Shown here: piece by piece, positions 1 through 64,000 of the stretch
Layout of the letters: each line of letters opens with the position of its first letter
Numbering within the stretch: position 1 is the stretch's first letter
Program-made: the position numbers and the translations under genes
Notes under the pieces: model-generated
What the model was told of the DNA's origin: nothing
Seen by the model: only the letters and a program-made list of their open reading frames with translations
The model's database searches: none
DNA from: Rebecca billardiae RCC1528
Taxonomy: Eukaryota > Protista > Haptophyta
Assembly (NCBI GenBank): GCA_965240325.2
Contig: OZ251230.1
Location: forward strand, 1,302,001-1,366,000
Length of the DNA: 64,000 nucleotides
Direction of reading: 5' to 3'

Positions 1-1227
1 GTCTCGCGCGCAGGCGCGTCGCGCAGCGCGCGCGCCGGCGCCGGCGCCGGCGCCGATGCCGATGCCGCCCAGAGCACGGGCAGAGCCGGGAGCCGCCGCG
101 CCGACGGTGGCGCGCGCGCCGAGCCGCAGCGGGCGCAGCGGCGAGACGAGCGCCCCGCGGCGTCCGCTGCCGCGGCTACTGCGGAGGCCCCTCTCCGCGC
201 GGTGGCGGCCCCGGGCGCCGACGCTGTCGCGCCGTGGGGGCGCTCAGACGGCGTCACGTCCGCGTCTGACGACGGGGCCGAGGAGGTCCGCCGCGCGGCG
301 GCTGGCGTTCGGCGGGCTGGCGCGGCGCGCAGAGCGGGCGAGGCGCGGCGCGGCGCTGACGACCCAACCACGGCCGCTGCGGACGCGGACGCGTCGGACG
401 AGGACGGCGGCGGGCGGCTGCGACGTGCGGCGGGCGGCGGGCGGCACGCGGGCGGAGCGCGCAGGGCTGACGTGTCACGGCGCGGGGATCTGTCCCCGGC
501 GGCCGCCGATGCTGCGGTGACCTCCCCAGGCACCGAGAGCGGCGAGGGCGACTGGCCAAGCCCGGTCCATCCCACGCGTGGGGCGCGCACGCGCGGCGCA
601 CCGGCGGCGGGTGCATCAACTCGCGCATCGCCACCAGGCTCAACGCCACGCAGCGCTCGCCACCGCGGGCTGGAGCCCTCCTCCGCTTCGCGGCAGGTGG
701 CGCGCGGGCTGGGTACACCTGGCTCCGTGCCGCGGCGGGCTGTTGGTGCAGGACGCCTCGAGTCGTGGCGCACGCCCACGCACTCGAGCGTGCGCCGGGC
801 GCGGCTGCGCGAGCAGACGCCAGGCAGCCCGACGAGTGCGCGCACCATCCGCTCGCCGTGCAACACGTGCACCCCAGCCTCCCACCGAAAGCCGTGGAGG
901 ATCTGATGATTGCTAGCAGCATGGGTGCCCTCCGGAGCTCAAAGGAAACGCCTGAGAGCAGTGGCCGGGCGCCTCCCAGCTCCCGGGTTGTGATCATGCA
1001 TGCTGGCGTGCGGCGGATGGCCGCCTCGAGCTCCCGCATGTCGTCAAACGGCCACGGGAGTATCGCGCGTCAATTCGTCCGGAGCAAAACTGCGCACTGC
1101 ATCAAGCCGATCCGGGCGGGGGCGGCGGGCGCGGAGGACATGTCTAGAACGAATCCTGAGCACTGATGATGAGATTCGGCAGGGAAACACGCGGTCTTAA
1201 GGGCGCCTCTCCGTCTCGGCCGCGTGC

Positions 1228-3120
1228 ATGGCAGCCCGCGGCACCTCGATCGTCATCGGCTCGGCGGCGGTGGCGCAGCGGCTCGGACTCGGTTCGATAA
1301 TCGCGTCGGCTTCCTCCGCCTCGCGCGTCGTCGGCGTCTTCACCAACGATGTGCGCGAGCGCGCGCAGCCGAGCGCTGCAGGCCGAACGTCCGTGCATGA
1401 GCTGAGCGAGATGGCGCGGGTGGTGCAGGCGTTCAACGTTCGTACAGCTCTCCTGACCGACGCGACCGACGCGCAGGCCCACGCGCAGCTCGCCATCGAC
1501 GCCGGGTGCACGCGCATCGTCAACCTCACGAGCGCGCCGCTGATCGACCTGCCGCACGGCGTCGAGCACGAGACGCCGCTCGTGGCGCGGCTGATGGAGC
1601 ACGCGCAGCCGGCGCAGCCGATCCTGCCCAACGCCGTCAGCCTGAGCGCCGGGCGCCTCGAGCGCGAGTACGAGCTCGTCGGGCCGCCCATCGGCCGCGG
1701 CGGCTTTGGCGTCGTGCTCCGCGCGCGCAACCGGCTCGACGGCTGCGAGTACGCCGTCAAGCGCGTCGAGTTCCACTCGCGGCGGGACGGCGAGGGCGCG
1801 CTGCGCGAGGCGCAGGCGATGGCGAAGATCGCGCGCGCGTGCCCGCAGCACATCGTCCAGTACTACTGCAGCTGGGTCGAGGCGGCCGACGAGCACGGCG
1901 CGCGCGCGCTCAGCGAGTGGTCTTCCTCGGTCGGCAGCTCGCCCGCGTCCTCGCGCGCGCCGGCGAGCGCGTCGGGCTGCGGCTCGTCGTCGTCGTGCGC
2001 GGGCTCGGACGCCGCGGGTGAGCACGTCGTGCTGCACCTCGTGATGGAGCTGATGCAGTGCAACACGCTGCGCGCCGAGCTCCTCGGCGCGCGCCGCGCG
2101 TGGACAGACGAGGAGGTGTGCTCGATCATCGAGCAGCTCGCGCTCGCGCTCGCGCACGTGCACGCGGCCGGGTACGTGCACCGCGACGTGGCGCCGGCGA
2201 ACGTGTTCCTCGAGCGGCCCACGCGCGACGCGCAGGTCGCGGGCCTCCCCGCCGGCGGGGCGGCGGGCGGCGCGCTCCCACGCGTCAAGCTTGGCGACTT
2301 TGGGCTGGCGCAGCGGCGCGCCGTCGCCGCGCCCGCGAGCGAGGGTGCACCGCCCGCGGGCGTGGGCGTGCTGGCGGCGGCGGCGAGCGCGGCCCCGGCA
2401 AGTGCCGCGGCGGCGGCCGCCGCGGCCATCCCGCCGCTGGCCATGGCGCTGGGCACGTACCTCTACGCCGCGCCCGAGCAGTACGCACCGGCGAGCGTCG
2501 CGACGAGCGGCGCGCGCGGCAGCGTCGGCTGCGCGGCCGAGCCGCAGGCTGAGCCGAGTGCCGACGTCTTCTCTCTGGGGGTCCTCTGCGCCGAGCTGCT
2601 GCACGGGCCGTTCAGCACGCTGCACGAGCGCGCGCACGTGCTCGGCGCGTTCCGCACGGCCGGCCAGCTCCCGCGCGCCGTGCTCGTGCAGCGCCCCACG
2701 CTCGCTGCCGTCGCGCTGCGCATGACCGCGCCGGTGCCCAGCGAGCGGCCGACGGCCGCAGAGGTAGCCGACACGATGCGAGCGATCGCCGCCGGGCTGG
2801 GCGGCGCGCGGTCGAGCCACACGCAGGCGGCGGGCGCGCCGCAGCCCTTCTCGCCTTCGCCGTGCTCGACGGCCGATGCGCCGCCACCCCCGCTGCCCGT
2901 CACGGGCGCGCTCACGGAGCCCGACTCGTCCGCGGCCGACAGCGCTGGCGGGGCGCCACACCCGGACACCCTGCGAGCGGCAGCGCTCGAGGCTGAGCTC
3001 GCGGCCGCCAAGGCGCGGGTGGCTGAGCTCGAGCACGCTGTGCGCGATCTCGCGCGCACCGTCGATGCGGCGTTGGGTGTCACGGCCACCGCCATGCCCG
3101 AAGCCGAGCTCCGCATGTGA
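1228..3120 (+). CDS. eIF2-alpha kinase-like (PEK family) Ser/Thr kinase with N-terminal Rex-like Rossmann domain and C-terminal coiled coil
   Basis: IGRGGFGVV, RNRLDGCEYAVKRV, HIVQYYCSWVE followed by a Ser-rich insert, LHLVMEL, HRDVAPAN, VKLGDFGLA, GTYLYAAPEQ, DVFSLGV; this layout is typical of eIF2alpha kinases. Confidence 0.88.
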   Translation: MAARGTSIVIGSAAVAQRLGLGSIIASASSASRVVGVFTNDVRERAQPSAAGRTSVHELSEMARVVQAFNVRTALLTDATDAQAHAQLAIDAGCTRIVNLTSAPLIDLPHGVEHETPLVARLMEHAQPAQPILPNAVSLSAGRLEREYELVGPPIGRGGFGVVLRARNRLDGCEYAVKRVEFHSRRDGEGALREAQAMAKIARACPQHIVQYYCSWVEAADEHGARALSEWSSSVGSSPASSRAPASASGCGSSSSCAGSDAAGEHVVLHLVMELMQCNTLRAELLGARRAWTDEEVCSIIEQLALALAHVHAAGYVHRDVAPANVFLERPTRDAQVAGLPAGGAAGGALPRVKLGDFGLAQRRAVAAPASEGAPPAGVGVLAAAASAAPASAAAAAAAAIPPLAMALGTYLYAAPEQYAPASVATSGARGSVGCAAEPQAEPSADVFSLGVLCAELLHGPFSTLHERAHVLGAFRTAGQLPRAVLVQRPTLAAVALRMTAPVPSERPTAAEVADTMRAIAAGLGGARSSHTQAAGAPQPFSPSPCSTADAPPPPLPVTGALTEPDSSAADSAGGAPHPDTLRAAALEAELAAAKARVAELEHAVRDLARTVDAALGVTATAMPEAELRM

Positions 3121-3627
3121 TCTATCTTGCCGCGCGTGCCGTCAGGCCGCGGGCGCTGGCACCGCGCCAGCGCGAGTGCCGAGTACTCAGCGTTGCCGCC
3201 GCTGCGCCGTGGTCATCCGAAGGGGCTCTCTGACGTCGGCGAGTTTGACTGACAGTGGCATCGCTCGATGGTGTACCTGTACGACCTTTCGTGGGCAGGA
3301 CGCTGTTGGCTGTGCGCGGGCGCTGAGCCGAACAGCTTGGCCATGCGAGGCTGATGAACGACTGCGACGGGGGTCATCGAACGGCGGCAGACGCAACAAA
3401 AACAAATGACATATTATGGGGGTAACGCCGCAGCCGATATCTTTTTTTCTGCAGCCGAGTGCAGAAGCGATTTTCCCGGCTTGTCCGGACACAAACCCGC
3501 CGGACCGGCCCGTAGCGGCCGCCCGAATGGGCGACAGTTCGGAAGTGTCCCGCTCACCGCTTTCGCGCGCGCCGGCATTTGTAAACCGTCAACACCGACC
3601 GAGACGCGACCGTCCACGCCCGACTCC

Positions 3628-5061
3628 ATGGCGAGCGACGAGCACAATGCGACGCTCAGCGAGATGCGCTCGTTGCGAACCGACCTGCAGGGCATCCTTG
3701 CAAACTTGCGTCGCTTCTCGCGCGCAACGCACGCGGCGGGCTCCGCCTGCCGCCCGGCGCACCAGGCGCTCGAGATGCATTGGGATCCGCACCCGCAGCG
3801 GGTCTTCCGCTACGGGCGCACGCCCATCCCCGACTTTGGCGTGCGCATCGAAGGCAGCCCCAACTCACAGCCGATCCTCCTCGAGATAGGCATCGCCGAG
3901 GCTCGCTCGGGACAGCGGCTTACCGGCATCCTCAAGGGAGAGACCACCGTGCAGCTGCGCGACGGCGTCGCCACGTTTGACAAGGTCGTGCTGCAGCTGG
4001 CCGCACGCGCCTCGCTCAAGCGCACGCTCACGCTGCAGTTCGTGGTGACGCAGGTGGATCACTCGGCGCATGGCCCACGCGTGCGCGAGCTCCGCTCGAA
4101 GACCGTCATCGTGCGCAACTCGCGCGCTGCCGACGCGACCAAGCGTGCCTCTGACCCCACCCGGGGCAGCAAGCGCGCGCTCGAGGAGATCGGCATGGTG
4201 ATCTCCTCGAGCAATCAGCCCGCAGTGGCCGAGGCCCCTCGCTCGCCCGCCTTGCGCCCGACGCATCCACCTGACGGACCAGACCTCCTCGATGTCGCCT
4301 TCCCCGTCGACGAGCACGCCTCTGTGCCGCACAGCTTCTCGGACGCTGTCCTGGCGTCGGACGAGCCCACCGCCGAGGAGCTGCAGCTGCTGCTCGACAA
4401 CGACCCGCTGCTCGCGAGCGTGTACTCGAGCGGGGCGCCGACGCCGCCCGAGTACGAGGATGCACACGTGACGCAGTCGATGCCGTTCGCGGCCAAGCGG
4501 CCGCGCACCGGCCTCAGCGACGTGCTCGAGCTCGAGCCCGAGCCAGACACCGACGCCGATGGCTCGCTGGCTGACTTTGTGGGCACGAATCCGCACCCGC
4601 CCTCGCCGGTTGAGCAGGTGTACCGCGGCAACAGCTCCCGTCGCCCGCCGAGCGACGAGAGCACAGACCGCTCCTGGAGTGGCGACGTCGACGCCGATGC
4701 GGAGGATGGCGAACCTGTGTGGTTTGACGCGGTCTCGGGCGCGGACGGCGATGATGGCACAGCGCTCCAAGCGGCGACTCCAACGTTCAAGGCAGTCGCG
4801 CGCGTTGACGCTGGCAAAGATGGCGTGGCGCCATCGCCTGTGTGGCCACCGGACTCGTGGGCGCGCATCGCGATGCTGGCTGGGTTTGCATACGCGCTTG
4901 CGCTCTCCGCCGTGCAGGCTGTTGCGCTTGCGCAGGTGTTCGTACCGAGCCCTAGCTGTCGCTCGCGGCGGCAGCACACCGCGTTGCATCACGTCCAGCA
5001 GGCACCCAGGGTCAAAGCACCTTCGGCGGCGCTGCGCCTCGCGGGCACGGTTTCGAGCTAG
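3628..5061 (+). CDS. Hypothetical protein: possible Ig-fold DNA-binding domain, acidic/Pro-rich middle, C-terminal TM helix
   Basis: Long ORF (3406..5061; ATG 3628 preferred) with coding-like sequence; beta-rich LKGETTVQLRDGVATFDKV...LTLQFVV...RSKTVIVRNSR; hydrophobic WARIAMLAGFAYALALSAVQAVALAQVFV. Confidence 0.7.
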   Translation: MASDEHNATLSEMRSLRTDLQGILANLRRFSRATHAAGSACRPAHQALEMHWDPHPQRVFRYGRTPIPDFGVRIEGSPNSQPILLEIGIAEARSGQRLTGILKGETTVQLRDGVATFDKVVLQLAARASLKRTLTLQFVVTQVDHSAHGPRVRELRSKTVIVRNSRAADATKRASDPTRGSKRALEEIGMVISSSNQPAVAEAPRSPALRPTHPPDGPDLLDVAFPVDEHASVPHSFSDAVLASDEPTAEELQLLLDNDPLLASVYSSGAPTPPEYEDAHVTQSMPFAAKRPRTGLSDVLELEPEPDTDADGSLADFVGTNPHPPSPVEQVYRGNSSRRPPSDESTDRSWSGDVDADAEDGEPVWFDAVSGADGDDGTALQAATPTFKAVARVDAGKDGVAPSPVWPPDSWARIAMLAGFAYALALSAVQAVALAQVFVPSPSCRSRRQHTALHHVQQAPRVKAPSAALRLAGTVSS

Positions 5062-5478
5062 TTCGTACTAGTGACCGTTTGCATACTTTATGAAACTCTC
5101 GTCGCATCTTACTGATGATAACTACGATTCGTCTTTAGCTAGTAGTAATCATTACAACTATATATTATATTATTTAATATATATATATATATCAATAATA
5201 ATACTATCAATGTAATAACCGCGGGCAACACCATTACACCACCGCGTCGCCTTATTGTGATGATCAATGATGATAATGATTGCTGATGAATGCGATCAGA
5301 CAGAGGGTGCACGCGGACCTCGTCCCGGCGTCAAGGTCAAGGTGACGCCCAGACGGTCCGAGCAGTGACCAGTCGGATGCCCGAGTCCGAGGACTGACGA
5401 CTGTCACTCACTGGCGCCAGACAGTCAGGCTGTCACCGCCAGCGAGCGCACACCGAAGCCCGCCGTCGTTGCCATGCT

Positions 5479-6539
5479 CTAATTCACGGGAAGGCTGAAC
5501 ACCCTCACCATCCCGAGGTCGCGCTCCTTGTCGTCGCCCGCGTACGCGAGGAGATGCTGCGTCGGGTGCCACGCGATCGAGTTCATCGCGACGCTCGAGC
5601 TGATGGCGTGCACCTGCTCGCCCGTGTCCACGTCGGCGATGTCGATGAAGGCGTCCTCCGAGGCGGACGCGAGCAGCTTCCCGTCGTGCGAGAAGGACAG
5701 CGTGCGCACCGGCCACTCGAGCCGCGTGAGCGTGCGCGTGCACACCAGCTCGGGCAGGCTCCACACGCTCACGAGCGCGTCCGCGCCGCCGACCGCAATG
5801 TGTCTCCCGGTCGGGTCGAACTGGACGCAGTAGCAGTTGGCCGTGTGGCCCTGCACACGGCGCGGGGGGCGGGCGCGGCTCGGCGGTGAGCGGCGCGGCG
5901 CGGCGCGAGGCACGAGGGGCGCCGCCGCCGCAGCCAGCCGTGGCGCACCTGCAGCGAGCGGAAGCTCTCGACTTTGCTCCCGCCCTTGAGGAAGTTGGCG
6001 TAGCGCAGCACCTCCACGGTGCCCTGCCCGGTGGTGAGGAACAGGAGCGAGCCGTCCCTGTTCCACGACATCTCGTTCACCTCGTACGGGAACTTGGTCG
6101 TCTTGAGCATCTTGCCTTTCCGCGTGTCGATGATCGAGATGTCGTCGTCCTTGTTGCCGACGGCGATGTGGTGGTCGCCGTCGGGCGACCACGCAATGTT
6201 GATGTTCTCTCCGCGCGTCTCGATCACGTTGGTGCAGCGGCCGGTGCGCGCGTCCCAGAGGCGGACGGTCTTGTCACCCGAGGCGGTGGCGAGGCGGTCA
6301 GGGTGCTGCGGATCCCAGCACAGCTGATCGACCGCCTCCTGGTGCCCGCGCAGCTCGATGTGTGACTCCTTGCCGCCGGCGCCGTCCGCGATGCCCGACC
6401 ACACGATGGCTGTCGTGTCGACCGAGCCCGACGCAAGCTTCGAGCCCGTCGAGTTCCACGCGACGGCATGCACCACCTTCTTGTGCTTCTGAAACTCGCG
6501 CGTCACGCCGCGCCCCTTCATCGTCGCACCGCTGCTCAT
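5479..6539 (-). CDS. THOC3: THO complex subunit 3 (TEX1) WD40 protein; exons 6539-5949 and 5850-5479
   Basis: VHAVAWNSTGSKLASGSVD, VDQLCWDP, GENINIAWSPDG, GHTANCYCVQFDPTG, LEWPVRTLSFSHDG; a 98-bp GT-AG intron (5948-5851) joins the two ORFs in frame. Confidence 0.92.
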
Positions 6540-6625
6540 GGCCGCGATCGCGAGCGTCGCCGTCGGCGCGACGACGGCACCAACAGCACCACGCAGCACT
6601 GACCTGCCAGGCCGGTCGCGTCAGC

Positions 6626-7888
6626 ATGGCGGCAGAGGAGGAGTTCGTCGACTGGTACGCCTTCGTTGGCGTCGAGCGCGACGCGCCGGCGCGCGAGATC
6701 TCGCGCGCGTACCGCAAACGGGCGCTCTCGTGCCACCCCGACAAGCGACCAGGCGATGCCGCCGCCGCGAAGGAGTTTGCCACCCTCCAGCGCGCGTACG
6801 ACGTGCTCTCGGACGAGGCCGCGCGAAAGGCGTTCGACGGCGTGCTCGAAGCCCGCGAGCTGCGCGAGCGGCGGCGCGATGCGGAGGACGGGAGGCGGCG
6901 GAAGCAGCGCGAGGATCTGGAGGCTCGCGAGGCTGCCGCCCGCGCTGCGCAGCGCGCCGCGTACGGCGGCGGCGCGGCGCCCGCACCCAAGCGCGCGCGA
7001 GCCGCGGAGGCCGACGAGGACGGCCCCGAAGATGCGCGTGCCAGCCTCGCAGCGGAGACGGCGGCACGCAAGCAGCTCGAGGCGGAGCTGCAGCGTATTC
7101 GCGATCGCAACGCCGCAGCCGCCGCAGCGCGCGCGCGTGCCAGCGCGAGCGCCGCACGCGCCGGCGCAAGCGGCGGGAGCTCAGACGACGGTGCTGCCCT
7201 CACGTTGCGCTGGGCAGCCGGCACGGCCTACTCGGCCGAGCTGCTGCAGGCGCTGGTGCGCTCGGTGTGCCCGCCGCGTGGGCCAAGTGCGCCACCGCTG
7301 AGTGGGCCGCGGTTCACCGTGGTGCCCTCGCCTTCGGGTCGTCCACAGGTGCGCTGCGTGCGCCGCGCTCGGCCCCCCCCCCTTGTGTGCCCAGCACCTC
7401 TGCCGAGCCCCTTCCTCTGCCGCTCCTCCTTGGCTCTGGCTGATTGCCCCCCGCGCCCGCGACGCCCACGCACATCTGGGCAGGCCCTCGTGCACTTCGC
7501 CGTGCGCGCCGACGCGAGCGCCGTCGCCGCGCTCTGGCGGGGCGGCGGCGGTCTGGACGAGGACCTGGAGGCGAGCACAGGCATCCGCGCAGAGCTGAGC
7601 GGTGCGGACGGCGGCGGCACGGGCCGCAGGCCAGACGGCGGCGCGACCGGGGCGAGCGCGAGCGCTGCAGGGGCAGACGGCGGCGCGGCTCCCGGAGACG
7701 GGAGCGTGGGCGCTAGCGCGCGCGGCACGGCTGCGCCTGAGCTGTGGACGGCAGGCGGCTCAGAGCTTGGGCTGGACGAGCTGGTGCACTGCACGGAGTA
7801 CGAGCGTGTGACACTGCTGCGGCTGCGGCGCGCGGCGGAGCGCCAGCAGCAGGAGCGACGGGCGGCTGCGATGCCAGCCGCGCCGTGA
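6626..7888 (+). CDS. DNAJC17: J-domain protein, DNAJC17/Cwc23-like; probable in-frame intron 7349-7483
   Basis: J domain with HPD (AYRKRALSCHPDK), following charged helix RRKQREDLEARE, C-terminal EYERVTLLRLRRAAERQ typical of DNAJC17. Confidence 0.82.
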   Translation: MAAEEEFVDWYAFVGVERDAPAREISRAYRKRALSCHPDKRPGDAAAAKEFATLQRAYDVLSDEAARKAFDGVLEARELRERRRDAEDGRRRKQREDLEAREAAARAAQRAAYGGGAAPAPKRARAAEADEDGPEDARASLAAETAARKQLEAELQRIRDRNAAAAAARARASASAARAGASGGSSDDGAALTLRWAAGTAYSAELLQALVRSVCPPRGPSAPPLSGPRFTVVPSPSGRPQVRCVRRARPPPLVCPAPLPSPFLCRSSLALADCPPRPRRPRTSGQALVHFAVRADASAVAALWRGGGGLDEDLEASTGIRAELSGADGGGTGRRPDGGATGASASAAGADGGAAPGDGSVGASARGTAAPELWTAGGSELGLDELVHCTEYERVTLLRLRRAAERQQQERRAAAMPAAP

Positions 7889-8534
7889 TGATCGCATAGT
7901 ACGGTAACGGGCGCTGGACTGACGCCGTGCGCGACATAATTCTGCGGACGACTGTAGTATGTTAGTTCTAAGTAGTTCGGGCTTCAGTAAATGGAGTCAG
8001 TACTTATAGACCGGTACTGTCGCGGACCTGCGACAGTAATGAGTGACGTACGAATATTGCATGTACGGAATGTACTATACTACGGGTAAATGGTAATCCC
8101 GGGGCCGGGGCGGGGGCGGGGCGGGGCACTCCGGGAATGACTGTTCCTGTGAACACTCAGAACAGTCATCAGCAGTCACCCCGGCCCGACGGTGACAATG
8201 TACCATTTGAGTAAGCGCGCCACCGGCACCGCCAGTGCTGGCACTGCTGCCCACTCATGCCGACATGCGCCCAGTCTGAGTCAGCAGCTCGCGCAGGGCC
8301 TGCCGCGGCCGGGCCGGCACGGGGCGGGCAGGGGCGTCAGGCCCCGCGGCCCGCGCGTACGTTCGGCCGTAAGTAAGCCTCGGCCCGTAAGTCACCAGAG
8401 GCCGCTGCCAGCCCCTTCTGTCTACTCCGACTCCGCCTTCGGAGTCATCCTCGTTGGAACGCGTAGTGGTCGCGCGGAGTGGTCGGGCCGCCCCGGCACC
8501 ACGTCGATCCGATCCAGCATCTGTGCATGTGATC

Positions 8535-9551
8535 TCACCTGACCGCCTGCGCCACGCCCTGCTGGCGCGGAAGCCAGGACATTCGTCGGAATCGATGGCC
8601 GGTGATGATGCTGCCGAGGCTGCCGCTTGTGTAGTAGCTGCTCATGATGCCAATCGATCGCCGAGGAACGGGTCCGCGATTGACTGCGACTGCGTCGCCA
8701 CGGCCAAAGCTGGCGCCTGGTACGACGGACGCAATCGAAGGGTGCCAGGGCGTGCAGCTTTGCGTCTCCGCGTGTCGCAGCACGATCTGCTCGTCCAGCC
8801 ACGGCTTCATCGACGGGTCCTTGAGCGCATCGATGATCCAGCCGTACTGCTCGTCGTACAGCTCAAAGTCCTTGTACACGAACATGTCGAACACGAAGCC
8901 GGGCTTGCCCTGGGAGCGCGAAAAGTGCGCGCGCTTCCTCTCGATGTTCCTCCCGAACGGCCGGTAGAAATGCGGCGCGTCCATCGGCGAGAAGCCCTTG
9001 ATCATCTTCTTCTCGATGTTGCGGATGTCGCTTGGCTTGAACGCGCGCATCATCGCGGGCAGCACGACGATCTCCTCCTCGCGCATGTGCGGGAGCATGA
9101 GCGTCTCGATCTCGTCGACGAGGTCCATGAGTTCCAGAGGCGTGGTCGACCGGCCGAGCTCGCGGAACGCCGAGGCTGTGCGTGCCATCAGGGTTAACAA
9201 CTCGGCGTGGTCGTCCGAGATCTTGAAGGGGATGTCAATCCTGGTGCGGAGGAAGGGGAAGAGGAGCGTCTCCTCCTGCGCGTGATGCAGCACGATGTTC
9301 CCGGTCACACGGCCCCACCACTTCTTCATCGCGTCATACTCCCACTCCTCCACGTGGTCGGAGGTGGCCATCCGCTCGAGCGCCACGGATGTGTCTTCGA
9401 GGTCGTGAGCGATGGCACGGTGCGCGAGCATCCAGAGGTGCTCGGAGAGGTCAGGCCACTCCTCGCTCGCCTCTTCGCGCTCGAGCTCGGCCTTGCTAAT
9501 ACGCATGCGGTGCTCGCCAGTGAGGGCCGGATTGGAGGTGTCACTCATCAT
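8535..9551 (-). CDS. Hemerythrin-like (HHE) cation-binding protein
   Basis: H / HxxxE / H / HxxxE ligand pattern: AHRAI, HHAQEETLLFP, DDHAEL, HMREEEIVVLP. Confidence 0.85.
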   Translation of the reverse strand: MMSDTSNPALTGEHRMRISKAELEREEASEEWPDLSEHLWMLAHRAIAHDLEDTSVALERMATSDHVEEWEYDAMKKWWGRVTGNIVLHHAQEETLLFPFLRTRIDIPFKISDDHAELLTLMARTASAFRELGRSTTPLELMDLVDEIETLMLPHMREEEIVVLPAMMRAFKPSDIRNIEKKMIKGFSPMDAPHFYRPFGRNIERKRAHFSRSQGKPGFVFDMFVYKDFELYDEQYGWIIDALKDPSMKPWLDEQIVLRHAETQSCTPWHPSIASVVPGASFGRGDAVAVNRGPVPRRSIGIMSSYYTSGSLGSIITGHRFRRMSWLPRQQGVAQAVR

Positions 9552-9899
9552 TCCCTGGGATGGGGGTTACCGGTCGGCGAGGGGTGGACACGTGCATCGG
9601 TTCGTCGGCAAATCACGCCGCGGGCGCCCACGAACCGATGTGAGCCAAGGGCCGTAGATTCAGCTAGATTCGCGAGAAGAGCAGTGGGTAGCAGACTGAG
9701 ATTCATCAAAGTAAGGATATCCACACACAATCATATCCCACGAATCGTCGTGGAAATTATTAATCAGCGCAGTCTCACACGGCTACCACAAGTTGAAAGT
9801 ACTACGGTGTCTGACTCGGTGATAAGTAGGAAAGTTACCGGCCGTCAAGCTGAGCTCAAGCCGAGTAGGGGAAAGGTGGAAAGCTTAAAATTCCACTTT

Positions 9900-10472
9900 T
9901 CAGCAGTTTAACCAAAGTTTAACTAAACGCTGTAAATGCATACCCTTGCAGAATCTCGCCTGCCTGAGCTGTACATGTGCGTCTCTTTTTCGTATCTTAG
10001 TAAACTGTTGCACACCTTCCGTCGACGTGGTGAGTATCTGCCGACACTCCCAGTCGGGCGCGAGGAGCGCCGCCTCCTCGACGTGCACCGAGCCCTCTGC
10101 GCGAGCGTCGGCGCCCGCGAGCGCGCGCCCCTGCACGTGCAGGAACACGTTGTCGTCCTCCAGCCCCGCGTGATTCTTGGCCACCTCGAAGATGATGGCG
10201 CAGCATGAGGCGGCCGCGGCCGGGCGCGATGGGCACGGCCCACCCACGTTCCAGTCGCGGTACGACCCAGGCCGCGCCGTGCACGACACTCTGAAGCCGG
10301 GTGCAGACGTGACGCGCAAGAGCCGGAACCCGTCGGTGGCGGGCGGCGCCTCGAGCCGCGTTGGCACAGGCCGCGCGGCGCCGCGCGGCGCAAGGAGATG
10401 GTGCCGCATGGTGCGTACAAGGCTGGTGTGACGGGTCCGGAGCACGTTCTCGAGGAGCACCGTCGCATCCAT
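9900..10472 (-). CDS. Hypothetical protein; 3' end runs into a dispersed repeat (may be spliced or truncated)
   Basis: ATG-initiated 190-aa ORF with mixed, protein-like composition; no recognised domain. Confidence 0.4.
   Translation of the reverse strand: MDATVLLENVLRTRHTSLVRTMRHHLLAPRGAARPVPTRLEAPPATDGFRLLRVTSAPGFRVSCTARPGSYRDWNVGGPCPSRPAAAASCCAIIFEVAKNHAGLEDDNVFLHVQGRALAGADARAEGSVHVEEAALLAPDWECRQILTTSTEGVQQFTKIRKRDAHVQLRQARFCKGMHLQRLVKLWLNC
9952..10008 (-). repeat. Dispersed ~50-bp repeat, copy A
   Basis: Reverse complement ACAGTTTACTAAGATACGAAAAAGAGACGCACATGTACAGCTCAGGCAGGCGAGATT matches copies at 26093, 27659 and 46034. Confidence 0.85.
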
Positions 10473-10881
10473 CGGCAGAGTCGCGGAGTCTACAACCCCT
10501 TGCTATGATTTCAACGACCGACAGGTAGGACGACGCGCGGCTAATTTAATGTCCTGATTCGGGCGGCGCGGCATTGTCGGCCCGATCGTCGCCACACGAA
10601 GTCAGCCGTTCGTGGCAGAGCATAGCCTGCACCGCGATCGAAAAGCTTGAGCGCGGCCTTGAGCTGCTGAAGCGCGATCCACCTGCGCTGCGCGGCTCGC
10701 ATGGACCTGCTGTGCCCAGCGCCGAGCGCGCCCCGGGCGCCCTTGGACAACGGTTGATTGATGATGTCAAATTGGATCCACGCCTCCCGGCTGCTTTTTC
10801 AGCGCGCATCAGCAGTTTTTTGCGCCCAGGGGCCGCCGGCGCCGCCGCCGCCGCCCACGGCGGCGCATCATTCACTGCAGG

Positions 10882-11868
10882 ATGGCCGGCCACCACCCCC
10901 CGCAGCCGGGTGAGCTCGAGTTCCTTCGCGGTCTCTCATCCGCCGGGACCGATGACGCACATGCCGCCTCTCTGTATCGTGCGGCCGCACAGCTCGGGCA
11001 TGTCGAGGCCCAGGTCAAGCTGGGCGATTGCTTGCACACAGGGGTCGGTGTTCGGCGCGATGACTCTGAGGCCGTGTTGTGGTACAGATGTGCCGCCGAT
11101 CAAGGTCATGCGGAGGCCCAGGCGCATCTCGGATGGCTCCTCTACCTCGGTCTTGGCGTTGAGAAGGATAACGCAGAGGCTGCGCGCTGGTCACGACAAG
11201 CAGCAGCGCTCGGCAGCGCTCGTGGCGCGCTCAACTATGGCTTCCTGCTGAGCACGGGCGAGGGTGTCGAGAGACGCGACGAGGCGGCTGCTGAGAAGTA
11301 CTACCACGCCGCAGCGCAGCGAGGCCTGCCGCAGGCGCAGTTCATACTGGGGAAGAGGTTGGCGAGCTCCCACGCAGCAGACACGCGCTCTGAAGGCGCC
11401 CGATGGCTCGGCTTGGCGGCAAAGGCGGGTGAGCCAAATGCGCTGGCTGAGCTCGAGACGCACGTTGCAGATCCCGCCGTAGTGCGCTTGGTGTGCGTTG
11501 GCTGTGGGCAGGTGGACGGCCTGCAACCCTGCTCGGAGTGTGGCGTTGCGCACTACTGCTCACGACCGTGCCTCTCGCGAGTGTGGACCGCGCACCGCGC
11601 CAGCTGCCGCGAGTGGCGGCTCCATCCCCCGAGTGGAAACACCAAAGCAGGGTCGACCGTGAGCCCGACGAAGCCGGCATCGGCATTGGACACGCCATCG
11701 CGACTCGACGCTGGCGCAGCGCAGCTCACTACCCGTCACCTCGCCCTGCACGACGCTCGCGCGGCAGCCTCTCCCGGAGGCGACGCCGCCGATGGGAAGC
11801 CGTCCGCAGGGAGCGCAGTACAGCGTCACAAGCCTCACCATCACCGGTCCCGCCAGCAGCCAACGTGA
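10882..11868 (+). CDS. Sel1-repeat protein with MYND zinc finger
   Basis: Repeated AAxxGHxEAQxxLG...GxGV..D..EA..W; CVGC...CSEC....YCSRPC....W..H...C. Confidence 0.9.
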   Translation: MAGHHPPQPGELEFLRGLSSAGTDDAHAASLYRAAAQLGHVEAQVKLGDCLHTGVGVRRDDSEAVLWYRCAADQGHAEAQAHLGWLLYLGLGVEKDNAEAARWSRQAAALGSARGALNYGFLLSTGEGVERRDEAAAEKYYHAAAQRGLPQAQFILGKRLASSHAADTRSEGARWLGLAAKAGEPNALAELETHVADPAVVRLVCVGCGQVDGLQPCSECGVAHYCSRPCLSRVWTAHRASCREWRLHPPSGNTKAGSTVSPTKPASALDTPSRLDAGAAQLTTRHLALHDARAAASPGGDAADGKPSAGSAVQRHKPHHHRSRQQPT

Positions 11869-12431
11869 ACGCGCGCGTGAGTGAACGCGCGCGTTCGGAC
11901 AGACCGTTGCACGCCGGACAGATTGACGGTCCAATGCTGAGGCCAGCTGGATGCTGACACTGCTGCTGACGATGCTGACCTCGCGTCGTACCGTGCACCG
12001 TCGCGTGTCATCAGCATCACGTCGGATATCGGGTCAGCGCGCCTGTTACTCATTCTACCGGACCGTGCCCGGCGCGGCGCCGGCTGAGAGAGAGCAGCAG
12101 AGTGATTCAGATGAGTGAAAATGTGATGCTGAAATGCCAGTCATCGCGTCCGCAATGTGATGACGTTGGCGGCCGCCGCCACTACGGTCGTCCGCGCCGG
12201 TCCGTTGGGCCAGGCCCAGTGTCGCACTTCGCTCGGAGTTCGCAGTTCGCAGTCTCACAGCACTGGCGCCGGGCTCGCTCAGGTGACGCGCGCCTATCAC
12301 GGCCGAACCGAGCAGGACCAGGATGAGTGCAGAGTGGGGCACGGAGCCGAAGCGCTGCGGTCATGCAGAGCACAGCGCCGAGTGCAGAATCACGTGGGCT
12401 GGCTGGACTTGCCTGGCTGCGTCAGGACTCC

Positions 12432-13448
12432 TCAGCCGCCAGCGGAGCAGACCACGCCACCGCTCCTCGGCGCGCCGGCCTTGGCTGTCGCCACATCCAC
12501 CACATCATCCGCCCTGGGGCTGGCGTCATCGGCTGCAGCTCCCCAGTCCGCGTCACTCAGCTCCACGTTGTGGAAGTCGACAAGTCCCGAGGTGATCTCG
12601 TAGAAGGCGCCTACGACCAAAAGCTCCCCTGCATCCACCTTCGCCTTGAGCCGCTCGTCGCTCAGGATCCCCCGCACCTGCGCCATCGTGTTGACGGTGA
12701 CGGCCTCGCGGTCGCGCGCGCGCGCGTCGGAGAGGTTCTTGAGCGCGGCCATCGACGGCTCGAGGTCCGCCTTCATGCCCTGGAGCATCTCGCGCAGGTG
12801 CGGCGGCTCGTTTTGGATGACGTCGTCGTCCAGCTGCGCCGCCTTCACCGCGCCGCATCCCTCGTGCCCGAGCACGACGACCAGCTTGATCTCGAGGTGG
12901 TGAACCGCGTAGTCGATCGAGGCCGCGACCGTGGACTTGTGCAGGTTGCCCGCGACGCGGATGGCGAAGACGTCGCCGAGGCCCTGGTCGAAGACGATCT
13001 CGATGGGCACGCGACTGTCTGCGCAGCCGAGCACGGCCACCTTGGGCGCCTGCTGCAGGATCAGGGCGCGGCGCTCCATGGCGTTCAGCTCTGGACGCAC
13101 GGCTGTGCCAGTCCAGAACCGCGCGTTGCCCGCCTTGAGCTCAGCGAGGATCTCGAGGGGGGGCTTGGCTCGCACGTGACTGTCACGTGTCTGGCGCATC
13201 TTCACGATCTCCTCCATGCTTGGCGCGTCCATTCGCAGCTGGCTCGGGTTGCTCGCCAGGCGCTCCAACTCCTGCCGGTGCGAGGTCTTTCGCTTGACTG
13301 GCGGTGCCGCGGGGCTGTGCTCCGCGTCGGTGCGCTGGGCTACAGTGCGCGCATGAGCCGAGCGAGACGATCGAAAGAAGAAGAAGACGTTCAGCGCAGT
13401 CGAGACCACCGCAGTGGCGAGGAGTGCACCCTCCGTAGTCGAGATCAT
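12432..13448 (-). CDS. Beta-class carbonic anhydrase with N-terminal hydrophobic anchor
   Basis: Zn ligand motifs GCADSRVP and GHEGCGAV; FAIRVAGN; ATG 13448 followed by ALLATAVVSTALNVFFFF. Confidence 0.95.
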   Translation of the reverse strand: MISTTEGALLATAVVSTALNVFFFFRSSRSAHARTVAQRTDAEHSPAAPPVKRKTSHRQELERLASNPSQLRMDAPSMEEIVKMRQTRDSHVRAKPPLEILAELKAGNARFWTGTAVRPELNAMERRALILQQAPKVAVLGCADSRVPIEIVFDQGLGDVFAIRVAGNLHKSTVAASIDYAVHHLEIKLVVVLGHEGCGAVKAAQLDDDVIQNEPPHLREMLQGMKADLEPSMAALKNLSDARARDREAVTVNTMAQVRGILSDERLKAKVDAGELLVVGAFYEITSGLVDFHNVELSDADWGAAADDASPRADDVVDVATAKAGAPRSGGVVCSAGG

Positions 13449-13902
13449 GGTGCGCTTGGACCGCTTGGACGGCACGTGCGCCGTCGTTCTCGGACTCGGC
13501 CGACGCTCGCGCCGAACGCTGGAAAGCGGAAGGAAGGGAAATCTCCAGGCGTCTGAAGTTTGAGTAACTCCAGTACTCGCGACGAAACCGTAGAGTACTG
13601 CACCGGCAGGGGCAGGTCCTTGGCCTCGCGGCTTGCCGCCGCCGCCGCCGCGCGCCCGCCGCCCCAGTGAATCAGATGAGATCGATGAGCGCGCGGCCCC
13701 CAAGTTCTAACAAGGTCTAGTTCTAAGGATGTCCGTGATGCATGCAGCACGGCCCAGTGAAGCCCGAACGATGAAGTCAGCTCATAGAGCGCGAGCCGCT
13801 TCCAGCGGGGCCGGGGTCCTCCCGGTCGACCGCCGCGGCGGCCCTATCAGCCCACGCGGAGTCCTCCTACGCGCCGCCGGGCACGGCGAGCCCGGAGCGG
13901 CA

Positions 13903-16119
13903 TCAGCGCGAGCGGCGGGCCTTCTTGGTGGCTGGCGCCGCGCCGCCGTTCGCTGCATCCCCTCCGGCCGCAGGCTTGGCGCCGCGGCGCTGCTTCACCG
14001 CGGCGGCCAGCTCGTCGAGCGCCTTCCGCGTCGCGTCCCAGTCCACGCACGGGTCGGTGATCGACACGCCGTGCTTGAGGCCCTTCAGCCCGGTGGCGGC
14101 GCTCGACTCGTCGAGCGGCGGCACCGGCTGCGCGCCCGCGGCGAGGAACGACTTGAGCACCACGCCCGACACCGCCATGCTCCCGCCCGCCACGCGCTCG
14201 GCGACGCGCTTGACCGCGCCCAGCTGGTCGGCGTCCGCCGAGCAGTCGACGACCATCGACGGCGGCAGCCCGGCCGCGGTGAGCTGCGCGACCATCGCGT
14301 CGACGTGCGCGTCACCCTCGACGATTGCATGGCAGTCGTCGTTGCCCGTGGTGTGCACGACGCCCGCGACGCCCTGCTTGGACACGCCGATGAACGGGTG
14401 CGAGCGCGCGGCGGCGAGGATCGCATCCACCGCCGCGGCGCCTCCCGCCGCGCTCGGCGCCTCAAACCCCACCGGCATCGACAGGCCTGAGGCGAGCTCG
14501 CGGTGCAGCTTGGACTGCGCCGAGCGCGAGCCGATCTGCGCCCACGAGACGAGGTCGGCGAGGTACTGCGGGATGGTGGTGTCGGCGAACTCGCACGCGA
14601 CGGGCAGGCCGAGCTGGTTCACGGCCTGCAGCAGCTCGCGCGCGGTGTGCAGCCCTTTGTTCACGTTCAGCGAGCCGTCAATGTCCGGGTCCATCACGAG
14701 GCCCGTCCACGCCGACGCTTCGGGCGCGGCGTATGCGCACCGCAGCAGCACGAGGAGCTCGCCAGCGTGCGCCTTGGCCGCGTCGGCGAGCCGCGCGGCG
14801 TACTGCAGCGTGGCGTCGACGTCGTGCAGCGTGCACGGGCCCACGACCACGAGCATCCGCGCGGCGCTCGCGCCGCCCTTGGCCTTGGCGCCGCCGCGCA
14901 CGAGCTGCTGCACGCCCTTGCGCGTCGCGGTGACGAGCGAGGCCACGTGCCCCGAGTGCGGCAGCTCCTCCTGCAGGCACGCGGCGGGGACGATGGCCTG
15001 CACGCCGCGGATGCGCAGGTTGTCGGTGGGGAGCTGCGTGTTCGACTCGCGGAACAGCGTGCTCGCCGGCTCAGCCGCCGCGCTGCTCGTCGCCGTCGGC
15101 TTTGCGTCGGGCGTCGCGCGCCGCCGCTTGACCGCATCGGCGAGCGCGCTGAGCGACGTGAGCGTGTCCGACCAGTCGAGGCACGCGCCGGCGATGGACA
15201 TGCCGGCGACGAGCTCACGCGGCGAGGAGCCGGCGCCGACGGGGGGCGGCTGCGCGCCGGAGACGAGGAACGACTTGAGCACCACGCCCGACACCGCCAT
15301 GCTCCCGCCCGCCACGCGCTCGGCGACGCGCTTGACCGCGCCCAGCTGGTCGGCGTCCGCCGAGCAGTCGACGACCATCGACGGCGGCAGCCCGGCCGCG
15401 GTGAGCTGCGCGACCATCGCGTCGATGTGCGCGTCGCCCGCGACGGTGGCGTGGCAGTCGCGGTTGCCCGTGGTGTGCACGACGCCCGCGACGCCCTGCT
15501 TGGACACGCCGATGAACGGGTGCGAGCGCGCGGCGGCGAGGATGGCGCCCGACGCATCGCCGAGCGTGCCGCCCGCGGCCGTGCTCGCCGCGAAGCCGAC
15601 GGGCATCGAGAGGCCCGAGGCGAGCTCGCGGTGCTGCCGAGAGGCCGAGCCGACCTGGCCCCAGGAGACGAGGTCCGCGATGTACTGCGGCACGATCGCG
15701 TCGGCGAACTCGCAGCCGACGGGCACGCCGGCACCGTTGACCGCGAGGAGCAACGAGCGGATCGCGCGCAGCCCCTTGTTGATCTTGAGCGAGCCGTCGA
15801 GCTCGGGGTCCATGACGAGGCCGCGCCACTCGGAGCTGTCTGGTGCGGCGTAGCTGCAGCGCATGAGGATGACGAGCTCCTCCGCGTGCGCCTTCGCCGC
15901 CTCGGCGAGCCGGCGCGCGTACTCGAGCGTCGACTCAGCGTCGTGTATGGTGCACGGGCCAACGACGACGAGCAGTTTGTGGCCGTGCGAGCGCACGGCC
16001 TCGCGGCCGGCGAGAACGGTGGCCGCCGCCTCCTGCGTGTACGGCGAGCCCTCGATCACGCATGATGCCGGCAGCAGCGGGCGCAGCTCCGCGACACGGC
16101 CGTCCTCGAGCGCCGACAT
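13903..16119 (-). CDS. Tandem two-domain class I-alpha DAHP synthase homologue, probably catalytically inactive
   Basis: Two copies of VVVGPCT(I/L)HD, W.GLVMDP..DGSL..NKGL, EFAD...PQY.ADLVSW, HRELASGLSMPVGF, HTTGN.DCH, G.SI...C.DW; catalytic KPRT, GFKN, LRGG, SHANS and ES motifs altered. Confidence 0.9.
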   Translation of the reverse strand: MSALEDGRVAELRPLLPASCVIEGSPYTQEAAATVLAGREAVRSHGHKLLVVVGPCTIHDAESTLEYARRLAEAAKAHAEELVILMRCSYAAPDSSEWRGLVMDPELDGSLKINKGLRAIRSLLLAVNGAGVPVGCEFADAIVPQYIADLVSWGQVGSASRQHRELASGLSMPVGFAASTAAGGTLGDASGAILAAARSHPFIGVSKQGVAGVVHTTGNRDCHATVAGDAHIDAMVAQLTAAGLPPSMVVDCSADADQLGAVKRVAERVAGGSMAVSGVVLKSFLVSGAQPPPVGAGSSPRELVAGMSIAGACLDWSDTLTSLSALADAVKRRRATPDAKPTATSSAAAEPASTLFRESNTQLPTDNLRIRGVQAIVPAACLQEELPHSGHVASLVTATRKGVQQLVRGGAKAKGGASAARMLVVVGPCTLHDVDATLQYAARLADAAKAHAGELLVLLRCAYAAPEASAWTGLVMDPDIDGSLNVNKGLHTARELLQAVNQLGLPVACEFADTTIPQYLADLVSWAQIGSRSAQSKLHRELASGLSMPVGFEAPSAAGGAAAVDAILAAARSHPFIGVSKQGVAGVVHTTGNDDCHAIVEGDAHVDAMVAQLTAAGLPPSMVVDCSADADQLGAVKRVAERVAGGSMAVSGVVLKSFLAAGAQPVPPLDESSAATGLKGLKHGVSITDPCVDWDATRKALDELAAAVKQRRGAKPAAGGDAANGGAAPATKKARRSR
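14142..15543. repeat. Internal 280-bp near-identical direct repeat (14142-14421 and 15264-15543)
   Basis: Offset 1122 bp; differences confined to a short central patch. Confidence 0.92.
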
Positions 16120-16593
16120 GATTGAGTGAAGCACGTGGACGCCCGAAATTACTTCGCCGACTGAGAACCCGCGCGCCAAAAAAACTTTTTGCGCTGTCCT
16201 CGTCGCCTGCCGCGAGCCCGCGACCAAGCCGCACTGGCAGCCGCACCCCTGCCGCAACCAAGCTGAAAGCGACGGCTCGCTCTGGAACTCGGGAGCAAGG
16301 GCCTTGTCGGGAGGACGGGAGAGGCGCTGGCGCCAAAAGGCGCGATTTGCTATTTCATCGACGAAACTTGCTCCCCTTACCCCGTTCGCCTAGGCTGGCG
16401 GTTCATCAATCGAAGGAACTCATAGTTAGTGAATAGTGCCGCAGTGTTCGGAATATGACGGTCACAAAGCCTTCGCGCGCTTCGAGAGCATCTCGCCGGG
16501 GCGTGCCCGCTGCGCACGCAGCGTTGTGTGCTCGAGCCCGCCGACGAAGAAGCAAGAGCCACCCACCCACGCTGACCTGCAACGCGCCGCGCG

Positions 16594-17629
16594 ATGTTGG
16601 GCGCGCGGACGGAAGGCAGGGGTGACGCGAGCGCCGCGGAGGGCGCGCCGGCGGCGATGCACCCCGAGCTCGCGACAGCAGCGGCGGCCCACGCGTTGCA
16701 GCCCGCGCCGGCTGCGGGCGCGTCGCGCGCCGGCCAGCGGCCGGTCACTCCGCCCGGGCTGGGCGCCGTGCGCTCCCTCCAGGCGCGCGAGCTCGACAGC
16801 CAAAAGTTCATGCGCTTCCTGCGGCAGAACGCCATGGCGGCGACCAAGCGCATGCCGCGCAACTCGAACGCGCGCTTGCACCTCGCGCTCATCCTGCACC
16901 GCCTCGGCGACGTGTCGCGCGCGCACGTGGAATACCAGCGCGCGCTCGAGTGCGCAAAGTCGTGGCTCATCATGTACCCGACGGGCGAGCCAATCCGGCA
17001 CAACCCGCGCACGCAGTCCTTCTGCGCGCGCGTCGCCGACCACATCGTGCGCGTCGGCGTGGAGATCCAGGGCGACCGCTTCGACCCGGCGTCGACGCTG
17101 GCGGGCATGCTGGACGCCATCAAGTGGTCGTCCGAGCTGCCGCACCTGTGGAACAACCTGGGGCTGATGCACCTGCAGGCGGGCGAGTTCCACGCGGCGC
17201 GGCTGGTGTTCGAGAGCGTCGTCGCCAAGTGGCCCGGCTACGTCGACGCGATGAACAACCTCGCCATCGCGCTGCACGGCGTCGGCCGCTCCGAGGAGGC
17301 GGTGCGCTGCCTGCAGGCGATCGTCCGCATGACGCGCTCGCACCTCGAGGCGTTCAACAACTACGCGTGCGTGCTGGTCGAGGAGCACCGCGACCCGTGG
17401 CTCGCGGTCGCGATCCTGCGCTCCGCCCTCGAGTGGGACGTCACCCAGCCCGCGCTCTGGTCCAACCTCGCCGTCGCGTACTCGCGGCTCGGCCGCGGTG
17501 ACGAGGCGTGCGCGTGCCTCTCGCGCGCGTGCGAGCTCGCGCCCGAGTGGGAGGCGATCTGGCTGAACGCGGCGTCGATCCTGGTGCAGCAGCCCGAGTC
17601 GGCGCGCCGCGCGTCGACCTTCTCCGTCT

Positions 17630-17664
<35 letters not shown>

Positions 17665-19469
17665 TTCTCCGCCGAGTCGATGCCCGCGTCGGGCGCGGTG
17701 CGCGCGGGCGCGTCCGACCCGTCAGAGCTCGCCTCGCTCATCTCGTCCATGTCCGCGTCGGGCGCGCGCGGGCGCTCGTGCCTCAAGGCGGAGGAGGTGG
17801 AGGCGCGGATCGAGGCGCAGGCGGACATCCTCCCCGACGCGCGCGCGTGGGCCGCCCTCGCCTCCGCGCGCATGCGCCGGTACGAGGCCGGCGTGAACGA
17901 CACCCCGCTCTCGACTTGGCACGACCTGCACGACGACATCCTCAAGGCCGCGGCAAAGGCGCTCTCGATCGACGACGGGAACGTGGCGGCGTGGATGCAG
18001 CTCGGGCTGTGCGCGCTGCACGACGGGCTGCACTCGAAGGCGCAGGTGCGCGCGCCGCGCCGCCGCAGCGGAGGGCGGCGCTGGCGCCGGCGCGCGAGCG
18101 CCGCGGCAGCGCTGGCCGTGCCGCGTGCGCGTGTGCACGCGCGCTGCCCTGCCGGCGCAACTGGCGCGCGCGCGACGCGTGCGCGTGCGGCGCACGCTCG
18201 CGCTCATGCTCGCGGCCGCGCCCCCGTGCGCCCGTCGGCTCCGCGCGCGCGGCGCGCAGGGCTACTTCCTGCAGGCGCTGAGCGACCAGCCCAAGCTCGT
18301 CGCCGGCTGGTGCAACCTCGGGATGGCCCTCCAGCTGGGCGGACAGCCGGACGAGGCGCGCGATGCGTACCGGCGCGGGCTGGAGCTCAACCCGCACTCG
18401 GCGCAGCTGCTGAACAACCTGGGCAACCTGCACCGGCAGTGCGGCGAGTGGGCCAAGGTGCGCGCGGCGCGGTGTACGCGCGCGTGCGTGCGCGTGCGCG
18501 TGTGCGTGCGCGCGCGTGCGCGTGCATGTGCGTGTGCTGTCCTGCGAGCGCCACGCCGCCGGCGCACGCAGTCTGACGCCCGGCTGCTGCGGGGCCCACG
18601 CGCCGCCCCGCTGCGTCCGTCCACAGGCGGAGGCGTGCTACCTGCGCGCGCTCAGCACGCGCGGAGACGACGCGCGCGTGCACAACAACCTCGGCCTGCT
18701 GTACATCGCGACCAACCACCTCAGCCGCGCGGCGCAGTGCTTCGCGCGCGCCGTCGAGTCTGACCCGGGCCTCGAGTGCGCAGCCTCCAACCGTCAGCGG
18801 CTTGAGAAGCTCCGCAAAGACATGCGCTCGGGCAGCGCGGGCCGGAGGCGGCACGGCGGCGTGCCGCCGCACTACCGCGCGCCGCACCTCAGCTCGGGCC
18901 GAGCCGGCGGCGCGGGCGGGAGCGGCTCGCGCGGTGCGCGCCGCCCGCTCGGCTCGGACGCCGTCGGCGAGGACGATGGCGCGGCCGCTGCTGGCAGCGC
19001 CCACGGCGCTGACGGCGCGCGCGCGGGCGGCAGCCCGGTGCCGGACGGAGCGGGCGGCAGCGAGGCCGGGGCGGAGGTGGAGGACGGCACCGATGGCGGG
19101 AGCGACAGCCGTAGCCCGCAGAGCGGGCGCGGGCGCGGTCGAGGGCGCGGCCGCGGCCGCGGGCGCGGCCGAGGGCGCGGCCGCTGGGCGAGTGCGAGCG
19201 CGGCGCGGAAGCTGCCGGCATCCGCGCGCGCCATCAGCGAGACAGAGTCCGGGCAGGGCAGCGGGTTTGCGGCCGATGGCGGCAGCACGCCGCCGGGCGC
19301 CGACGCGGCGCAGTCCGCGCCCAATGACGAGCGCATGAACGGCGCGGGCGAGGAGCCAAACGCCCCGGACAGCGGGAAGGACAAAGACGGCGGTGGCGGC
19401 AGTGCCCTCGGCCGCGGCCATCGCCGCCCTGTCGCAAAGCGCGTGTTCGACGACGAGTGGCGGTGGTGA
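16594..19469 (+). CDS. TPR-repeat protein with C-terminal RG tract; exons 16594-18045, 18260-18457, 18627-19469
   Basis: Repeated WNNLG / MNNLA / WSNLA / WCNLG / HNNLG TPR motifs; two GT-AG introns give in-frame joins; (GR)10 at 19125-19184. Confidence 0.88.
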
Positions 19470-20477
19470 CGCTGCTGCAGGCAGGGCGCGCGTCACAGTT
19501 CAATACTAAGGCTGCCCCCCGCCATCATTGAAGACCCCCAAGATATCTCAGAGATGGCAGCGTGGGGCTCTGCTAGTCTGCTTTGACTGAATAATGGCCC
19601 GCGGTGCAGGGCGGAGCGCGCAGCGTGGAGCCCGCACCAGCGGGCCCGAACCACGTTTCAAAAAGATCTTTGATCAAGAAAAAAGGGACGGGGGGCGGCG
19701 GAAAAAAAGGGACGGGGGGCGATTTTTAGGGCTGGCGGAGACCGAGTTTCGAGTTTTTGAGATCGCATTGAGAGGTCTATCAGGCCAAAAAAACCGCGCC
19801 CAGCTGATTCCCTTAAGTAAAGTGCGATCTGGACGTCAGCTGGACGTGACATTAGTGTAACGGTTCGTTGCGAGCGAATCGTACTCGTCTTCCCGGATCG
19901 CGTGACGTCCGGACTGGGCCACATCCGGATCGTCGGAGGTGACGTGCCCCGGCACGATGGGCGATGGCGGATATGCGGGACGGCGCCTGCACGTGCCTCC
20001 GGACCCGCCTCCCGCTTGCTGCTCACGCAGTCAGCTGCGACCGTGGCGCATGATCGCAGAAGCAGTGCCGGCAGTACGGCCTGCATCAGCTAGTGCCGCG
20101 CCGTCGTGGCGCGCGCGGTACGGTTGCGCGTTTGCAGCGCTCGCCGGCTCGGCGACGGCACGCGCGTGCGGCTCAGGTGTGTCAAATGCGGTCTCGTCGG
20201 CGCGCTTTCGCCTGCCACCTCGTGCACCCGTGCCGCCAGTTTCATCGTCTTCATGAGGACTGCTGCTGCTGTCGCCATCCGCTCTCCATCACCCCGAGTC
20301 GCCGGTCGCGCGGCGCGCGCGGTAGGCACTAGGCAGGGCGTACGGTCACTCACCCGTGCAACGGGTCAAGTGGCCAGAGTACGTCTGGTCGTTGGCTGGC
20401 ACGGGCCGCAGCGCTAAAGCACCCTGCTGTCACACCCGACTCCTTCAGTACTCCGAGCTCCGCGGCACGACTCACTC

Positions 20478-20623
20478 GGCACGATCGCGGACGGGTCGGA
20501 TCCGAGCTGATCAGCCAGAGTTGGACACAGTTTGGCAGCTACTAGTAGTAATTCCGATGCCGATGGCACGATCGCGGACGGGTCGGATCCGAGCTGATCA
20601 GCCAGTTGGACATTTGGCAGCTA
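20478..20623. repeat. 87-bp-period direct repeat inside the arm (mirrored in the right arm)
   Basis: GGCACGATCGCGGACGGGTCGGATCCGAGCTGATCAGCCAG at 20478 and 20565. Confidence 0.9.
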
Positions 20624-21020
20624 GTTGTCAGACGGACGTCCGATTTGACGACCGGTGCCGGGTGCGGTCTCAGGTCCGCTGCTGTGATTGTGTGAAGTGT
20701 GAATGAGTCTCGCGGTCGCGCAGGCAGGGCGACGGTCGGACTAATATAGCTTCAGTCATCTCAGAACCGACTTCAACTGGCGAACTGCCACTACGGCGGA
20801 GAGCCGCGATTGCACGGCCACCGCGGGCCCCCAACTGCGTTGATTCTATGCAGAAAAGGACCGCGGAACGCGGTCATAATGCTATGGTATAATACTACTA
20901 GTAATACGGTAGACTAGTCTACTGAGCTAGTTACTAGTTACGCGAATCGCGATGACTGTCGGCTCCTACTGACTCATCAATAATTATAAGCACTACTGCT
21001 TTAGCAGTAGCAGCGCTTGC

Positions 21021-21362
21021 CCGCTGTATAGTCACTATAATATGTGGGGTTATTGGTACAATAACTGATTGTCTAAGAGGACGACAAGAACGCCGGGCGC
21101 CAGCGCCGCTCATCAGCCACATCGCCCTCTACCAGACCATCGCCTCAAAGGGCGCTGCTCCCGGACAAACAGTCTGTCCGGGTTGTTCTGCCGCCCAGGA
21201 GATCGATTTCCGGCGCCGGCCTCTGCCGCCTGCTTCGCCAGGCGCGGCGTGCGAGATGGCTCCAGCCAAGCTCGTCCTGCGTCGCCGGCGGCGGCGGCTC
21301 GCACGCGGGTGGCGCGTCGCGTGCACCGACCAACATCTTCCGCTGTATAGTCACTATAATAT
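21021..21362. repeat. 23-bp direct repeat pair CCGCTGTATAGTCACTATAATAT
   Basis: Exact copies at 21021-21043 and 21340-21362. Confidence 0.88.
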
Positions 21363-21380
21363 ACGGCGGTATAGTCAGTA

Positions 21381-22290
21381 GGCCTGTTTTATTTCTACCA
21401 GATTCCATTTACTATGTCACGGCGACAAACCCGTGCCCGCCAGTGGGAATCGGTGTCACGCCCCGTTCAGTGTTCCTCTCACGGCCGATGGCGGCCCCGG
21501 CGTGCGCGAGGAATGCGATTCCTGCACTCCTCGGTGACCGGTGAGTGCAGGAATCCAGTTGCGGCGCTCGTCCGCCTCGTCGTCGTCGCACACGAGGTAC
21601 ACTGAAGAGCACGGGTCAGAAGCCAGATCTCTCTGCGCGCTCGCGCCCGCGCGGCGAGGCACTGGCAGGCTTGTTCTGGCATCATCTTGGCCAAGACTGC
21701 AGCCTGCCAGATGCGCGAGGACGCGTGTGCACGCCTTTCCCGCGTCATGGGTGCGCGTGGCACGCACCCTGTCGTCATCTACGCCGAGGAGGCCTGAGCA
21801 ACCAGCCCACCAACCTGCCGTGACCACGTTCAAATGCAGGCGGCAAGCTGCATGCGAGCGCACGCAACGGAAGCATCTCACGCTCGACAAGGAAGTGGCG
21901 GCGGAGCGAGTGTAGCTGGTATCGTTTGCAGCCCATCGGTTGTTCAACAATCCTGGTTCGACAACTGACACGGGCGCGACGCAGCCAAGGCAGAGTGCTT
22001 GCAGCTCGCAGCGCGCCCGCAACTGCGGTTTGCCGCCGCGGCGCGGCGATCGTCACACCGCCGTGCGCTGCGAGTGACCTCTGTGTCATGGCGAAGCACC
22101 ATGGCAAGGCTAAGCAGCATGCCTTGGCAACACCTTTCGCTACAGCTCAGCGCCCTAGTACGAACATGCGCCAACGACGTGCCATCCCTACTCCGCAATC
22201 GCGCCGGCACCCACCACCAGCGGGCAAGCCGCCATTTTACCCGGTTTTGGCGAATGTCGCCGTTGGGCTCTCGTAGAAATAAAACAGGCC
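21381..22290. mobile_element. Nested 910-bp non-autonomous TIR element
   Basis: Perfect 18-bp TIR GGCCTGTTTTATTTCTAC / GTAGAAATAAAACAGGCC; AGTA on both flanks. Confidence 0.82.
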
Positions 22291-24151
22291 AGTAGCCGCT
22301 TAACTATACTCTACATAGCAGCTAGTCGTGAGACACCGTGAGAGTAGTGAGAGTGAGACTGATCATGAGAGTGACTGTGAGTGACTCGGTCAGTGCCAGT
22401 GATGTGAGTGCTGACGATTAGATTAGTGCGGCGCGCCGGAGGCTGATGTGAGGCTTTTGACGCTACTGCGCTAGCGCTGATGATGAGCAGCAGCGCTACT
22501 ATGACTATCGCGATCATGCATCGCCCAGGGCCAGTGGCAGTACCCAGTCACTCGGCTGCGCGCCAGATTAGTCCGCAGTCATAGTAGTGTGAGTAGAGCA
22601 CAATGTGATGACGAGCTGATGATATAGTCGGACGCACCGAGCTGTCTCAGCCAGCCGTCGGCGTCGTGAAATCAGAAATGAGGACGAGTCACGTATATAT
22701 ATGACCGCGTTCCGCGGTCCTTTTCTGCATAGAATCAACGCAGTTGGGGGCCCGCGGTGGCCGTGCAATCGCGGCTCTCCGCCGTAGTGGCAGTTCGCCA
22801 GTTGAAGTCGGTTCTGAGATGACTGAAGCTATATTAGTCCGACCGTCGCCCTGCCTGCGCGACCGCGAGACTCATTCACACTTCACACAATCACAGCAGC
22901 GGACCTGAGACCGCACCCGGCACCGGTCGTCAAATCGGACGTCCGTCTGACAACTAGCTGCCAAATGTCCAACTGGCTGATCAGCTCGGATCCGACCCGT
23001 CCGCGATCGTGCCATCGGCATCGGAATTACTACTAGTAGCTGCCAAACTGTGTCCAACTCTGGCTGATCAGCTCGGATCCGACCCGTCCGCGATCGTGCC
23101 GAGTGAGTCGTGCCGCGGAGCTCGGAGTACTGAAGGAGTCGGGTGTGACAGCAGGGTGCTTTAGCGCTGCGGCCCGTGCCAGCCAACGACCAGACGTACT
23201 CTGGCCACTTGACCCGTTGCACGGGTGAGTGACCGTACGCCCTGCCTAGTGCCTACCGCGCGCGCCGCGCGACCGGCGACTCGGGGTGATGGAGAGCGGA
23301 TGGCGACAGCAGCAGCAGTCCTCATGAAGACGATGAAACTGGCGGCACGGGTGCACGAGGTGGCAGGCGAAAGCGCGCCGACGAGACCGCATTTGACACA
23401 CCTGAGCCGCACGCGCGTGCCGTCGCCGAGCCGGCGAGCGCTGCAAACGCGCAACCGTACCGCGCGCGCCACGACGGCGCGGCACTAGCTGATGCAGGCC
23501 GTACTGCCGGCACTGCTTCTGCGATCATGCGCCACGGTCGCAGCTGACTGCGTGAGCAGCAAGCGGGAGGCGGGTCCGGAGGCACGTGCAGGCGCCGTCC
23601 CGCATATCCGCCATCGCCCATCGTGCCGGGGCACGTCACCTCCGACGATCCGGATCACGGATGTGGCCCAGTCCGGACGTCACGCGATCCGGGAAGACGA
23701 GTACGATTCGCTCGTAACGAACCGTTACACTAATGTCACGTCCAGCTGACGTCCAGATCGCACTTTACTTAAGGGAATCAGCTGGGCGCGGTTTTTTTTG
23801 GCCTGATAGACCTCTCAATGCGATCTCAAAAACTCGAAACTCGGTCTCCGCCAGCCCTAAAAATCGCCCCCCGTCCCTTTTTTTCCGCCGCCCCCCGTCC
23901 CTTTTTTCTTGATCAAAGATCTTTTTGAAACGTGGTTCGGGCCCGCTGGTGCGGGCTCCACGCTGCGCGCTCCGCCCTGCACCGCGGGCCATAATTATGA
24001 CGTACGACAGTATAGACGGGGTCGGGGGAGGGCAAGGCGGTACCGATTGAATAATTGATGCCTGATGAGGCGATTGAGTATTGACGACCGCAGCAGCAAA
24101 CTCCCTTACTCCCTCCCCGGCCGTCGAAAGCACCTGGTTTGAGAATCAGCG

Positions 24152-25243
24152 TCAACTGGCGCCAGACGCGCCGCCGCCCCAGCCGTGCATGCGCCTCCCA
24201 ATCAGCGCGAAGAGCTCGGGCTCGAAGGGCGCGTAGAAGGCGCGCAGCATGCGCGCAGTGCTGTTGTGCATCTCGCGGCCTGCCGCCTTGGAGTTGAGGT
24301 GCACGCTGCCGTGCGGGGTGTCGGAAGGGCCGTGCTTGTCCGAGACCTCGCGCCGCGCACTGGCCGGCGTCTTGGCCATTCGCACCAAGCTGCGCACAGT
24401 GCCCTCCATGTCGGCGATCAGCTCGTCAAAGTCGATCACGCGGATGGAGGACGCGCGGTGCCGCACGAACCACTGGCGCAGGTAGGGTGCATAGACGCCC
24501 ATGCGCACCGGCATGGCGCGCAGCTCGCCAAAGGGTACGCACCTGCGGTTGTTCTTTTCACACGCGCAGCCGGGCCAGTGCGCGCGCCCGTGCACGCGCG
24601 CCACGCGCTCGCAGCACGTCTGAAACACGTGGCGCTCGCGAGCGCTCGGCACGCCGTCGAGCATGTGCGCCGTGGGCAGCCCGCCGCAGCCGCGCGTGAT
24701 CGCGACGTCGAGCCGCGCGACCTGGTCGAAGCCGTCCACGTCGTTGGGCACCTTGAGCAGGGCGGGCCCCCCGTCGGAGTGCATCCCCTGGAAGAAGGAG
24801 GAGAACGCGCGCTGCGCCGGCTCGCGGAGGACGATCGCGATGGCCGGCGAGTGCAGCGACTCGCACACATGCAGCGCCACGCGCGGCACGAGGTAGTAGC
24901 GCGGCGTCTTCTCCGCGCGTATCTGCCCTTGGTGGCAGCGCGCCCACTCGTGTCCGTACGCGCGCAGGTCCGTGGGATTGACCGAGTGGTTGCGGAACCG
25001 CGGCTGATCGAAGAAGTGCATCTCCGACCTCCGGGTCCAGCACACGCTCCTGCTGTCGTGCAGCGCTTGGCCGAGGCTCGTCGTGCCGCCCTTCTGCACG
25101 CCGATCACGACGAGGTTGGGGAGCGTCGAGCTCGGCACGCCATGATGCTTAGGGCTACATCCTTGGTACAGCGCCGCCGCGCCGCTGCCCACGACGAGCA
25201 GGGCGCCAACCGCCACGCGCAGTAGTTGAACGCCGATCGCCAT
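24152..25243 (-). CDS. Golgi-type sulfotransferase (heparan sulfate 3-O-sulfotransferase-like)
   Basis: 5'-PSB LVVIGVQKGGTTSL, EMHFFD, EKTPRYY, 3'-PB LREPAQRAFS; N-terminal signal anchor from ATG 25243. Confidence 0.9.
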   Translation of the reverse strand: MAIGVQLLRVAVGALLVVGSGAAALYQGCSPKHHGVPSSTLPNLVVIGVQKGGTTSLGQALHDSRSVCWTRRSEMHFFDQPRFRNHSVNPTDLRAYGHEWARCHQGQIRAEKTPRYYLVPRVALHVCESLHSPAIAIVLREPAQRAFSSFFQGMHSDGGPALLKVPNDVDGFDQVARLDVAITRGCGGLPTAHMLDGVPSARERHVFQTCCERVARVHGRAHWPGCACEKNNRRCVPFGELRAMPVRMGVYAPYLRQWFVRHRASSIRVIDFDELIADMEGTVRSLVRMAKTPASARREVSDKHGPSDTPHGSVHLNSKAAGREMHNSTARMLRAFYAPFEPELFALIGRRMHGWGGGASGAS

Positions 25244-26092
25244 GGCCGTCGCGGCGGGTGACGCGGTCCTCACCAGCACGGGCACCCTGATCCAGCCTCG
25301 AGACAAGCTCAAAGCATGGAGGCGGCCGGATCGCGCGTGGGCACAGGGGTAGGGTGACTGGGCCGGCGGGTCGCTGGATGTGCGCCGTACTGTACGGATC
25401 CCAGAGCGCCTCTCGCGCGCCTCGGTTGAGGGCGGGGGACGTCTGCGCGCGGCTCGCGCCTTGCCAAAGTAGCGCACGTCGCTATGGGCGAAATCTGGCA
25501 CTGCGTGTGTGCGAGGGGTGCAGGCGCAGGGGGGGCGACCCGGATGAGGCTGACGCGTTGGGAGGGCGAGGTGAGCACCTCAGCACCACTCCCGCTCGGT
25601 AGAGTGCCCGCGGCCCACTCGCTACGTGCCTCCTTCTCCCCACACCGGTCCAAGATGCATGTGCTTTCGCATGGGCGCCGCCATGCGCCGCGCCGCGCCG
25701 CGCCGCCGCGCAGAGCGGTGTGCGTCGGTCTTCCGGCTGAATAGTGCGCTACGTGTGACGGCCAGGTTACATGCAGCTAGTATCGGGTTACTGAGGCGTC
25801 CACCGCATCCGAGGCCTCGTAGTCGTAGCCAGCTGCATCAGATTTGGAGCCGCAGGCAGTCCGGGACCACCGGTCCACTGACCGACCGGCGTGGCGCCAG
25901 GGCAGACCAGAGCTGCCGCGGGCTCGTACTCGTCAGCTAGTCAGATATGTCAGGCCCTGGCGCGACGCCCGCCTCGTCGCAGCCCACCTCCACGGCCGCC
26001 GTATGGCCAACCTGGGTAGCACTACCGGTGAGAAACTCCACCGTGCTGCGGGTAACACAGAGCAGGCGGCAGTCAACAGTAAATCCGTCGTC

Positions 26093-26150
26093 GTACAGTT
26101 CACTCAGATCGAATAAGAGACGCGCACAGCTCAGGCCTGCAGGCGAGATT
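26093..26150 (+). repeat. Dispersed ~50-bp repeat, copy B
   Basis: GTACAGTTCACTCAGATCGAATAAGAGACGCGCACAGCTCAGGCCTGCAGGCGAGATT. Confidence 0.85.
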
Positions 26151-27010
26151 GATGACGCCCTCCAGCCGTCACCGCCCAAGAAGCCGTCGCCGATGGTAGC
26201 AGGCAAGTAGCTAGTAACTGCTCACTCAAACTAATATAGTAGTTGCCAGCGCCTCCGTGCGACTGCGCTAGACTCACGTTACAAGCTACTACGGTCAGCC
26301 TATTCACATGGCGTCCGCCGCTCGCATTGATGCCACTGCCAGTGCCAGGCCGGGCGTCGTCGATCATACACTGACGACGTATATAACTCGACAGGCTGGC
26401 GCGCGGAATCAACTCTGAAAAAAACTACGATGATACGACGCCGCATTACGCGGGTCCGGCGGCCCGCGCGCCAGTCCCGTGCCAGCCCGTTGACTAATTA
26501 ATGACTCTAACACCGCGGGACCGCCGCGGTACCGGTACTCGGTAGCGTACTGTACTCGACGACATCACTTTTTTTACCGGCGGTGCGACTACACCTCCGT
26601 CTGTGTCGCCTCGCCTGTAGTCGATATCTGAGTCGGGCTGTGGCTCTCGCTGGAAGAAGGCGGTGAGGCCGCACATGCGGCGGCACACGGCGTGAATGAG
26701 GCGGCGGGCACTCCGCACTGCCGCGCCGGCCGAGTCCGCGGTCTGCGGAGGATGCGTGGTGCTCGGGCTGCTGAAGGCAACGGCAGTCGGCAGCGACATG
26801 TCGACACGTTCCATTTCCAAGAGGGTCCATCCGACGCAGGCGTGATCTCCCCAGTGCTGCCAGGCCCAGAGGTAGGGCGGCACGTAACGTACCGTCGGCC
26901 CACTATGTCTATGACCGGACACCGGTATTCAGCAGAGCAACACCAGCATACGCCGATGGTGATGGCAGTCGTGGTGCTGCATGTGGAGGGTGGGGGGAGG
27001 GAGCCCGCAA

Positions 27011-27493
27011 CTAGACGCTTGGTCGTAAGCCCGAGCGCGTCACACCCTGCACGCGCGATGTGCCCGCGTCAAAGTGAGAGGTGGTGCGCATCTTGCGGAA
27101 CGGCTCGTATGGCGCCTCGTCCCGCACGGCAGTCGAGCCAGCCCACTTGCCGGACTGGAAAGGGCCTTGTGGCTGCGAACGGGGATCGGCGAGCCCACTG
27201 AAACACTCCTTATGATATCGAAGCGCCAAGCGCGCGCCCCTGCGCTCGACCAACTCGGCCCCCAGCTGAGTGAACGGCTTTCGACACTCCCGGCACACGT
27301 GCCCCAAATCGTTCTTGGCCACCGTGCGGTGCAAGAAATCCCAGTACAGCGTCGAGTCGCCTGCGCCCACGCTCGCGGCGCTGACAGTACTCGCACTCCT
27401 CTGTGGGGGCTTCGGCCGCGGCGCGTGCTGGCCAGTCAGGCTGTTGCTCCTCGCTTTGGCTGGCGGCTGCTCCCTCGCTTCCATCCTGCTCAT
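27011..27493 (-). CDS. Small protein with PARP-type zinc-finger-like motif
   Basis: CRECRKPF...RYHKECFSG (CxxC...HxxC). Confidence 0.7.
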   Translation of the reverse strand: MSRMEAREQPPAKARSNSLTGQHAPRPKPPQRSASTVSAASVGAGDSTLYWDFLHRTVAKNDLGHVCRECRKPFTQLGAELVERRGARLALRYHKECFSGLADPRSQPQGPFQSGKWAGSTAVRDEAPYEPFRKMRTTSHFDAGTSRVQGVTRSGLRPSV

Positions 27494-27658
27494 CAACCAA
27501 AACTTTACGGTTACCCATCCTGGTACTCATTCGGTTACCCTCATTCCTCATTGTCCATTTGATCTACGGCCGTGTCCCCGCCGATTTGAGATTCAAGATT
27601 CCCCAAAAGCTCCAGACCGCAACCAGCTCATCATAAAATCCTATGGGGGTGTATGGGG

Positions 27659-27708
27659 GTACAGTTTGCTAAGAATAAGAGACGCACACAGCTCAGGCAG
27701 GCGAGATT
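27659..27708 (+). repeat. Dispersed ~50-bp repeat, copy C
   Basis: GTACAGTTTGCTAAGAATAAGAGACGCACACAGCTCAGGCAGGCGAGATT. Confidence 0.85.
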
Positions 27709-27825
27709 GTATCCAGGAAACGTCCGGGGATTTATGATTTGCTGGAACCCGGCCTTGCCCGGAAACATCGTCTCGCCGCAATCGGCACCACGTTCGCCTC
27801 GCGTCGGCTTTGGGGTTGAGCCGGC

Positions 27826-30384
27826 ATGCTCGCGGCACGGCGGGTTGGCGTCGCGCTGGCGACGTGGTCCGTTCTCGGCAGCGCATCCGTGCTCCTGGCC
27901 GGTATCGCGCTGCTGAGACGCATCCCACCCGCCCACACGATCGCGCTCACGAGCTTGGAAGGCACGGCGTGCATGATGAGTGCGACCGTGTTTGCGACAA
28001 CGTGCTTCACGCGGGTGCTTTCGACCATGGTGCGTGGAACCTTCACGTGGACGCACGCCGATGTCGTCGTCTTCGGCGTCAACCTTCTCTCTGCCGTCGC
28101 GAGCGCTCTGCTCGCCAGCACGCCCGTCGTCGCGTTTCGCGATCCGTACACCGGCTACCGCATGGTGCCTTTGCGCTGGCTGAGCTGGTGCACCTCGCTC
28201 TTCCTGCACATGCTCGCGATGGAGGGCGTGGCGAACGAGCGCGCGCCCCGCGCGCTCAGCGTCGCCCTCACGCACGCCGCCAGCGTCGCCATCGGCGCGT
28301 TCCTGCCGTTCGCGCCGTCGCTCAGCGTGTGGTGCGTCACGCTCGTGTACGCGCTGCTCGCGCTCTCGTCGCTGTACGTGCGCGCGGCGCAGCGGCTGCG
28401 CGAGCCGAAGGCGCGGCTGCCGCCGGAGAAGCTGGTGCAGCAGCACGTGCTGCGCATCACCTGCGCGTGCGCCCTCCTCTGGCCGCTCTTCCTCCTCTCG
28501 TACGCGGCCGCCGCCGTCTCGCGCGCATCGGACCAGAGCCACTTTGTTGCCGAGTGCTTGCTGGACGCGCTCGTCAAGCTCGTGGTGGCGACGTGCATGA
28601 GCGAGGTGCACGTGGGCGCGCGCATGATGGCGGAGCACAACGCGCACAAGGAGCTGCAGCGCCAGATGAAGCTCGCCTGGGAGCACGCCTCCGACACGCT
28701 GCTCGTCTCGCAGGCGCTCGACACGACCCGCCACCGCTCCGCGCGCGTGCACTCGGTCGCCTCGCTGTCGATCGTGCACCTGATGAGCGAGCGCGCGGCG
28801 CACAAGTGGCTGTGCGGGCACTACCACGAGCTGGATCTGGAGACGCCGGTCGAGACGCAGCGCGAGAGCCCGGGCGGCGCGCACGCGTCGCCGCCGCCGA
28901 CGGGCGGCGCGGCCGATCGGGGCGCGGGCGGCCGCCGCGCCGCGAACGGCGGCGACGGCGGCGGCGGCGGCGGCGACGGCGAGGCGGCGGCAGACGCCGC
29001 GGCCGAGCGCGACGTGCTGCACATCCTCACCCTGGCGTGGCAGCATGGCATGTCATCCTTCGAGTGCACGCTCACCTCCGGCAGCCTCATCGAGTGCGAG
29101 GTCCGCGTGACGCAGGCGGTGGACGAGCACTACCTCGTGGTCGTGATGCGAGACGTCACCGAGCGCGAGCGCGCGCGCCGCGACGAGATGGAGCGGCTCG
29201 AGCGGACGATCTCGAAGCGCAAGGACGAGGAGGCGAACCGCTTCACGCGGCACAAGGTGAAGAACTCCGTCCTCTCCGCGATCGCGGTCTGCGACGAGAT
29301 GCTCGACTCCGGCGTGCGCGACCAGCGCCTCGCGCGGCTGCACAACCTGCTGAACGCGACGCTGCACACGATCGGCTCGGTCACGGTCGCGCGCGACGTG
29401 GTCAACGGCATGTACACGCCCAAGGTGGAGCCGGTGCGGCTGGACTCGGTGTTCGCCGACTCGCCCGGCGTCAACGTGCGCATCTCGGACGAGTCGGCGC
29501 AGTGCGTCTCCTCCGACCGCTGGATGCTCCACTTCATCTACCACAACGCGCTCTCGAACGCGGTCAAGTACGGTGCGGACGCTGACGTCGACGTGCGCGT
29601 CGCCGCGTGCGACGGCCGGCTGCAGTTCGAGGTGGAGAACAAGCCCGGCGCGAACCACGCGGTGCTGCGCGCGCTCGAGGACCCGACCACCGTCTTCAGC
29701 AAGGGCACGCGCTTCCACGACTCGGGCGACAGGTCCGCGGGCGACGGCGCGTGGATCGCGGAGAAGTGCGCGCACGCTCTCAACGGCTCGGTCTCCATCA
29801 CCTTTGACGAGCGCTCGACCACGTTCGCCTTCGACGCGCCGATGGCGGCGTGCACCGAGCAGCTCGAGTCCGTCTCGTTCGAGGTGCCGCAGGACTGCAT
29901 CGCCGTCGGCATCGACGACGACCCGGTGCAGCGCATGCTCCTCGGCGTGATGCTCTCCTCGCAGCTGCGCATCTCGAACGAGCGCGTGCACATCCTCGGC
30001 GACAACGACGACCTGTGCGTGCTCAAGGAGCTGCTCGTGCAGATCGTGCGCAACGCGCCCGCGCGCGTGCTCATCCTGTGCGACGAGAACCTCGACGTGG
30101 GCACGCCCACGCGCTTCGTCGTCTCGGGCTCGCTGTGCCTCAAGGAGGTGCTCCAGGAGCTCGGCGAGGCGGACGCGGCGCGCGTGCTCGGGCTCGTGCG
30201 CTCGGCAAACGACGGCGACGCGGACGTGCTGTGCTACCTCCAGCGCGTGCACGGCTTTGTGCCCAAGCTGCCGCTCAGCGCGGACGAGCTGCGCAAGCTG
30301 ATCGCGCACGCGTGGTCCAACCGCTTCGTCGACCACGGCTCGTGCGACTCCTCGTTCGACCGCCGCTACAGCCTGAGCGCGTGA
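27826..30384 (+). CDS. Hybrid histidine kinase with N-terminal microbial-rhodopsin-like 8-TM domain, PAS-like region, HisKA, HATPase and receiver
   Basis: LRWLSW (helix C-like), LLDALVK (helix G DxxxK), VMRDVTER (PAC end), RHKVKN H-box, NALSNAVKYG N-box, GDGAWIA G2, IDDD / LCDEN / PKLP receiver motifs. Confidence 0.88.
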   Translation: MLAARRVGVALATWSVLGSASVLLAGIALLRRIPPAHTIALTSLEGTACMMSATVFATTCFTRVLSTMVRGTFTWTHADVVVFGVNLLSAVASALLASTPVVAFRDPYTGYRMVPLRWLSWCTSLFLHMLAMEGVANERAPRALSVALTHAASVAIGAFLPFAPSLSVWCVTLVYALLALSSLYVRAAQRLREPKARLPPEKLVQQHVLRITCACALLWPLFLLSYAAAAVSRASDQSHFVAECLLDALVKLVVATCMSEVHVGARMMAEHNAHKELQRQMKLAWEHASDTLLVSQALDTTRHRSARVHSVASLSIVHLMSERAAHKWLCGHYHELDLETPVETQRESPGGAHASPPPTGGAADRGAGGRRAANGGDGGGGGGDGEAAADAAAERDVLHILTLAWQHGMSSFECTLTSGSLIECEVRVTQAVDEHYLVVVMRDVTERERARRDEMERLERTISKRKDEEANRFTRHKVKNSVLSAIAVCDEMLDSGVRDQRLARLHNLLNATLHTIGSVTVARDVVNGMYTPKVEPVRLDSVFADSPGVNVRISDESAQCVSSDRWMLHFIYHNALSNAVKYGADADVDVRVAACDGRLQFEVENKPGANHAVLRALEDPTTVFSKGTRFHDSGDRSAGDGAWIAEKCAHALNGSVSITFDERSTTFAFDAPMAACTEQLESVSFEVPQDCIAVGIDDDPVQRMLLGVMLSSQLRISNERVHILGDNDDLCVLKELLVQIVRNAPARVLILCDENLDVGTPTRFVVSGSLCLKEVLQELGEADAARVLGLVRSANDGDADVLCYLQRVHGFVPKLPLSADELRKLIAHAWSNRFVDHGSCDSSFDRRYSLSA

Positions 30385-30910
30385 GCTCTGAACAGCCGCT
30401 CCGGCGCGGACCGGCGCCTCGCGAAGCGCCTGGCCCTGCTCGTCAAACTCACCACTCCGAAGCAATTTGGTGCACCTCAGTCCTCGTCACCGTTATTCAG
30501 TGTTCATCCTCAGCTTCCACCTCCACCAGATTCCATCCACGATCGCGCACTCGACCAGATCTGCCGTCGTGCTGCAGCAGCTACTCAGAGCTAGGCCATG
30601 CTTATTATTAATACTAATATAGTCGAATATTATAATATAGTAATTAATAGATAATTAACTAGATAGTAGTCGTATTATTAATAAATAATAATTGACTACA
30701 TCATTGGCGCATTGCATGGTGCGCACGCTGTTCGGACGACACGACAGCAGTAGTAGATATATTACATATGCTGCTGAACTTTGCGCGCGGCGGAATAATG
30801 CGCCGAACTCAGACGATGCCCACCTAGCTGCTAGCAGCTGAGTCGACGACGACATTGTGACGGCGCCCGATTACAAGTATGCCGCATCATCGTCTGCCAC
30901 TCGGATACGG

Positions 30911-32227
30911 CTACCAGTCGTCTGCCATCACGGCGTCGATATCACCATCGCCGCCGTCGAGGAGCACGTCGATGACGAGCCGGTGGTTACGCGGGTCCTC
31001 GCGCTGGTACGTCCACTCGCGGTACTTGGCCTCGATCTCATTCCACTGCCGCCGCGCCGCGCGGCCGTAGTGGAAGGCGCCGCCCGCGGGCGCGCGCGCG
31101 GTCGGCGCCTCGCCGTACCTCCGCGGCGGCTTTGCATCCGCCGCGGGCAGGTCGTTGAGCGCGCTGCGGAACGCGGCAGCCGAGCTCCACTTCTCCTCGT
31201 CGTGCGGCACCTCCGACTCGTGCAGGACCCGGAACACGACGAAGTGAAGGTACATCGAGCGCACGACCGCGGACCAGTGCGCCGCGAGCGCGCGCGCGTG
31301 CGGCGCGAGTGTGCGCAGCAGCTGCCGCCTCGCGTCTGGCCCGAGGATCTCGAGGTGGTTGTGCAAGAAGATGAAGGTCCACGCCTGCACCTTGAAGTGG
31401 TCCGAGAGCAGGAAGCGCACGAGCCGCTCGATCAGCTTGACCAGGATGAAGTTGGGCGGCAGCGGCTGCTGCGCGGCGTGCAGAGCCGTGAGCCACGTGC
31501 CGAGGTGCTTGAGGGCGCCGTGCACCGACATGGCGCGGTGCGAGCCCGCGCGCGAGAAGACGACCAGCGTGAAGACCTGCAGCAGCGCGGGGTTGTGCAC
31601 GATCTGCGTGGAGACGCACTGCCCGAGCGACTCGGGCCATCGCTCGGAGGGGCGCCGCTTCGCCTCGAGCAGCAGCGCCTGCGGGCGAGGGGCGGGCGTC
31701 GAGCTGTGAGCGGCGGCGCGCGCGCGCGCGCGCGCGCGCGCGCAGGCGACGCGGCCAGGCGGCGCGGCGCGGCCGGCGGCGCGGCGGGTGGCGGCGGGGT
31801 GCGGCGCGGCGCGCAGGCCTCACCTTGATGAGCTGCGCGTAGCCGTTCACCGCCTGCCACATGAACCCCGCGCGCAGCATCCCGCCGGGCGCGTACTTGG
31901 AGACGTGCTCCGTCCAGTGCAGAAAGAAGGTGAAGAACAGATGGCCGCGGTTGCGCAGCCGGTCGAGCCAGACGTCGCCCGCGCGCGTGAGGAGGTGCTT
32001 CTCGTGCGCGCGGCGCGCGTGCGTCGCCGCGCCGTCCTCCGCCTGCTGCAGCCGGTCCCACACGAGCGTCCACAGCGGGTCGGTCACGCCGAAGCCCATG
32101 CCCACCGCCTGCGCATCCGTCGCGTCCGCCATTGCAACATTCACCACGTTGCCGCCTGGCTCGCACGCGCGCAGCGTCTCCAGTGGGTACGAGCCCGCCT
32201 CGTCGGCCGCGTCCGCGCACGCGTGCA

Positions 32228-32259
<32 letters not shown>

Positions 32260-35200
32260 AGCTCGGCCGCGTGCGCGCCCGCCGCAGACGCCGCCGCCTG
32301 CGCCGCGCTCGACGAGCTGTCGTTCCACGAGTGCCGGCGGCCGCCGCCGGGCGAGACTAGGGCGCCGTCGCCGTCCGCGCCTCCCTCGTCCGCGGCGGCC
32401 GACGCCTCCGCGCCCTCCTCCAGCCTCGGCGGCTCGGCGGAGGGCATGCTGTTGCGCCGGCTGCCGACGGAGCCGCGGCTGGCCGTCGAGCTCGCGCGCG
32501 CCACCGGCGGGGCGCCCGCGCCGCCGTCGCGGTACAGCTCGCCCCGCGCGAGCCGCGCTGCGGTGAGCGCCGCCGCCTGCGCCTCGATCGCTCCCGGCGC
32601 CGACGTGCGGTGCGACGGGCTGACCCGGTCCGAGTTGGTGCGCGCGAGGTCGGGCGGCGCGACGATCTCGAGCTGCGTGCTCGCGTGCACGAGCCCGCCG
32701 TGCGCGAGGCGCTGCGACGGCGGCGGCGGCGAGGGCGTCAGAGAGTCCAGCGTGCGCGGCCGCTTCTTGACGGTGCGCAGCGCGCGCGTGTGCAGCGACC
32801 ACTCGAGGCACCACTCGCGGATGTGCTTCCGCAGGTTCTCCTCGTCCGGCAGCACGGCCTGCAGCAGCGCGTCGCGGATCTCGGGCAGCCTGAAGAACGC
32901 GACGGACAGCGTGCGCGCGCAGAACGCCGTCAGCTCGGGCGTCGCCGCCTTCGAGTTGAGCTGCTCCAGCGCGAACGCGAGCGTCTCAAACAGCACGTGC
33001 CGGTATCGCGACTTGTCTCGCGCCGGCAGCAGCAGCGAGGAGTTGGCGTCGATCTCGCCGCGCGCCATGCACGCGTACAGGCACTCGAAGCACGCGGCGT
33101 TCGAGTCGTCGAACGGCGAGCTGGACACGAGACCGAGCAGCGCCGCCCATGCCTGCGGGGCGGGCGGCCGGCGCGGGCGGAGCGCGCGGACCGTGCGACG
33201 CTCGTGAGCGCGCGCGCGCGCGCAGCGGCGCGCGCGTCCACTCGCAGCCGCCAGCCGCGCCCCGCGGCTCCGCGCGCTCCGCGCCCTCAGCGTGCCCCGC
33301 GCACGCCCCAAACCACCACGCACCGCACACGCACGGCGCACGGTCCGCGCGCGCGCCGCGCCCGGTGCGCGCCGCGCGGCGCCGTGCGTGCGCGCACCTT
33401 GACAAAGACCTTCTGCGCGTAGTGCAGTGCGGCCTCGCTTCCGTAGAAGAAGGCGCAGCGCGAGTCCTTGTGCGAGGCGCGCATCAGCGCGGTGAGCCGC
33501 GCGACGGCGTGCCCCATCCGCCGCTTCGTCAGCAGGACCGAGCCGACCGCCGGGCTGTCGACGGAGCTTTCCGCGAAGCGTCGCACGATCTTGTCTGAGC
33601 GCGAGCCGGGCAGCGTCTGCGCGAGCCTCGGCCCGGACTCGGAGGAGGCCTCGAGCAGCGGCGCGGAGAGGTCGGGGAGGCTGCCCGACGCCGTCACGCC
33701 GCGAATCAGCGACGTGTCCGAGTTGTGCCGTGCGCGCCGCAGGTTGCCCTTGGGTGACTCCGCCACGTCGCGCATCGAGCCGAGCGAGTCGCACGCGCAG
33801 TCGCTCGTGCTGCGCGGCGTGCCTGGCACGGAGTCGGCGTGCAGCATGCCGGTGCGCATGGACTGCGAGAGGTTGACCACCTGCGCCACGAGCGTGGTGA
33901 TCTGGCTCAGCTCGTTCGGCACGACCACGCCCTTGGGCGGCGCGCCCAGCAGCCGGAACGCGCGCGAGCCGGCAGAGCGGCTCGTGACCTCGCCCACCTC
34001 CTCAAAGGAGGTCGCGTCTCGCTCGAGCCCCGGCGGGTACGGGTTGGCGCCCGAGGCGTAGCCGATGGACTCGAGCTCGTCGTCGTCGTCCGAGCACGCC
34101 GCGTCGGTGCCGGCGCTGGGCGAGCGCTCGCGCACGCGCTCGAGCGCGCGCGACGCCGGCTCGGGCGACTTGATGAGCGGCACAATCGGCGAGGACATGG
34201 TGAAGCCGTACTCTGTGAAGTAGCCGAAGGGGCGCTGGAGCACCTGCGGGCCGTCGCGGATGCGGACGGTGCCGGAGGCCGTGCCGACGCGCTGCCCGTC
34301 GCGCCAGAGGACCTCCTCGAACGTCTCGTTCGACGTGGTCGCGCAGTTGGATCGGCCGAGCCTCGGCGTGTAGATCTTGGAGAGTGGCACCCAGCAGTCG
34401 CCCACGGGCTCGACCAGGTTGGTCGCGGGCTGCGACTGGCGGTGCGACTGCGGCCGCGCGCTCGGCGCGTGCGCGGCGGACGCGCCCGACGCGCCCGAAC
34501 CGCCCGACGCGTCGGCGCCACCGTCGACCGCCTTCGCCGCCGCTGCCGTCGCCGCGACCACCGGCTTGCTCAGCCGCAGGACTTCGAGGTGGAGCGATTC
34601 GGACGCGAACGAGCGTGCGAGCACGTGCACCTCGATGAAGGCGTACGAGGCGTTGGGCGCGGAGGTGGTGAAGGAGGGCTTGCGGCTGGCGGCGCTCGGG
34701 TTGGCGAGCAGCGCGCCGGTGGACGAGAGCGAGAACAAGCCGCCGCCGCCCGGCCCGCCGACGCCCTCCTCCCCCGCGGCGCGCGCCTCGAGCTCGTGTG
34801 GCGCCGCCGGGAAGGGGATCAGGCTGCCCATGCCGTCGGCGCCGCCCGACTCTGAGGTCTCGAGCACGTCCGCGACGAAGACGAGGCGGCGGCTGGTGGG
34901 CGGCATGCCGTCGGCGGCGTCGCGCGCGCTCGGCTTGGCGAGCGGCGCGGCGGCCGCCGCCGCGATCGCGGGCCCCGCGCTCTGCGCGCCCGGCGCGCCC
35001 GGCTTCTTGAACTTGAGGCCACCCGCGCTCAGCCGCTTGACCGTCAGGTCTGTGCGCCGAGGTGGCTGGCGGGGCGCGGCGGCCGCAGCGTTGGCGGCGG
35101 AGGCGTCGGGCACCATCGACAGGCCGATCACCGGGAGCGGCACCTCGGGCATCTTGGGCACCGCCTCCGCCTCGAGCGCCGAGATCGGGCGGACGACGTG

Positions 35201-36934
35201 CATCCTGCGCAGCACGTGCCCGTGCGAATCGTGCGCGCCGTGCGCGCCGTACGCGGCCGCCGCTGCGCTGCTCGCCGCGGATCCGACGGATGCGACCGAG
35301 CTCGCCGAGTCGGACGAGTCGCGCTTGGGCCGCGGCACGGGCGCCGCGCTGGGCACGCGAGCCTCGGCCGCGCGGCAGCGCGCTCGGCCTGCTGGGCTCA
35401 GCGCGGCAGCGCCGGATGCGTCCGCGCTGCCGCCGCTCCCGCCGCTGCCGCCACTCTCGCGGCCGGCGTCGGCATCGACCGGGCCGTTGCGGCCGCTCGA
35501 GCGCGCGGACGAGCCGTCGCCGCCCGCCGCGGACGAGGCCTGGTCCGACGCGACCGAGCCCGACGAGGCCGGGCTCGGGATCGGCGTGCCGCCCGCGCCA
35601 CGCTCGCCGCTCGCGCCCGCCTTGCCGCCGGCAGCCGCGTGCGCGCTCGCGCCCACGGCCGGGTCGAGCACGGAGAGGATGCGGCGCATCGACGCGCCGC
35701 GCCGCGCGTCGATCGCCGCGAGCCGATGCGCGGGCGAGTCCGGCGCGCCGTACGCCGTCGCCGCGCCGATCTCCCGCTTCGAGAGCGTGGGGACGAGCGC
35801 CAGCCTGTGCTTGACACGCTCGACGCCAAAACCAAGCGCCTGGCGCGCGAGCGTCACGACCGCGCCCGTCAGCGCGATGCGCAGGCGGCAGACCTGCTGC
35901 ATCTCGACCTCGAAGGAGAGCCGGCCGACCTGCGAGCCGTACGCGTCGATGATCGGCATGTTGTAGTTCGGCGGGCCCGTCGCCAGCTGCATGAGCGATA
36001 GCTGCACGCGGCCGAGCTCGCGCGGGCTGAAGACACCCAGCAGCCCGTCCGCGCGCACAGAGAAGACGAGGTAGCGGCCGGACATCTCCTTCTGGCGCAC
36101 GGCGCAGCCGAAGTGGCGCACCGTGCGCCAGCGCACCGTCGGCGCGACACCCGCGCCGTTGTGCGCCGCCGCCGCCGCGTGCGCGATGCCCGACGCGCTC
36201 GCGACCGTGATCGGCGCGGACGCGGTGTTGAAGCAGAGAGACGCGTCGCGAGGGTCGACGAGGGGCGGGGTGGCGGCGGCGGCGGCGGCGGCGCTGGCGG
36301 CGGCGGCGGAGCCGGAGGAGCTGGAGCCGCCGCTGTGCGCGCGCTCGCCCACGCCGCTGCCGCCGGAGCCGCGCTCGGAGGCGCTGCCGGACGGGCGCTC
36401 GGCGCGGCCGCCGGTCTCTCGCTCCGCGGCGGCGCCGAGCGCGCGCGCGCCCCAGAGGCAGTGCACGTGCACGCGCTTGGAGTCGCGGCCGAGCAGGCGG
36501 GCCTTGTGCACGCGCAGCGTCACGTCGAAGCGCAGCGCGTCGGACGCCGCCTCGATCACCTCCTCGCCCGGCACCGGCATGATCGCGACCGAGCCGGTCA
36601 GCGGCTCGATGGCGTAATCATCAATGTGGCAGCCGTAGCACGTGCGCGCGTGGCCGATGCCCTCGACGTGCGAGCGGAAGCGCGAGTGGCGCTCGCAGAA
36701 GAGTAGCCCGCACTTGCGGCAGTGGTGCCGCTGGCCCACCTCCATCACCGCACGGCAGCCGGGCTGGCGGCACCGTGCGTCGTCGCAGTCTGGCTCCCAC
36801 GGCCCGCCGTTCGACGAGCGCGGGAGGAGCAGGGGCTCGCGGTAGAGCCACGCGTCGTGCTGGGGCGTGGCCGTCAGGGACAACGGCGCGTCCGCCCCGG
36901 CGCCTGCCGCCCCCGCGGGCTTGGCCGCGGCCAT
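30911..36934 (-). CDS. Large FYVE + C2-like + DUF1765-like protein; exons 36934-33398, 33152-31824, 31678-30911
   Basis: WEPD...RHHCRKCG..FC...RTCYGC FYVE; ELGRVQLSL C2-like; AFFRLP, SDHF....FIFLHN, HWS.VVR C-terminal motifs; two GT-AG introns keep frame; poly-Q at 32229-32258. Confidence 0.82.
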
Positions 36935-37433
36935 GTGCTCGGGCCCGGCGCCGACGCGCGCGTGGCCAGGGCCCTTCTTTCCACGGCCAGGCTTTCGGTG
37001 CTCGCGGCTTCGTCTCTCTGCCGCTGTTTTCGCCCCCAACCGTATGTTCTCGGGGGAAGCTTTGCCGGCGAACGCCGAGGGCGTGAGGTCGGCGCATATG
37101 ATTGGCCCCGCCAAGTCGGTCATACAGGGCATTTCGCTATTAGCTGACCCACATTGCGTAGGTGAGTGATCGGGAGCGCTTGGATGGTGAGTACTCTCAC
37201 ATCCCCAAGCTCGCTCGGGTCGGCCATCCCCCGATCGGCCATCGTACAAACCCCAATCCGGCGCGGCCGCCTGCCAGTCCGGGCAGCCTGCCCCTTGCGC
37301 AGCACTGCGCAGCGGCTCACGTCCAGACGACTGCTGCCGCGCGCGCACATCACGCCCGCGCGCGCTGAGCGCGCCACTTCTTGCCGCTTCTCTCGGCCGC
37401 GAACGACCGTCGTCGCCGACCAGCACAGATCGG

Positions 37434-38906
37434 ATGCGCACGAGTCGGCGCCACGCGCTGTTCGCGGTGGCGGGCGTCGCGCTCCTCGCGCTCGTGGAGC
37501 GGGCGCGGGGCGCGGCGCCGCTGCGCGGCTGCCAGCGCTCGGCCTTTGCACGCGTCGCGGCTGGCGCTGCGATCGCGCGCGCCGGGCCTCTCCGCGCGGC
37601 GCCGGCGATGATGAGCTCCCAGGCGCCGGCGCGCACGGGCAACGTACTCGTGCTCGACATGACGGACAACTATTACAACTCCCGCGACATCTTCCAGCAG
37701 CTCTTCTCCTTCGGCAACTGGGCGAAGATCGCGTGCGTGACGACGTCGACCAAGCAAGCGAAGAAGATGCTCCTCTCCCGCGAGGCGCGCTACTCCGGGC
37801 TGATCGACGTGCTCGAGATCATCGAGACGCCGGACGTGGCGGGGGCGGCGGGTGAGACGAGCACCCAGCTCGCGCAGTACGACACGTGGCTCGTGCTCAA
37901 CGCCGACGAGGCCAAGCTGGGCGGGCAGATCAGCGCCGCCAAGGCTGCGGGCGTGCAGCGGCTGCTGCTGACGGTCTGCGCCAGCGGCGGTGCGCTGTCG
38001 GACGCGACCGCGCTCGAGCGGCAGCTGACGGAGAGCGGGATCGCGTACACCGTGATCCGCACGGGCGAGCTCTCCAAGGACATCCTCGGCTCCCCGCTCC
38101 GCATCGACTCGATCGACACGCCCACGTGCGCTGAGCTCTCGCGCGCCGACGCGTTCCGAGTCGCCATGGAGGCGCTCACCATCTCCGAGGCGCACGGCAA
38201 GATGTTCTCGCTGTGCCCGGCGGATTCGGACGACGTGTCCGCGGTGTTCAAGGAGATGCGCTTCGCCGGCGCTGACCGCCGGCAGGAGGTCGTCGCGCTC
38301 ATCAAGGGCGCCGTCGAGGAGCGCTCGGCGCAGCTGAAGGAGGCCTCGGCCTCTGCCGCCGCGGCCAAGGCGGCCGCCGACGCCGGCACGCCCGACCCAG
38401 ACTACAACCCGGCGGAGGCCGCGGCGAAGACGAAGGAGGACGTCGACGCGGCGTTCAAGCGCGCGCAGGAGCGCGCCGTGCGCGTCGCCGAGGAGCAGGC
38501 CCAGCGCGAGCTGCTCCTCGACGAGAAGCGCAAGGAGCGCGCCAAGACGCAGGACGCCATCGATGCTAAGATCGCCGAGCGCGCCGCCGAGAGCGCGGGC
38601 GGCGGTGGCGGTGCGATGGCCGACGAGGAACCGAAGCAGGACAAGCCCGAGGCTGAGGCCGGGAAGGACTCGCCCGACGGTGACGAGCCGAGGGGCGATG
38701 GCGGCTCCGACGACGGTGACGGTGGCGACGGCGAGGGCGGCGATGGCGGCGATGGCGCCGACGGCGGCGGCAGCGGCAGCGGCGACGGCTCGGGCGGCGG
38801 TGATGGTGGGAGCAGCGATGGTGGCAGCGGTGGCGGCGGTGGCGGCGGAGGTGGCAGTAAGAAGGGCGGAGGTGGAGGTGGCGGCTCGCCAGTCGCCACC
38901 GTCTAG
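37434..38906 (+). CDS. NAD(P)-binding Rossmann-fold protein (atypical SDR/NmrA-like), probably plastid-targeted; Gly/Asp-rich tail
   Basis: AAKAAGVQRLLL, ESGIAYTVIRTGEL, LSRADAFRVAMEAL; signal-peptide-like N-terminus followed by an Ala/Arg-rich transit-like stretch. Confidence 0.75.
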   Translation: MRTSRRHALFAVAGVALLALVERARGAAPLRGCQRSAFARVAAGAAIARAGPLRAAPAMMSSQAPARTGNVLVLDMTDNYYNSRDIFQQLFSFGNWAKIACVTTSTKQAKKMLLSREARYSGLIDVLEIIETPDVAGAAGETSTQLAQYDTWLVLNADEAKLGGQISAAKAAGVQRLLLTVCASGGALSDATALERQLTESGIAYTVIRTGELSKDILGSPLRIDSIDTPTCAELSRADAFRVAMEALTISEAHGKMFSLCPADSDDVSAVFKEMRFAGADRRQEVVALIKGAVEERSAQLKEASASAAAAKAAADAGTPDPDYNPAEAAAKTKEDVDAAFKRAQERAVRVAEEQAQRELLLDEKRKERAKTQDAIDAKIAERAAESAGGGGGAMADEEPKQDKPEAEAGKDSPDGDEPRGDGGSDDGDGGDGEGGDGGDGADGGGSGSGDGSGGGDGGSSDGGSGGGGGGGGGSKKGGGGGGGSPVATV

Positions 38907-39437
38907 TCGCTACGCATCCGTCGGCATGCCTGCTGCACTGCGACGCTCGATCGCCCCACGCAAAGCACTCAGACTGCCTGATGCGGCCTGGTCACGGAGA
39001 CACGTCCCCGGAGCCGCCGGAGCGGCAGCGTCGTCGCGAGGTGGCCTCCCGTACGCCACGCGCGGCTGCAACGCTGGAAACCCTTGGGAGGCTACGGTGC
39101 GCCTCGGCCTCTGCGACTGCTGGCGGAGATTGCTGGCAGTGATCCGGATCATTCTGTCCGTCCCTGGCAGTAACGCCGCCCCAGCAGTTGCGGTTGAGAG
39201 GGTGAGCACCGATCCGCCGGTAGCCTCGGGTATTTCCCGAATTCGTCTCGCACTGAACGAACTCATCACAAAGACTAGTGCGGGCGGAACTCCCGGGCAC
39301 GCCGCACGCACGCCTCTGCCGAGGGCTGCGCCCACCGCGCTGTGCATGGCTGCCGGTCGTCGCGCTCACCCGCCCACGGAGGTACAGTGCGGTCAGCCGA
39401 CGGTGACTCGTGCGAGAGTGAGCCTGTGGGTGACACG

Positions 39438-40341
39438 ATGAGCCTGTCTCCCGTCGGATTGGGTGAGGAGCCTTCGCCTCCCGTCGGAATTGGCGAGGAG
39501 CCGTCGGTGCTTCAGGACGACGACCTCTTGCTGGTCATCCTGCGCGCACTCACGCCAATGGCGCTCGGGCACGCTGCGCAGGTATGCCGACGTTGGCACG
39601 CGCTCGCTCGTGCAGACAGCCTGTGGGTGACACACTGTGCGGAGCGATGGCGTGGGAAGCAAGTCCCGTGGGCAGCCGTGGCACAGGAGCCGACATGGTG
39701 CGCCAGGTACGTGCGCGCTGAGCGCGAGGCGGAGACATTGGAGCTGAGCACAGCGGAGCTGCAGCGGCGGGTCTGGCTCTTCTCCGACAACCTGCAGCAC
39801 TGCAGGTTCCGCGTGCACAAGAACGGGGCGCAGCGGCTGTACATGGACTACTTCCCGCCCCTGCGCTGGCTGTGGAACGGCGACGGCACCCTCCAAGTCG
39901 AGCAGTTCCCGCCACACGCTGTCGACAGGCTGCCCGATTGGCGATGGCGGATTTCGAACGAGTACATCTATATGGTACGCGCTGGGATCGGTTACCGGAC
40001 GGAACGTGGCGCACGCGCAGGATGGCGCGCTCATCTTGCAGGCAGCCAGTGCCTCGCTGCTGCTCGCGCCGGCTGCCACCGGCGCGCACAGGCGGCACCC
40101 CCACGCGCCCGACGCTGAGTCACTCATTAAGCGTTGACCTGCCGCCCCACACCCCGCGGCCTTGCCCACGCGCGATCTGCAGCTCACAATGCCGGAGGAC
40201 ACGGCACATTGCGCAGCCCTCGTTGCAATGATCGACCAGTACTACGATAGTCTTCCCCCGCAGCCGGTTGCGGCAGCCCCCGCGTCGGAGGCTGCGCCCG
40301 CAGCGATGGAGCAGACTGCTGCTGTGCTGTCACAACTTTGA
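39438..40341 (+). CDS. F-box protein; probable exons 39438-39974 and 40183-40341
   Basis: DDLLLVILRAL...AAQVCRRWHALARADSLW; candidate intron 39975-40182 (GTACGC...CTGCAG); 3' end uncertain. Confidence 0.78.
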
Positions 40342-40644
40342 TATACCATCGTCGGACGTCTCAGGTTCACGTCCGCGCGCATGTGATCCACTGGCCCTGG
40401 CCAGATTCTATAGAAGCAGATTGCCAGATTGCAAGTGGCACGGGCATGCCCGGTTCAGTGCCGACAGACGGGCGTACTCAATGAGAGCAGGTTGAGCAGC
40501 CAGCGGCAGCTGCAGGTGCGACACAAGGGCGTTCCCGGGATCCTGCCACACGCTTCCGAACGGCATGCCCCCCCCTGGGGGGGGCATGGCTACCGGACTG
40601 GCGCTGCGCCAGTGGCGGCCGCCAACCCGGACTGCAGCGCACCA

Positions 40645-41545
40645 GCGCTTGGCGCGCGCGCGGCGCGGCGCGCTGCGGCCGTCGAGTTGCCGTGCGAAGG
40701 CGGCGCGTTGCTTGCGTGGCATCGGAACACGACCATGCTCCGCACTGCGCCCCGCAGCTCGCTCCTCGTCGACTTTGCCGCGCCTACGATCAGCGCGCAT
40801 GCGAGCGTCGCGTCGGAATGAGCAGCCCGCGCCGGCCTCAGCCGTGAGCGCCCGCCTGGCGCGCGATGCGATCAACTCGGGGCACGAGCTGCGGCTGAGC
40901 GAGGAAGCATGTGCCTGCGCGCAAGCCGCGCCGCCTTGAGACACCGATCGTGAGCAGGGCATGCACCTTGCACGCAACGTTTCTTCTTGCCCTTGCGAAT
41001 GTCGCGGTGCCCTTGAAAGGACTCCTCATCAGCGCAACTACTCAAGCATGGCATGACGGCAGCCACGCGCGCAGGCGATGCATGGATGTACACGAGTCAC
41101 TGCGCGCACACGCAACCCGAAGACTCCTATTCATCGCTTCAGGGCGCTCACGGTCTGTTGTTTCATCTCCACTGCATGCAAGGCTCGTGCAGGCTGATCG
41201 GCATTCGTTGACAGCCGTCTGAAGCTGCATCAACGCGCACGATCGATGTCTCAAGGCGGCGCGGCTTGCGCGCAGGCACATGCTTCCTCGCTCAGCCGCA
41301 GCTCGTGCCCCGAGTTGATCGCATCGCGCGCCAGGCGGGCGCTCACGGCTGAGGCCGGCGCGGGCTGCTCATTCCGACGCGACGCTCGCATGCGCGCTGA
41401 TCGTAGGCGCGGCAAAGTCGACGAGGAGCGAGCTGCGGGGCGCAGTGCGGAGCATGGTCGTGTTCCGATGCCACGCAAGCAACGCGCCGCCTTCGCACGG
41501 CAACTCGACGGCCGCAGCGCGCCGCGCCGCGCCCGCGCCAAGCGC
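40645..41545. repeat. Long inverted repeat: 308-bp arms (40645-40952 and 41238-41545), 285-bp spacer
   Basis: Arms are reverse complements with about two mismatches seen; mirrored ORFs; CCA on both flanks. Confidence 0.92.
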
Positions 41546-41807
41546 CCATCGACGCCAGCGCGCCTTCGCGCCAAGCGCGTTTTCATTTTCCGCGCTTTGT
41601 TTTCGCGCGTGAGTTTTTATTGGCGCATGACCCGCGCGGGGAACGCGCGCCCCTGTCGCGCCGTCGACGACGAAACAGACCGGCCGTTCATCTTCGTCGG
41701 CAAAACGACGACGTCTACAGTGCTTACCAACGGCCACAAGTCAGCGCGAGAAGGGCCGCGACCGCACGCTCACACCGCGCAGCACTGGGCCCCAAGCAGA
41801 CGGCGCC

Positions 41808-43042
41808 ATGTGGGAGATGCTGAGCAGCATGACGACGAAGCGCTCGTACATGCCGATCAACGCCGAGTACCCGGGACTCACGCGCCGTGAGCACGGGAAG
41901 GGCGACCAGACGCCGGTGTACACGATCGACAACTTCCTGACGCCGCGTGAGTGCTGGGACATACGCAACGCAGCCGAGGGCCGGCTCGAGCGCTCGAAAA
42001 CGTACTCTGCGGCGCATGTCGGCTACGTGCAGTCCTCCGATCGCACATCGTACACGGTGCCATGCCGCGCGCCGCACCGTCCATCTGGGCCGTCGTCCAC
42101 GCGCGCGGCCGCGCCTCCCGTGTTCGCGTCATCAGCGCCACTGCATGCCCGCCCTGCCCGCGTGCGTGCAGTGCCACCTGGACAAGAAGGCGCCCGCGTG
42201 CCCACCGCTACTGCACAAGGTTTGCGGCGCCGTTATGCCGCGCGTCTGCAGCGCTCGGCGAGCGCCGCGCGCACGCACATTCGGCGCTGAGCGGCTGCCT
42301 CCCATGACGCTGTGCACGCGTGCCCACCCGCCAGATCATGGAGCTGACGAACAAGCCGTTCGACCACATCGAGCCGCCGCAGGTCGCGCGGTACACGTGG
42401 CGCCAGAAGTACCTCGAGCACTACGACGCGATGGACCCGCACAACGAGTCGGGCACCGCCTTCTGCAAGAACGGCGGGCAGCGCGTGTGCACGGTGCTCG
42501 TGTACCTGAACGACGTGGACGTGGGCGGCTGCACCTACTTCCGCAAGCTCAACCTGCGCATCAAGCCCAAGGCGGGCACCGCGCTGGTCTTCTTCCCCGC
42601 GTTCTTGGACGCTCATCTCGACAGAAACGCGATGCACTGCGCCGAGCCCGCCGTCGACACCAAGTTCGTGGCGCAAGTGTGGATCCGACAATTTGCGCGG
42701 ACGGACGGGCAGCCGAGCGGGGAGCCGAGCCGCAAGGCGCCCGAGCGCAAGCCGCGTGGTCTGAGTTGTATCACGCAAGTGGACCTGATGCTGCGCAGTC
42801 AGTGGTTGGATGGGTCTCGCGCGGAGTGCACAAGGGGTACGAGAGTCAATGGACGAGACGCAAGTGAAATATCGAGCATCAGGACTGCGCGCAGCCGCAC
42901 CGGCTCGGCACGGCCGCGAGCCCCGAGCCGGGCCCGGTCGGAGCGCGGGCCCCGAGGCCGCCCTCCCGCGGACTCACCGTCCGCATTCGTCTTCGGAATG
43001 ACGGAAAGCAGCAGGCTCTGCAGGCGGCGTCAAAACCATTGA
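41808..43042 (+). CDS. Prolyl 4-hydroxylase-like 2OG-Fe(II) dioxygenase; exons 41808-42056, 42172-42219, 42335-43042
   Basis: IDNFLTPREC, RTS, QVARY...HYD, GGQRVCTVLVYLNDV..GGCT.F, MHCAEP....K....WIR; start and C-terminal tail uncertain. Confidence 0.88.
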
Positions 43043-43585
43043 GCGGAGATCCTGCTGCTGACATTCAGTGCCACACGATAACAAGCAATGCGAGTCCGCG
43101 GCGCCAGGCCGCTATTTGACTGTCAGCAGTATATATATATATACCTGTATACTGTCGTATGATTAGCAGCCTGTACAAATTAAACAGCATGGCACGCATA
43201 CGATAGCGGCGGGGTGCCCAATCAATGACCATCTGATTACAGCAGTAGTAGAACTACTATGTATTGATGTATGGAGCGCGCGATCGGCGCGGAGGAGTAC
43301 CGGCGCAAACCGTCACCGGTCGACACTTGCACTTCGGCCATGGGATCAGCAGCCAGCGCAGCGTTCACGGAGCCCTGCGAGGGCCCCGGGGACCCAACTC
43401 CGGCTGCTAAGTGACCACGCGGTCGTGGCCGGTGGCTGGGCACACATGCCCCCACGCGGCCCGAGTCTCGCGCGCAGCTCTGACAGCGGCTCAGACCAGC
43501 GCTCAGTTATTAGCGCCCGTCATTGAACTCTAAGCTGGTCGGCACCAAAACCATCACCGCTTGGCACCAGATGAAATTACTAGCA

Positions 43586-43723
43586 GCGTGTGTGGAGGAG
43601 GCGCGGTGCGTGTCCGCGGCTGGCGAGCCGCGAGAGGCGTCCGGACCGAGAGGTGCGTGTGTGGAGGAGGCGCGGTGCGTGTCCGCGGCTGGCGAGCCGC
43701 GAGAGGCGTCCGGACCGAGAGGT
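43586..43723. repeat. Perfect tandem duplication, 2 x 69 bp
   Basis: GCGTGTGTGGAGGAGGCGCGG...GGACCGAGAGGT at 43586 and 43655. Confidence 0.92.
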
Positions 43724-44285
43724 TCTCGGCCACGCCCTCGCGCTTCCCGCCCCCGCGGGCCCTGTGTTAGAGTGCACGCAGGTTGTCGCCCTCGCCGCCA
43801 AGTAGTCGCCGCGTGGGCGCCAAACCGGGCTCAATCCACCGAGCGCTCCATACAATGCATTTACGTATGCCTCATATCCCCAGATGACTGCCTCTCTCAC
43901 TGAGTCCTCTCTCTGTCGACACTGACCCGCGTAATTCCGGCAAAAGCCTGCATAGTAGCTAAACACCGACTATCACTTAGCGATCAGGACTCAGACTCTA
44001 AGGCTAAGCAGGATAAGCAGCCAGCTACTAGGGCCCAGCGGCCGTGGGCGTGGCTTGGAAGCTGGCTCTCCCACTGTCGACCAAGGGTGCTGCCGTAGCC
44101 GACCGGTCCCAAAATGATTCGATCGTCATTGCTACCGCCGTAAAGCTATGAAAAAAGTCAGCAGCAGCATCGGAACCTTCGGCTGGGCCCGCCCAGGCCG
44201 GCGGCGCCGCCGGCGCCGCCAAAATCACGACGACCAGAAATAACCGGGCGAGATCGTCCCGGAAAATCGGGGAAAGACGAGCAAG

Positions 44286-45077
44286 ATGGCGTCCGCGTGC
44301 GCTGCCCTGGTCTTCTTGGCCCTGGCCCACTTGGCTGCCGCCGCGACTGCATTCACCCTCGCTCATGACCCCTCGCCGATCACACTTCGGCGGATGGGTG
44401 TGTGCGCCCGCGCGCGCGTGCTCTCGCGCGGCCGACAGGAGCGCGAGGGCGGCTCTGGCTTCGGCGGTGCCATCGGGGGCGCTGTCCTCGGTGGCCTGCT
44501 TGCTGGTCCATTTGGCGCGTTTTGGGGCGCGCAGCTGGGCGCATCCGTCGGAGTGAGCAACGCGGAGAAGCGTCAAGCTCAGCGCTCCCTAGAGCGCATG
44601 GGGCTGCGGCCGGAGGACCTCCAACTCGCCCAGGAGGTCGCCACGGATCTCCGCGAAGCCGAGGAGGCGCTCAAGATGGTGGGTGACGTTGCAGACGCGC
44701 AGAAGAAGCGCGTCGCCGCGCTGCAGGCTGACGCAGAGAAGGCATACGCCAAGGCACGTGACTGTCTGGCCGACGGCGACGAGAGCGGCGCTCGCCGCTG
44801 GCTCGAGCGTCGCAGTGACTTGCAGGCAGCCACAACGCGCGCGACCGAGGAACTGGCAGAGTCGGATGAGCGCACGCGTACCATGCAGCAGAACGTCCTG
44901 GCTCTCGCCGAGCGCGCGGCGAAGATCGAGCTGCTCATGAGCCGCTCTGTCTCGGCCGCTTCTGAGGCCCGCCGCTCTGCGCCCGATGACGTCCCACGTG
45001 GCGAGAGTGCAGCGGCCTCATACGAGCCGCTCGAGGATCCGTTGGAGGCGCGATTCCGAGAGCTCGAGGACAAGTGA
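44286..45077 (+). CDS. Probably plastid-targeted glycine-zipper + PspA/VIPP1-like coiled-coil protein
   Basis: Signal peptide ending ATA-F; GGAIGGAVLGGLLAGPFGAFWGAQLG; KARDCLADGDESGARRWLERR; DPLEARFRELE. Confidence 0.72.
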   Translation: MASACAALVFLALAHLAAAATAFTLAHDPSPITLRRMGVCARARVLSRGRQEREGGSGFGGAIGGAVLGGLLAGPFGAFWGAQLGASVGVSNAEKRQAQRSLERMGLRPEDLQLAQEVATDLREAEEALKMVGDVADAQKKRVAALQADAEKAYAKARDCLADGDESGARRWLERRSDLQAATTRATEELAESDERTRTMQQNVLALAERAAKIELLMSRSVSAASEARRSAPDDVPRGESAAASYEPLEDPLEARFRELEDK

Positions 45078-46033
45078 TGAGTGGGTCGCACTTGGAAGAG
45101 TATGTGGCGATGCAGTAGTATCATTATCCGCCGTAGTATATGTGTGAAGTCATACGCCCACAACGATGTACTGGCTCTGAATGTCGTGCCATGCGCGTGC
45201 GGCAACGATGATGTAGCCCGACCCGGCGGCGTCGGAGGCCCGCGAGGCCCGTGACGCGGGCTGTGACGCCAATTAAGCCTATATAGGCTATATATATATA
45301 CTCGTTTACCGGACGGAGTTCCGTCTCCGTCGTGGACACGGTCACGGCACGGCCGTATGCCCACAGCGCACTGCGCAGGCTTGGTTCGGAGCGTGCCGCG
45401 GCGGCGGCAGCGCAGCACAAAGTACTCCGGCCGCGGCTTCCGCGGCGGCCCGCATCAGCAATACCAGTTGTGCCAGGCTGAGTGTCTGGTCCGCGGAGAT
45501 TGATATGTCGTTATTGGCCGCGGATTCATCTGAGCCGGACTGCGAGTCGTCAGCCCAGTAGCTTATGGAGTATGCGTAAGCAGCTCCGAGGGATTGACAC
45601 CGTGCAAGACCCGTCGTATTGTGGCCGCGCACTCCGTAGCGCCATGAGAGTATTTAGTGACGTCTCACTTGCTTGTTGCTGTGCCAGCGGACCGGTTTTG
45701 GTGGTGTCAAAACGTGTGCACTGTTGGTTCGGCGTCCGCACATTTGACACCACTGTACGCGTACGCACGGGCATGGGTGCTTTCGCAGCGAGCAGATGAT
45801 GAGTGAGAGCACAAGGCGGCGCTGCCGTACCTGGCCTCCGCCTACTACCACGGTGTCAAGGCAAGATCCGACGCCGACTCCAGCGGAGTCGGCGTCGGAA
45901 CTTGCCTTGACACCCGGGACTCCGCTGGAGTCGGCGACCCTGACCACCCTTGATGGCGGTGTCTTTCTACCGCCCGGCGTTGCCGCTGGAGGAAAAGTTA
46001 CCAGCTGCAGCCTGGGGCTCTGCAGTACGGTAC

Positions 46034-46091
46034 TCTCGATTGCCTGCTTGAGCTGTGTGCATCTCTTATCTTAGTAAACTGTTCTGTACCC
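46034..46091 (-). repeat. Dispersed ~50-bp repeat, copy D
   Basis: Reverse complement GGGTACAGAACAGTTTACTAAGATAAGAGATGCACACAGCTCAAGCAGGCAATCGAGA. Confidence 0.85.
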
Positions 46092-46398
46092 ACTCCATAT
46101 CTGTACGCAGGCGGAGCTGCCGCCGTCCTCCGCCGCCTCGGGTAACGAGAATCAGACATCATCAACCTCTTTCCAGTCGACGGGTCAGACATTATCGCAC
46201 AGGAAGGGAGCATCTTCTGGGGAATCGGTGGAGTCTAGGCGCCGAACCGTAAAGTATTGCACGTGTCTGCTCACGTTTTGCAGTTTGTAGTAGCAACCAG
46301 CCTGGTTTCCTCGTCGGTGCGCGAACTCAGCGGCTGGGGCGGCGGTCGTGCATCCCGGCCTGCATCCCACCAAAGTCACGCCGCCGTCCAACTGCAAG

Positions 46399-48012
46399 AT
46401 GCGCGCGCGCGACCTGGAGCTGCGCAAGGCGGAGGGGCTGGTGGGCGAGGCGGTCGCGGGGCTACCCCTCTCGCCGTTTCACCTCTCGGTCTGGCTCGCC
46501 GTCGCCACCGTCTTCGCTGCCTGTGGCTCGTCCAACATCATCGTGCCGTGGCTGGTGCAGTCGATGCGGCGCGTGCTGCACCTCGACCCGATCGAGGAGG
46601 GCGTCCTCTCCGGCTGCGTCTACAGCGGCATGGCGGTGGGTGCGGTGCTCATGGGCCCCGTCGCCGACCACTTTGGCAGGCGGCCGGTCGTCCTCGCCTC
46701 GATGGCCGCCGTGCTTTCGCTGCAAGTCTCCATCTCGCAGCTGTCGCACACGGTCTACATCGCACCCGTGCTCTTCGTGCGCGGCATCGCGTTGATCTGG
46801 GCCGAGTTCGTCTCCAAGCTGGTCCTCACCGAGATCGCCCCCCAGCGCCTGCGCGGCCTCCAGCTGAGCTCCGTCCACGCCATGTTCCAGCTCGGCGGCG
46901 TGCTCGCCACTCTGTACACGTTCATCTACGTCTTCTACCGCCGCCTCGCCGCCATCTCCGCGCTCTCGCCGTTCGTCGCTCTCGCGTGCGTCGCGGCGGG
47001 GCTTCCGGAGTCACCAATGTGGCTCCTGCAGGCCCGCGGCGTCCGCGCGGCGCGCGACGCCGTGCTCGAGATTGCGCGCCGCGCGCACGCCGACTCGCCC
47101 GCCCAGATGGACGCAGCGCCGATGCTCTCCTCCGACCTGCAGATCGAGGACGGCGACGGGTCATCGTCTTCGGGGGCGGACACGGAAACCATCCTCTCGG
47201 ACGACGTGCCGCGCTCGGACGAAATGCCCCAGTCGAAGCCTTCGTCGTCCTCCACGCTGTCGTCAGACGGCGAGCCGGCGGCGGCTGCAGCGGGCGGCGC
47301 GAGCAAGTCCAAGCTACTCAGCCTGCAGAGGCAGGTCTCGCGCGCGTCATCGCAAGTGCAGCTGATGCCGCAGGCGACGTGGCACGTGGCCAAGTCAATC
47401 TCGTCGCGCAGCCTGGACATGGTGACGCGCCTCCGCGAGGCCGACGCGCGCGCGAAGCTCCTCCGCGTCGCGCCGCCGCTGTGGATGATCGCGGCGTGGG
47501 CGACCCAGTCCTCGGACTTTCTCCTGCTCCGCTTCCTGCGCATGAGCGGATACGCGCATCTTGAGCGCGATCTATGCTTTGCCGCGTTCGGCGCCAAGCT
47601 GTGCGGCGGGCTACTTGCCGGCGCGATCGTCGATCGCATCGGGCGCACGCGACTGCTGTTCCCCACACTTGTGCTCAGCGCAGCCGGCTCGGCGCTGGTT
47701 GCCATCGCGCGCGGCGACGCGGCCCTGAGCGCGTCCGTCCTCCTCCTCTACCTGGCCTCGGAGGCCATGCAGGCGACGGCCTCGACGTACACGTACGAGG
47801 TGTTCAGCACGGAGACGCGCGCGTGCGCCGTGAGCGCGTGTGTCGCAATCTCGCGGCTGTCAGCGACCATCGCCGTCGGCCTCGGCCCGGCGCTCATGGA
47901 AGCCATCTCGCCAGCGGCGCCAATCATGCTGAACGCGGGGCTGTTCCTGATCGCGGCCGTGTGGACCGTCTTCTCGCTCCCAGCCGACACAACCAGCATG
48001 CCTCTGAGTTGA
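46399..48012 (+). CDS. MFS transporter (sugar-porter/SV2-like)
   Basis: GPVADHFGRR and IVDRIGRTR motif A, EIAPQRLRG, PESPMWL, YEVFSTETRA; two hydrophobic halves around a large Ser-rich loop. Confidence 0.9.
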   Translation: MRARDLELRKAEGLVGEAVAGLPLSPFHLSVWLAVATVFAACGSSNIIVPWLVQSMRRVLHLDPIEEGVLSGCVYSGMAVGAVLMGPVADHFGRRPVVLASMAAVLSLQVSISQLSHTVYIAPVLFVRGIALIWAEFVSKLVLTEIAPQRLRGLQLSSVHAMFQLGGVLATLYTFIYVFYRRLAAISALSPFVALACVAAGLPESPMWLLQARGVRAARDAVLEIARRAHADSPAQMDAAPMLSSDLQIEDGDGSSSSGADTETILSDDVPRSDEMPQSKPSSSSTLSSDGEPAAAAAGGASKSKLLSLQRQVSRASSQVQLMPQATWHVAKSISSRSLDMVTRLREADARAKLLRVAPPLWMIAAWATQSSDFLLLRFLRMSGYAHLERDLCFAAFGAKLCGGLLAGAIVDRIGRTRLLFPTLVLSAAGSALVAIARGDAALSASVLLLYLASEAMQATASTYTYEVFSTETRACAVSACVAISRLSATIAVGLGPALMEAISPAAPIMLNAGLFLIAAVWTVFSLPADTTSMPLS

Positions 48013-49234
48013 CCGGCGCCGCGTTGGCGGCAGCCTTCACTGTGCGTGGGGTTGGTCGGCAGCGAGGCGCACGCGCAGCAGTGGGCGGTGCACCATCCCG
48101 TACAACAAGAAGCGGTGAGCGGTTGGGCATCACGACATCTCGTGTAGTACCAGAAGAAGGCCATTGGCATCACTGCCACGCTCGGGCGGGCAGCAGGCGA
48201 TGGGCAGAGGGCATCGCGAACTACAGCAGCGGTCGACGTCGCGCGCCGCCGAGAGACGTGGCATTTACAGTGGGTTTGTTGATTCGGCGTCGCTTGCCGT
48301 CCTCATGCGCCATTGGCGGCGCAGCATGATTTGACCTGATGTAATTCAGCTTGATGATAAATGACAGATGATGTGATGGGTGCATCATCGCAAGCGCGGT
48401 GGTGGTAGGGCGGGCCAGCACGGGAGGGATGTGCGCATGGCATGGGCGCATCTGCCTCTCATGGCTTAGCACTACTCGTCGTCAGGGAGTGCTGAGTCAG
48501 CATATCACGCTGGCCGTAAGACCCCGGGCCGTAAGACGCGAGTCACGCTCTGTCTAGCAGCAAGCGCTTGGCCTGGTGCTGACTACTAATGGCAGGTGCA
48601 GGAGTCAGGTACCAGTGACCAGTCTCAGCAGCGGATGCACCGGCGAGGAGCGTATAGTAATGATGATGATGCGCGCGATTCATGGACATGATGGCGGCGG
48701 TCGTCGTCGCGTCTCTGATGTAGTTACGAGTCGCGTCGTCCGTGATCGCTTCATCAGAATAGCGCATACTACGTATCGTCCTGACAATATCGGCTGCTGC
48801 TGCGAATATATTCGTAGTGATGCTATACTACTACTACAGCATCCGAGTCTCATCGTCACGGCACAAAGACAGCGCGCAGATATCGAGGCACGCACATCGA
48901 GCACGGCGCCGGTGCAGCAGACGACTACGACTTATTTCACATCAGAAACACATATCATATTACGCGCACGCGATTATTATTTGCGTGCTGTCTATATATA
49001 CGTGTCGACTCTGATGATGGACCGCGCGCATATATATAAAGTCTCGTATACGTTATTGAATATATATATATATGCGATGACGTACTAACTGCTACGGCCG
49101 GATGATACTACTGCGCGCTATACACGACATCAACTGCTACAAGTACAAGCCGCCGCAGCAGCAGTCGCGACATGATTATCACATATATCATTGCAGCTGA
49201 CGACGGCGCGTAGCAGTCTCCGGCCTGGCACGAG

Positions 49235-50170
49235 TCATCGTCCATCGGGCCTCGGGTGGAGCGAGATCAGCACCGTGTTGGGCGTGTGAGCGCGCAGCAC
49301 GAGGGCGACGGTCAGCTCCGGCTTGTGCCCCAAGAGGGCAGCCTCGCCGTCACCGACTGTCTCGCCGCTCGTCAGCATGTCGATCTCCATTCCTGTGGGC
49401 AGCGTGAAGCCCTCTCCGCCCGTATCCACGGTCGAAGGATCTGCGCCCGCGTGCAGGAGCGCAGAGCAGACAGGCTCGTGCTCCATGATGGCCGCCCAGT
49501 GCAGCGCCGTCATGCCCTCGTCGTCACGCGCGTGCACGTCAGCCCGGGCTGCGAGGAGCGCGGCGACGGCCTCGTCGTGCCCCTCGATGGCCGCGAGGAT
49601 CAGTGCCGTCTGCCCACCGCCGCCCTTCATGTCGATCGGTGGCGCTCCGGGCGCACATGCCAGCAGCGTGCATGCTCGCGCCGCACCCTTGCTCGCCGCC
49701 ACGTGCAGCGGTGACTTTGGCTGCTCCGGCGGTCCGAAGCACACGGCGGTGTTACCCGCGCACACGTCGGCGACCGCGGTGAGTATGGCGCCGAGCACGC
49801 CCTCGTCGCCCGAGTACGCCGCGTGGTGCACCGGGGTCCATCCGCGGCTGTCCACCGTGCGCAGCAGCGCTCGCACAAAGCGCGGCTGCAGGGCGGCCAT
49901 GAGCTGCTCGACGATGCCGGCGTGCCCGTGCGAGCAGGCCAGAGCGAGCGGGCTGCGGTTGAACTGATCGAAGCTCAGAGGCTCTGCATCGTATCGGAGC
50001 AGCAGCTTCACGCCCTCGCCCGAGCCCAGGGCGGCGCCCATGTGCAGGGGTGTGGCCTTGTTGAGCAAGTTCGCGTTTGGATCGTGCCGCTTCGTCCGTA
50101 GCGCGTCTTCGAGCGTTTGCAGGTCGCCCTCGGGCGCCAGCACCTGCGAGTAGAAGGTGCTCGCCAACAT
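49235..50170 (-). CDS. Ankyrin-repeat protein
   Basis: TPLHMGA, SPLALAC, GWTPVHHAA, SPLHVAA, GQTALILAA, GMTALHWAA. Confidence 0.92.
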   Translation of the reverse strand: MLASTFYSQVLAPEGDLQTLEDALRTKRHDPNANLLNKATPLHMGAALGSGEGVKLLLRYDAEPLSFDQFNRSPLALACSHGHAGIVEQLMAALQPRFVRALLRTVDSRGWTPVHHAAYSGDEGVLGAILTAVADVCAGNTAVCFGPPEQPKSPLHVAASKGAARACTLLACAPGAPPIDMKGGGGQTALILAAIEGHDEAVAALLAARADVHARDDEGMTALHWAAIMEHEPVCSALLHAGADPSTVDTGGEGFTLPTGMEIDMLTSGETVGDGEAALLGHKPELTVALVLRAHTPNTVLISLHPRPDGR

Positions 50171-50424
50171 GGTCCTTTCACTCCGTTACGCGGTCCGCCA
50201 GGCGCTCGCGTCCGATTCGGGGCCAGCCGCGCGCACGTCGGCTTTGGCCGGGCGCGCCCGATGTCACGCCCGACGATGCCTGTCCTTGGCAGTCCGGTGG
50301 CTGTGTTCATTTTGGAGCTCCGCCAGCTTGACGATCACGATGCCGCCGGGCGCGGACCGGCGCCCTCGCGCATCCATGGACAGGCGCGGACAGCGCAATC
50401 TGAGCAGTAGCTATGGAGAGCTCT

Positions 50425-50468
50425 CTTCATGGCTAGCACCTCTGCGCTTCATGGCTAGCACCTCTGCG
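50425..50468. repeat. Tandem 2 x 22-bp repeat CTTCATGGCTAGCACCTCTGCG
   Basis: Seen directly at 50425 and 50447. Confidence 0.85.
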
Positions 50469-50790
50469 CGCTGCACCTCTGCATTCCATCGCAGTGCGCA
50501 CAACATTCAATCAACAGCCGAGTCACGAATGTCAATGAGAATCGCCGTCCGTGAGTGAGGCGAACGCGGAACGGCCAGCAGTCGCCCGCGCCCGCAGGCC
50601 GCTATGGTCGCGGCACCGGCCCGCTCGGCGACTGCTGCGGGCTGACCGTTCGCCACTGCACTGTGCCGCGGGCGAAGCGGACTGCCGCCCCTGCCATCCT
50701 GGACCGGCGGCCGCCCTAGGCGCGGCCAACTCAAACGCGGCATGCCGAAACGCGGAGTCGGGAACTCGCCACGCAGGCCGTGAATGCGGT

Positions 50791-53700
50791 CTAACTTTGG
50801 TGTCGCCGGTTGCTCTGCGCCAATGGCATGCCGGAGAGCGCTGCCACCGCGGGCCCCGCTCCTGCTCCGGGCACCCCTCCAGAGGGTGCGAGCGCGAGCA
50901 CCGCTGCGGGCAGGCGGGGTGCGGCAGCGCCGTACGCCTTGGCCGTCGCATCCGCACTGCGGCTCGAGCACGTCGGCCCCGCTGCCCGCCGCGCCTGCAG
51001 GCTGGGCGCGGCGTGCGCGCCGCACGGCTGGGCGGGGAGCGGACCAGCTGCCGACGCCGGCGCCGCCGCCGCCGCGGCCACGGGTACCGCTGGCCTTGGC
51101 GCACGATGCGCGCCCGCCGCGTACTGTGCCGCGCGCCTGTGCGCGTGCGCGGTGGAGGCCGCTGCAGCCGCAGGCGGCGGCGGCGTGCGTGGCGCGACGA
51201 GCTGTAGAGCTGCCAGCTGCTGCAGCCGCTCATGAAGCTGCGCCCTTGGGCTCTGGACAGCCCCCATGGCGGATCCGGCCCCCGCCGCCGCCGCCGAGCA
51301 CGCTCGGAGCACGCGCGAGCGCGCCGCCGGCGTGCTGAACGCCGAGTCGGCCTCCGCCTCAGCCTCGGGGCCGAGCCCTTCTTGCGATTCCGAGGCCGCG
51401 GCGCGCTCGGCGGCGGCAGCGCCCGCGGCGCGCTCGCCCGCGGCGCCCTCAGGCGTGGCCATGGCGGCGGTGGCCGCTGCCGGCGGCAGCGCCGTCCCTG
51501 CGAGCGCGCCGTGGGAGGACCGGTGCAACCGCTGTGCGGCGGCTGCAGGCATCGCACCGCGGGGCGGCGAGGCCGCGTCAGCGGCGTCGGTGGCGCCAGC
51601 GGCGTCGGCTGTGCCGCAATGCGCCGCGCCCGCTCGCCACGCCGAAGTCGGCGAGGGCAGCGTCGGCGGCGCCACCCCACCCGGCGGCGGCGGCGGCGCG
51701 CGCTGCGCCGCCGCCTCCGCCTCGGCCGCGGCCGTGGCGGCGGCTGGCGGCGCCGGTCTCGATCGGAGCTCGACCAGCACGGACAGCTCGGCCTCGAGCT
51801 GGACGATGCGCGCGTGCAGCGCGGCGCGCTCGTCGACGGCCGCGAGCGCGTCCGCCTCGCGCGCCGCGTCGCTCGCCGCGCGCGCCGCCTCGGCCTGCGC
51901 CAGAGCCGCCGCCGCGGCCGCGTGCTCGGCGGCGGCAGCGTCCGCGGCCGCGCTGGCATCGGCCGCGCCGCGCAGCGCGCTGGCGAGCTGAGAGCGGAGT
52001 GAGTCCGCCTCGGCGCTGAGCGACTCGTCCAGCTCGTCGGCGCGCGCGCGCGCCTCGCGCACCTCGCGCGCGCTCGCCTCCTCCGCCGCCGCGGCGCGCG
52101 CCGCCGCCGCCGCCTCGGCCTGCGCCGCGCGCGCGCGCAACGCCTCCTCCGAAGTGGCGCGCTGCCGTTGCGCCAGGGCGCGCTCGGCGGCGCGCTCGTC
52201 CTCGGCGGCGCGAAGCTGGGCGCGGAGCGCGTCGCACGCGCGCTCGAGCTGCTCCGCGCGCTCCTGCGCCGCCGCGGCCGCCGTCGCGTGCGCGCCCAGC
52301 TGCGCCGCGAGCGCGGGCGCGCGCTCAGCCGCGTCGGCCGCCGCGCGCGCCGCGCCGTCCGCCGCGGCCGCGGCCGCGCTGCCGAGCGCATCCGCGGCGC
52401 GCTGCGCCTCCGCGAGCTGCGTCGCGAGCGGCGCGGCGGCGTCGAAGGCGGCGAGCGCGGCGCGCTCGGCGGCGAGCCGCCCGGCCGTCGCCGCGTCGCG
52501 CTCCGCGCGCGCCTCAACGCACGCCGCCTCGGCGCGCGCCGCGTCCGCGTCGCGCGCCGCCAGCGCCGCGACGGCTTCATGTGCGGCGCGCGCGGCGACG
52601 GCTGCGGCGGCGCGCAGCTCCGCGGCCGCGGCCTCGGCGGCCTTGGCGCGCTGGTCGGCCTCGCGCTCGGCGTCGGCCGCGCCGCGCGCGCGCGCCTCCG
52701 CCGCCGCGACGCCCTCCGAGCGCGCGCGCTCCGCCGCCGCCGCGCGCGTCTCCGCCGCCTCCGCCTCCGCGCGCGCCGCCGCCTCGGCCGCGCGCGCGCG
52801 ATCCGCCGCGGCGTCGGCCGCCGCGCACGCCATGCGCGCCGACGCCGCGTCGTGCGCGGCGGTCTCGGCGAGGGCGTGGGCGCGGGTGCGCTCGGCCGCG
52901 GCGGTGGAGAGCGCGTCCGACGCCGCCGCGGCGCGCGCCTCCGCCTCCACCGCGCGCTGCTCCGCCTCGAGCGCGCGCCGCTCGGCCGCGGCCGCGCGCG
53001 CCTCAGACGCGGCCGCGGCCGCGGCCGCGCGCGCCGCGCGCGCGGCCGTGGCTTCGGCCTCCTCCTCGGCGGCGAGGCGCGCGGCGAGCGCGGCGGCGGC
53101 GTCGGCCTCGGCGTGCGCGACCTCCGCCTGCGCCGCCGCCGCGCTCGCCTCCGCCCCCGCCCTCGCCTCCGCCGCGCCGCGCGCCTCCGCCTCCAAGTCG
53201 GCCGCGCGCGCCGCCCATAGCCCGTGCTCAAGAGAGGCCTGTCGCTGAGACTCGTGCGCACCTGCCTGGGTGTCCTCTGCGGCGCGGAGGGACTCGGCGG
53301 CGCGCGCGCGCGCGTCGGCGGCGGCGGCGGCGTGTGCGGACGCCTCGGTGCGCCACGCCTCCGCCTCGCTCCGGGCGTCCGCCGCCTCCGCCGCCGCCGC
53401 CGCCGCCGCCGCCTCCGCGGCGGCCGCGCGGCCGTCGGCACGCGCGCCGTCCGCGGCCGCCGCCTCCGCGCGCGCGCTCGCGTGCGCCGCCGCTCGGACC
53501 GCCGCGCTCTCGCCCTCGCGGGCGGAGGCCGCGTCGGCGCGCGCCCGGCGCGTCGCGCCCTCGAGCCGCCCCACCTCCGCGTCCGCGTCCGCCAGCGCAT
53601 CCCGCACGCACCCCACCGCCACCAGCGCCGCCGAGCGCTGATCGAGCGCGCTCGCCGCCGCCGCCTCCGCGGCGCGCGTGTCGGCATGCAACGCACTCAG

Positions 53701-55020
53701 CCGCGCGCCGAGCACGCGCGCCGCCTCGTCGCGCCGGGCGTCGGCGGCGTCGGCGAGCGCGTCGGCGCGCGCGCGCGCCTCGGTCGCCTCGCGCTCGCGC
53801 GCGCTGCTCGCCGCCGCCTCCTCCAGCGCGCGCCGCGCCACGCCCCGCGCCCGCTGCTCCAAGCGCTCGGACTCGCCGAGCGAGCCAAGCGCGCACGCGC
53901 GCTCGGCGCGCGTGCGCGCGTGCGCCGCGCGCTCGGCGGTGAGCGCGCGCGCGACGTGGAGCGCGGCGTCGCGCGAGGCGTCCGCGTCCTCGAGCGCGCC
54001 GCGCAGCGCGTCGCGCTCCACGCACGCGCCGAGCCCGCGCGCCGCGCTCTCCTGCGCCCGCTGAAGCTGGAGCCTTAGGCTGTCAGCGTCTGCGCGCGCG
54101 GACGCGGCGTCGGCGCGCACGCGCGTGCGCTCCGCGCGCGCAGACGCGTCGGCGTCGGCGGCGCGGCCGAGCTCGCGCTCGGCCGCGTCCGCCACGCTCC
54201 GCGCCGCCTGCGCGCGCCGCCGCGCCTCGCCCAGCTCCGCCTCCGCCGCGCTCAGCTCGTCGCGCACAGCGCTGAGCTCGGCGCGAGCGCGCGAGGCCGC
54301 GCCCACGCCCGTGGCGCCGGCCGCGCGCGCGCGCGCCGCGTCCGCCTCGGCGCGCTCGCGGGCGAGGCGCTCCTCCTCGAGCGCGTCGAGCAGCGCATCC
54401 CGCTCCTCGGACGCCCGCGCCTCCAGCTCGGCGTGCGCGCCGCGTGCACTGCGCGCCTCGTCCCGCGCCGCGCGCGCAGAGGCATCTGCGCTCGCGGCTG
54501 CGCGGCGCGCCTCGCCCACCGCGGCGGCGGCGCGTGCGGCCGCCTGCTCGACGAGCGGCAGCGCGTCAGCAGGCAGCCCGAGCTCCGCAGCACGCGCAGG
54601 GAGGGCCCTGCGCAGCGCCTCGAGCTGCGCGCGCAGCTGATCGGCCTGCGCGTCGCTGGCTGCCTTGGCCGCCTGCGCCGACTCGATCGCAGCCTGCAGC
54701 GCCGCGAACCGGCGCCGAGAGGCCTCGCGCGCCGTGGAAGCGCGCCCGCCGATGCCTGCGTGCTCGGCCGATCCGACGAGCTTCTCCAGCCCATCGGACG
54801 CGAGCGAGGCCAGCTCCGCCTGCAGGTGCTCCGCGCGGCGCTCGGCCTCGCGACGAGCGCGCCGGTGCTGCTCGCCCGCCGCGCGCGCGGCCGTGAGCGC
54901 ATCGCGGGTCGAGCCGAGCTGCAGCTCGGCATCAGCGAGGCGGCGCGGTAGCGCGTGGACGTCCGCCGCCTCGCGCTGTGCTCGACGCACCGCCGCCCCC
55001 GCGGCGCCCGCCGTGCTCAT
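50791..55020 (-). CDS. Very long Ala/Glu/Arg-rich coiled-coil protein
   Basis: About 1400 codons open from ATG 55020; helical A/E/R/L composition, unlike the Arg/Pro shadow frames. Confidence 0.75.
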   Translation of the reverse strand: MSTAGAAGAAVRRAQREAADVHALPRRLADAELQLGSTRDALTAARAAGEQHRRARREAERRAEHLQAELASLASDGLEKLVGSAEHAGIGGRASTAREASRRRFAALQAAIESAQAAKAASDAQADQLRAQLEALRRALPARAAELGLPADALPLVEQAAARAAAAVGEARRAAASADASARAARDEARSARGAHAELEARASEERDALLDALEEERLARERAEADAARARAAGATGVGAASRARAELSAVRDELSAAEAELGEARRRAQAARSVADAAERELGRAADADASARAERTRVRADAASARADADSLRLQLQRAQESAARGLGACVERDALRGALEDADASRDAALHVARALTAERAAHARTRAERACALGSLGESERLEQRARGVARRALEEAAASSAREREATEARARADALADAADARRDEAARVLGARLSALHADTRAAEAAAASALDQRSAALVAVGCVRDALADADAEVGRLEGATRRARADAASAREGESAAVRAAAHASARAEAAAADGARADGRAAAAEAAAAAAAAEAADARSEAEAWRTEASAHAAAAADARARAAESLRAAEDTQAGAHESQRQASLEHGLWAARAADLEAEARGAAEARAGAEASAAAAQAEVAHAEADAAAALAARLAAEEEAEATAARAARAAAAAAASEARAAAAERRALEAEQRAVEAEARAAAASDALSTAAAERTRAHALAETAAHDAASARMACAAADAAADRARAAEAAARAEAEAAETRAAAAERARSEGVAAAEARARGAADAEREADQRAKAAEAAAAELRAAAAVAARAAHEAVAALAARDADAARAEAACVEARAERDAATAGRLAAERAALAAFDAAAPLATQLAEAQRAADALGSAAAAAADGAARAAADAAERAPALAAQLGAHATAAAAAQERAEQLERACDALRAQLRAAEDERAAERALAQRQRATSEEALRARAAQAEAAAAARAAAAEEASAREVREARARADELDESLSAEADSLRSQLASALRGAADASAAADAAAAEHAAAAAALAQAEAARAASDAAREADALAAVDERAALHARIVQLEAELSVLVELRSRPAPPAAATAAAEAEAAAQRAPPPPPGGVAPPTLPSPTSAWRAGAAHCGTADAAGATDAADAASPPRGAMPAAAAQRLHRSSHGALAGTALPPAAATAAMATPEGAAGERAAGAAAAERAAASESQEGLGPEAEAEADSAFSTPAARSRVLRACSAAAAGAGSAMGAVQSPRAQLHERLQQLAALQLVAPRTPPPPAAAAASTAHAHRRAAQYAAGAHRAPRPAVPVAAAAAAPASAAGPLPAQPCGAHAAPSLQARRAAGPTCSSRSADATAKAYGAAAPRLPAAVLALAPSGGVPGAGAGPAVAALSGMPLAQSNRRHQS

Positions 55021-55182
55021 CCGTGCACGACGCGCATGCGTGCTCTCCGCTTTCAATCGTGCAGCTCTCGAGCCGTCGAGGCAGCTCAACCGGCCAGTGC
55101 TTCCGGCCCGGACCAGAAGACTGCGTCCGGTGAGGGCGGGACGGCACCGGCCCCAGCCGCCTGGCTCGCCGGGCGCCCGGGC

Positions 55183-56454
55183 ATGTCGCAGGGGCGGAAT
55201 GCAGGGCTCAGGCGATACCCACCGGGTCCTCGGACCGACTTCAGCTTCGATCCGCACCCCTCCAGCGCGCCGCGGCTGCGGAGCAACACGCAGATGCAGA
55301 AATCCGCCCTGCGCATGCTGTGCTGCGGCGCGTGCGTGGTCTCCATCATTGCCTTTGTCGCGCTGAGCTCACCGCCGCAGGGCCAGAACGCGTGGCTCTC
55401 CTTCGACTTGTGCCCGCAGCGCCCGAGCCAGCCGGGCGTGATCGACTGGGTCTCGGTCGCGCTGGCTGACGGCGAGCAGTGCCCGCCCGAGCCCCTGCCC
55501 GCGCCGTCGACCATGACCGTTGAGCGCGAGCACTTCCCAACGTATGGCGGCGTGTTCGGCCGCGGCTCGTACAGCTTCTTCGTGAAGGTCGCGCGGCCGT
55601 CGTTCACCTCGGGCGAGCTCACCTTCTCGATCGCCTCGGCCCGCGGGCACACGCTCCTAGCGCCGACGACCGAGTCGCTGCTCTACCTCACAGACTCGGC
55701 CGTCGCGTGCAACGCGAGCACGGACGCGCTGTGCGAGCGCGTCGACGAGACGGTCGTCGACGCGGGCGTGGAGGCGGCGCAGCGACGCCGGCTGCTCACG
55801 CGCGAGCGGGCCCGGCCGAGCGCGTTGCTCGAGCCGGGGGGGCGACCCCCGACCGCGCGCGTGCTGCTCAAGGCCGGCGCTGGCGGCGGCGCCGGCGGCA
55901 CACGAGGCTTTGCTGGCGGCGCGGGCGGGCGAGGTTGGATCTCCTCGCATGCGACCCCGCAGGCGCGTTGGATTCACGCGCGCACAGGCCCGGGCGGCTT
56001 CCCCGGCGCGTACCACGCCACGCCCACGCGGCTGACGCGGGCGCACGTCTTCTCCGCAGGCGCAGTCTTCCTCCTCCTGCACCACGGCAACCGCGGCGGC
56101 TTCACGGCGCAGCACTCGCGCGAGGCGCGCACCAACGTCGGCGTCGACGATTTCCTGGAAACTTCCTTCGATGTGGAGGCGGCGGACTTCCCGCTGCGTT
56201 TCGAGCTGCACTCGGCCGTGCTGCGCGTGGGCGGCTCCTCCGCAGCTGCCGGCGCGGCGAGTGCGGATGCTACCGCGCCCACGCCGACGGATGCCGGGCA
56301 GAGGCGCCGGGCGCTCAGCGCCGACAGCGCTGAGGGCGCCGTTGGCGCTGGCAGCACCAGCCCAGTGCCTCTTGGCGCCGTACGGCCACTGCTGGGTAGC
56401 AACGTCGTCGTGCCGCCGCCACTGCTGCTCTTCGGCTTTGAGCAGCTGCCATGA
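55183..56454 (+). CDS. Hypothetical membrane-anchored protein
   Basis: ORF with hydrophobic MLCCGACVVSIIAFVAL and beta-rich globular segments; start uncertain (55183 or 55294). Confidence 0.62.
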   Translation: MSQGRNAGLRRYPPGPRTDFSFDPHPSSAPRLRSNTQMQKSALRMLCCGACVVSIIAFVALSSPPQGQNAWLSFDLCPQRPSQPGVIDWVSVALADGEQCPPEPLPAPSTMTVEREHFPTYGGVFGRGSYSFFVKVARPSFTSGELTFSIASARGHTLLAPTTESLLYLTDSAVACNASTDALCERVDETVVDAGVEAAQRRRLLTRERARPSALLEPGGRPPTARVLLKAGAGGGAGGTRGFAGGAGGRGWISSHATPQARWIHARTGPGGFPGAYHATPTRLTRAHVFSAGAVFLLLHHGNRGGFTAQHSREARTNVGVDDFLETSFDVEAADFPLRFELHSAVLRVGGSSAAAGAASADATAPTPTDAGQRRRALSADSAEGAVGAGSTSPVPLGAVRPLLGSNVVVPPPLLLFGFEQLP

Positions 56455-57805
56455 CGGGCCGCCACGTCACCGCCATGGTCACGCCTACGCGCGCCGCGGG
56501 ACCCACGCCCAGCCACGGCCAGGCGACACGGAGTCACTGAACACGCCGACTGCGGGGGCCCGCGGGCCGCGGGCTGCGCCTGCCGCTCAGCCGACACGGC
56601 CCGCGAGCGCGAGCCGCTGGCCGTGCCCTCATTGATGCGGCCTGCGCCACTATGCGCTGGACTTGACGCGGCCGCTTCCATGCTGCGCCGAGTGCGGCGC
56701 AGCGGTTCAACAGATGTGATGGCGTGGGCCACGTGGTCGGACGTCGCCCGCCTCACCAGACGTCGGTGGCCTCCGTGCCCTCCGACTCCGTCACTCGTCA
56801 GTCGCTCCGTGGACCGGCAGCGTGGCCTGCCCAGTGGCCAGTGCCCCCAGACCTGGGGTGGTCGGTGGTGCCCGCGCGCGTGCCGCTCACGCGCCCGTCG
56901 CGGCTCTGAGTCTCATCATGATGGCTCTGCCGTCTGCGGAGTGCGGTCTGGCGTCTCAGACTGAGACTCACTCGGACCAGGCGGCGAGGGCAGACTCATC
57001 TAGCAGCTTGATTCTGACTCTGAGCCTGAGCGCTGAGGTCTGCGCCTACGGGCCATGATTCCAATCACTGATGCAGTCGCGGCCGTCACGGTGCCGAGTG
57101 ACTCACGGGCCGAGGCGGCTCACGGGGCCCGCTCCGGACGGCTCGTGCCCGGGCCCGGGCCGTGGGCGTGGCTGATTAAACTTATATAGTCACTATTATA
57201 GCAGCCATCATCAGTGCTGAACTGTGCTGATGACACGTACTGCGCTGTATCACAGTACGACCGCAGTGTTAGACTGAGCAGTCGCCTGCTCATGCACCGG
57301 GCGATGAGTCGATCTGCTGCTGTGAATAAACCGTCATTGACTGACGTCGTCCGAATCGGCCGCTGAGCGGCGGGCGCGGTGCCACCCGCACCAGTGACCA
57401 GAGCCGCAGCTCCAATCGGTGCGTGCGTCCTCGAATTCTGTGCTTCGCCTGAAAGGCACTCGCCCTGGGACCTGACCGCCAGAAAATCGCGCCGTCCGCC
57501 GCCGCACGCCCGACGGCGACGCCGCCGCCCATCCGTCCATCTGGGATGCCACCGTGCAGGTCGACTCGGAGCCGCGACATGACTGTCTTGCAGATCTGCG
57601 GATCTGTGATCAGGTGCGGCGGCAAGGCAGCCGTGCTTCCCCTGGCACAGCCGTGGTCAACCGCACGCGGTCACGCGGGCAAGCACGCGCAAGGACGTGT
57701 GGAGCGCCAGCCGAGGCCAGCTCGCATCAGCCGACGCAGCGCGTGCTTGTGGCCGCCGCCGAGCGGCGAGTGGCGGCGCGCCGTCGCGGCGCGAGAGTGC
57801 TCATA

Positions 57806-58918
57806 TCATACTCTCCCGCTCTGCGGATGCTCGGTCGAGGACTGCGGCGGCACCTCGCCATTCTCGTCGGACGCCCCCCCGTTGAGGGGCGTGAGCCCGA
57901 GGGAGCGCGCGCGCTGCGCCTCGAGCGCCTTCTGCTCATCCTCGTCCGAAGATGGCTGGTAGTTGCCCACAATGCACTTAAATAAGCCGACGTCTTTGGG
58001 CGCGTACGTCCACGATAGTCGCCAAGCGATCAGCACAAAGATGCCGATCAGCACGATCTCCACGACGCCGTAGTAGATGGGGACGAGGAGCGCGCGCGCC
58101 GACTGGGCTGGCGTGGGGAATATCGACACCGCGATGGTGAACGCCAGGCTCGTGTTCTGATAGCAGCACTCGATGCAGATCGCCACAGCCTCCGGGTCGC
58201 TGCAGCGGAGGCATTTCGCAATGGTGAACGCGATCAACAGCCCGAGGATGCACGGCGCGGCGACCGCGAGCCACCACGTGGGCTGCAGGGACTGCAGCGA
58301 CATGAGCGTCGCTTCGGGCCCCGACGGCCCCTCCTCGTCCCCTTCGGAGCTCCCGCCCGACGCCACCACCAGCGCCACGACGATGTTGGCGATGCCACCA
58401 AAGGAGCCGAGCTTGTTCATCAGCCCCTTGTGCTGCGGCCACTTTGTGCCGATGGAGAGGCCCACGATGACGCTGGCGATGACAACGGCCACGGCGGTCA
58501 TGATGCCGGGCCAGTTCAGCCCCACCGCCACGCCGTAGATCGCCTGCACGTAGATCAGCAGGTTGAGCGGCAGGAAGCCGATCGAGATGAGCGTGCTCAC
58601 CGTCGTCATGGCCACGGAGAGCGTCAGGTCGGCGTTGCCGACCATGCACCACCAGCCTGAGAGGCCGCCACCAGGCGAGGTGGTCAAAATGAGCAGCATG
58701 ATTCCGAACAGCGGCTCGAGCTGGAACGCCGAGACCGAGCAGAAGCCGAGGAAAGGCAGCAGCAAGAACTGGCATGTCACGCCCGTGCCAATGCCCCTGT
58801 AGTTCTTGAGCTTGGTGCGGAATCGGGCGAGGTCGGTCGTGCCTGCCATGCCCATGATGAGCGTGAACAGGAATATGTTCGACAGGACCACCGTGGCCGT
58901 CTGCCCGGCCGACGACAT
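57806..58918 (-). CDS. Bile acid:sodium symporter family (BASS/SLC10) transporter
   Basis: CQFLLLPFLGF, SPGG, ADLTLSVAMTTVST, IECCYQN. Confidence 0.92.
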   Translation of the reverse strand: MSSAGQTATVVLSNIFLFTLIMGMAGTTDLARFRTKLKNYRGIGTGVTCQFLLLPFLGFCSVSAFQLEPLFGIMLLILTTSPGGGLSGWWCMVGNADLTLSVAMTTVSTLISIGFLPLNLLIYVQAIYGVAVGLNWPGIMTAVAVVIASVIVGLSIGTKWPQHKGLMNKLGSFGGIANIVVALVVASGGSSEGDEEGPSGPEATLMSLQSLQPTWWLAVAAPCILGLLIAFTIAKCLRCSDPEAVAICIECCYQNTSLAFTIAVSIFPTPAQSARALLVPIYYGVVEIVLIGIFVLIAWRLSWTYAPKDVGLFKCIVGNYQPSSDEDEQKALEAQRARSLGLTPLNGGASDENGEVPPQSSTEHPQSGRV

Positions 58919-59313
58919 GGCGGCCGCCTCCTCGCCCGCCGGCTTGGAGAAGGTGAGCAGGCCCAGGCCCCGGCGGCAAGAGGCTCCTCAAAAGCACCTC
59001 TGCGCTGGGTTCCGCTTGAGATTTGCTGTGCCGCCTCTGTGCGCCAGGTTTGCCGGGGCTGTTCATCAGGGCCGTACCCGCACGTACTACCAAGGGGACT
59101 CCCCTTGGTACTACGAAGGTACCCGTACTCGTAGTGACAATCGTTCGGCGCGCCTAGAAGCAGGCCGAGGCGACTAGGAATCTGGTCGTCGAAACCACGA
59201 AAGGCACGCAAACATCAAGTTTGGTCTTCCCGGCGTGTCGGGCTGGAAGCGCCGGACTGCATCACTGCAACAGTGCAAGTCCGGGGTGGCCGCTCGGGTC
59301 CGCTTGCATCGCG

Positions 59314-60132
59314 ATGATGAGGCTCGCGCGCTTCGCGCTCTTGTCGACGATGGCGCCGGCGGTGGCGCTCGCGTCGAAGCTGCCTTCGAAGCTCACGCTG
59401 CACGTATATGACCACTGCCCCTACTGCAACCGCGTCGAGTTCGTCCTGGGGAAGATGCGAGTCAAATACGAGCGCGCGGTCTACGGGTATGGCGCGGGTG
59501 CGGACCCATCCAAGTGCGAGGGCACGGGCTACGACGTGGGGGGCGGACCCGTGCCGCTCACGGGCAAGAAGATGCTTCCCGTCCTCGTTGGCGAGGGTGT
59601 GCCCACCCGTGGTGATGACATGGTCGGCCTCCCCGAGAGCCTCGAGATCTGCTCGTTTGTCGCGGCGCTCGGTGAGCGAGAGCGCGCGCCGGCACCCGCC
59701 ACTGGCCGCGGCGACATCGACGCGTGGCTCGCCGCGTTCAAACCCACCAACACAAAGCTCACGCGTCCGCGCATCCCGAAGATGCCCGTCGTCGACTGGG
59801 CCGACCCGCGCGACGCGGGCTACGCCGCCTGGAAGTACACGACGCAGTTTGACTTTGACTACGCGGCCGCGGAGGCCGAGACGGCAAAGCTGCTGCCGCA
59901 GGCGAGCGCTGCACTGCGCGAGCTGGACGCGCTCCTGCGCGGGACTGACATTGACGGCGCGCCGTGCCTCAATGAGTGGGGCTTCTCCATGGACGACGTG
60001 ATCGTCCTCCCCAACCTGCGCATGCTCAGCTGCGTGAAGGGTGTGGAGTGGCCGGCGCGCGTCAAGGCGTACCTCGAATCCGCGTGCGAGCACGCCGGCT
60101 GCAAGTCGTACGAGTCGACTGCCGTGGCCTAG
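59314..60132 (+). CDS. grxB: Glutaredoxin 2 (GrxB-type, GST fold) with N-terminal targeting-like extension
   Basis: YDHCPYC, GKKMLPVL, PESLEI, SMDDVIVLPNLRMLSCVKGVEWPARVKAY. Confidence 0.85.
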   Translation: MMRLARFALLSTMAPAVALASKLPSKLTLHVYDHCPYCNRVEFVLGKMRVKYERAVYGYGAGADPSKCEGTGYDVGGGPVPLTGKKMLPVLVGEGVPTRGDDMVGLPESLEICSFVAALGERERAPAPATGRGDIDAWLAAFKPTNTKLTRPRIPKMPVVDWADPRDAGYAAWKYTTQFDFDYAAAEAETAKLLPQASAALRELDALLRGTDIDGAPCLNEWGFSMDDVIVLPNLRMLSCVKGVEWPARVKAYLESACEHAGCKSYESTAVA

Positions 60133-60563
60133 GGCGTCACAGAGAGGGGGTGCGGCAAGCGCCATGGGCTCGACGGCACCTACCGCAGCCGCAGCCAGCA
60201 CATCGTTGTGCTGACATCATATATATGTTATTTCAGCCGCCGCCCATCCATATCACATGCCACGTGACTCACGGCTCGGCCGTCGGCGCCCGAGTCCCGA
60301 CCCGCGACGCCGGCCGATGCTCGTAACGTCTCACTCTCACGACGCGCTGACGACGCACGTCCGCCGGCCGGCCGACCGCGGCGACCGCCACCGTCCGTTA
60401 CCCGTACCGTGTCACTGACACTGTCAAGTGTCAGTCTGTGTAGTCACGCGGCACCAGGACAGCCTGCGGCACGGATCCGACGACAGTGCCACACGGCGAC
60501 CCACTGCGCAGGTGCGGCCCGGTCACCGACGGTGTACTATCACTGTGGAGTGTGGACGGACGG

Positions 60564-63071
60564 TCAGCACATCTCCAGCACCGCTGCAGTTGGTCCCACG
60601 CCTGACGAAGATGATGGGGCCGATCGCTCGGCCGCCGTCGTGATGAGTCGTCCACGTGCCGGGCTCGGGTGTGCTGGTCGACCGCTCCGCGGTGGGAGCG
60701 CCAACGCGTCTGTCCGCACGTCGCGCGGCTGCGCACCTGCCAGCCGGCGGTCGGCGGGCCCGGTGCCCTCGTCGGCGCGCGCCTCCGCTGCCACTGCTGG
60801 CGCCGCGCCACTCACGTCGGAGCGCCGGAGGCATGCCGCCTCGGCGGCTCCGTGCGCCGGCGCGCTGAGCCACAGCTCAACCGCGGGTGGCATGGCGGGC
60901 GTGCCGGCTGAGGTGAAGCACGCCTGGCCGGCGGCGTCGCGTGCGTCGCGCCTGGGCATGCACGCGCGCAGAGTGCCCAGCATGCGTCCGCCGCGGAGCG
61001 CCGTGTGCGCTGCGAGCACGGCCGCGACGACGACGAGCGCCGCGGCTCCCAAGAGCAGCGCCGCTGGGTGTGCCGCCACGAGACGCTCGAGCGAGGGCGC
61101 GCCCGATCGCGCGGGCGACTCCACCGCCAGCGCGCCTGCGCCCTGCCTGCCGTCGCAGAACATGGCGAGGGCGTACACGAGCGCCGCCTGCCAGTTGATG
61201 GCGACCTCGTTGGTCGCGTACGCGAGCTTGTCGTCCGTCCAGTCGGCCGCGCTCGGCCACGGCCCGCCGACGAGGAGGAATGGCCACGGGCGGTGCTCCG
61301 CCATCGACGGGCGGTGGTGCGGGTTGTTCGGCGGCGCGTTCCCAATGTGCGTCACGTACGAGCGCCCGTAGTCGTTCGCGCCGAGGAGGTGCGCCAGCCC
61401 GAGCGCGGCCGCTGACTCGTACCGCTCGGCGCGCTCCGCGTCGCCGTCGGAGCGCCGCGCGCGCGCGAGGCGCGTGGCCGCGTGCAGCGTGAGCGCCTGG
61501 CGCGCGATCGCGCCGTTGACGCCCCACTTGTACCGGCGGCCGACGGTGCGGCCGTACGGGTGCTCGATCGCCGCGTCGGCGATCGCGTCCGCCACGCCGA
61601 GCAGCACCCGCTCCGTGCGGTGCCGCAGCGCGCGGTCCTGCAGCGGCGCCGCCGGCCGCACGTCGCCAAGCAAGTACCGGAAAGTTCCGAGGGTCGTCAT
61701 CGAGGACCAGTCGAAGATCGGCTCGACGGGGCAGCGCGCGGAGGCGTACTTCTCGCGCTTGGGGTCGAGGTCGGCGCACTCCTCCTCCGGCGCGTCGAAC
61801 GTGCGCAGCAGCGCCTCCGTCTCCACCCAGTACGCGCCGTCACCCGTCGTCTGCCAGAGCTCGGCCGCAGCCCACAGCGACGCGCCCGCGAGGTGCGTCG
61901 GCGACTCCGAGTCGTACGTGCCCGTCTTGAAGACGCCCTGGTACGGCGGCACGGCGGTGGATGCGTTCGAGTGCTCGCGCAGCCACGCGTGCGCCGCCCT
62001 CGCCGCGCGCACGCACGCGTGCGCGAACGGCGCGTCGTGCGGCGCGAACGCGCGAGCGCCCATCGCCGCGACCGCGGCGAGCGACGCGGTCGCAATGGAC
62101 GAGGGCGGCGCGAGGAAGCGCTCGAGCGTGTCCGCGGCGGGCCTGACCTGGAGGTCCTCGAACTCGGTGGGCGTGAGCTTGTGGTACACCGCGCCGTCCT
62201 CGCGCTGCATCGTCAGCACCCACGCCAGGCCCCACCGCACCTCGTCGAGGAAGCGGGGCGTGCCCGGCACCGCGAGCGGCGGGAGGCTCGAGTTGGTCGC
62301 AGACAGCGAGCGCGCGATCGCGTCGCCAAAGTGCTCGTGCGCGAGGAGCAGGTTGCCGATGGAGAAGGCCGTGTTCACCGTGTACTTGCCGTAGTCGCCG
62401 GCGTCGTGCCACCCGCCCGCGGCCGAGAACGCGTGCGCCGGCCCCTCCTCGCGCGTGTGCGCGCGGTCGACGGTGCCGTCGTGCGCGTGGCACGCGCCGT
62501 GCCCAAATGACTCGCCGTCGCGCGCGATGATCGGCCCGATGGCGACGCCGCAGCGCGCCAGCGTGAAGCTCTCGACGGCGCCGCGCAGGGGCTCGTGGAA
62601 CACGTCGTCCGCCACGACGAACGGCACGGACCACACCACGTGACCCAGCCGAACGCGCACCGCCTGCAGAATGTACGTGCCGGGCGCCCGCAGCTCGGAG
62701 AAGTCTGCGATCCACGTGAGCCGCCCCATGTCCGAGTGCTGCGACGACTTGACCCAGTCGCCGCTCAGGACGACGTCGTCGGCCAGGCAGCGATACGCCT
62801 GGTCGCCGAGCTCGGGGACGCCCCAATGGCAGTGCCGCACCTTCCAGTGAACAGGCTCGCCGTAGAAGCGCGAGAACGGGATGGACGCGCGCTTCGTCTG
62901 CGCGGGCGTGTACCCGACTGAGTTGAGGCGCACGTCCGGGCCGGGGACGCTCGCCCACGGCAGCCAAAACGCACGGCTCCCGTCCACGAGGAGCGCCACT
63001 ACCACCACCGCCAGTCGCCCCGACCAATTCCGGCGGAGCGGCGGGTGGTGAAGTCCAGCGGCGGCTCCCAT
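60564..63071 (-). CDS. GH9 endoglucanase with N-terminal Ig-like domain, signal peptide and C-terminal TM anchor
   Basis: RLNSVGY.P...K, ADFSELRAPGTY, GGWHDAGDYGKY, LLGAN...SYVT..G....PHHRPS, YATNEVAINWQA; ATG 63071. Confidence 0.93.
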   Translation of the reverse strand: MGAAAGLHHPPLRRNWSGRLAVVVVALLVDGSRAFWLPWASVPGPDVRLNSVGYTPAQTKRASIPFSRFYGEPVHWKVRHCHWGVPELGDQAYRCLADDVVLSGDWVKSSQHSDMGRLTWIADFSELRAPGTYILQAVRVRLGHVVWSVPFVVADDVFHEPLRGAVESFTLARCGVAIGPIIARDGESFGHGACHAHDGTVDRAHTREEGPAHAFSAAGGWHDAGDYGKYTVNTAFSIGNLLLAHEHFGDAIARSLSATNSSLPPLAVPGTPRFLDEVRWGLAWVLTMQREDGAVYHKLTPTEFEDLQVRPAADTLERFLAPPSSIATASLAAVAAMGARAFAPHDAPFAHACVRAARAAHAWLREHSNASTAVPPYQGVFKTGTYDSESPTHLAGASLWAAAELWQTTGDGAYWVETEALLRTFDAPEEECADLDPKREKYASARCPVEPIFDWSSMTTLGTFRYLLGDVRPAAPLQDRALRHRTERVLLGVADAIADAAIEHPYGRTVGRRYKWGVNGAIARQALTLHAATRLARARRSDGDAERAERYESAAALGLAHLLGANDYGRSYVTHIGNAPPNNPHHRPSMAEHRPWPFLLVGGPWPSAADWTDDKLAYATNEVAINWQAALVYALAMFCDGRQGAGALAVESPARSGAPSLERLVAAHPAALLLGAAALVVVAAVLAAHTALRGGRMLGTLRACMPRRDARDAAGQACFTSAGTPAMPPAVELWLSAPAHGAAEAACLRRSDVSGAAPAVAAEARADEGTGPADRRLAGAQPRDVRTDALALPPRSGRPAHPSPARGRLITTAAERSAPSSSSGVGPTAAVLEMC

Positions 63072-63315
63072 CGTGGATCCCGATCCCGACGACGGTTTCA
63101 ACCTTTCAGGGGCGACGCACAATAGATTACCCGGGCTCGATATGAGTCGCGTGCTCGATTCATATTCAAGCACGTCTTGGCCTCGGTCCGGCGGCGGCGG
63201 CAGACATTGATCAAGCCGAGCGGGAGGGACGCATTTTTGGTGCTGCAGGCTGGGGACAACAGCATCAGGGCGCTTCACGGCCGCGCGCCCTTGGAGGGCG
63301 CTTGGCGTGGGCACG

Positions 63316-64000
63316 ATGCTGCGGGCTCCAGGTGATCGGGTAGCTCCATTCGGCGAGATCGTCCCCGGCTCGCCTCGGTCGCGTCTCTCGCCGAGCAAAC
63401 GAGTGCGCGCGGGCGCTCGCGCGCGTGTGCGATCCGCGCTCGTGTGCACTCGCTGCGCGTGCAGCGCAGCCCTGGCGCGTGTGGTGGGACGGCCGCGTCG
63501 GCGGATGGGGCGTGCGTCTGAGCGCCATCGTCGCCCGTGCCGCCCTCGCCTGCGCGCGCGCGGCGCGCCCTCGCCGCGCAGCGCGAGGAGGCGCTGATTG
63601 CGGCCGAGGGCACGCGGCTGGCCTTCTCGCACAACCAGCGGCTCAACGCGCCGATCAACGGGCTGGTGACGAACCGCACGTCGACGGCGAAGTACACGTA
63701 CTGGAACTTTATCCCGAAGAACCTCTTCGAGCAGTTCCGCCGGCTCGCCAGCTTCTACTTCCTCGTGGTCGGGCTGATCCAGGCGACGACCAACCTGTCG
63801 CCGACCGGCAAGTGGACGACGCTGCTGCCGCTGTGCTTCGTGATCTCGCTCAACGCGATCCGCGAGCTGTTCGAGGACGTGAAGCGGCACCGCTCCGACC
63901 GGCTCGACAACTCGCGGCGCACGCAGGTGCTGCGCGACGGCCAGCTCAACACGATCGCGTGGCAGCTCGTGCAGGTGGGCGACATTGTGGTCGTGAGCGA
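63316..64000 (+). CDS. P4-type ATPase (phospholipid flippase), 5' part; probable intron 63403-63581; runs off window
   Basis: NRTSTAKYTYWNFIPKNLFEQFRRLASFYFL, PLCFVISLNAIRELFEDVKRHRSD, W..VQVGDIV. Confidence 0.92.

Follow-up and report, generated by a model that had tools for sequence, protein, structure and literature searches.

A Rex-type Rossmann domain fused to an eIF2alpha-family kinase in the haptophyte Rebecca billardiae, and its picozoan orthologues

The window, by which we mean the whole stretch of 64,000 nucleotides that was analysed (GCA_965240325.2 OZ251230.1:1302001-1366000), belongs to the haptophyte alga Rebecca billardiae RCC1528, has a G+C content of about 70%, and carries a gene set typical of a eukaryote, as exemplified by the THOC3 and DnaJ neighbours. 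On its forward strand, positions 1228 to 3120 hold a complete gene without introns, comprising 630 codons and a stop, delimited from the ORF list and the transcript of a relative, which encodes in succession a Rex-type Rossmann domain, a linker, an eIF2alpha-family kinase domain and a probable coiled coil. The nearest homologues of the fusion protein come from Pavlovales, in agreement with the haptophyte origin. Just downstream of the ORF, we could notice a single-intron orthologue of THOC3 and a gene for a DnaJ protein.

Translation of the upstream sequence revealed an in-frame TAA at positions 1198 to 1200 of the forward strand, nine codons 5' of the ATG. Furthermore, a transcript of a related pavlovophyte, from MMETSP1335, a sample labelled Chrysoculter rhomboideus RCC1486 and entered in EukProt as Rebecca sp. 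RCC1486, encodes a product of 630 amino acids that is collinear with residues 1 to 622 of the window protein at 63% identity, has its start codon at the identical position, and begins with the same M-A-A-R residues; here an in-frame stop precedes the ATG by four codons. The existence of a collinear relative with the same start, together with its upstream in-frame stop, implies that the gene has neither an intron nor a 5' exon that would add a DNA-binding domain. The fusion ORF is transcribed in the relative from the same start codon, and the evidence that the fusion gene is expressed is provided by the transcripts of its orthologues in relatives.

The window protein opens directly with a Rex-homologous domain of about 125 residues. 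Its Rossmann core (residues 5 to 115; positions 1240 to 1572, forward strand) was delimited by NCBIfam and PDB profiles, structural models, fold searches and dN/dS, and its strands are predicted at residues 6 to 10, 33 to 39, 56 to 58, 73 to 76, 96 to 99, and 113 to 115. The initial annotation had described a Rex-like Rossmann domain fused to an eIF2alpha-type kinase, and the four peptides quoted in its support are all present in the ORF at 1228 to 3120 (forward strand), at residues 7 to 16, 33 to 41, 56 to 77, and 82 to 112, within nucleotides 1240 to 1605. When residues 1 to 151 were scanned against NCBIfam, eight Rex models were retrieved, the best with an E value of 6.3e-7, and no other family matched at E<=1; the scan of the whole protein added a ninth Rex model. 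All these matches share one register, covering profile positions from about 80 to about 190 of about 210, which corresponds to the Rossmann half of Rex only.

Different results were obtained with some other comparisons, and they are the ones that speak for considering the resemblance to Rex a product of chance, or of a generic Rossmann's fold, or the N-terminal stretch an error of the gene model. In particular, the Pfam scan of residues 1 to 151 gave no match to CoA_binding (PF02629; threshold, 22.3 bits) at E<=1, nor did any other Pfam family account for the domain, the single-sequence search of the PDB placed Rex at a marginal E value of 0.07, and the feature search of the ESM Atlas gave no usable match. 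A Pfam match to the SecA P-loop was below threshold (E value of 0.056) and was treated as noise. The PDB match to Rex became significant only once family profiles were used: with a profile of six N-terminal domains of the fused family, the Rex structure 5zz5 was found at an E value of 6.7e-6, and with a profile of ten such domains at 6.2e-9, where all five matches at E<=0.01 are Rex proteins.

The predicted structures lead to the same family. Two AlphaFold models, both of middling confidence, were computed, the first from an alignment of 6 fused-family sequences only (pLDDT of 63) and the second from an alignment of 14 sequences including three bacterial Rex proteins (pLDDT of 70); both present the same beta-alpha-beta order and a final helix at residues 118 to 125. 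The fold comparison had been expected to return the Rex C-terminal domain or CoA_binding folds, and the best 39 Foldseek matches of the first model in the PDB are indeed all Rex, with E values from 1.8e-6 to 7.6e-4. In VIA-align, the same model was matched to 18 Rex entries with Z scores of 12.3 to 13.6 over 120 to 125 residues (2.4 to 3.6 Å), followed by the alpha subunit of succinyl-CoA synthetase at a Z score of 10.8. In the exhaustive fold search of the second model against 48,161 representative chains, the two Rex representatives occupy the first two ranks (Z scores of 15.2 and 14.1), and the next fold is the CoA-binding domain of ATP-citrate lyase (Z score of 10.6). Thus, NCBIfam, the PDB profiles, Foldseek, VIA-align and the exhaustive fold search agree on the identification made by the initial annotation, and the N-terminal domain and the Rossmann half of the bacterial Rex proteins are homologues.

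The structural alignments span Rex residues from about 79 to about 212, that is, the entire C-terminal domain including helix alpha-9. In the window protein, a predicted helix equivalent to alpha-9, the helix swapped between subunits at the C terminus of Rex, lies at residues 117 to 125 (positions 1576 to 1602, forward strand) and leads into the kinase linker; in the models, which are monomeric, it aligns with the end of the Rex chain (Rex residues 198 to 212). The winged-helix DNA-binding domain of Rex (PF06971) is absent, since the reading frame is interrupted by stops upstream of the ATG, both in the window and in the transcript of the relative, and the matches to the Rex profiles start no earlier than about position 80; the ORF begins at Rossmann strand beta-1.

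The fusion was found in two groups, namely, Pavlovales-type algae and Picozoa. A phmmer search with residues 1 to 150 against 1.84 billion representative sequences retrieved eight proteins, seven of which are the query or share its fused design, and it recovered no bacterial Rex; the eighth, P0008, a highly repetitive protein of 1656 amino acids (E value of 1.7e-5), was set aside as spurious. The picozoan orthologues, whose label rests on single-cell assemblies in EukProt, are the only Rex-like proteins that the window domain finds among the 1.84 billion representatives. They share the three-part architecture of the window protein, and their N-terminal domains are 33% identical to that of the window. 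One of them, P0009 (full length, P0011), presents a canonical GAGTLG loop; its N-terminal domain alone reaches 25.7 bits against the Pfam CoA_binding threshold of 22.3, compared to 20.9 bits for the picozoan protein at full length, and the match of the N-terminal domain to the Rex models has an E value of 1.3e-13. A word search from P0011 led to P0012 to P0017, a set of marine metagenome clusters in which the EukProt labels are Picomonas judraskeda and Picozoa sp. COSAG02. The identity of 31% between the kinases of the Pavlovales-type and picozoan clades is not decisive on a sister relation.

As regards bacterial Rex, the picozoan N-terminal domain is 34% identical to P0039, an actinomycete Rex (E value of 9e-12), in a word-search match that may reflect a shared Ala-rich composition. 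P0039 has 241 amino acids and both Rex Pfam domains, and its identity to Streptomyces Rex is about 70%; the search for related loci with P0039 as query returned 80 loci, 79 from Streptomyces and one from an uncultured actinomycete, a set too narrow for a phylogeny.

These orthologues also bear on the possibility of a chance likeness or of a faulty gene model. The less diverged orthologue bridges the window domain to Rex, the similarity is specific for Rex both in the profiles and in the exhaustive fold search, with a margin of 3.5 Z units between Rex and the next fold, and the relative's transcript encodes the same N terminus after an in-frame stop. Moreover, with the method of Nei and Gojobori and the MMETSP1335 transcript as reference, the Rex-like domain shows the lowest dN/dS of the gene, 0.06, compared to 0.11 to 0.18 in the kinase lobes, 0.24 in the C-terminal heptad-like helix, and 0.33 to 0.40 in the inserts and the tail, all of which are rough values since dS is near saturation (about 1.6). 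Even so, this strong purifying selection shows clearly that the Rex-like domain, although degenerate, has a function. On these grounds, an explanation by chance or by gene-model error is largely refuted, and we consider it hardly credible.

The residues through which Rex binds its cofactor are known from Thermotoga maritima, where the P-loop corresponds to the GxGxxG motif at residues 89 to 94; Asn92, Ile93, Asp115 and Lys120 form hydrogen bonds with the ADP part of the cofactor; Val153 and Tyr100' are located at the nicotinamide ribose, with Tyr100' also stacking on the nicotinamide; and the NADH-specific contacts are made by Ile190-Asp191-Ile192, at the start of alpha-9 (PMC8836258). The Rex dimer is formed through the Rossmann domain and the swapped alpha-9, which is tilted upon NADH binding (PMC8836258). 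We mapped these positions through a HMMER alignment to 5zz5 and a MAFFT alignment with P0039. In the window protein, the site of the GxGxxG motif is occupied by the degenerate dinucleotide-binding loop I-V-I-G-S-A-A-V-A (positions 1249 to 1275, forward strand), in which the six motif positions read G11-S-A13-A-V-A16, so that the second and third glycines are replaced by alanine and the equivalent of Asn92 is Ala14; the picozoan proteins keep GAG(T/S)LG, with Thr or Ser in place of Asn92. Strand beta-2 and its end, V-G-V-F-T-N-D (positions 1330 to 1350, forward strand), feature Thr39 in place of Asp115, which interacts with the adenine ribose, whereas the aspartate is kept in the Phe-Asp sequence of the picozoan proteins. 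Furthermore, in the window protein, Lys120 corresponds to Glu44, Tyr100 to Gly22, and Val153-Pro154 to Thr77-Asp78, and the V-E-x-I-D sequence at the start of alpha-9 is not kept. The picozoan proteins keep V-E-x-I-D, and they too are devoid of the stacking Tyr100 (Ser, with His adjoining) and of the Val-Pro pair of Rex, so that a discrimination between NADH and NAD+ would be only putative even in those copies. The conservative substitutions Val88 to Ile10, Val134 to Leu59, and Leu137 to Met62 retain three of the six hydrophobic positions of the pocket. The other four Pavlovales-type members are degenerate at the same positions as the window protein. A switch to NADP, suggested by Thr39 followed by Arg43 and Arg45, was considered and rejected, as this stretch is variable among the Pavlovales-type members.

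The initial annotation had proposed, as a possibility, a redox- or dinucleotide-responsive translational-control kinase, and for this gene the proposal is unsupported, given that the GxGxxG motif, Asn92, Asp115, Lys120, Tyr100 and Val153-Pro154 are all replaced. It had also remarked that the loop is degenerate (GSAAVA), which we confirmed, and that the domain may only mediate dimerization; in view of the lost contacts, the latter appears to be the likelier reading for the window gene. Since the canonical NAD(H) contacts are lost, we favor the interpretation of the window domain as a ligand-independent or retargeted module for dimerization and regulation, devoid of canonical NAD(H) binding, to which we would assign a probability of about 0.6.

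It is also conceivable that the window protein is a direct sensor, in which a nucleotide, be it NAD(H), NADP(H) or a relative of these, would still bind to the Rex-like domain and thereby control the phosphorylation of eIF2alpha. Both the fold and a predicted alpha-9 helix are retained, Ile10, Leu59 and Met62 maintain half of the hydrophobic pocket positions, and the picozoan orthologues keep the canonical loop and the aspartate. The domain is also under tighter constraint than any other part of the protein (dN/dS of 0.06), and the very strong constraint at the most pocket-proximal stretch, residues 73 to 102, would also fit with a retained ligand pocket. Against a direct sensor stand the alanines at the second and third glycines of the loop and the replacements of Asp115 by Thr, Asn92 by Ala, Lys120 by Glu, Tyr100 by Gly, and Val153-Pro154 by Thr-Asp; moreover, the replacements after beta-2 differ among the Pavlovales-type members, which argues that no alternative nucleotide motif is conserved. 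In Streptomyces Rex, a Gly-to-Ala change in this very loop reportedly abolishes the response to NADH. Direct sensing by the window protein thus seems unlikely to us. Redox control remains plausible for the orthologues in Picozoa, where GAG(T/S)LG and the aspartate are preserved, and the comparison of these positions makes a direct sensing of the redox state more plausible there than in the window gene.

The kinase domain of the window protein (residues 142 to 521; positions 1651 to 2790, forward strand) was recognized by Pfam Pkinase (E value of 2.6e-25) and by its relatives in the PDB. In the phmmer search of the PDB, the best matches are PERK (1.3e-23), HRI (1.3e-19), GCN2 (2.2e-16), and PKR (1.5e-12), and the next kinase family is Wee1 (about 1e-12); on these sequence similarities, the domain is of the eIF2alpha type. 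The presence of both parts in one ORF, the ranking of these four kinases, and the relative's transcript with the same start bear out the fusion to an eIF2alpha-type kinase reported by the initial annotation. Kinase strands beta-4 and beta-5 are separated by an insert rich in Ser and Ala (residues 223 to 263; positions 1894 to 2016, forward strand), which aligns with the insert of PERK and is fast evolving (dN/dS of 0.33); such a beta4-beta5 insert is a hallmark of eIF2alpha kinases. The region of helix alphaG, which docks the substrate in eIF2alpha kinases, corresponds to residues 462 to 482 (positions 2611 to 2673, forward strand) and was aligned by HMMER with PERK (3qd2 and 4x7h) around the sequence F-S-T-Q-M-E-R.

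The catalytic loop, H-R-D-V-A-P-A-N in the motif table (positions 2179 to 2202, forward strand), does not match the canonical HRDLKPxN loop of eIF2alpha kinases, as the lysine of the usual HRDxKxxN motif is replaced by Ala321. None of the five Pavlovales-type members has this lysine, their loop being HRDV[A/S][P/A]AN, whereas it is present in each of the seven picozoan-type members, where the loop is HRD[I/V/L]KPGN and DLG takes the place of DFG. The other catalytic residues are present in the window protein, namely, the GRGGFG loop, the beta-3 lysine in YAVK, the alphaC glutamate, the aspartate of HRD, Asn325, DFG, and APE. The distribution of the lysine, the loss of which coincides with that of the NAD signature, could be taken to indicate a pseudokinase or scaffold, in which the sensor pocket would have degenerated along with the catalytic loop and which would act by binding eIF2alpha or another partner instead of phosphorylating it. 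However, every other catalytic residue is intact, the kinase lobes are themselves under purifying selection (dN/dS of 0.11 to 0.18), and tyrosine kinases likewise have no lysine at this position of the catalytic loop. We therefore regard a pseudokinase as improbable, and the kinase as probably active but atypical on the basis of its residues. Toward the C terminus, a heptad-like helix, read from the sequence, was identified at residues 582 to 612 (positions 2971 to 3063, forward strand) as a probable coiled coil; it aligns with the protein P0003, and a similar Leu/Glu/Ala-rich C-terminal helix was recognized by eye in other family members.

Taken with the favored interpretation of the N-terminal domain as a dimerization and regulatory module, these features suggest a kinase of the eIF2alpha family that is cytosolic and is regulated by an N-terminal module descended from the Rossmann half of Rex, the part responsible for NAD(H) binding and dimer formation. 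The DNA-binding domain is missing from this protein, and the Rossmann core and the predicted alpha-9 transducer helix are kept, with a linker of about 20 residues to the N-lobe of the kinase. The eIF2alpha kinases PKR, PERK and GCN2 are activated by the formation of back-to-back dimers of their N-lobes. We infer that the Rex module and the coiled coil would hold two kinase chains together; since alpha-9 is only about 20 residues from the kinase N-lobe, the module would be in a good position to determine how the two kinases are arranged in the dimer. In an ancestral form, possibly still represented in Picozoa, NAD(H) would tilt alpha-9 in the way known from Rex and thereby set the activity of the kinase. 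The lineage of the window gene would then have lost the canonical NAD(H) contacts, giving rise to a ligand-independent or differently liganded module.

It is possible to hypothesize, more tentatively and with less confidence than an even chance, that Picozoa and pavlovophytes have an undescribed class of eIF2alpha kinases with a captured Rex sensor, in which the picozoan type would read the cytosolic NADH/NAD+ ratio and translate it into translational shut-down, and the window copy would be a derived form with its ligand rewired or lost.

Among known proteins, bacterial Rex (5zz5 and 7wb3 from T. maritima, 3keo from S. agalactiae, and the Streptomyces protein) is the closest relative of the window domain both by sequence profile and by structure, with the same CoA_binding-type Rossmann's fold including a predicted C-terminal helix. 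The window domain keeps from it the order of the strands and motifs resembling A-G-x-x-x-I-[LV]-N and V-P-x-G-V-E. Different from Rex, the window protein has no winged helix, its output is a protein kinase instead of DNA binding, its host is a eukaryote, and the equivalents of GxGxxG, Asp115, Tyr100 and Val153-Pro154 are replaced. PERK, HRI, GCN2 and PKR are the kinases most similar to that of the window, with PERK aligning at the beta4-beta5 insert and at the alphaG motif, and they share with it the modular logic of a sensor or dimerization domain beside the kinase; the window protein differs from all four by the Rex-type module, the alanine in place of the catalytic-loop lysine, and the probable coiled coil added at the C terminus.

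The classical four eIF2alpha kinases sense uncharged tRNA, double-stranded RNA, haem or mitochondrial stress, and unfolded protein, and we know of none that reads the pyridine-nucleotide redox state directly. In animals, an imbalance of NADH/NAD+ reaches the integrated stress response only indirectly. In our full-text literature searches on Rex and eIF2alpha kinases, Rossmann sensors, and haptophytes, no fusion of Rex with an eIF2alpha kinase was described. The sensors known in eIF2alpha kinases comprise a luminal domain, an N-terminal domain that binds haem, HisRS-like and RWD domains, and dsRBDs (PMC3359775). What we describe is a kinase of the eIF2alpha family in which the sensor module is of a new type and derives from bacteria. 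A kinase that bears the sensing half of a bacterial NADH sensor would represent a new input to translational control, as well as a clear instance in which the sensor domain of a bacterial one-component system has been coupled to the output of a eukaryote. The picozoan proteins, with the P-loop and the ribose-binding aspartate intact, and the pavlovophyte proteins, in which these are lost, constitute a natural pair for comparing whether, and in what manner, the kinase is controlled by the module. Engineered NADH biosensors already make use of the Rex module, and a natural coupling of Rex to a kinase could be of interest to the builders of such tools.

Among the Pavlovales-type relatives of the kinase gene product, we could recognize faulty sequence models. 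In particular, the terminal tail of the 519-aa MMETSP model P0002 has exactly the sequence obtained when the 5' UTR of its own transcript (L002, positions 1 to 102, the MMETSP1335 transcript of Rebecca sp. RCC1486) is translated in frame 3, and thus P0002 is a wrapped-around misassembly of the 630-aa protein P0003, the product of the same transcript. The protein P0004 of Pavlovales sp. CCMP2436 (NCBI KAJ1638443.1), deposited as a "hypothetical protein" of 253 aa, agrees with about the first 190 residues of P0005, a 617-aa MMETSP transcript product, and diverges thereafter; the kinase gene of this strain is cut short by the genome annotation. Furthermore, the 815-aa model of the picozoan-type fusion protein P0015 (EukProt, Picozoa sp. 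COSAG02) presents two odd insertions, one in the Rossmann domain and one in the kinase, both of which are missing from its close relatives and look like unspliced introns that have been read through.

Immediately 3' of the kinase gene, an ORF of 551 aa (3406 to 5061, plus strand) gave as its sole match a calmodulin-binding-protein-like N-terminal domain, below the threshold (E value of 5.5e-4; 20.5 versus 25.5 bits). An orthologue of THOC3, the WD40 subunit of the THO complex, occupies positions 5479 to 6599 of the minus strand in two ORFs, the first of which (5769 to 6599) covers positions 1 to 161 and the second (5479 to 6192) positions 165 to 272 of the Pfam THOC3 propeller profile; it follows that a single short intron or a frame change separates them. 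A DnaJ-domain protein is encoded on the plus strand (6362 to 7888; Pfam E value of 2e-19, ORF residues 97 to 159), and its true start is probably the internal Met immediately before the J domain.

As for base composition, the segment from 52001 to 54000 has a G+C content of 85%, well over the window average, and a strong AT skew of -0.29.

What the first reader, a model, noticed from the sequence alone, without database searches (positions are those of the whole stretch)
13903..16119. Tandem pseudo-DAHP synthase: catalytic site lost, aromatic amino-acid pocket kept
Seen: two AroF/G/H-like barrels in one chain. Against E. coli AroG, both lack EKPRT (AAPDS/AAPEA), K186 (GFA/GFE), R234, the SHANS loop with H268, and E302 (now K); domain 1 also lacks R165 and D326. 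Both keep the feedback-site positions: N-terminal acidic residue(s), R40, EF.D...PQY.A, LASGLS and PFIGVSK. Gly at the S211 position is the Tyr-sensitive signature of AroF/Aro4. The protein ends in basic KKARRSR and has no obvious plastid leader. Known: the inhibitor site uses residues from two subunits. Inference: a single-chain pseudo-dimer repurposed as a Tyr/aromatic amino-acid sensor or as a regulatory partner, possibly nuclear.
Basis: partly seen in the sequence, partly recalled or inferred. Interest (0 to 1): 0.87.

Follow-up and report, generated by a model that had tools for sequence, protein, structure and literature searches.

The report
Dead tandem DAHP synthase, amino-acid pocket kept
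A haptophyte alga carries an intact gene for two fused copies of the first enzyme of aromatic amino-acid synthesis in which the catalytic residues are gone but the tyrosine/phenylalanine feedback pocket is perfectly kept, and the same design is conserved across haptophytes, so it most likely acts as an amino-acid-binding sensor rather than as an enzyme.

Summary
Window 13903-16119 (-) is one uninterrupted 738-codon gene made of two type I-alpha DAHP synthase barrels. Both lack the KPRT loop, K186, R234, H268 and E302. Both keep every feedback-site residue I scored.

It is not a one-off or a decaying copy. It belongs to a family found in three named Pavlovales (two species, one strain), in Prymnesium parvum and in many marine metagenome contigs. 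I counted 127 pseudo-domains: catalytic residues survive in 1-14% of them, pocket residues in 95-100%. Active enzymes are the reverse at the catalytic sites (about 100%).

The P. parvum ortholog is a spliced, polyadenylated mRNA. Structure prediction gives a compact two-barrel body (pTM 0.79). The N-terminal strand and pocket segments of barrel 1 are confident only when barrel 2 is present, as expected for a single-chain "tight dimer".

No member has a targeting leader. Nearly all end in a K-K/R-x-K/R tail that looks like a nuclear import signal.

Best reading: a catalytically dead Tyr/Phe-binding receptor, analogous to Gal3 or HisZ; its output is unknown. I found no paper describing it, and databases call it an active synthase. 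No ligand binding, localisation or expression of this particular gene could be tested. The scan also noted a second tandem pseudo-DAHPS elsewhere in this genome, which I did not check.

The parts
13903..16119 (-). Complete intron-free coding sequence (738 codons plus stop) of the tandem pseudo-DAHP synthase
   Evidence: ORF. End-to-end alignment with Pavlovales orthologs P0001, P0002 and P0262. Two PF00793 domains.
15109..16119 (-). Barrel 1 (residues 1-337), type I-alpha DAHPS fold. Catalytic residues K97, R99, T100, R165, K186, R234, H268, E302 and D326 are replaced.
15025..15108 (-). Disordered linker (residues 338-365) that runs into the conserved F.E...TDNLRI start of barrel 2
   Evidence: pLDDT below 50 over residues 338-365. 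Consensus of alignment A1.
13972..15024 (-). Barrel 2 (residues 366-716). K97, R99, T100, K186, R234, H268 and E302 are replaced; C61, R92, R165 and D326 remain.
16069..16107 (-). N-terminal strand of barrel 1 (EDGRVAELRPLLP), the element that completes the partner barrel's feedback pocket in real enzymes
   Evidence: Strand E9-14 with pLDDT 84 in the tandem model. Disordered when barrel 1 is folded alone. PMC4735112 describes this element's role in active enzymes.
14986..15027 (-). N-terminal strand of barrel 2 (TDNLRIRGVQAIVP). The D-N signature is shared by the second barrels of the family.
15661..15711 (-). Pocket wall of barrel 1 (EFADAIVPQYIADLVSW; AroG D146, P150, Q151, Y152, A154)
   Evidence: Feedback-resistance mutations D146N and P150L are listed in PMC11843938.
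14542..14592 (-). Pocket wall of barrel 2 (EFADTTIPQYLADLVSW)
15592..15624 (-). LASGLSMPVGF of barrel 1 (AroL175, G178, L179, S180 kept; the following K186 is now A)
   Evidence: Mutations L175Q and S180F are listed in PMC11843938.
14464..14496 (-). LASGLSMPVGF of barrel 2 (K186 is now E)
15463..15522 (-). Beta-hairpin of barrel 1 (HPFIGVSKQGVAGVVHTTGN; F209, Gly at 211, V212, K214, V221). This segment is more conserved in the pseudo-family than in active enzymes.
14341..14400 (-). Beta-hairpin of barrel 2, the same sequence as in barrel 1
15826..15852 (-). Former KPRT substrate loop of barrel 1, now YAAPDSSEW
   Evidence: The loop varies in length and sequence across the family.
14707..14733 (-). 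Former KPRT substrate loop of barrel 2, now YAAPEASAW
14125..14424 (.). Gene-conversion tract, copy in barrel 2. It is 96% identical in DNA to 15247-15546 and covers the former R234, H268 and E302 positions.
15247..15546 (.). Gene-conversion tract, copy in barrel 1
13906..13971 (-). Disordered C-terminal tail (residues 717-738) ending in KKARRSR (13906-13926), a K-K/R-x-K/R motif like a nuclear import signal
   Evidence: pLDDT below 50. The motif is conserved in nearly all complete family members.

Best explanation
The gene encodes a catalytically dead, single-chain 'tight dimer' of type I-alpha DAHP synthase. It has been kept by selection for its two aromatic amino-acid feedback pockets.

Proposed mechanism:
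- The two barrels pack against each other as the two subunits of a real enzyme do. The N-terminal strand of each barrel closes the pocket of the other.
- Tyrosine is suggested by Gly at position 211; phenylalanine is possible. The ligand binds between the PQY wall, the GLS loop and the beta-hairpin.
- Binding orders the strand and hairpin, and so changes the surface of the protein.
- There is no active site left to inhibit. The conformational change must therefore be read by something else: a partner protein, or the accessibility of the conserved C-terminal K-K/R-x-K/R tail, which looks like a nuclear import signal.
- The protein has no organelle leader, so it sits in the cytosol and/or nucleus.

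Shown: domain architecture, loss of catalytic residues, family-wide conservation of the pocket and tail, expression of an ortholog.
Inferred: the intramolecular dimer (from structure prediction), ligand identity, the sensor role, the nuclear link.
For: Fold and homology: (TM 0.91, rmsd 1.7 A to 4HSO/1GG1/1HFB).

Loss of catalysis:
- K97, R99, K186, R234, H268 and E302 are absent in both halves.
- Across 127 pseudo-domains these residues survive in only 1-12%, against 99-100% of 298 active domains.
- The replacing residues vary freely, and the KPRT loop varies in length.

Selection on the pocket:
- P150 100%, Q151 98%, A154 96%, L179 100%, S180 99%, F209 100%, V221 95%. This is equal to or higher than in active enzymes.
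- The hairpin block 211-230 scores 0.76 against 0.66 in active enzymes.
- D146, P150, L175 and S180 are the sites of feedback-resistant AroG mutants that stay active (PMC11843938). Fold stability alone therefore does not explain why they are kept.

Ancient, monophyletic family:
- The pseudo-domains form one side of a branch (support 100, 93).
- Named members are Pavlovales sp. CCMP2436, Diacronema lutheri and Prymnesium parvum.

Expression: L005 is a spliced, polyadenylated mRNA of the P. parvum gene.

Pseudo-dimer:
- The full-length model has pTM 0.79 with strands at residues 9-14 and 370-375.
- In barrel 1 folded alone, residues 1-23 fall below pLDDT 50 and residues 141-160 fall to about 52, from 81-86 in the tandem model.
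- In real enzymes the tight dimer is the allosteric unit, and the N-terminal extension plus hairpin form the Phe site (PMC4735112).

Tail: the K-K/R-x-K/R motif ends nearly all complete members.
Against: - No binding, activity, localisation or partner data exist.
- No sequencing run was listed for this gene, so its own expression is untested.
- Gene-wide dN/dS among Pavlovales is only moderately low (0.25-0.49). dS is compressed by extreme GC3 bias, so this is an upper bound.
- Pocket residues are also well conserved in active enzymes. Part of their retention could reflect dimer-interface packing.
- I had no coordinates. The inter-barrel geometry is inferred from confidence scores, not measured.
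- The basic tail could serve another purpose, such as a phosphorylation or partner-docking site.
Confidence: 0.62

Rival explanations
1. It is a dedicated regulatory subunit. The pseudo-dimer docks onto an active enzyme of aromatic amino-acid metabolism, such as an active DAHP synthase dimer through the tetramer interface, or chorismate mutase as in the mycobacterial DAHPS-CM complex. This would make that enzyme sensitive to Tyr/Phe, as HisZ does for ATP-phosphoribosyltransferase. This is a special case of the sensor idea with a metabolic rather than a nuclear output.
For: - Type I-alpha enzymes are dimers of tight dimers (PMC4735112).
- Catalytically intact tandem DAHP synthases exist in environmental eukaryotes and sit next to the pseudo-clade in the tree (P0389/P0391). 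A compatible partner could therefore exist.
- DAHPS-chorismate mutase regulatory complexes are documented (PMC7762937 and PMC8408635, listed).
Against: - In type I-alpha enzymes the allosteric signal travels within the tight dimer, not across the weak tetramer interface.
- No active type I-alpha DAHPS from a named haptophyte appeared in my searches.
- One paper places the haptophyte shikimate pathway in the plastid (PMC4301891), whereas this protein has no leader.
- This reading does not explain the conserved basic C-terminal tail.
Confidence: 0.2
2. The protein is still an enzyme. It would use the remaining barrel (Cys61, Arg92 and, in barrel 2, Arg165 and Asp326) for a different reaction or substrate, so it is a neo-functionalised enzyme and not a pseudoenzyme.
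For: - Pavlovales members keep C61 and R92 in both barrels, and the YAAPD(S/A)SEW loop is conserved among them.
- TIM barrels readily evolve new activities (general knowledge).
Against: - Across the family the former active-site positions are not conserved in any new state: C61 14%, R92 50%, and each other position is a mixture of residues.
- The substrate loop varies in length.
- No position shows a family-wide conserved replacement except A219G in the hairpin.
Confidence: 0.06
3. It has a structural or scaffolding role unrelated to ligand binding. On this reading the pocket residues are kept only because they form the interface that holds the two barrels together.
For: The pocket lies at the tight-dimer interface. 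The segments that lose confidence in the isolated-barrel model are the same ones.
Against: - Feedback-resistant substitutions at D146, P150, L175 and S180 leave E. coli AroG active, and hence folded and assembled (PMC11843938). The interface therefore tolerates changes that the pseudo-family never shows.
- Position 211 switches only between Ser and Gly, the two states linked to Phe versus Tyr selectivity (PDB 4HSO/4IXX titles).
Confidence: 0.09
4. It is a decaying duplicate: a pseudogene in the making that stays open only because stop codons are rare in 70% GC DNA.
For: Long spurious ORFs do occur here, for example 642 codons on the opposite strand. Gene-wide dN/dS is not very low.
Against: - Full-length orthologs have the same architecture in both haptophyte classes.
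- Many positions are invariant.
- Conservation is strongly site-specific.
- The N-terminus, linker motif and C-terminal tail are conserved.
- A spliced mRNA exists in P. parvum.
Confidence: 0.02

Closest known systems
Type I-alpha DAHP synthases with a feedback site (E. coli AroG/AroF/AroH, yeast Aro3/Aro4, Neisseria meningitidis DAH7PS; PDB 1KFL, 1HFB, 4HSO, 7REU)
   Same: - Same fold (TM 0.91), with 37-47% sequence identity.
- Same N-terminal extension and beta-hairpin.
- Same feedback-pocket residues, including the Ser/Gly switch position.
- The tight dimer is the allosteric unit.
   Different: - Two barrels in one chain.
- The metal ligands H268 and E302 and the PEP/E4P-binding residues K97, R99, T100, K186 and R234 are gone.
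- A conserved basic C-terminal tail.
- No catalytic output is left for the pocket to control.
Catalytically intact tandem DAHP synthases (Lotharella globosa P0088/UniRef A0A7S3YL75; environmental P0389, P0391)
   Same: Two type I-alpha barrels are fused head to tail with a short linker. P0389/P0391 are the nearest active relatives in the tree.
   Different: - All 11 catalytic residues I scored are intact in both barrels.
- There is no C-terminal K-K/R-x-K/R tail; P0389/P0391 instead carry basic stretches at the N-terminus and in the linker.
- The Lotharella fusion is an independent duplication.
Gal3p of yeast (inactive galactokinase paralog that senses galactose). Comparison from my own knowledge.
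   Same: An enzyme paralog that has lost catalysis but keeps the small-molecule site and works as a receptor for the pathway's metabolite.
   Different: - Unrelated fold.
- Gal3 keeps the substrate site, whereas here the allosteric site is kept and the substrate site is lost.
- Gal3's partner (Gal80) is known; no partner is known here.
HisZ (inactive histidyl-tRNA synthetase paralog, regulatory subunit of ATP-phosphoribosyltransferase). Comparison from my own knowledge.
   Same: A dead paralog retained to bind the end-product amino acid and pass on feedback information.
   Different: - Unrelated fold.
- HisZ works in a fixed hetero-oligomer with the enzyme it regulates.
- Here the protein appears to be in a different compartment from the pathway.

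Membership tests
DAHP synthase type I-alpha (PF00793; TIGR00034 aroFGH) | Sequence and fold homology to the (beta/alpha)8 barrel | tested here: met
   Pfam E = 2.5e-76, two stretches. TIGR00034 scores 521 bits against a cutoff of 173. Foldseek TM 0.91.
DAHP synthase type I-alpha (PF00793; TIGR00034 aroFGH) | Metal-binding tetrad Cys61, His268, Glu302, Asp326 | tested here: not met
   H268 becomes A and E302 becomes K in both barrels. D326 becomes G in barrel 1. Only C61 is kept, plus D326 in barrel 2.
DAHP synthase type I-alpha (PF00793; TIGR00034 aroFGH) | PEP-binding residues Arg92, Lys97, Arg165, Lys186, Arg234 | tested here: not met
   K97 becomes A, K186 becomes A/E and R234 becomes A/E. 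R165 is lost in barrel 1. These residues are 99-100% conserved in 298 active domains.
DAHP synthase type I-alpha (PF00793; TIGR00034 aroFGH) | E4P-binding KPRT(T/S) loop | tested here: not met
   The loop reads AAPDS / AAPEA.
DAHP synthase type I-alpha (PF00793; TIGR00034 aroFGH) | Subtype-specific allosteric elements: the N-terminal extension and the beta6a/6b hairpin, with pocket residues | tested here: met
   All 17 pocket positions I scored are kept. They are conserved family-wide.
DAHP synthase type I-alpha (PF00793; TIGR00034 aroFGH) | DAHP synthase activity | not testable with these tools
   Needs an enzyme assay or complementation. I predict it is absent.
NCBIfam AroG equivalog NF006723 | Score above the curated cutoff | tested here: not met
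   521.7 bits against a cutoff of 568, even with two domains summed.
Ligand-sensing pseudoenzymes (Gal3 / HisZ type) | Catalytic residues lost while the protein stays under selection | tested here: met
Ligand-sensing pseudoenzymes (Gal3 / HisZ type) | Ligand-binding site conserved | tested here: met
   By sequence only.
Ligand-sensing pseudoenzymes (Gal3 / HisZ type) | Demonstrated ligand binding and a downstream partner | not testable with these tools
   Needs ITC or thermal shift, and pull-downs.
Classical monopartite nuclear localisation signal | K-K/R-x-K/R motif in an exposed, disordered segment | tested here: met
   KKARRSR lies in a tail with pLDDT below 50. The motif is conserved in nearly all complete members. 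The consensus is cited from my own knowledge.
Classical monopartite nuclear localisation signal | Importin-dependent nuclear import | not testable with these tools
   Needs localisation experiments.

The most novel reading that the evidence does not exclude
Haptophytes possess a dedicated aromatic amino-acid receptor built from the feedback site of a dead DAHP synthase. When it binds Tyr or Phe, the conserved C-terminal import signal becomes exposed or hidden, so the protein shuttles to the nucleus and adjusts gene expression. Paralogs or lineages would be tuned to different amino acids by the Ser/Gly switch at position 211. This would be a new class of eukaryotic amino-acid sensor, abundant in ocean phytoplankton.
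Probability: 0.22. Interest if true: 0.92.

Novelty: new variant of a known kind. Interest (0 to 1): 0.78.

Why it matters
- Direct amino-acid sensors in eukaryotes are few, and I know of none described for tyrosine or phenylalanine in algae. This family offers a concrete, testable candidate in an ecologically dominant phytoplankton group. Its ligand pocket is already understood at atomic level from the parent enzymes.
- It is an unusually clean natural experiment in pseudoenzyme evolution. The active site has decayed, the allosteric site is frozen, and the obligate dimer is hard-wired into one chain.
- It has practical weight. These proteins are named 3-deoxy-7-phosphoheptulonate synthase (K01626) in UniRef, IMG and Tara annotations. 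Metabolic reconstructions of haptophytes and ocean metagenomes therefore count an enzyme that is very probably inactive.

Tried and rejected
- Expression of the window gene: two searches for sequencing runs listed none, so read laying could not be used.
- dN/dS: Nei-Gojobori values of 0.25-0.49 among Pavlovales and 0.6-0.77 to P. parvum. They are unreliable because GC3 bias caps synonymous divergence near 0.5. I rely on site-specific conservation instead.
- Age of the internal duplication: the whole-domain tree groups barrels 1 and 2 within each subclade. A tree of the N-terminal 95 columns was too poorly resolved to show one ancestral duplication. Conversion tracts in different places in different species explain the pattern. 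A single origin is suggested only by the shared DD/DN signatures, linker motif and tail.
- An active DAHP synthase in a named haptophyte: none appeared in three protein searches. Type II enzymes could not be queried because no tool gave me such a sequence.
- A second paralog in named Pavlovales (the Ser211 type hinted at by scan note s1-348455): not found.
- Literature: six searches for pseudo, inactive, tandem or haptophyte DAHP synthase found nothing relevant. Two papers requested by PMC id were not held.
- ESM Atlas shape search: it returned only single-barrel bacterial enzymes, so it gave no independent check of the inter-barrel geometry.
- Gene neighbourhood: the window has a beta-carbonic anhydrase and a TPR protein, CCMP2436 a flavin reductase, and P. 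parvum a methyltransferase. There is no shared synteny.
Full report
**The sequence**

The window is very GC-rich (0.60-0.85). On the minus strand an ORF runs from 16257 to 13903. Its first in-frame ATG is at 16119, which gives 738 residues beginning MSALEDGRV. Three Pavlovales orthologs start at the same place. One of them sits on a transcript-like contig with 300 nt of 5' leader.

Long ORFs arise by chance in such DNA; there is a 642-codon ORF on the opposite strand. An open frame by itself proves little here. The evidence that this is a gene comes from homology.

**Homology and fold**

- Pfam finds two DAHP_synth_1 stretches (E = 2.5e-76).
- NCBIfam matches aroFGH. The score stays below the AroG equivalog cutoff even with two domains summed.
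- Each half matches solved type I-alpha enzymes at about 1e-70.
- An AlphaFold2 model built on ten family members has mean pLDDT 82 and pTM 0.79. Only the linker (338-365), the C-terminal tail (717-738) and a few short loops are disordered.
- Foldseek places the barrels on Neisseria, E. coli and yeast enzymes with TM 0.91 and rmsd 1.7 A.

I took E. coli AroG from the K-12 record and aligned both halves to it. Every statement holds.

| AroG feature | Barrel 1 | Barrel 2 |
|---|---|---|
| EKPRT loop | AAPDS | AAPEA |
| K186 | A | E |
| R234 | A | E |
| H268 (SHANS loop, now SADAD) | A | A |
| E302 | K | K |
| R165 | lost | kept |
| D326 | G | kept |
| C61, R92 | kept | kept |

With two of the four metal ligands gone, and the lysines and arginines that hold PEP and E4P also gone, DAHP synthesis is not credible. 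This rests on established knowledge of the AroG active site.

The following are all kept: the N-terminal acidic pair, R40, D146, P150, Q151, Y152, A154, L175, G178, L179, S180, F209, V212, K214 and V221. Position 211 is Gly in both halves.

**It is a family**

A search with the whole protein found tandem relatives of 700-790 residues:

- Pavlovales sp. CCMP2436 (65% identity).
- An unnamed Pavlovales-like transcript contig (61%).
- Prymnesium parvum (44%).
- Several environmental sequences.

A cluster look-up added Diacronema lutheri KAG8461047.1 (64% identity). The window therefore comes from yet another member of Pavlovales. Profile and further searches raised the count to 127 pseudo-domains, 76 of them below 90% mutual identity, against 298 active domains. 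Some clusters have 50-73 members and occur on up to 50 contigs, including Tara Oceans samples.

**The site pattern across the family**

| Site class | Residue | Kept in pseudo-domains | Kept in active domains |
|---|---|---|---|
| Catalytic | K97 | 4% | 99-100% |
| Catalytic | R99 | 3% | 99-100% |
| Catalytic | R234 | 2% | 99-100% |
| Catalytic | H268 | 1% | 99-100% |
| Catalytic | E302 | 2% | 99-100% |
| Catalytic | C61 | 14% | 99-100% |
| Pocket | P150 | 100% | 90% |
| Pocket | Q151 | 98% | 89% |
| Pocket | A154 | 96% | 73% |
| Pocket | L179 | 100% | 95% |
| Pocket | S180 | 99% | 90% |
| Pocket | F209 | 100% | 94% |
| Pocket | V221 | 95% | 66% |

The replacements at catalytic positions differ from clade to clade. 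By ten-residue blocks (mean frequency of the commonest residue):

| Block | Pseudo-family | Active enzymes |
|---|---|---|
| KPRT loop | 0.43 | 0.95 |
| GAR loop | 0.42 | 0.94 |
| Hairpin 211-230 | 0.76 | 0.66 |

No former active-site position has settled on a new conserved residue. The only family-wide switch is A219G, in the hairpin.

D146N, P150L, L175Q and S180F are classical feedback-resistant AroG variants that remain active (PMC11843938). The fold and the dimer therefore tolerate changes at these positions, yet the pseudo-family never shows any. This is the strongest argument that the pocket itself is what selection preserves.

Position 211 takes only two states:

- Gly in Pavlovales and in one environmental clade.
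- Ser in the Prymnesium-type clade.

In the Neisseria enzyme the Ser-to-Gly change is the variant crystallised with tyrosine (PDB 4HSO and 4IXX titles). The link of Gly to Tyr and Ser to Phe in yeast Aro4/Aro3 is from my own knowledge.

**Phylogeny**

All pseudo-domains fall on one side of a branch (SH-aLRT 100, 93). The tandem DAHP synthase of the chlorarachniophyte Lotharella globosa has both barrels fully intact and is an independent fusion.

Two environmental tandem proteins, P0389 and P0391, are also fully intact. Together with the pseudo-clade they form one side of a well-supported branch (98). The pseudo-family thus probably descends from an active tandem enzyme. The organism that carries those active tandems is unknown.

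**Concerted evolution of the two halves**

Within each subclade barrel 1 and barrel 2 group together. This is explained by gene conversion.

- In the window gene, 14125-14424 and 15247-15546 are 96% identical. Third-position identity is 0.9-1.0 over AroG positions about 200-307, against about 0.5 elsewhere.
- CCMP2436 has a different tract (about 94-170) and P. parvum another (about 193-222).
- One environmental member has identical C-terminal halves.

The losses of R234, H268 and E302 in the two barrels of this gene are consequently one event copied, not two. The loss itself is old and family-wide.

**Is it expressed and selected?**

No sequencing run was listed for this gene. For P. parvum, a 2.8-kb contig ending in a poly(A) run matches the genomic locus in six collinear blocks, one of them in the 5' leader. 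Five introns are removed, so this is a mature mRNA.

Nei-Gojobori dN/dS among Pavlovales is 0.25-0.49. Because third positions are almost all G or C, synonymous divergence is capped and the ratio is inflated. I treat it as an upper bound.

**Single-chain dimer**

In real type I-alpha enzymes the tight dimer buries about 2800 square angstroms. The N-terminal extension and the hairpin contribute to that interface and form the Phe site. The dimer suffices for both catalysis and inhibition (PMC4735112).

Two results from structure prediction fit this arrangement:

- The full-length model has pTM 0.79. That cannot be reached unless the two barrels are placed confidently relative to each other. Strands are predicted at residues 9-14 and 370-375.
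- When barrel 1 is folded alone with a comparable alignment, residues 1-23 drop below pLDDT 50 and lose the strand. The PQY wall (residues 141-160) drops from 81-86 to about 52.

These are exactly the parts expected to be completed by the partner barrel. I had no coordinates, so the geometry itself is inferred.

**Location**

None of the complete family members has a signal or transit peptide. They begin a few residues before the first strand.

Nearly all end, after a variable disordered spacer, in K-K/R-x-K/R. Examples are KKARRSR, KKPRTA, KKQRSA, KKARAA, KKRGRS, PKRPRQE and AKRARSE. This fits the classical monopartite nuclear import consensus (my own knowledge). The active Lotharella tandem lacks such a tail.

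One paper describes the shikimate pathway of a haptophyte as plastid-localised (PMC4301891). The pseudoenzyme would then sit in a different compartment from the pathway.

**Interpretation**

The most economical reading is a ligand receptor. It would be a dead enzyme kept for its two Tyr/Phe pockets, hard-wired as a dimer, cytosolic or nuclear, with an output that passes through a partner or through the conserved tail. It works like Gal3 or HisZ, but it is not related to them.

Alternative readings:

- A regulatory subunit for an aromatic-pathway enzyme is the main alternative, and is really a sub-case.
- A new catalytic activity is unlikely, because the old active site shows no new conserved state.
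- A purely structural role is unlikely, because feedback-resistant mutations are tolerated by the parent fold.
- A decaying duplicate is excluded.

**Novelty**

Six full-text searches found no description of an inactive, tandem or haptophyte-specific DAHP synthase homolog. Sources name these proteins as active synthases.

The scan's own notes list a second tandem pseudo-DAHPS and a shorter DAHPS homolog with replaced substrate residues elsewhere in this genome. I could not reach those sequences, so that remains a lead. If the second copy carries Ser at position 211, the genome would hold a Tyr-type and a Phe-type receptor side by side.

Noticed in passing
window 14125-14424 and 15247-15546: A recent intragenic gene-conversion tract between the two barrels: 96% DNA identity, and third-position identity up to 1.0 over AroG positions about 200-307. 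Orthologs in CCMP2436 and P. parvum have tracts in other places, so the two halves evolve in concert.
   Followed up: yes
P0088 / P0255 (Lotharella globosa); P0389, P0391 (environmental): These are tandem type I-alpha DAHP synthases with all 11 scored catalytic residues intact in both barrels, i.e. natural single-chain dimers that should be active. P0389/P0391 are the nearest active relatives of the pseudo-family. They carry basic RKRAR / KKRK stretches at the N-terminus and in the linker.
   Followed up: partly
P0273 (1109 aa, environmental): A family member with three pseudo-DAHPS barrels in one predicted protein (Pfam finds three stretches). It could be a real triplication or an assembly or gene-call artefact.
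   Followed up: partly
window 12432-13703 (-): The next ORF downstream of the gene's 3' end, on the same strand, encodes a beta-carbonic anhydrase (Pro_CA, E = 9e-38). It has an N-terminal extension of about 220 residues.
   Followed up: partly
window 16594-18576 (+): A divergently oriented ORF encodes a TPR-repeat protein. Its C-terminal third is low-complexity Ala/Arg-rich sequence that may be read-through.
   Followed up: partly
window 52001-54000: Extreme composition: GC 0.854 with AT skew -0.29. This is far above the window's average.
   Followed up: no
database records for P0003, P0262, P0469 and relatives: UniRef, IMG and Tara annotations name these proteins 3-deoxy-7-phosphoheptulonate synthase (K01626/COG0722), although the catalytic residues are missing. 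This is probably a systematic mis-annotation in haptophyte and ocean metagenome data.
   Followed up: partly

What the first reader, a model, noticed from the sequence alone, without database searches (positions are those of the whole stretch)
27826..30384. 8-TM microbial rhodopsin fused to PAS, histidine kinase and receiver: candidate light-sensing two-component receptor
Seen: residues 1-265 contain eight hydrophobic segments. They include a hairpin-like loop followed by R117-W-L-S-W121, a helix with LLWPLF, and D247-A-L-V-K251, then a split PAS/PAC, HisKA (H476), HATPase and receiver (D753). Known: bacteriorhodopsin has R82-Y-A-D85-W86 in helix C and D212-x-x-x-K216 (retinal Schiff base) in helix G, and enzyme rhodopsins carry an extra N-terminal helix. 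Inference: this is a retinal-binding kinase rhodopsin with Ser at the D85 counterion site. It has a PAS and no cyclase, unlike the best-studied chlorophyte histidine kinase rhodopsins, so it may be a separate, poorly described family.
Basis: partly seen in the sequence, partly recalled or inferred. Interest (0 to 1): 0.88.

Follow-up and report, generated by a model that had tools for sequence, protein, structure and literature searches.

The report
Hidden rhodopsin–PAS–histidine kinase photoreceptor gene
This intact, intron-free gene of a very GC-rich haptophyte-type alga most likely makes a vitamin-A (retinal) light sensor welded to a bacterial-style signalling kinase; it is an unusually divergent member of an algal family that standard domain searches do not recognise and that I found described in no paper.

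Summary
Window 27826-30384 (+) is one 852-codon ORF with a strong coding signature (GC3 0.96) and lower-GC flanks. Residues 1-262 fold as an 8-helix microbial rhodopsin. The closest solved structure is the Salpingoeca rhodopsin phosphodiesterase, extra helix TM0 included (VIA Z 23.7; family profile E 1.5e-8). A long helix follows, then a PAS domain split by a disordered Gly-rich insert, a DHp/CA histidine kinase (H476) and a (beta-alpha)5 receiver (D753).

An exhaustive search found 47 distant relatives (at most 31% identity), from pavlovophyte haptophytes, diatoms and metagenomes, all unnamed. In them the Schiff-base Lys (K251) is kept in 43 of 43 and R117 in 48 of 48. Long members share the PAS-kinase-receiver tail, and half add an HPt-like domain that this gene lacks. 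Pfam sees only HATPase_c.

This copy has the longest branch in the family tree. It has Ser for the usual Glu at the D85 site, and His, Val and Pro at other conserved positions.

Best reading (about 0.65): a retinal-binding, light-regulated hybrid histidine kinase. It is a new variant of the enzyme rhodopsins, not a canonical HKR. Nothing biochemical was tested. Earlier reports of this scan describe at least six paralogous genes (and two further first-reader notes) elsewhere in the same genome.

The parts
27826..30384 (+). Whole gene: single-exon ORF of 852 codons plus stop (stop at 30382-30384)
   Evidence: GC3 0.958 and lower-GC flanks
27829..27915 (+). TM0 (residues 2-30), the extra N-terminal helix typical of 8-TM enzyme rhodopsins
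   Evidence: AF2 helix 2-30. VIA alignment to Rh-PDE starts at model residue 1 and chain residue 50, which is the TM0 of Rh-PDE (PMC7644710)
27952..28611 (+). Seven-helix rhodopsin core, TM1-TM7 (residues 43-262), with a beta-hairpin at about 99-114
28174..28188 (+). TM3 motif R117-W-L-S120-W121. R117 is invariant. S120 sits at the BR D85 / Rh-PDE E164 site, where the family has Glu in 42 of 48
28207..28209 (+). H128 codon, at the position equivalent to BR L93. The family has Met in 44 of 48, and His is unique to this gene
   Evidence: the mapping by constant offset from R82/R117 is inference
28564..28578 (+). TM7 motif D247-A-L-V-K251: the counterion Asp and the Schiff-base Lys
   Evidence: K in 43 of 43 and D/E in 40 of 43; aligned to D292/K296 of Rh-PDE
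28612..28683 (+). Helical linker continuous with TM7 (residues 263-286), ending in the family-invariant W285
   Evidence: AF2 helix 236-286; family alignment
28684..29160 (+). PAS-like domain (residues 287-445), ending in RDVTER
   Evidence: DSSP strands. The fold matches PAS-DHp-CA kinases such as YF1 4gcz, VicK 4i5s and WalK. The sequence hit to PAS 3bwl is only weak, E 0.03
28852..28974 (+). Disordered Gly/Ala-rich insert inside the PAS domain (residues 343-383)
   Evidence: pLDDT about 30; variable length in all relatives; GC3 stays at 0.98, so it is probably coding rather than an intron
29161..29403 (+). DHp helical hairpin (residues 446-526), with phospho-acceptor H476 (codon 29251-29253) in FTRHKVKNSVL
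29404..29853 (+). Catalytic ATP-binding (CA) domain (residues 527-676): N-box HNALSNAVKYG, VENKPG, SAGDGAW
   Evidence: Pfam HATPase_c scores 29.7 bits against a cut-off of 26.4; profile against PDB histidine kinases gives E 1e-6
29893..30327 (+). Receiver domain (residues 690-834): D697/D698, D753 (codon 30082-30084), S793, K814
   Evidence: (beta-alpha)5 in DSSP, with the quintet residues at strand ends. These residues are invariant in 13 of 13. Sequence hits are weak: CheY E 0.088, and Response_reg in 2 of 13

Best explanation
The gene encodes a membrane photoreceptor kinase. An 8-helix (TM0 + 7TM) microbial rhodopsin binds retinal through a Schiff base at K251, with D247 as counterion. Light-driven isomerisation moves TM6/TM7. 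TM7 runs on as a long helix into a PAS domain and from there into the DHp helices of a dimeric histidine kinase, so that light changes autophosphorylation at H476. The phosphoryl group passes to D753 of the fused receiver. This copy has no HPt or effector domain, so onward transfer would need a separate HPt protein or response regulator; alternatively the receiver acts as a sink or interaction switch. The protein belongs to a family (rhodopsin-PAS-HK-REC, with or without HPt) found in haptophytes and diatoms. Its nearest characterised relative is the Rh-PDE type of enzyme rhodopsin. Shown here: the ORF, fold, domain order, conservation of the catalytic and chromophore-binding residues, and family membership. 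Inferred: retinal binding, light regulation, its sign, and the phosphorelay partners.
For: 1. Rhodopsin fold. The N-terminal model has pLDDT 90.7. By Foldseek the top hits are Rh-PDE 7d7q/7cj3 (E 5e-6), followed only by microbial rhodopsins. By VIA, Rh-PDE gives Z 23.7, rmsd 3.3 A and 254 aligned residues from model residue 1, so TM0 is included; 7-TM rhodopsins give Z about 20. The protein-language-model search gave 58 of 60 nearest clusters carrying Bac_rhodopsin.
2. Sequence. The family profile matches Rh-PDE at E 1.5e-8 over all 8 helices. In that alignment R-W-x-E-W pairs with R-Y-A-E164-W, and D..K with D292..K296. The query alone hits Synechocystis halorhodopsin at E 0.009.
3. Constraint. 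K251 is kept in 43 of 43, R117 in 48 of 48, W121 in 46 of 48, W169 in 47 of 48, W219 in 44 of 44, and D/E247 in 40 of 43. This is the pattern expected of a retinal pocket.
4. Kinase. HATPase_c scores above the Pfam cut-off. The profile hits solved histidine kinases at E 1e-6. H476, N574, G608 and D753 among others are invariant or nearly so in 13 full-length members. The full-length model matches PAS-DHp-CA(-REC) kinases such as YF1, VicK, WalK and ShkA. The kinase and receiver are as conserved as in any relative (34.9% and 34.1% mean identity).
5. Tolerance of Ser120. In Rh-PDE the equivalent Glu164 is permanently protonated and Asp292 is the sole counterion (PMC7644710). The 3.45 carboxylate is also absent in five relatives (S in two, A in two, Q in one), all of which keep D/E at 247.
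6. Intact gene. GC3 is 0.958, there is no stop, and the flanks are intergenic-like.
Against: 1. No experiment and no expression evidence exist. No sequencing run was listed, and the exact product is not on record.
2. Pfam Bac_rhodopsin does not hit this protein, and hits only 2 of 48 relatives weakly.
3. The rhodopsin domain of this copy is the most divergent in the family. Its end branch is 3.32 against a median of 0.76, and its mean identity is 21.7% against the family's 26.2%.
4. It departs from near-invariant family residues that probably line the pocket: E120S, M128H, Y254V and T/S220P. Loss or change of chromophore binding is therefore more plausible here than in typical members.
6. PAS, DHp and receiver are recognised by fold and motifs but only marginally by sequence profiles.
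7. Retinal biosynthesis in this organism was not examined.
Confidence: 0.65

Rival explanations
1. Photo-inactive or re-purposed paralog. The opsin-like domain of this copy no longer binds retinal usefully. It serves as a membrane anchor or dimerisation module, or senses something else such as voltage, pH or a lipid, while the PAS-kinase-receiver part stays functional.
For: It has the longest terminal branch in the family. Its rhodopsin domain is the least conserved, while the kinase and receiver are normally conserved. It has substitutions at near-invariant positions: E120S, M128H (unique), Y254V (unique) and T/S220P (unique). Lys-bearing but non-electrogenic or unexplained rhodopsin homologues are known in algae (PMC8818676, PMC7714340).
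Against: K251, D247, R117, W121, W169, W219, G157, P161 and D106 are all retained, which is hard to explain without selection on the chromophore site. The fold is predicted with high confidence. Ser at the D85 site occurs in working rhodopsins, and the equivalent Glu is not the counterion in Rh-PDE (PMC7644710). GC3 of the rhodopsin part is still 0.91.
Confidence: 0.18
2. It is simply a divergent member of the already known histidine kinase rhodopsins (HKR/2c-Cyclop lineage). On this reading it descends from the same ancestral rhodopsin-kinase fusion, with a PAS inserted and the cyclase lost, so it is nothing new in kind.
For: It has the same general logic of 8-TM opsin, then HK, then REC (PMC6284317). 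HKR-like fusions outside green algae have been reported in Thecamonas (PMC6324907) and in Guillardia clade C (PMC7714340). A recent sequence network distinguishes 'canonical' and 'noncanonical' HKR clusters and 17 uncharacterised clusters (PMC13739731). An earlier report of this scan (s1-341020) read a paralog this way.
Against: The only significant solved-structure sequence relative of the family profile is Rh-PDE; no HKR structure was available to compete. Canonical HKRs have the kinase directly after the opsin and mostly carry a cyclase (PMC6284317), whereas here a PAS intervenes and half the relatives end in an HPt-like domain. The H-box (R-H-E-V-K-N) gave no Pfam HisKA hit. In the language-model search, the full-length protein's nearest clusters are bacterial PAS hybrid kinases, not HKR clusters. 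No phylogeny with HKR sequences could be made, so this remains open.
Confidence: 0.3
3. It is a spurious ORF or pseudogene of a GC-rich genome.
For: Many long overlapping ORFs occur in this 70% GC window. No transcript evidence was found.
Against: GC3 is 0.958 in this frame, against 0.68 for the antisense ORF. There is full-length homology to relatives, with the C-terminal half at E down to 3e-69. All catalytic residues are intact.
Confidence: 0.02

Closest known systems
Rhodopsin phosphodiesterase (Rh-PDE) of Salpingoeca rosetta (PDB 7cj3, 7d7q)
   Same: It has the 8-TM topology with TM0, and it is the best structural and sequence match. It shares the R-[YW]-x-E-W and D-x-x-x-K motifs, the aromatic residues W121/W219/F222 (W165/W264/F267 in Rh-PDE), a non-carboxylate at the BR D96 site, and TM7 continuing into a helical linker towards a cytoplasmic enzyme.
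   Different: The output is a PAS-histidine kinase-receiver, not a phosphodiesterase. Identity is only about 12%. This copy has Ser instead of Glu164. It comes from an alga, not a choanoflagellate.
[quoted passage not shown]
   Same: Both have an 8-TM opsin followed by a histidine kinase and a receiver in one chain. In 2c-Cyclops light regulates phosphotransfer, by inhibition (PMC6284317).
   Different: Here a PAS domain lies between opsin and kinase, there is no cyclase, and there is no 500-residue spacer. The H-box is of the R-H-E-V-K-N type and gives no Pfam HisKA hit. The rhodopsin part escapes Pfam PF01036. Relatives often end in an HPt-like domain. The direct sequence relationship was not tested.
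PAS-linked sensor histidine kinases (YF1/LOV-HK 4gcz, VicK 4i5s, WalK, bacteriophytochromes)
   Same: They share the PAS, coiled-coil, DHp and CA arrangement, and are the best fold matches of the cytoplasmic part. The RDVTER junction between PAS and DHp is also shared.
   Different: The photosensor here is an upstream membrane rhodopsin. The PAS shows no flavin or bilin motif and is presumably a transmitter only, and it carries a 41-residue disordered insert.
Sensory rhodopsin-transducer-CheA systems of haloarchaea
   Same: A rhodopsin controls a histidine kinase phosphorelay.
   Different: In those systems the rhodopsin, transducer and kinase are separate proteins, the rhodopsin is 7-TM, and there is no PAS.

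Membership tests
Microbial (type-1) rhodopsin | Seven-helix rhodopsin fold | tested here: met
   All top Foldseek and VIA hits are microbial rhodopsins, at Z 20-24
Microbial (type-1) rhodopsin | Schiff-base lysine in TM7 | tested here: met
   K251 aligns to Rh-PDE K296 and is kept in 43 of 43 relatives
Microbial (type-1) rhodopsin | TM3 arginine and carboxylate counterions (BR R82, D85, D212) | tested here: inconclusive
   R117 and D247 are present, but the D85 site is Ser120. One carboxylate is enough in Rh-PDE (PMC7644710)
Microbial (type-1) rhodopsin | Match to Pfam PF01036 Bac_rhodopsin | tested here: not met
   There is no hit at E up to 1, and only 2 of 48 relatives hit weakly
Microbial (type-1) rhodopsin | Covalent retinal and a photocycle | not testable with these tools
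   Needs expression with retinal and spectroscopy
8-TM ('type Ib') enzyme rhodopsins | Extra N-terminal helix TM0, giving a cytoplasmic N-terminus | tested here: met
   Helix 2-30 superposes on TM0 of Rh-PDE and of bestrhodopsin
8-TM ('type Ib') enzyme rhodopsins | Cytoplasmic enzyme domain fused after TM7 | tested here: met
   PAS-DHp-CA-REC follows TM7
Canonical HKR / 2c-Cyclop | Histidine kinase directly behind the opsin | tested here: not met
   A PAS domain of about 160 residues intervenes, whereas PMC6284317 describes the kinase directly behind the opsin
Canonical HKR / 2c-Cyclop | C-terminal guanylyl cyclase | tested here: not met
   The protein ends 17 residues after the receiver, and there is no cyclase or HPt elsewhere in the window
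Canonical HKR / 2c-Cyclop | Rhodopsin and kinase domains group with HKRs in a phylogeny | not tested
Hybrid histidine kinase | H-box histidine, N/G boxes of the ATP-binding domain | tested here: met
   H476, N574, the 605-608 NKPG and the 637-643 SAGDGAW are conserved. HATPase_c scores above its cut-off. PDB histidine kinases are hit at E 1e-6
Hybrid histidine kinase | Receiver with the acidic pocket DD/D, S/T and K | tested here: met
   D697, D698, D753, S793 and K814 lie at the strand ends of a (beta-alpha)5 fold and are invariant. Sequence-profile support is only marginal
Rhodopsin-PAS-HK-REC(-HPt) family of haptophytes and diatoms (unnamed) | Full-length collinear homology | tested here: met
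   It aligns end to end with 12 long members, with the C-terminal half at E up to 3e-69 and the N-terminal part at 1.8e-10
Rhodopsin-PAS-HK-REC(-HPt) family of haptophytes and diatoms (unnamed) | C-terminal HPt-like domain (LHxLKGD) | tested here: not met
   It is absent here and nowhere in the window. It is present in 6 of 12 long relatives

The most novel reading that the evidence does not exclude
The gene belongs to an undescribed fourth class of enzyme rhodopsin. These would be 8-TM rhodopsin-PAS-histidine kinase-receiver (with or without HPt) photoreceptors that are widespread in haptophytes and diatoms yet invisible to Pfam-based photoreceptor surveys. This particular paralog, with Ser at the D85 site and a unique His at the L93 site, would be a spectrally or kinetically specialised variant within a multigene set that gives the alga several light channels feeding one phosphorelay.
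Probability: 0.45. Interest if true: 0.8.

Novelty: new variant of a known kind. Interest (0 to 1): 0.66.

Why it matters
Diatoms and haptophytes carry out a large share of ocean photosynthesis. Current photoreceptor inventories for them are built on Pfam rhodopsin domains, for example the method quoted in bioRxiv 10.64898/2026.09.29.755320. One open-ocean survey reported no rhodopsin-histidine kinase transcripts at all (PMC8017926). A family of rhodopsin-coupled phosphorelay kinases that these searches miss would add an unrecognised light-signalling route, and would supply new 8-TM enzyme rhodopsins for optogenetics. This copy offers natural variation at the counterion site (Glu to Ser) and at the site equivalent to BR L93 (Met to His). 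That makes it a ready-made test of how these residues set colour and signalling-state lifetime in the family.

Tried and rejected
1. The search for homologous proteins gave nothing in two runs, one with residues 1-285 and one with the 13-sequence full-length alignment. The word index evidently does not reach these distant relatives. The exhaustive HMMER search did.
2. The look-up of sequencing runs listed no run, so read laying was not used and there is no expression or splicing evidence.
3. The look-up of encoding contigs found no exact record of this protein or of a neighbouring TPR protein, so the genome could not be named. A relative (P0004) lies in Diacronema lutheri GCA_019448385.1, which has a similar GC of about 72%.
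4. Pfam at permissive thresholds found no HisKA, HisKA_2, HWE_HK, PAS or Hpt domain, and only a faint Response_reg in 2 of 13. My recollection that the R-H-x-V-K-N H-box resembles HisKA_2/HWE kinases is therefore untested.
5. An HMM of the relatives' HPt-like tail found nothing in any frame of the window.
6. The idea that the Gly-rich insert at 343-383 is an unspliced in-frame intron was considered. It is judged unlikely because GC3 stays at 0.98 and the relatives also have variable inserts there, but it cannot be excluded without RNA.
7. 'No relative lacks both carboxylates (120 and 247)' is true for 43 of 43. However, about 0.4 double losses are expected by chance, so this is not significant.
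8. The pairwise alignment to Synechocystis halorhodopsin placed the query's W219-P220 on BR Y185-P186. The family-profile alignment to Rh-PDE instead puts W219 on the W182-type Trp. I adopted the latter.
10. Luck et al. 2012 (PMC3501036) is not held.
Full report
WHAT IS THERE

The window is about 70% GC and full of overlapping chance ORFs, but this frame carries a strong coding signature. GC at codon positions 1, 2 and 3 is 0.68, 0.47 and 0.96, against a GC3 of 0.68 for the 471-codon antisense ORF that overlaps it. The flanks fall to 0.61 and 0.49 GC. I read it as a single-exon gene.

The neighbours are ordinary eukaryotic genes: a protein kinase, a TPR protein, a GH9 cellulase, a WD40 protein, a DAHP synthase, an MFS transporter and a DUF1765 protein. 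None has an evident link to this gene.

THE N-TERMINAL DOMAIN IS A MICROBIAL RHODOPSIN WITH AN EIGHTH HELIX

- Pfam does not see it. Only HATPase_c is reported for the whole protein.
- Alone against PDB sequences, residues 1-285 give one weak hit, Synechocystis halorhodopsin at E 0.009. That hit aligns R117-W-L-S-W on R-Y-I-T-W.
- A protein-language-model search put 58 of the 60 nearest clusters in Bac_rhodopsin.
- The exhaustive HMMER scan of 1.84 billion cluster representatives found 47 relatives. None was closer than 31% identity, and the best E-value was 1.8e-10.
- A profile of 22 of them matches the transmembrane domain of the Salpingoeca rosetta rhodopsin phosphodiesterase at E 1.5e-8 across all eight helices. 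ChRmine is a distant second at 5e-3.
- With the 48-row alignment, AlphaFold gives a confident model (pLDDT 90.7, pTM 0.86) of eight helices and a beta-hairpin before helix C.
- Foldseek returns Rh-PDE first (E 5e-6) and then only microbial rhodopsins.
- VIA-align gives Z 23.7, rmsd 3.3 A and 254 residues for Rh-PDE, aligned from model residue 1 to chain residue 50, which is its TM0. Bestrhodopsin also aligns from residue 1. The 7-TM rhodopsins align only from about residue 40, at Z about 20.

So the fold, the extra helix and the closest relative are all those of the 8-TM enzyme rhodopsins (PMC7644710, PMC6284317).

THE CHROMOPHORE-SITE RESIDUES ARE UNDER CONSTRAINT

In the 48-row alignment:

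| Position | Conservation |
|---|---|
| R117 | 48 of 48 |
| K251 | 43 of 43 rows that reach it |
| W121 | 46 of 48 |
| W169 | 47 of 48 |
| W219 | 44 of 44 |
| D/E247 | 40 of 43 |

The profile alignment equates D247 and K251 with D292 and K296 of Rh-PDE, and position 120 with E164. K296 carries the retinal in the crystal structure (PMC7644710).

THIS COPY IS THE ODD ONE OUT

- It has Ser at position 120, where 42 of 48 have Glu.
- It has His at 128, the BR L93 equivalent by constant offset in helix C, where 44 of 48 have Met.
- It has Val at 254, where 42 of 44 have Tyr or Phe.
- It has Pro at 220, where 40 of 44 have Thr or Ser.
- In a maximum-likelihood tree its end branch is 3.32 substitutions per site, against a median of 0.76. 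It falls outside the well-supported 27-row clade that holds the named diatom sequences. The 16-row remainder in which it sits includes the two named pavlovophyte sequences.
- Its rhodopsin domain averages 21.7% identity to the long relatives, against their mean of 26.2%. Its kinase (34.9%) and receiver (34.1%) are as conserved as anyone's.

This asymmetry is the main argument for the rival reading that the opsin part of this paralog has lost or changed its job.

Against that rival, every residue that defines the retinal site is kept. In Rh-PDE the Glu at this position is permanently protonated and Asp292 is the sole counterion (PMC7644710), so a Ser that can still hydrogen-bond D247 is a mild change. 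Five relatives have independently lost this carboxylate (S, S, A, A, Q) and all keep D/E247.

From textbook knowledge of bacteriorhodopsin, L93 contacts the retinal 13-methyl group and L93 mutants slow the photocycle. A His there could lengthen a signalling state. This is inference only.

THE CYTOPLASMIC PART IS A PAS-LINKED HYBRID HISTIDINE KINASE

The C-terminal 567 residues match twelve long relatives (871-1135 aa) at E down to 3e-69. The end-to-end alignment shows a fixed order:

1. TM7.
2. A helix ending in W285.
3. A PAS-like domain with a variable insert.
4. The RDVTER junction.
5. An H-box, consensus N-R-F-T-R-H-E-V-K-N-G-L-L (query F-T-R-H476-K-V-K-N-S-V-L).
6. An N-box, H-R-N-A-x-S-N-A-x-K-Y-G.
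7. V-x-N-x-P-G.
8. S-x-G-D-G-A-W.
9. A receiver with I-D-D-S..Q-R, D-E-N-L-D (D753), V-R-S-A-N-D and H-G-F-x-x-K.

The kinase profile hits solved histidine kinases (KdpD, WalK and others) at 1e-6.

The full-length AlphaFold model (pLDDT 76) shows the following:

- TM7 continuing as one helix to residue 286.
- A PAS-type sheet, at strands 290-297, 306-312, 332-336, 411-416, 422-430 and 436-443.
- A disordered insert at 343-383.
- Two DHp helices.
- An alpha/beta CA domain.
- A (beta-alpha)5 receiver with D697/D698, D753, S793 and K814 at the strand ends.

Foldseek matches this model to PAS-DHp-CA(-REC) kinases: WalK, the LOV kinase YF1, VicK, ShkA and phytochromes. The language-model neighbours of the whole protein are bacterial PAS hybrid kinases.

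By sequence profiles alone, PAS, DHp, receiver and the relatives' HPt-like tail are only marginal. That is why ordinary annotation calls these proteins hypothetical.

Six of the twelve long relatives end in an HPt-like domain with an invariant H-x-L-K-G. This gene stops 17 residues after the receiver, and no such domain exists in any frame of the window.

HOW IT MOST LIKELY WORKS

The model is by analogy with Rh-PDE, 2c-Cyclops and PAS-linked kinases. Retinal on K251 isomerises in light. Movement of TM6/TM7 is carried by the TM7-linker helix into the PAS dimer and the DHp bundle, and changes autophosphorylation of H476. The phosphoryl group then moves to D753. Further transfer needs an HPt in trans, possibly that of a paralog.

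The sign of regulation is unknown; light inhibits the kinase in 2c-Cyclops (PMC6284317). All of this is inferred from anatomy. None of it was measured.

COMPARISON WITH WHAT IS KNOWN

Reviews list three enzyme-rhodopsin families: HKR/2c-Cyclop, RhGC and Rh-PDE (PMC12558739, PMC13739731).

Canonical HKRs have the kinase directly behind the opsin, a long spacer, a receiver and usually a cyclase, and they are recognised as bacteriorhodopsin-like by domain tools (PMC6284317, PMC6324907). The present family differs by the PAS, the absence of a cyclase, the frequent HPt-like tail, an H-box not recognised as HisKA, and a rhodopsin domain that escapes PF01036.

Rhodopsin-kinase fusions outside green algae have been mentioned for Thecamonas trahens (PMC6324907) and Guillardia theta (PMC7714340). 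A 2026 sequence network lists 'noncanonical HKRs' and 17 uncharacterised clusters (PMC13739731). I therefore cannot exclude that members of this family sit unnoticed in such datasets.

Six full-text searches found no description of a rhodopsin-PAS-HK-REC family in haptophytes or diatoms. A plankton metatranscriptome survey reported no rhodopsin-histidine kinase transcripts (PMC8017926). The library does not cover most subscription journals.

The named sources of relatives are Diacronema lutheri and Rebecca sp. (pavlovophytes), and Corethron hystrix and two Entomoneis (diatoms). All are labelled hypothetical or uncharacterised.

I could not obtain HKR sequences, so whether the family is a side branch of HKRs or a separate fusion remains open.

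RELATION TO EARLIER REPORTS OF THIS SCAN

The scan's notes list at least eight other loci of the same kind in this genome, six of them with follow-up reports that reach the same family-level conclusion. This gene is therefore one more paralog of a multigene family. What is specific to it is the absence of introns and of HPt, and the exceptional divergence of its rhodopsin domain, including the Ser at the counterion-site position.

VERDICT

I class the gene as a new variant of a known kind, the enzyme rhodopsins. Its function is plausible but unproven, and there is a real chance (about one in five) that this particular copy is photo-inactive.

Noticed in passing
relatives P0043, P0041, P0026, P0040, P0044, P0019 (alignment A7): Six of twelve full-length relatives carry a C-terminal HPt-like domain of about 100 residues with an invariant H-x-L-K-G. 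The family therefore exists in two forms, one ending at the receiver and one with a complete one-chain phosphorelay. The match to the CheA P1 domain is only marginal (E 0.46).
   Followed up: partly
window 27631-29046 (-) and other overlapping ORFs: Long antisense and out-of-frame ORFs (up to 591 aa) overlap the gene. GC3 of the antisense ORF is 0.68, against 0.96 for the real frame, so they are by-products of the high GC content and not genes.
   Followed up: yes
window 28852-28974: A 41-codon Gly/Ala/Asp-rich low-complexity insert lies inside the PAS domain. It is disordered in the model, and it sits in a region of variable length in all relatives. An in-frame unspliced intron cannot be ruled out without RNA data.
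   Followed up: partly
window 50791-55257 (-) and 52001-54000: The stretch 52001-54000 reaches 85% GC, and it lies inside a 1488-codon ORF (50791-55257, - strand) with no Pfam hit. I did not look at what this is.
   Followed up: no
window 13906-16389 (-): An 828-codon ORF with high GC3 shows two stretches matching DAHP synthetase I (E 4e-76). This is the tandem DAHP synthase that another first-reader note describes.
   Followed up: no
window 60564-63887 (-): A large GH9 cellulase with a CelD_N Ig-like domain (E 4e-65).
   Followed up: no
literature (PMC8818676): A review notes that a rhodopsin sequence from Pavlova (Diacronema) lutheri, not homologous to channelrhodopsins, gave no photocurrent when expressed (Klapoetke et al. 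2014). It might be a member of this family, and if so a non-electrogenic result would fit an enzyme rhodopsin. I could not check this.
   Followed up: no
window 27826-28611 versus 28612-30381: GC3 of the rhodopsin-coding part is 0.91, against about 0.98 for the kinase and receiver parts. This is a small difference in codon bias within one gene, and it parallels the faster protein divergence of the rhodopsin part.
   Followed up: no
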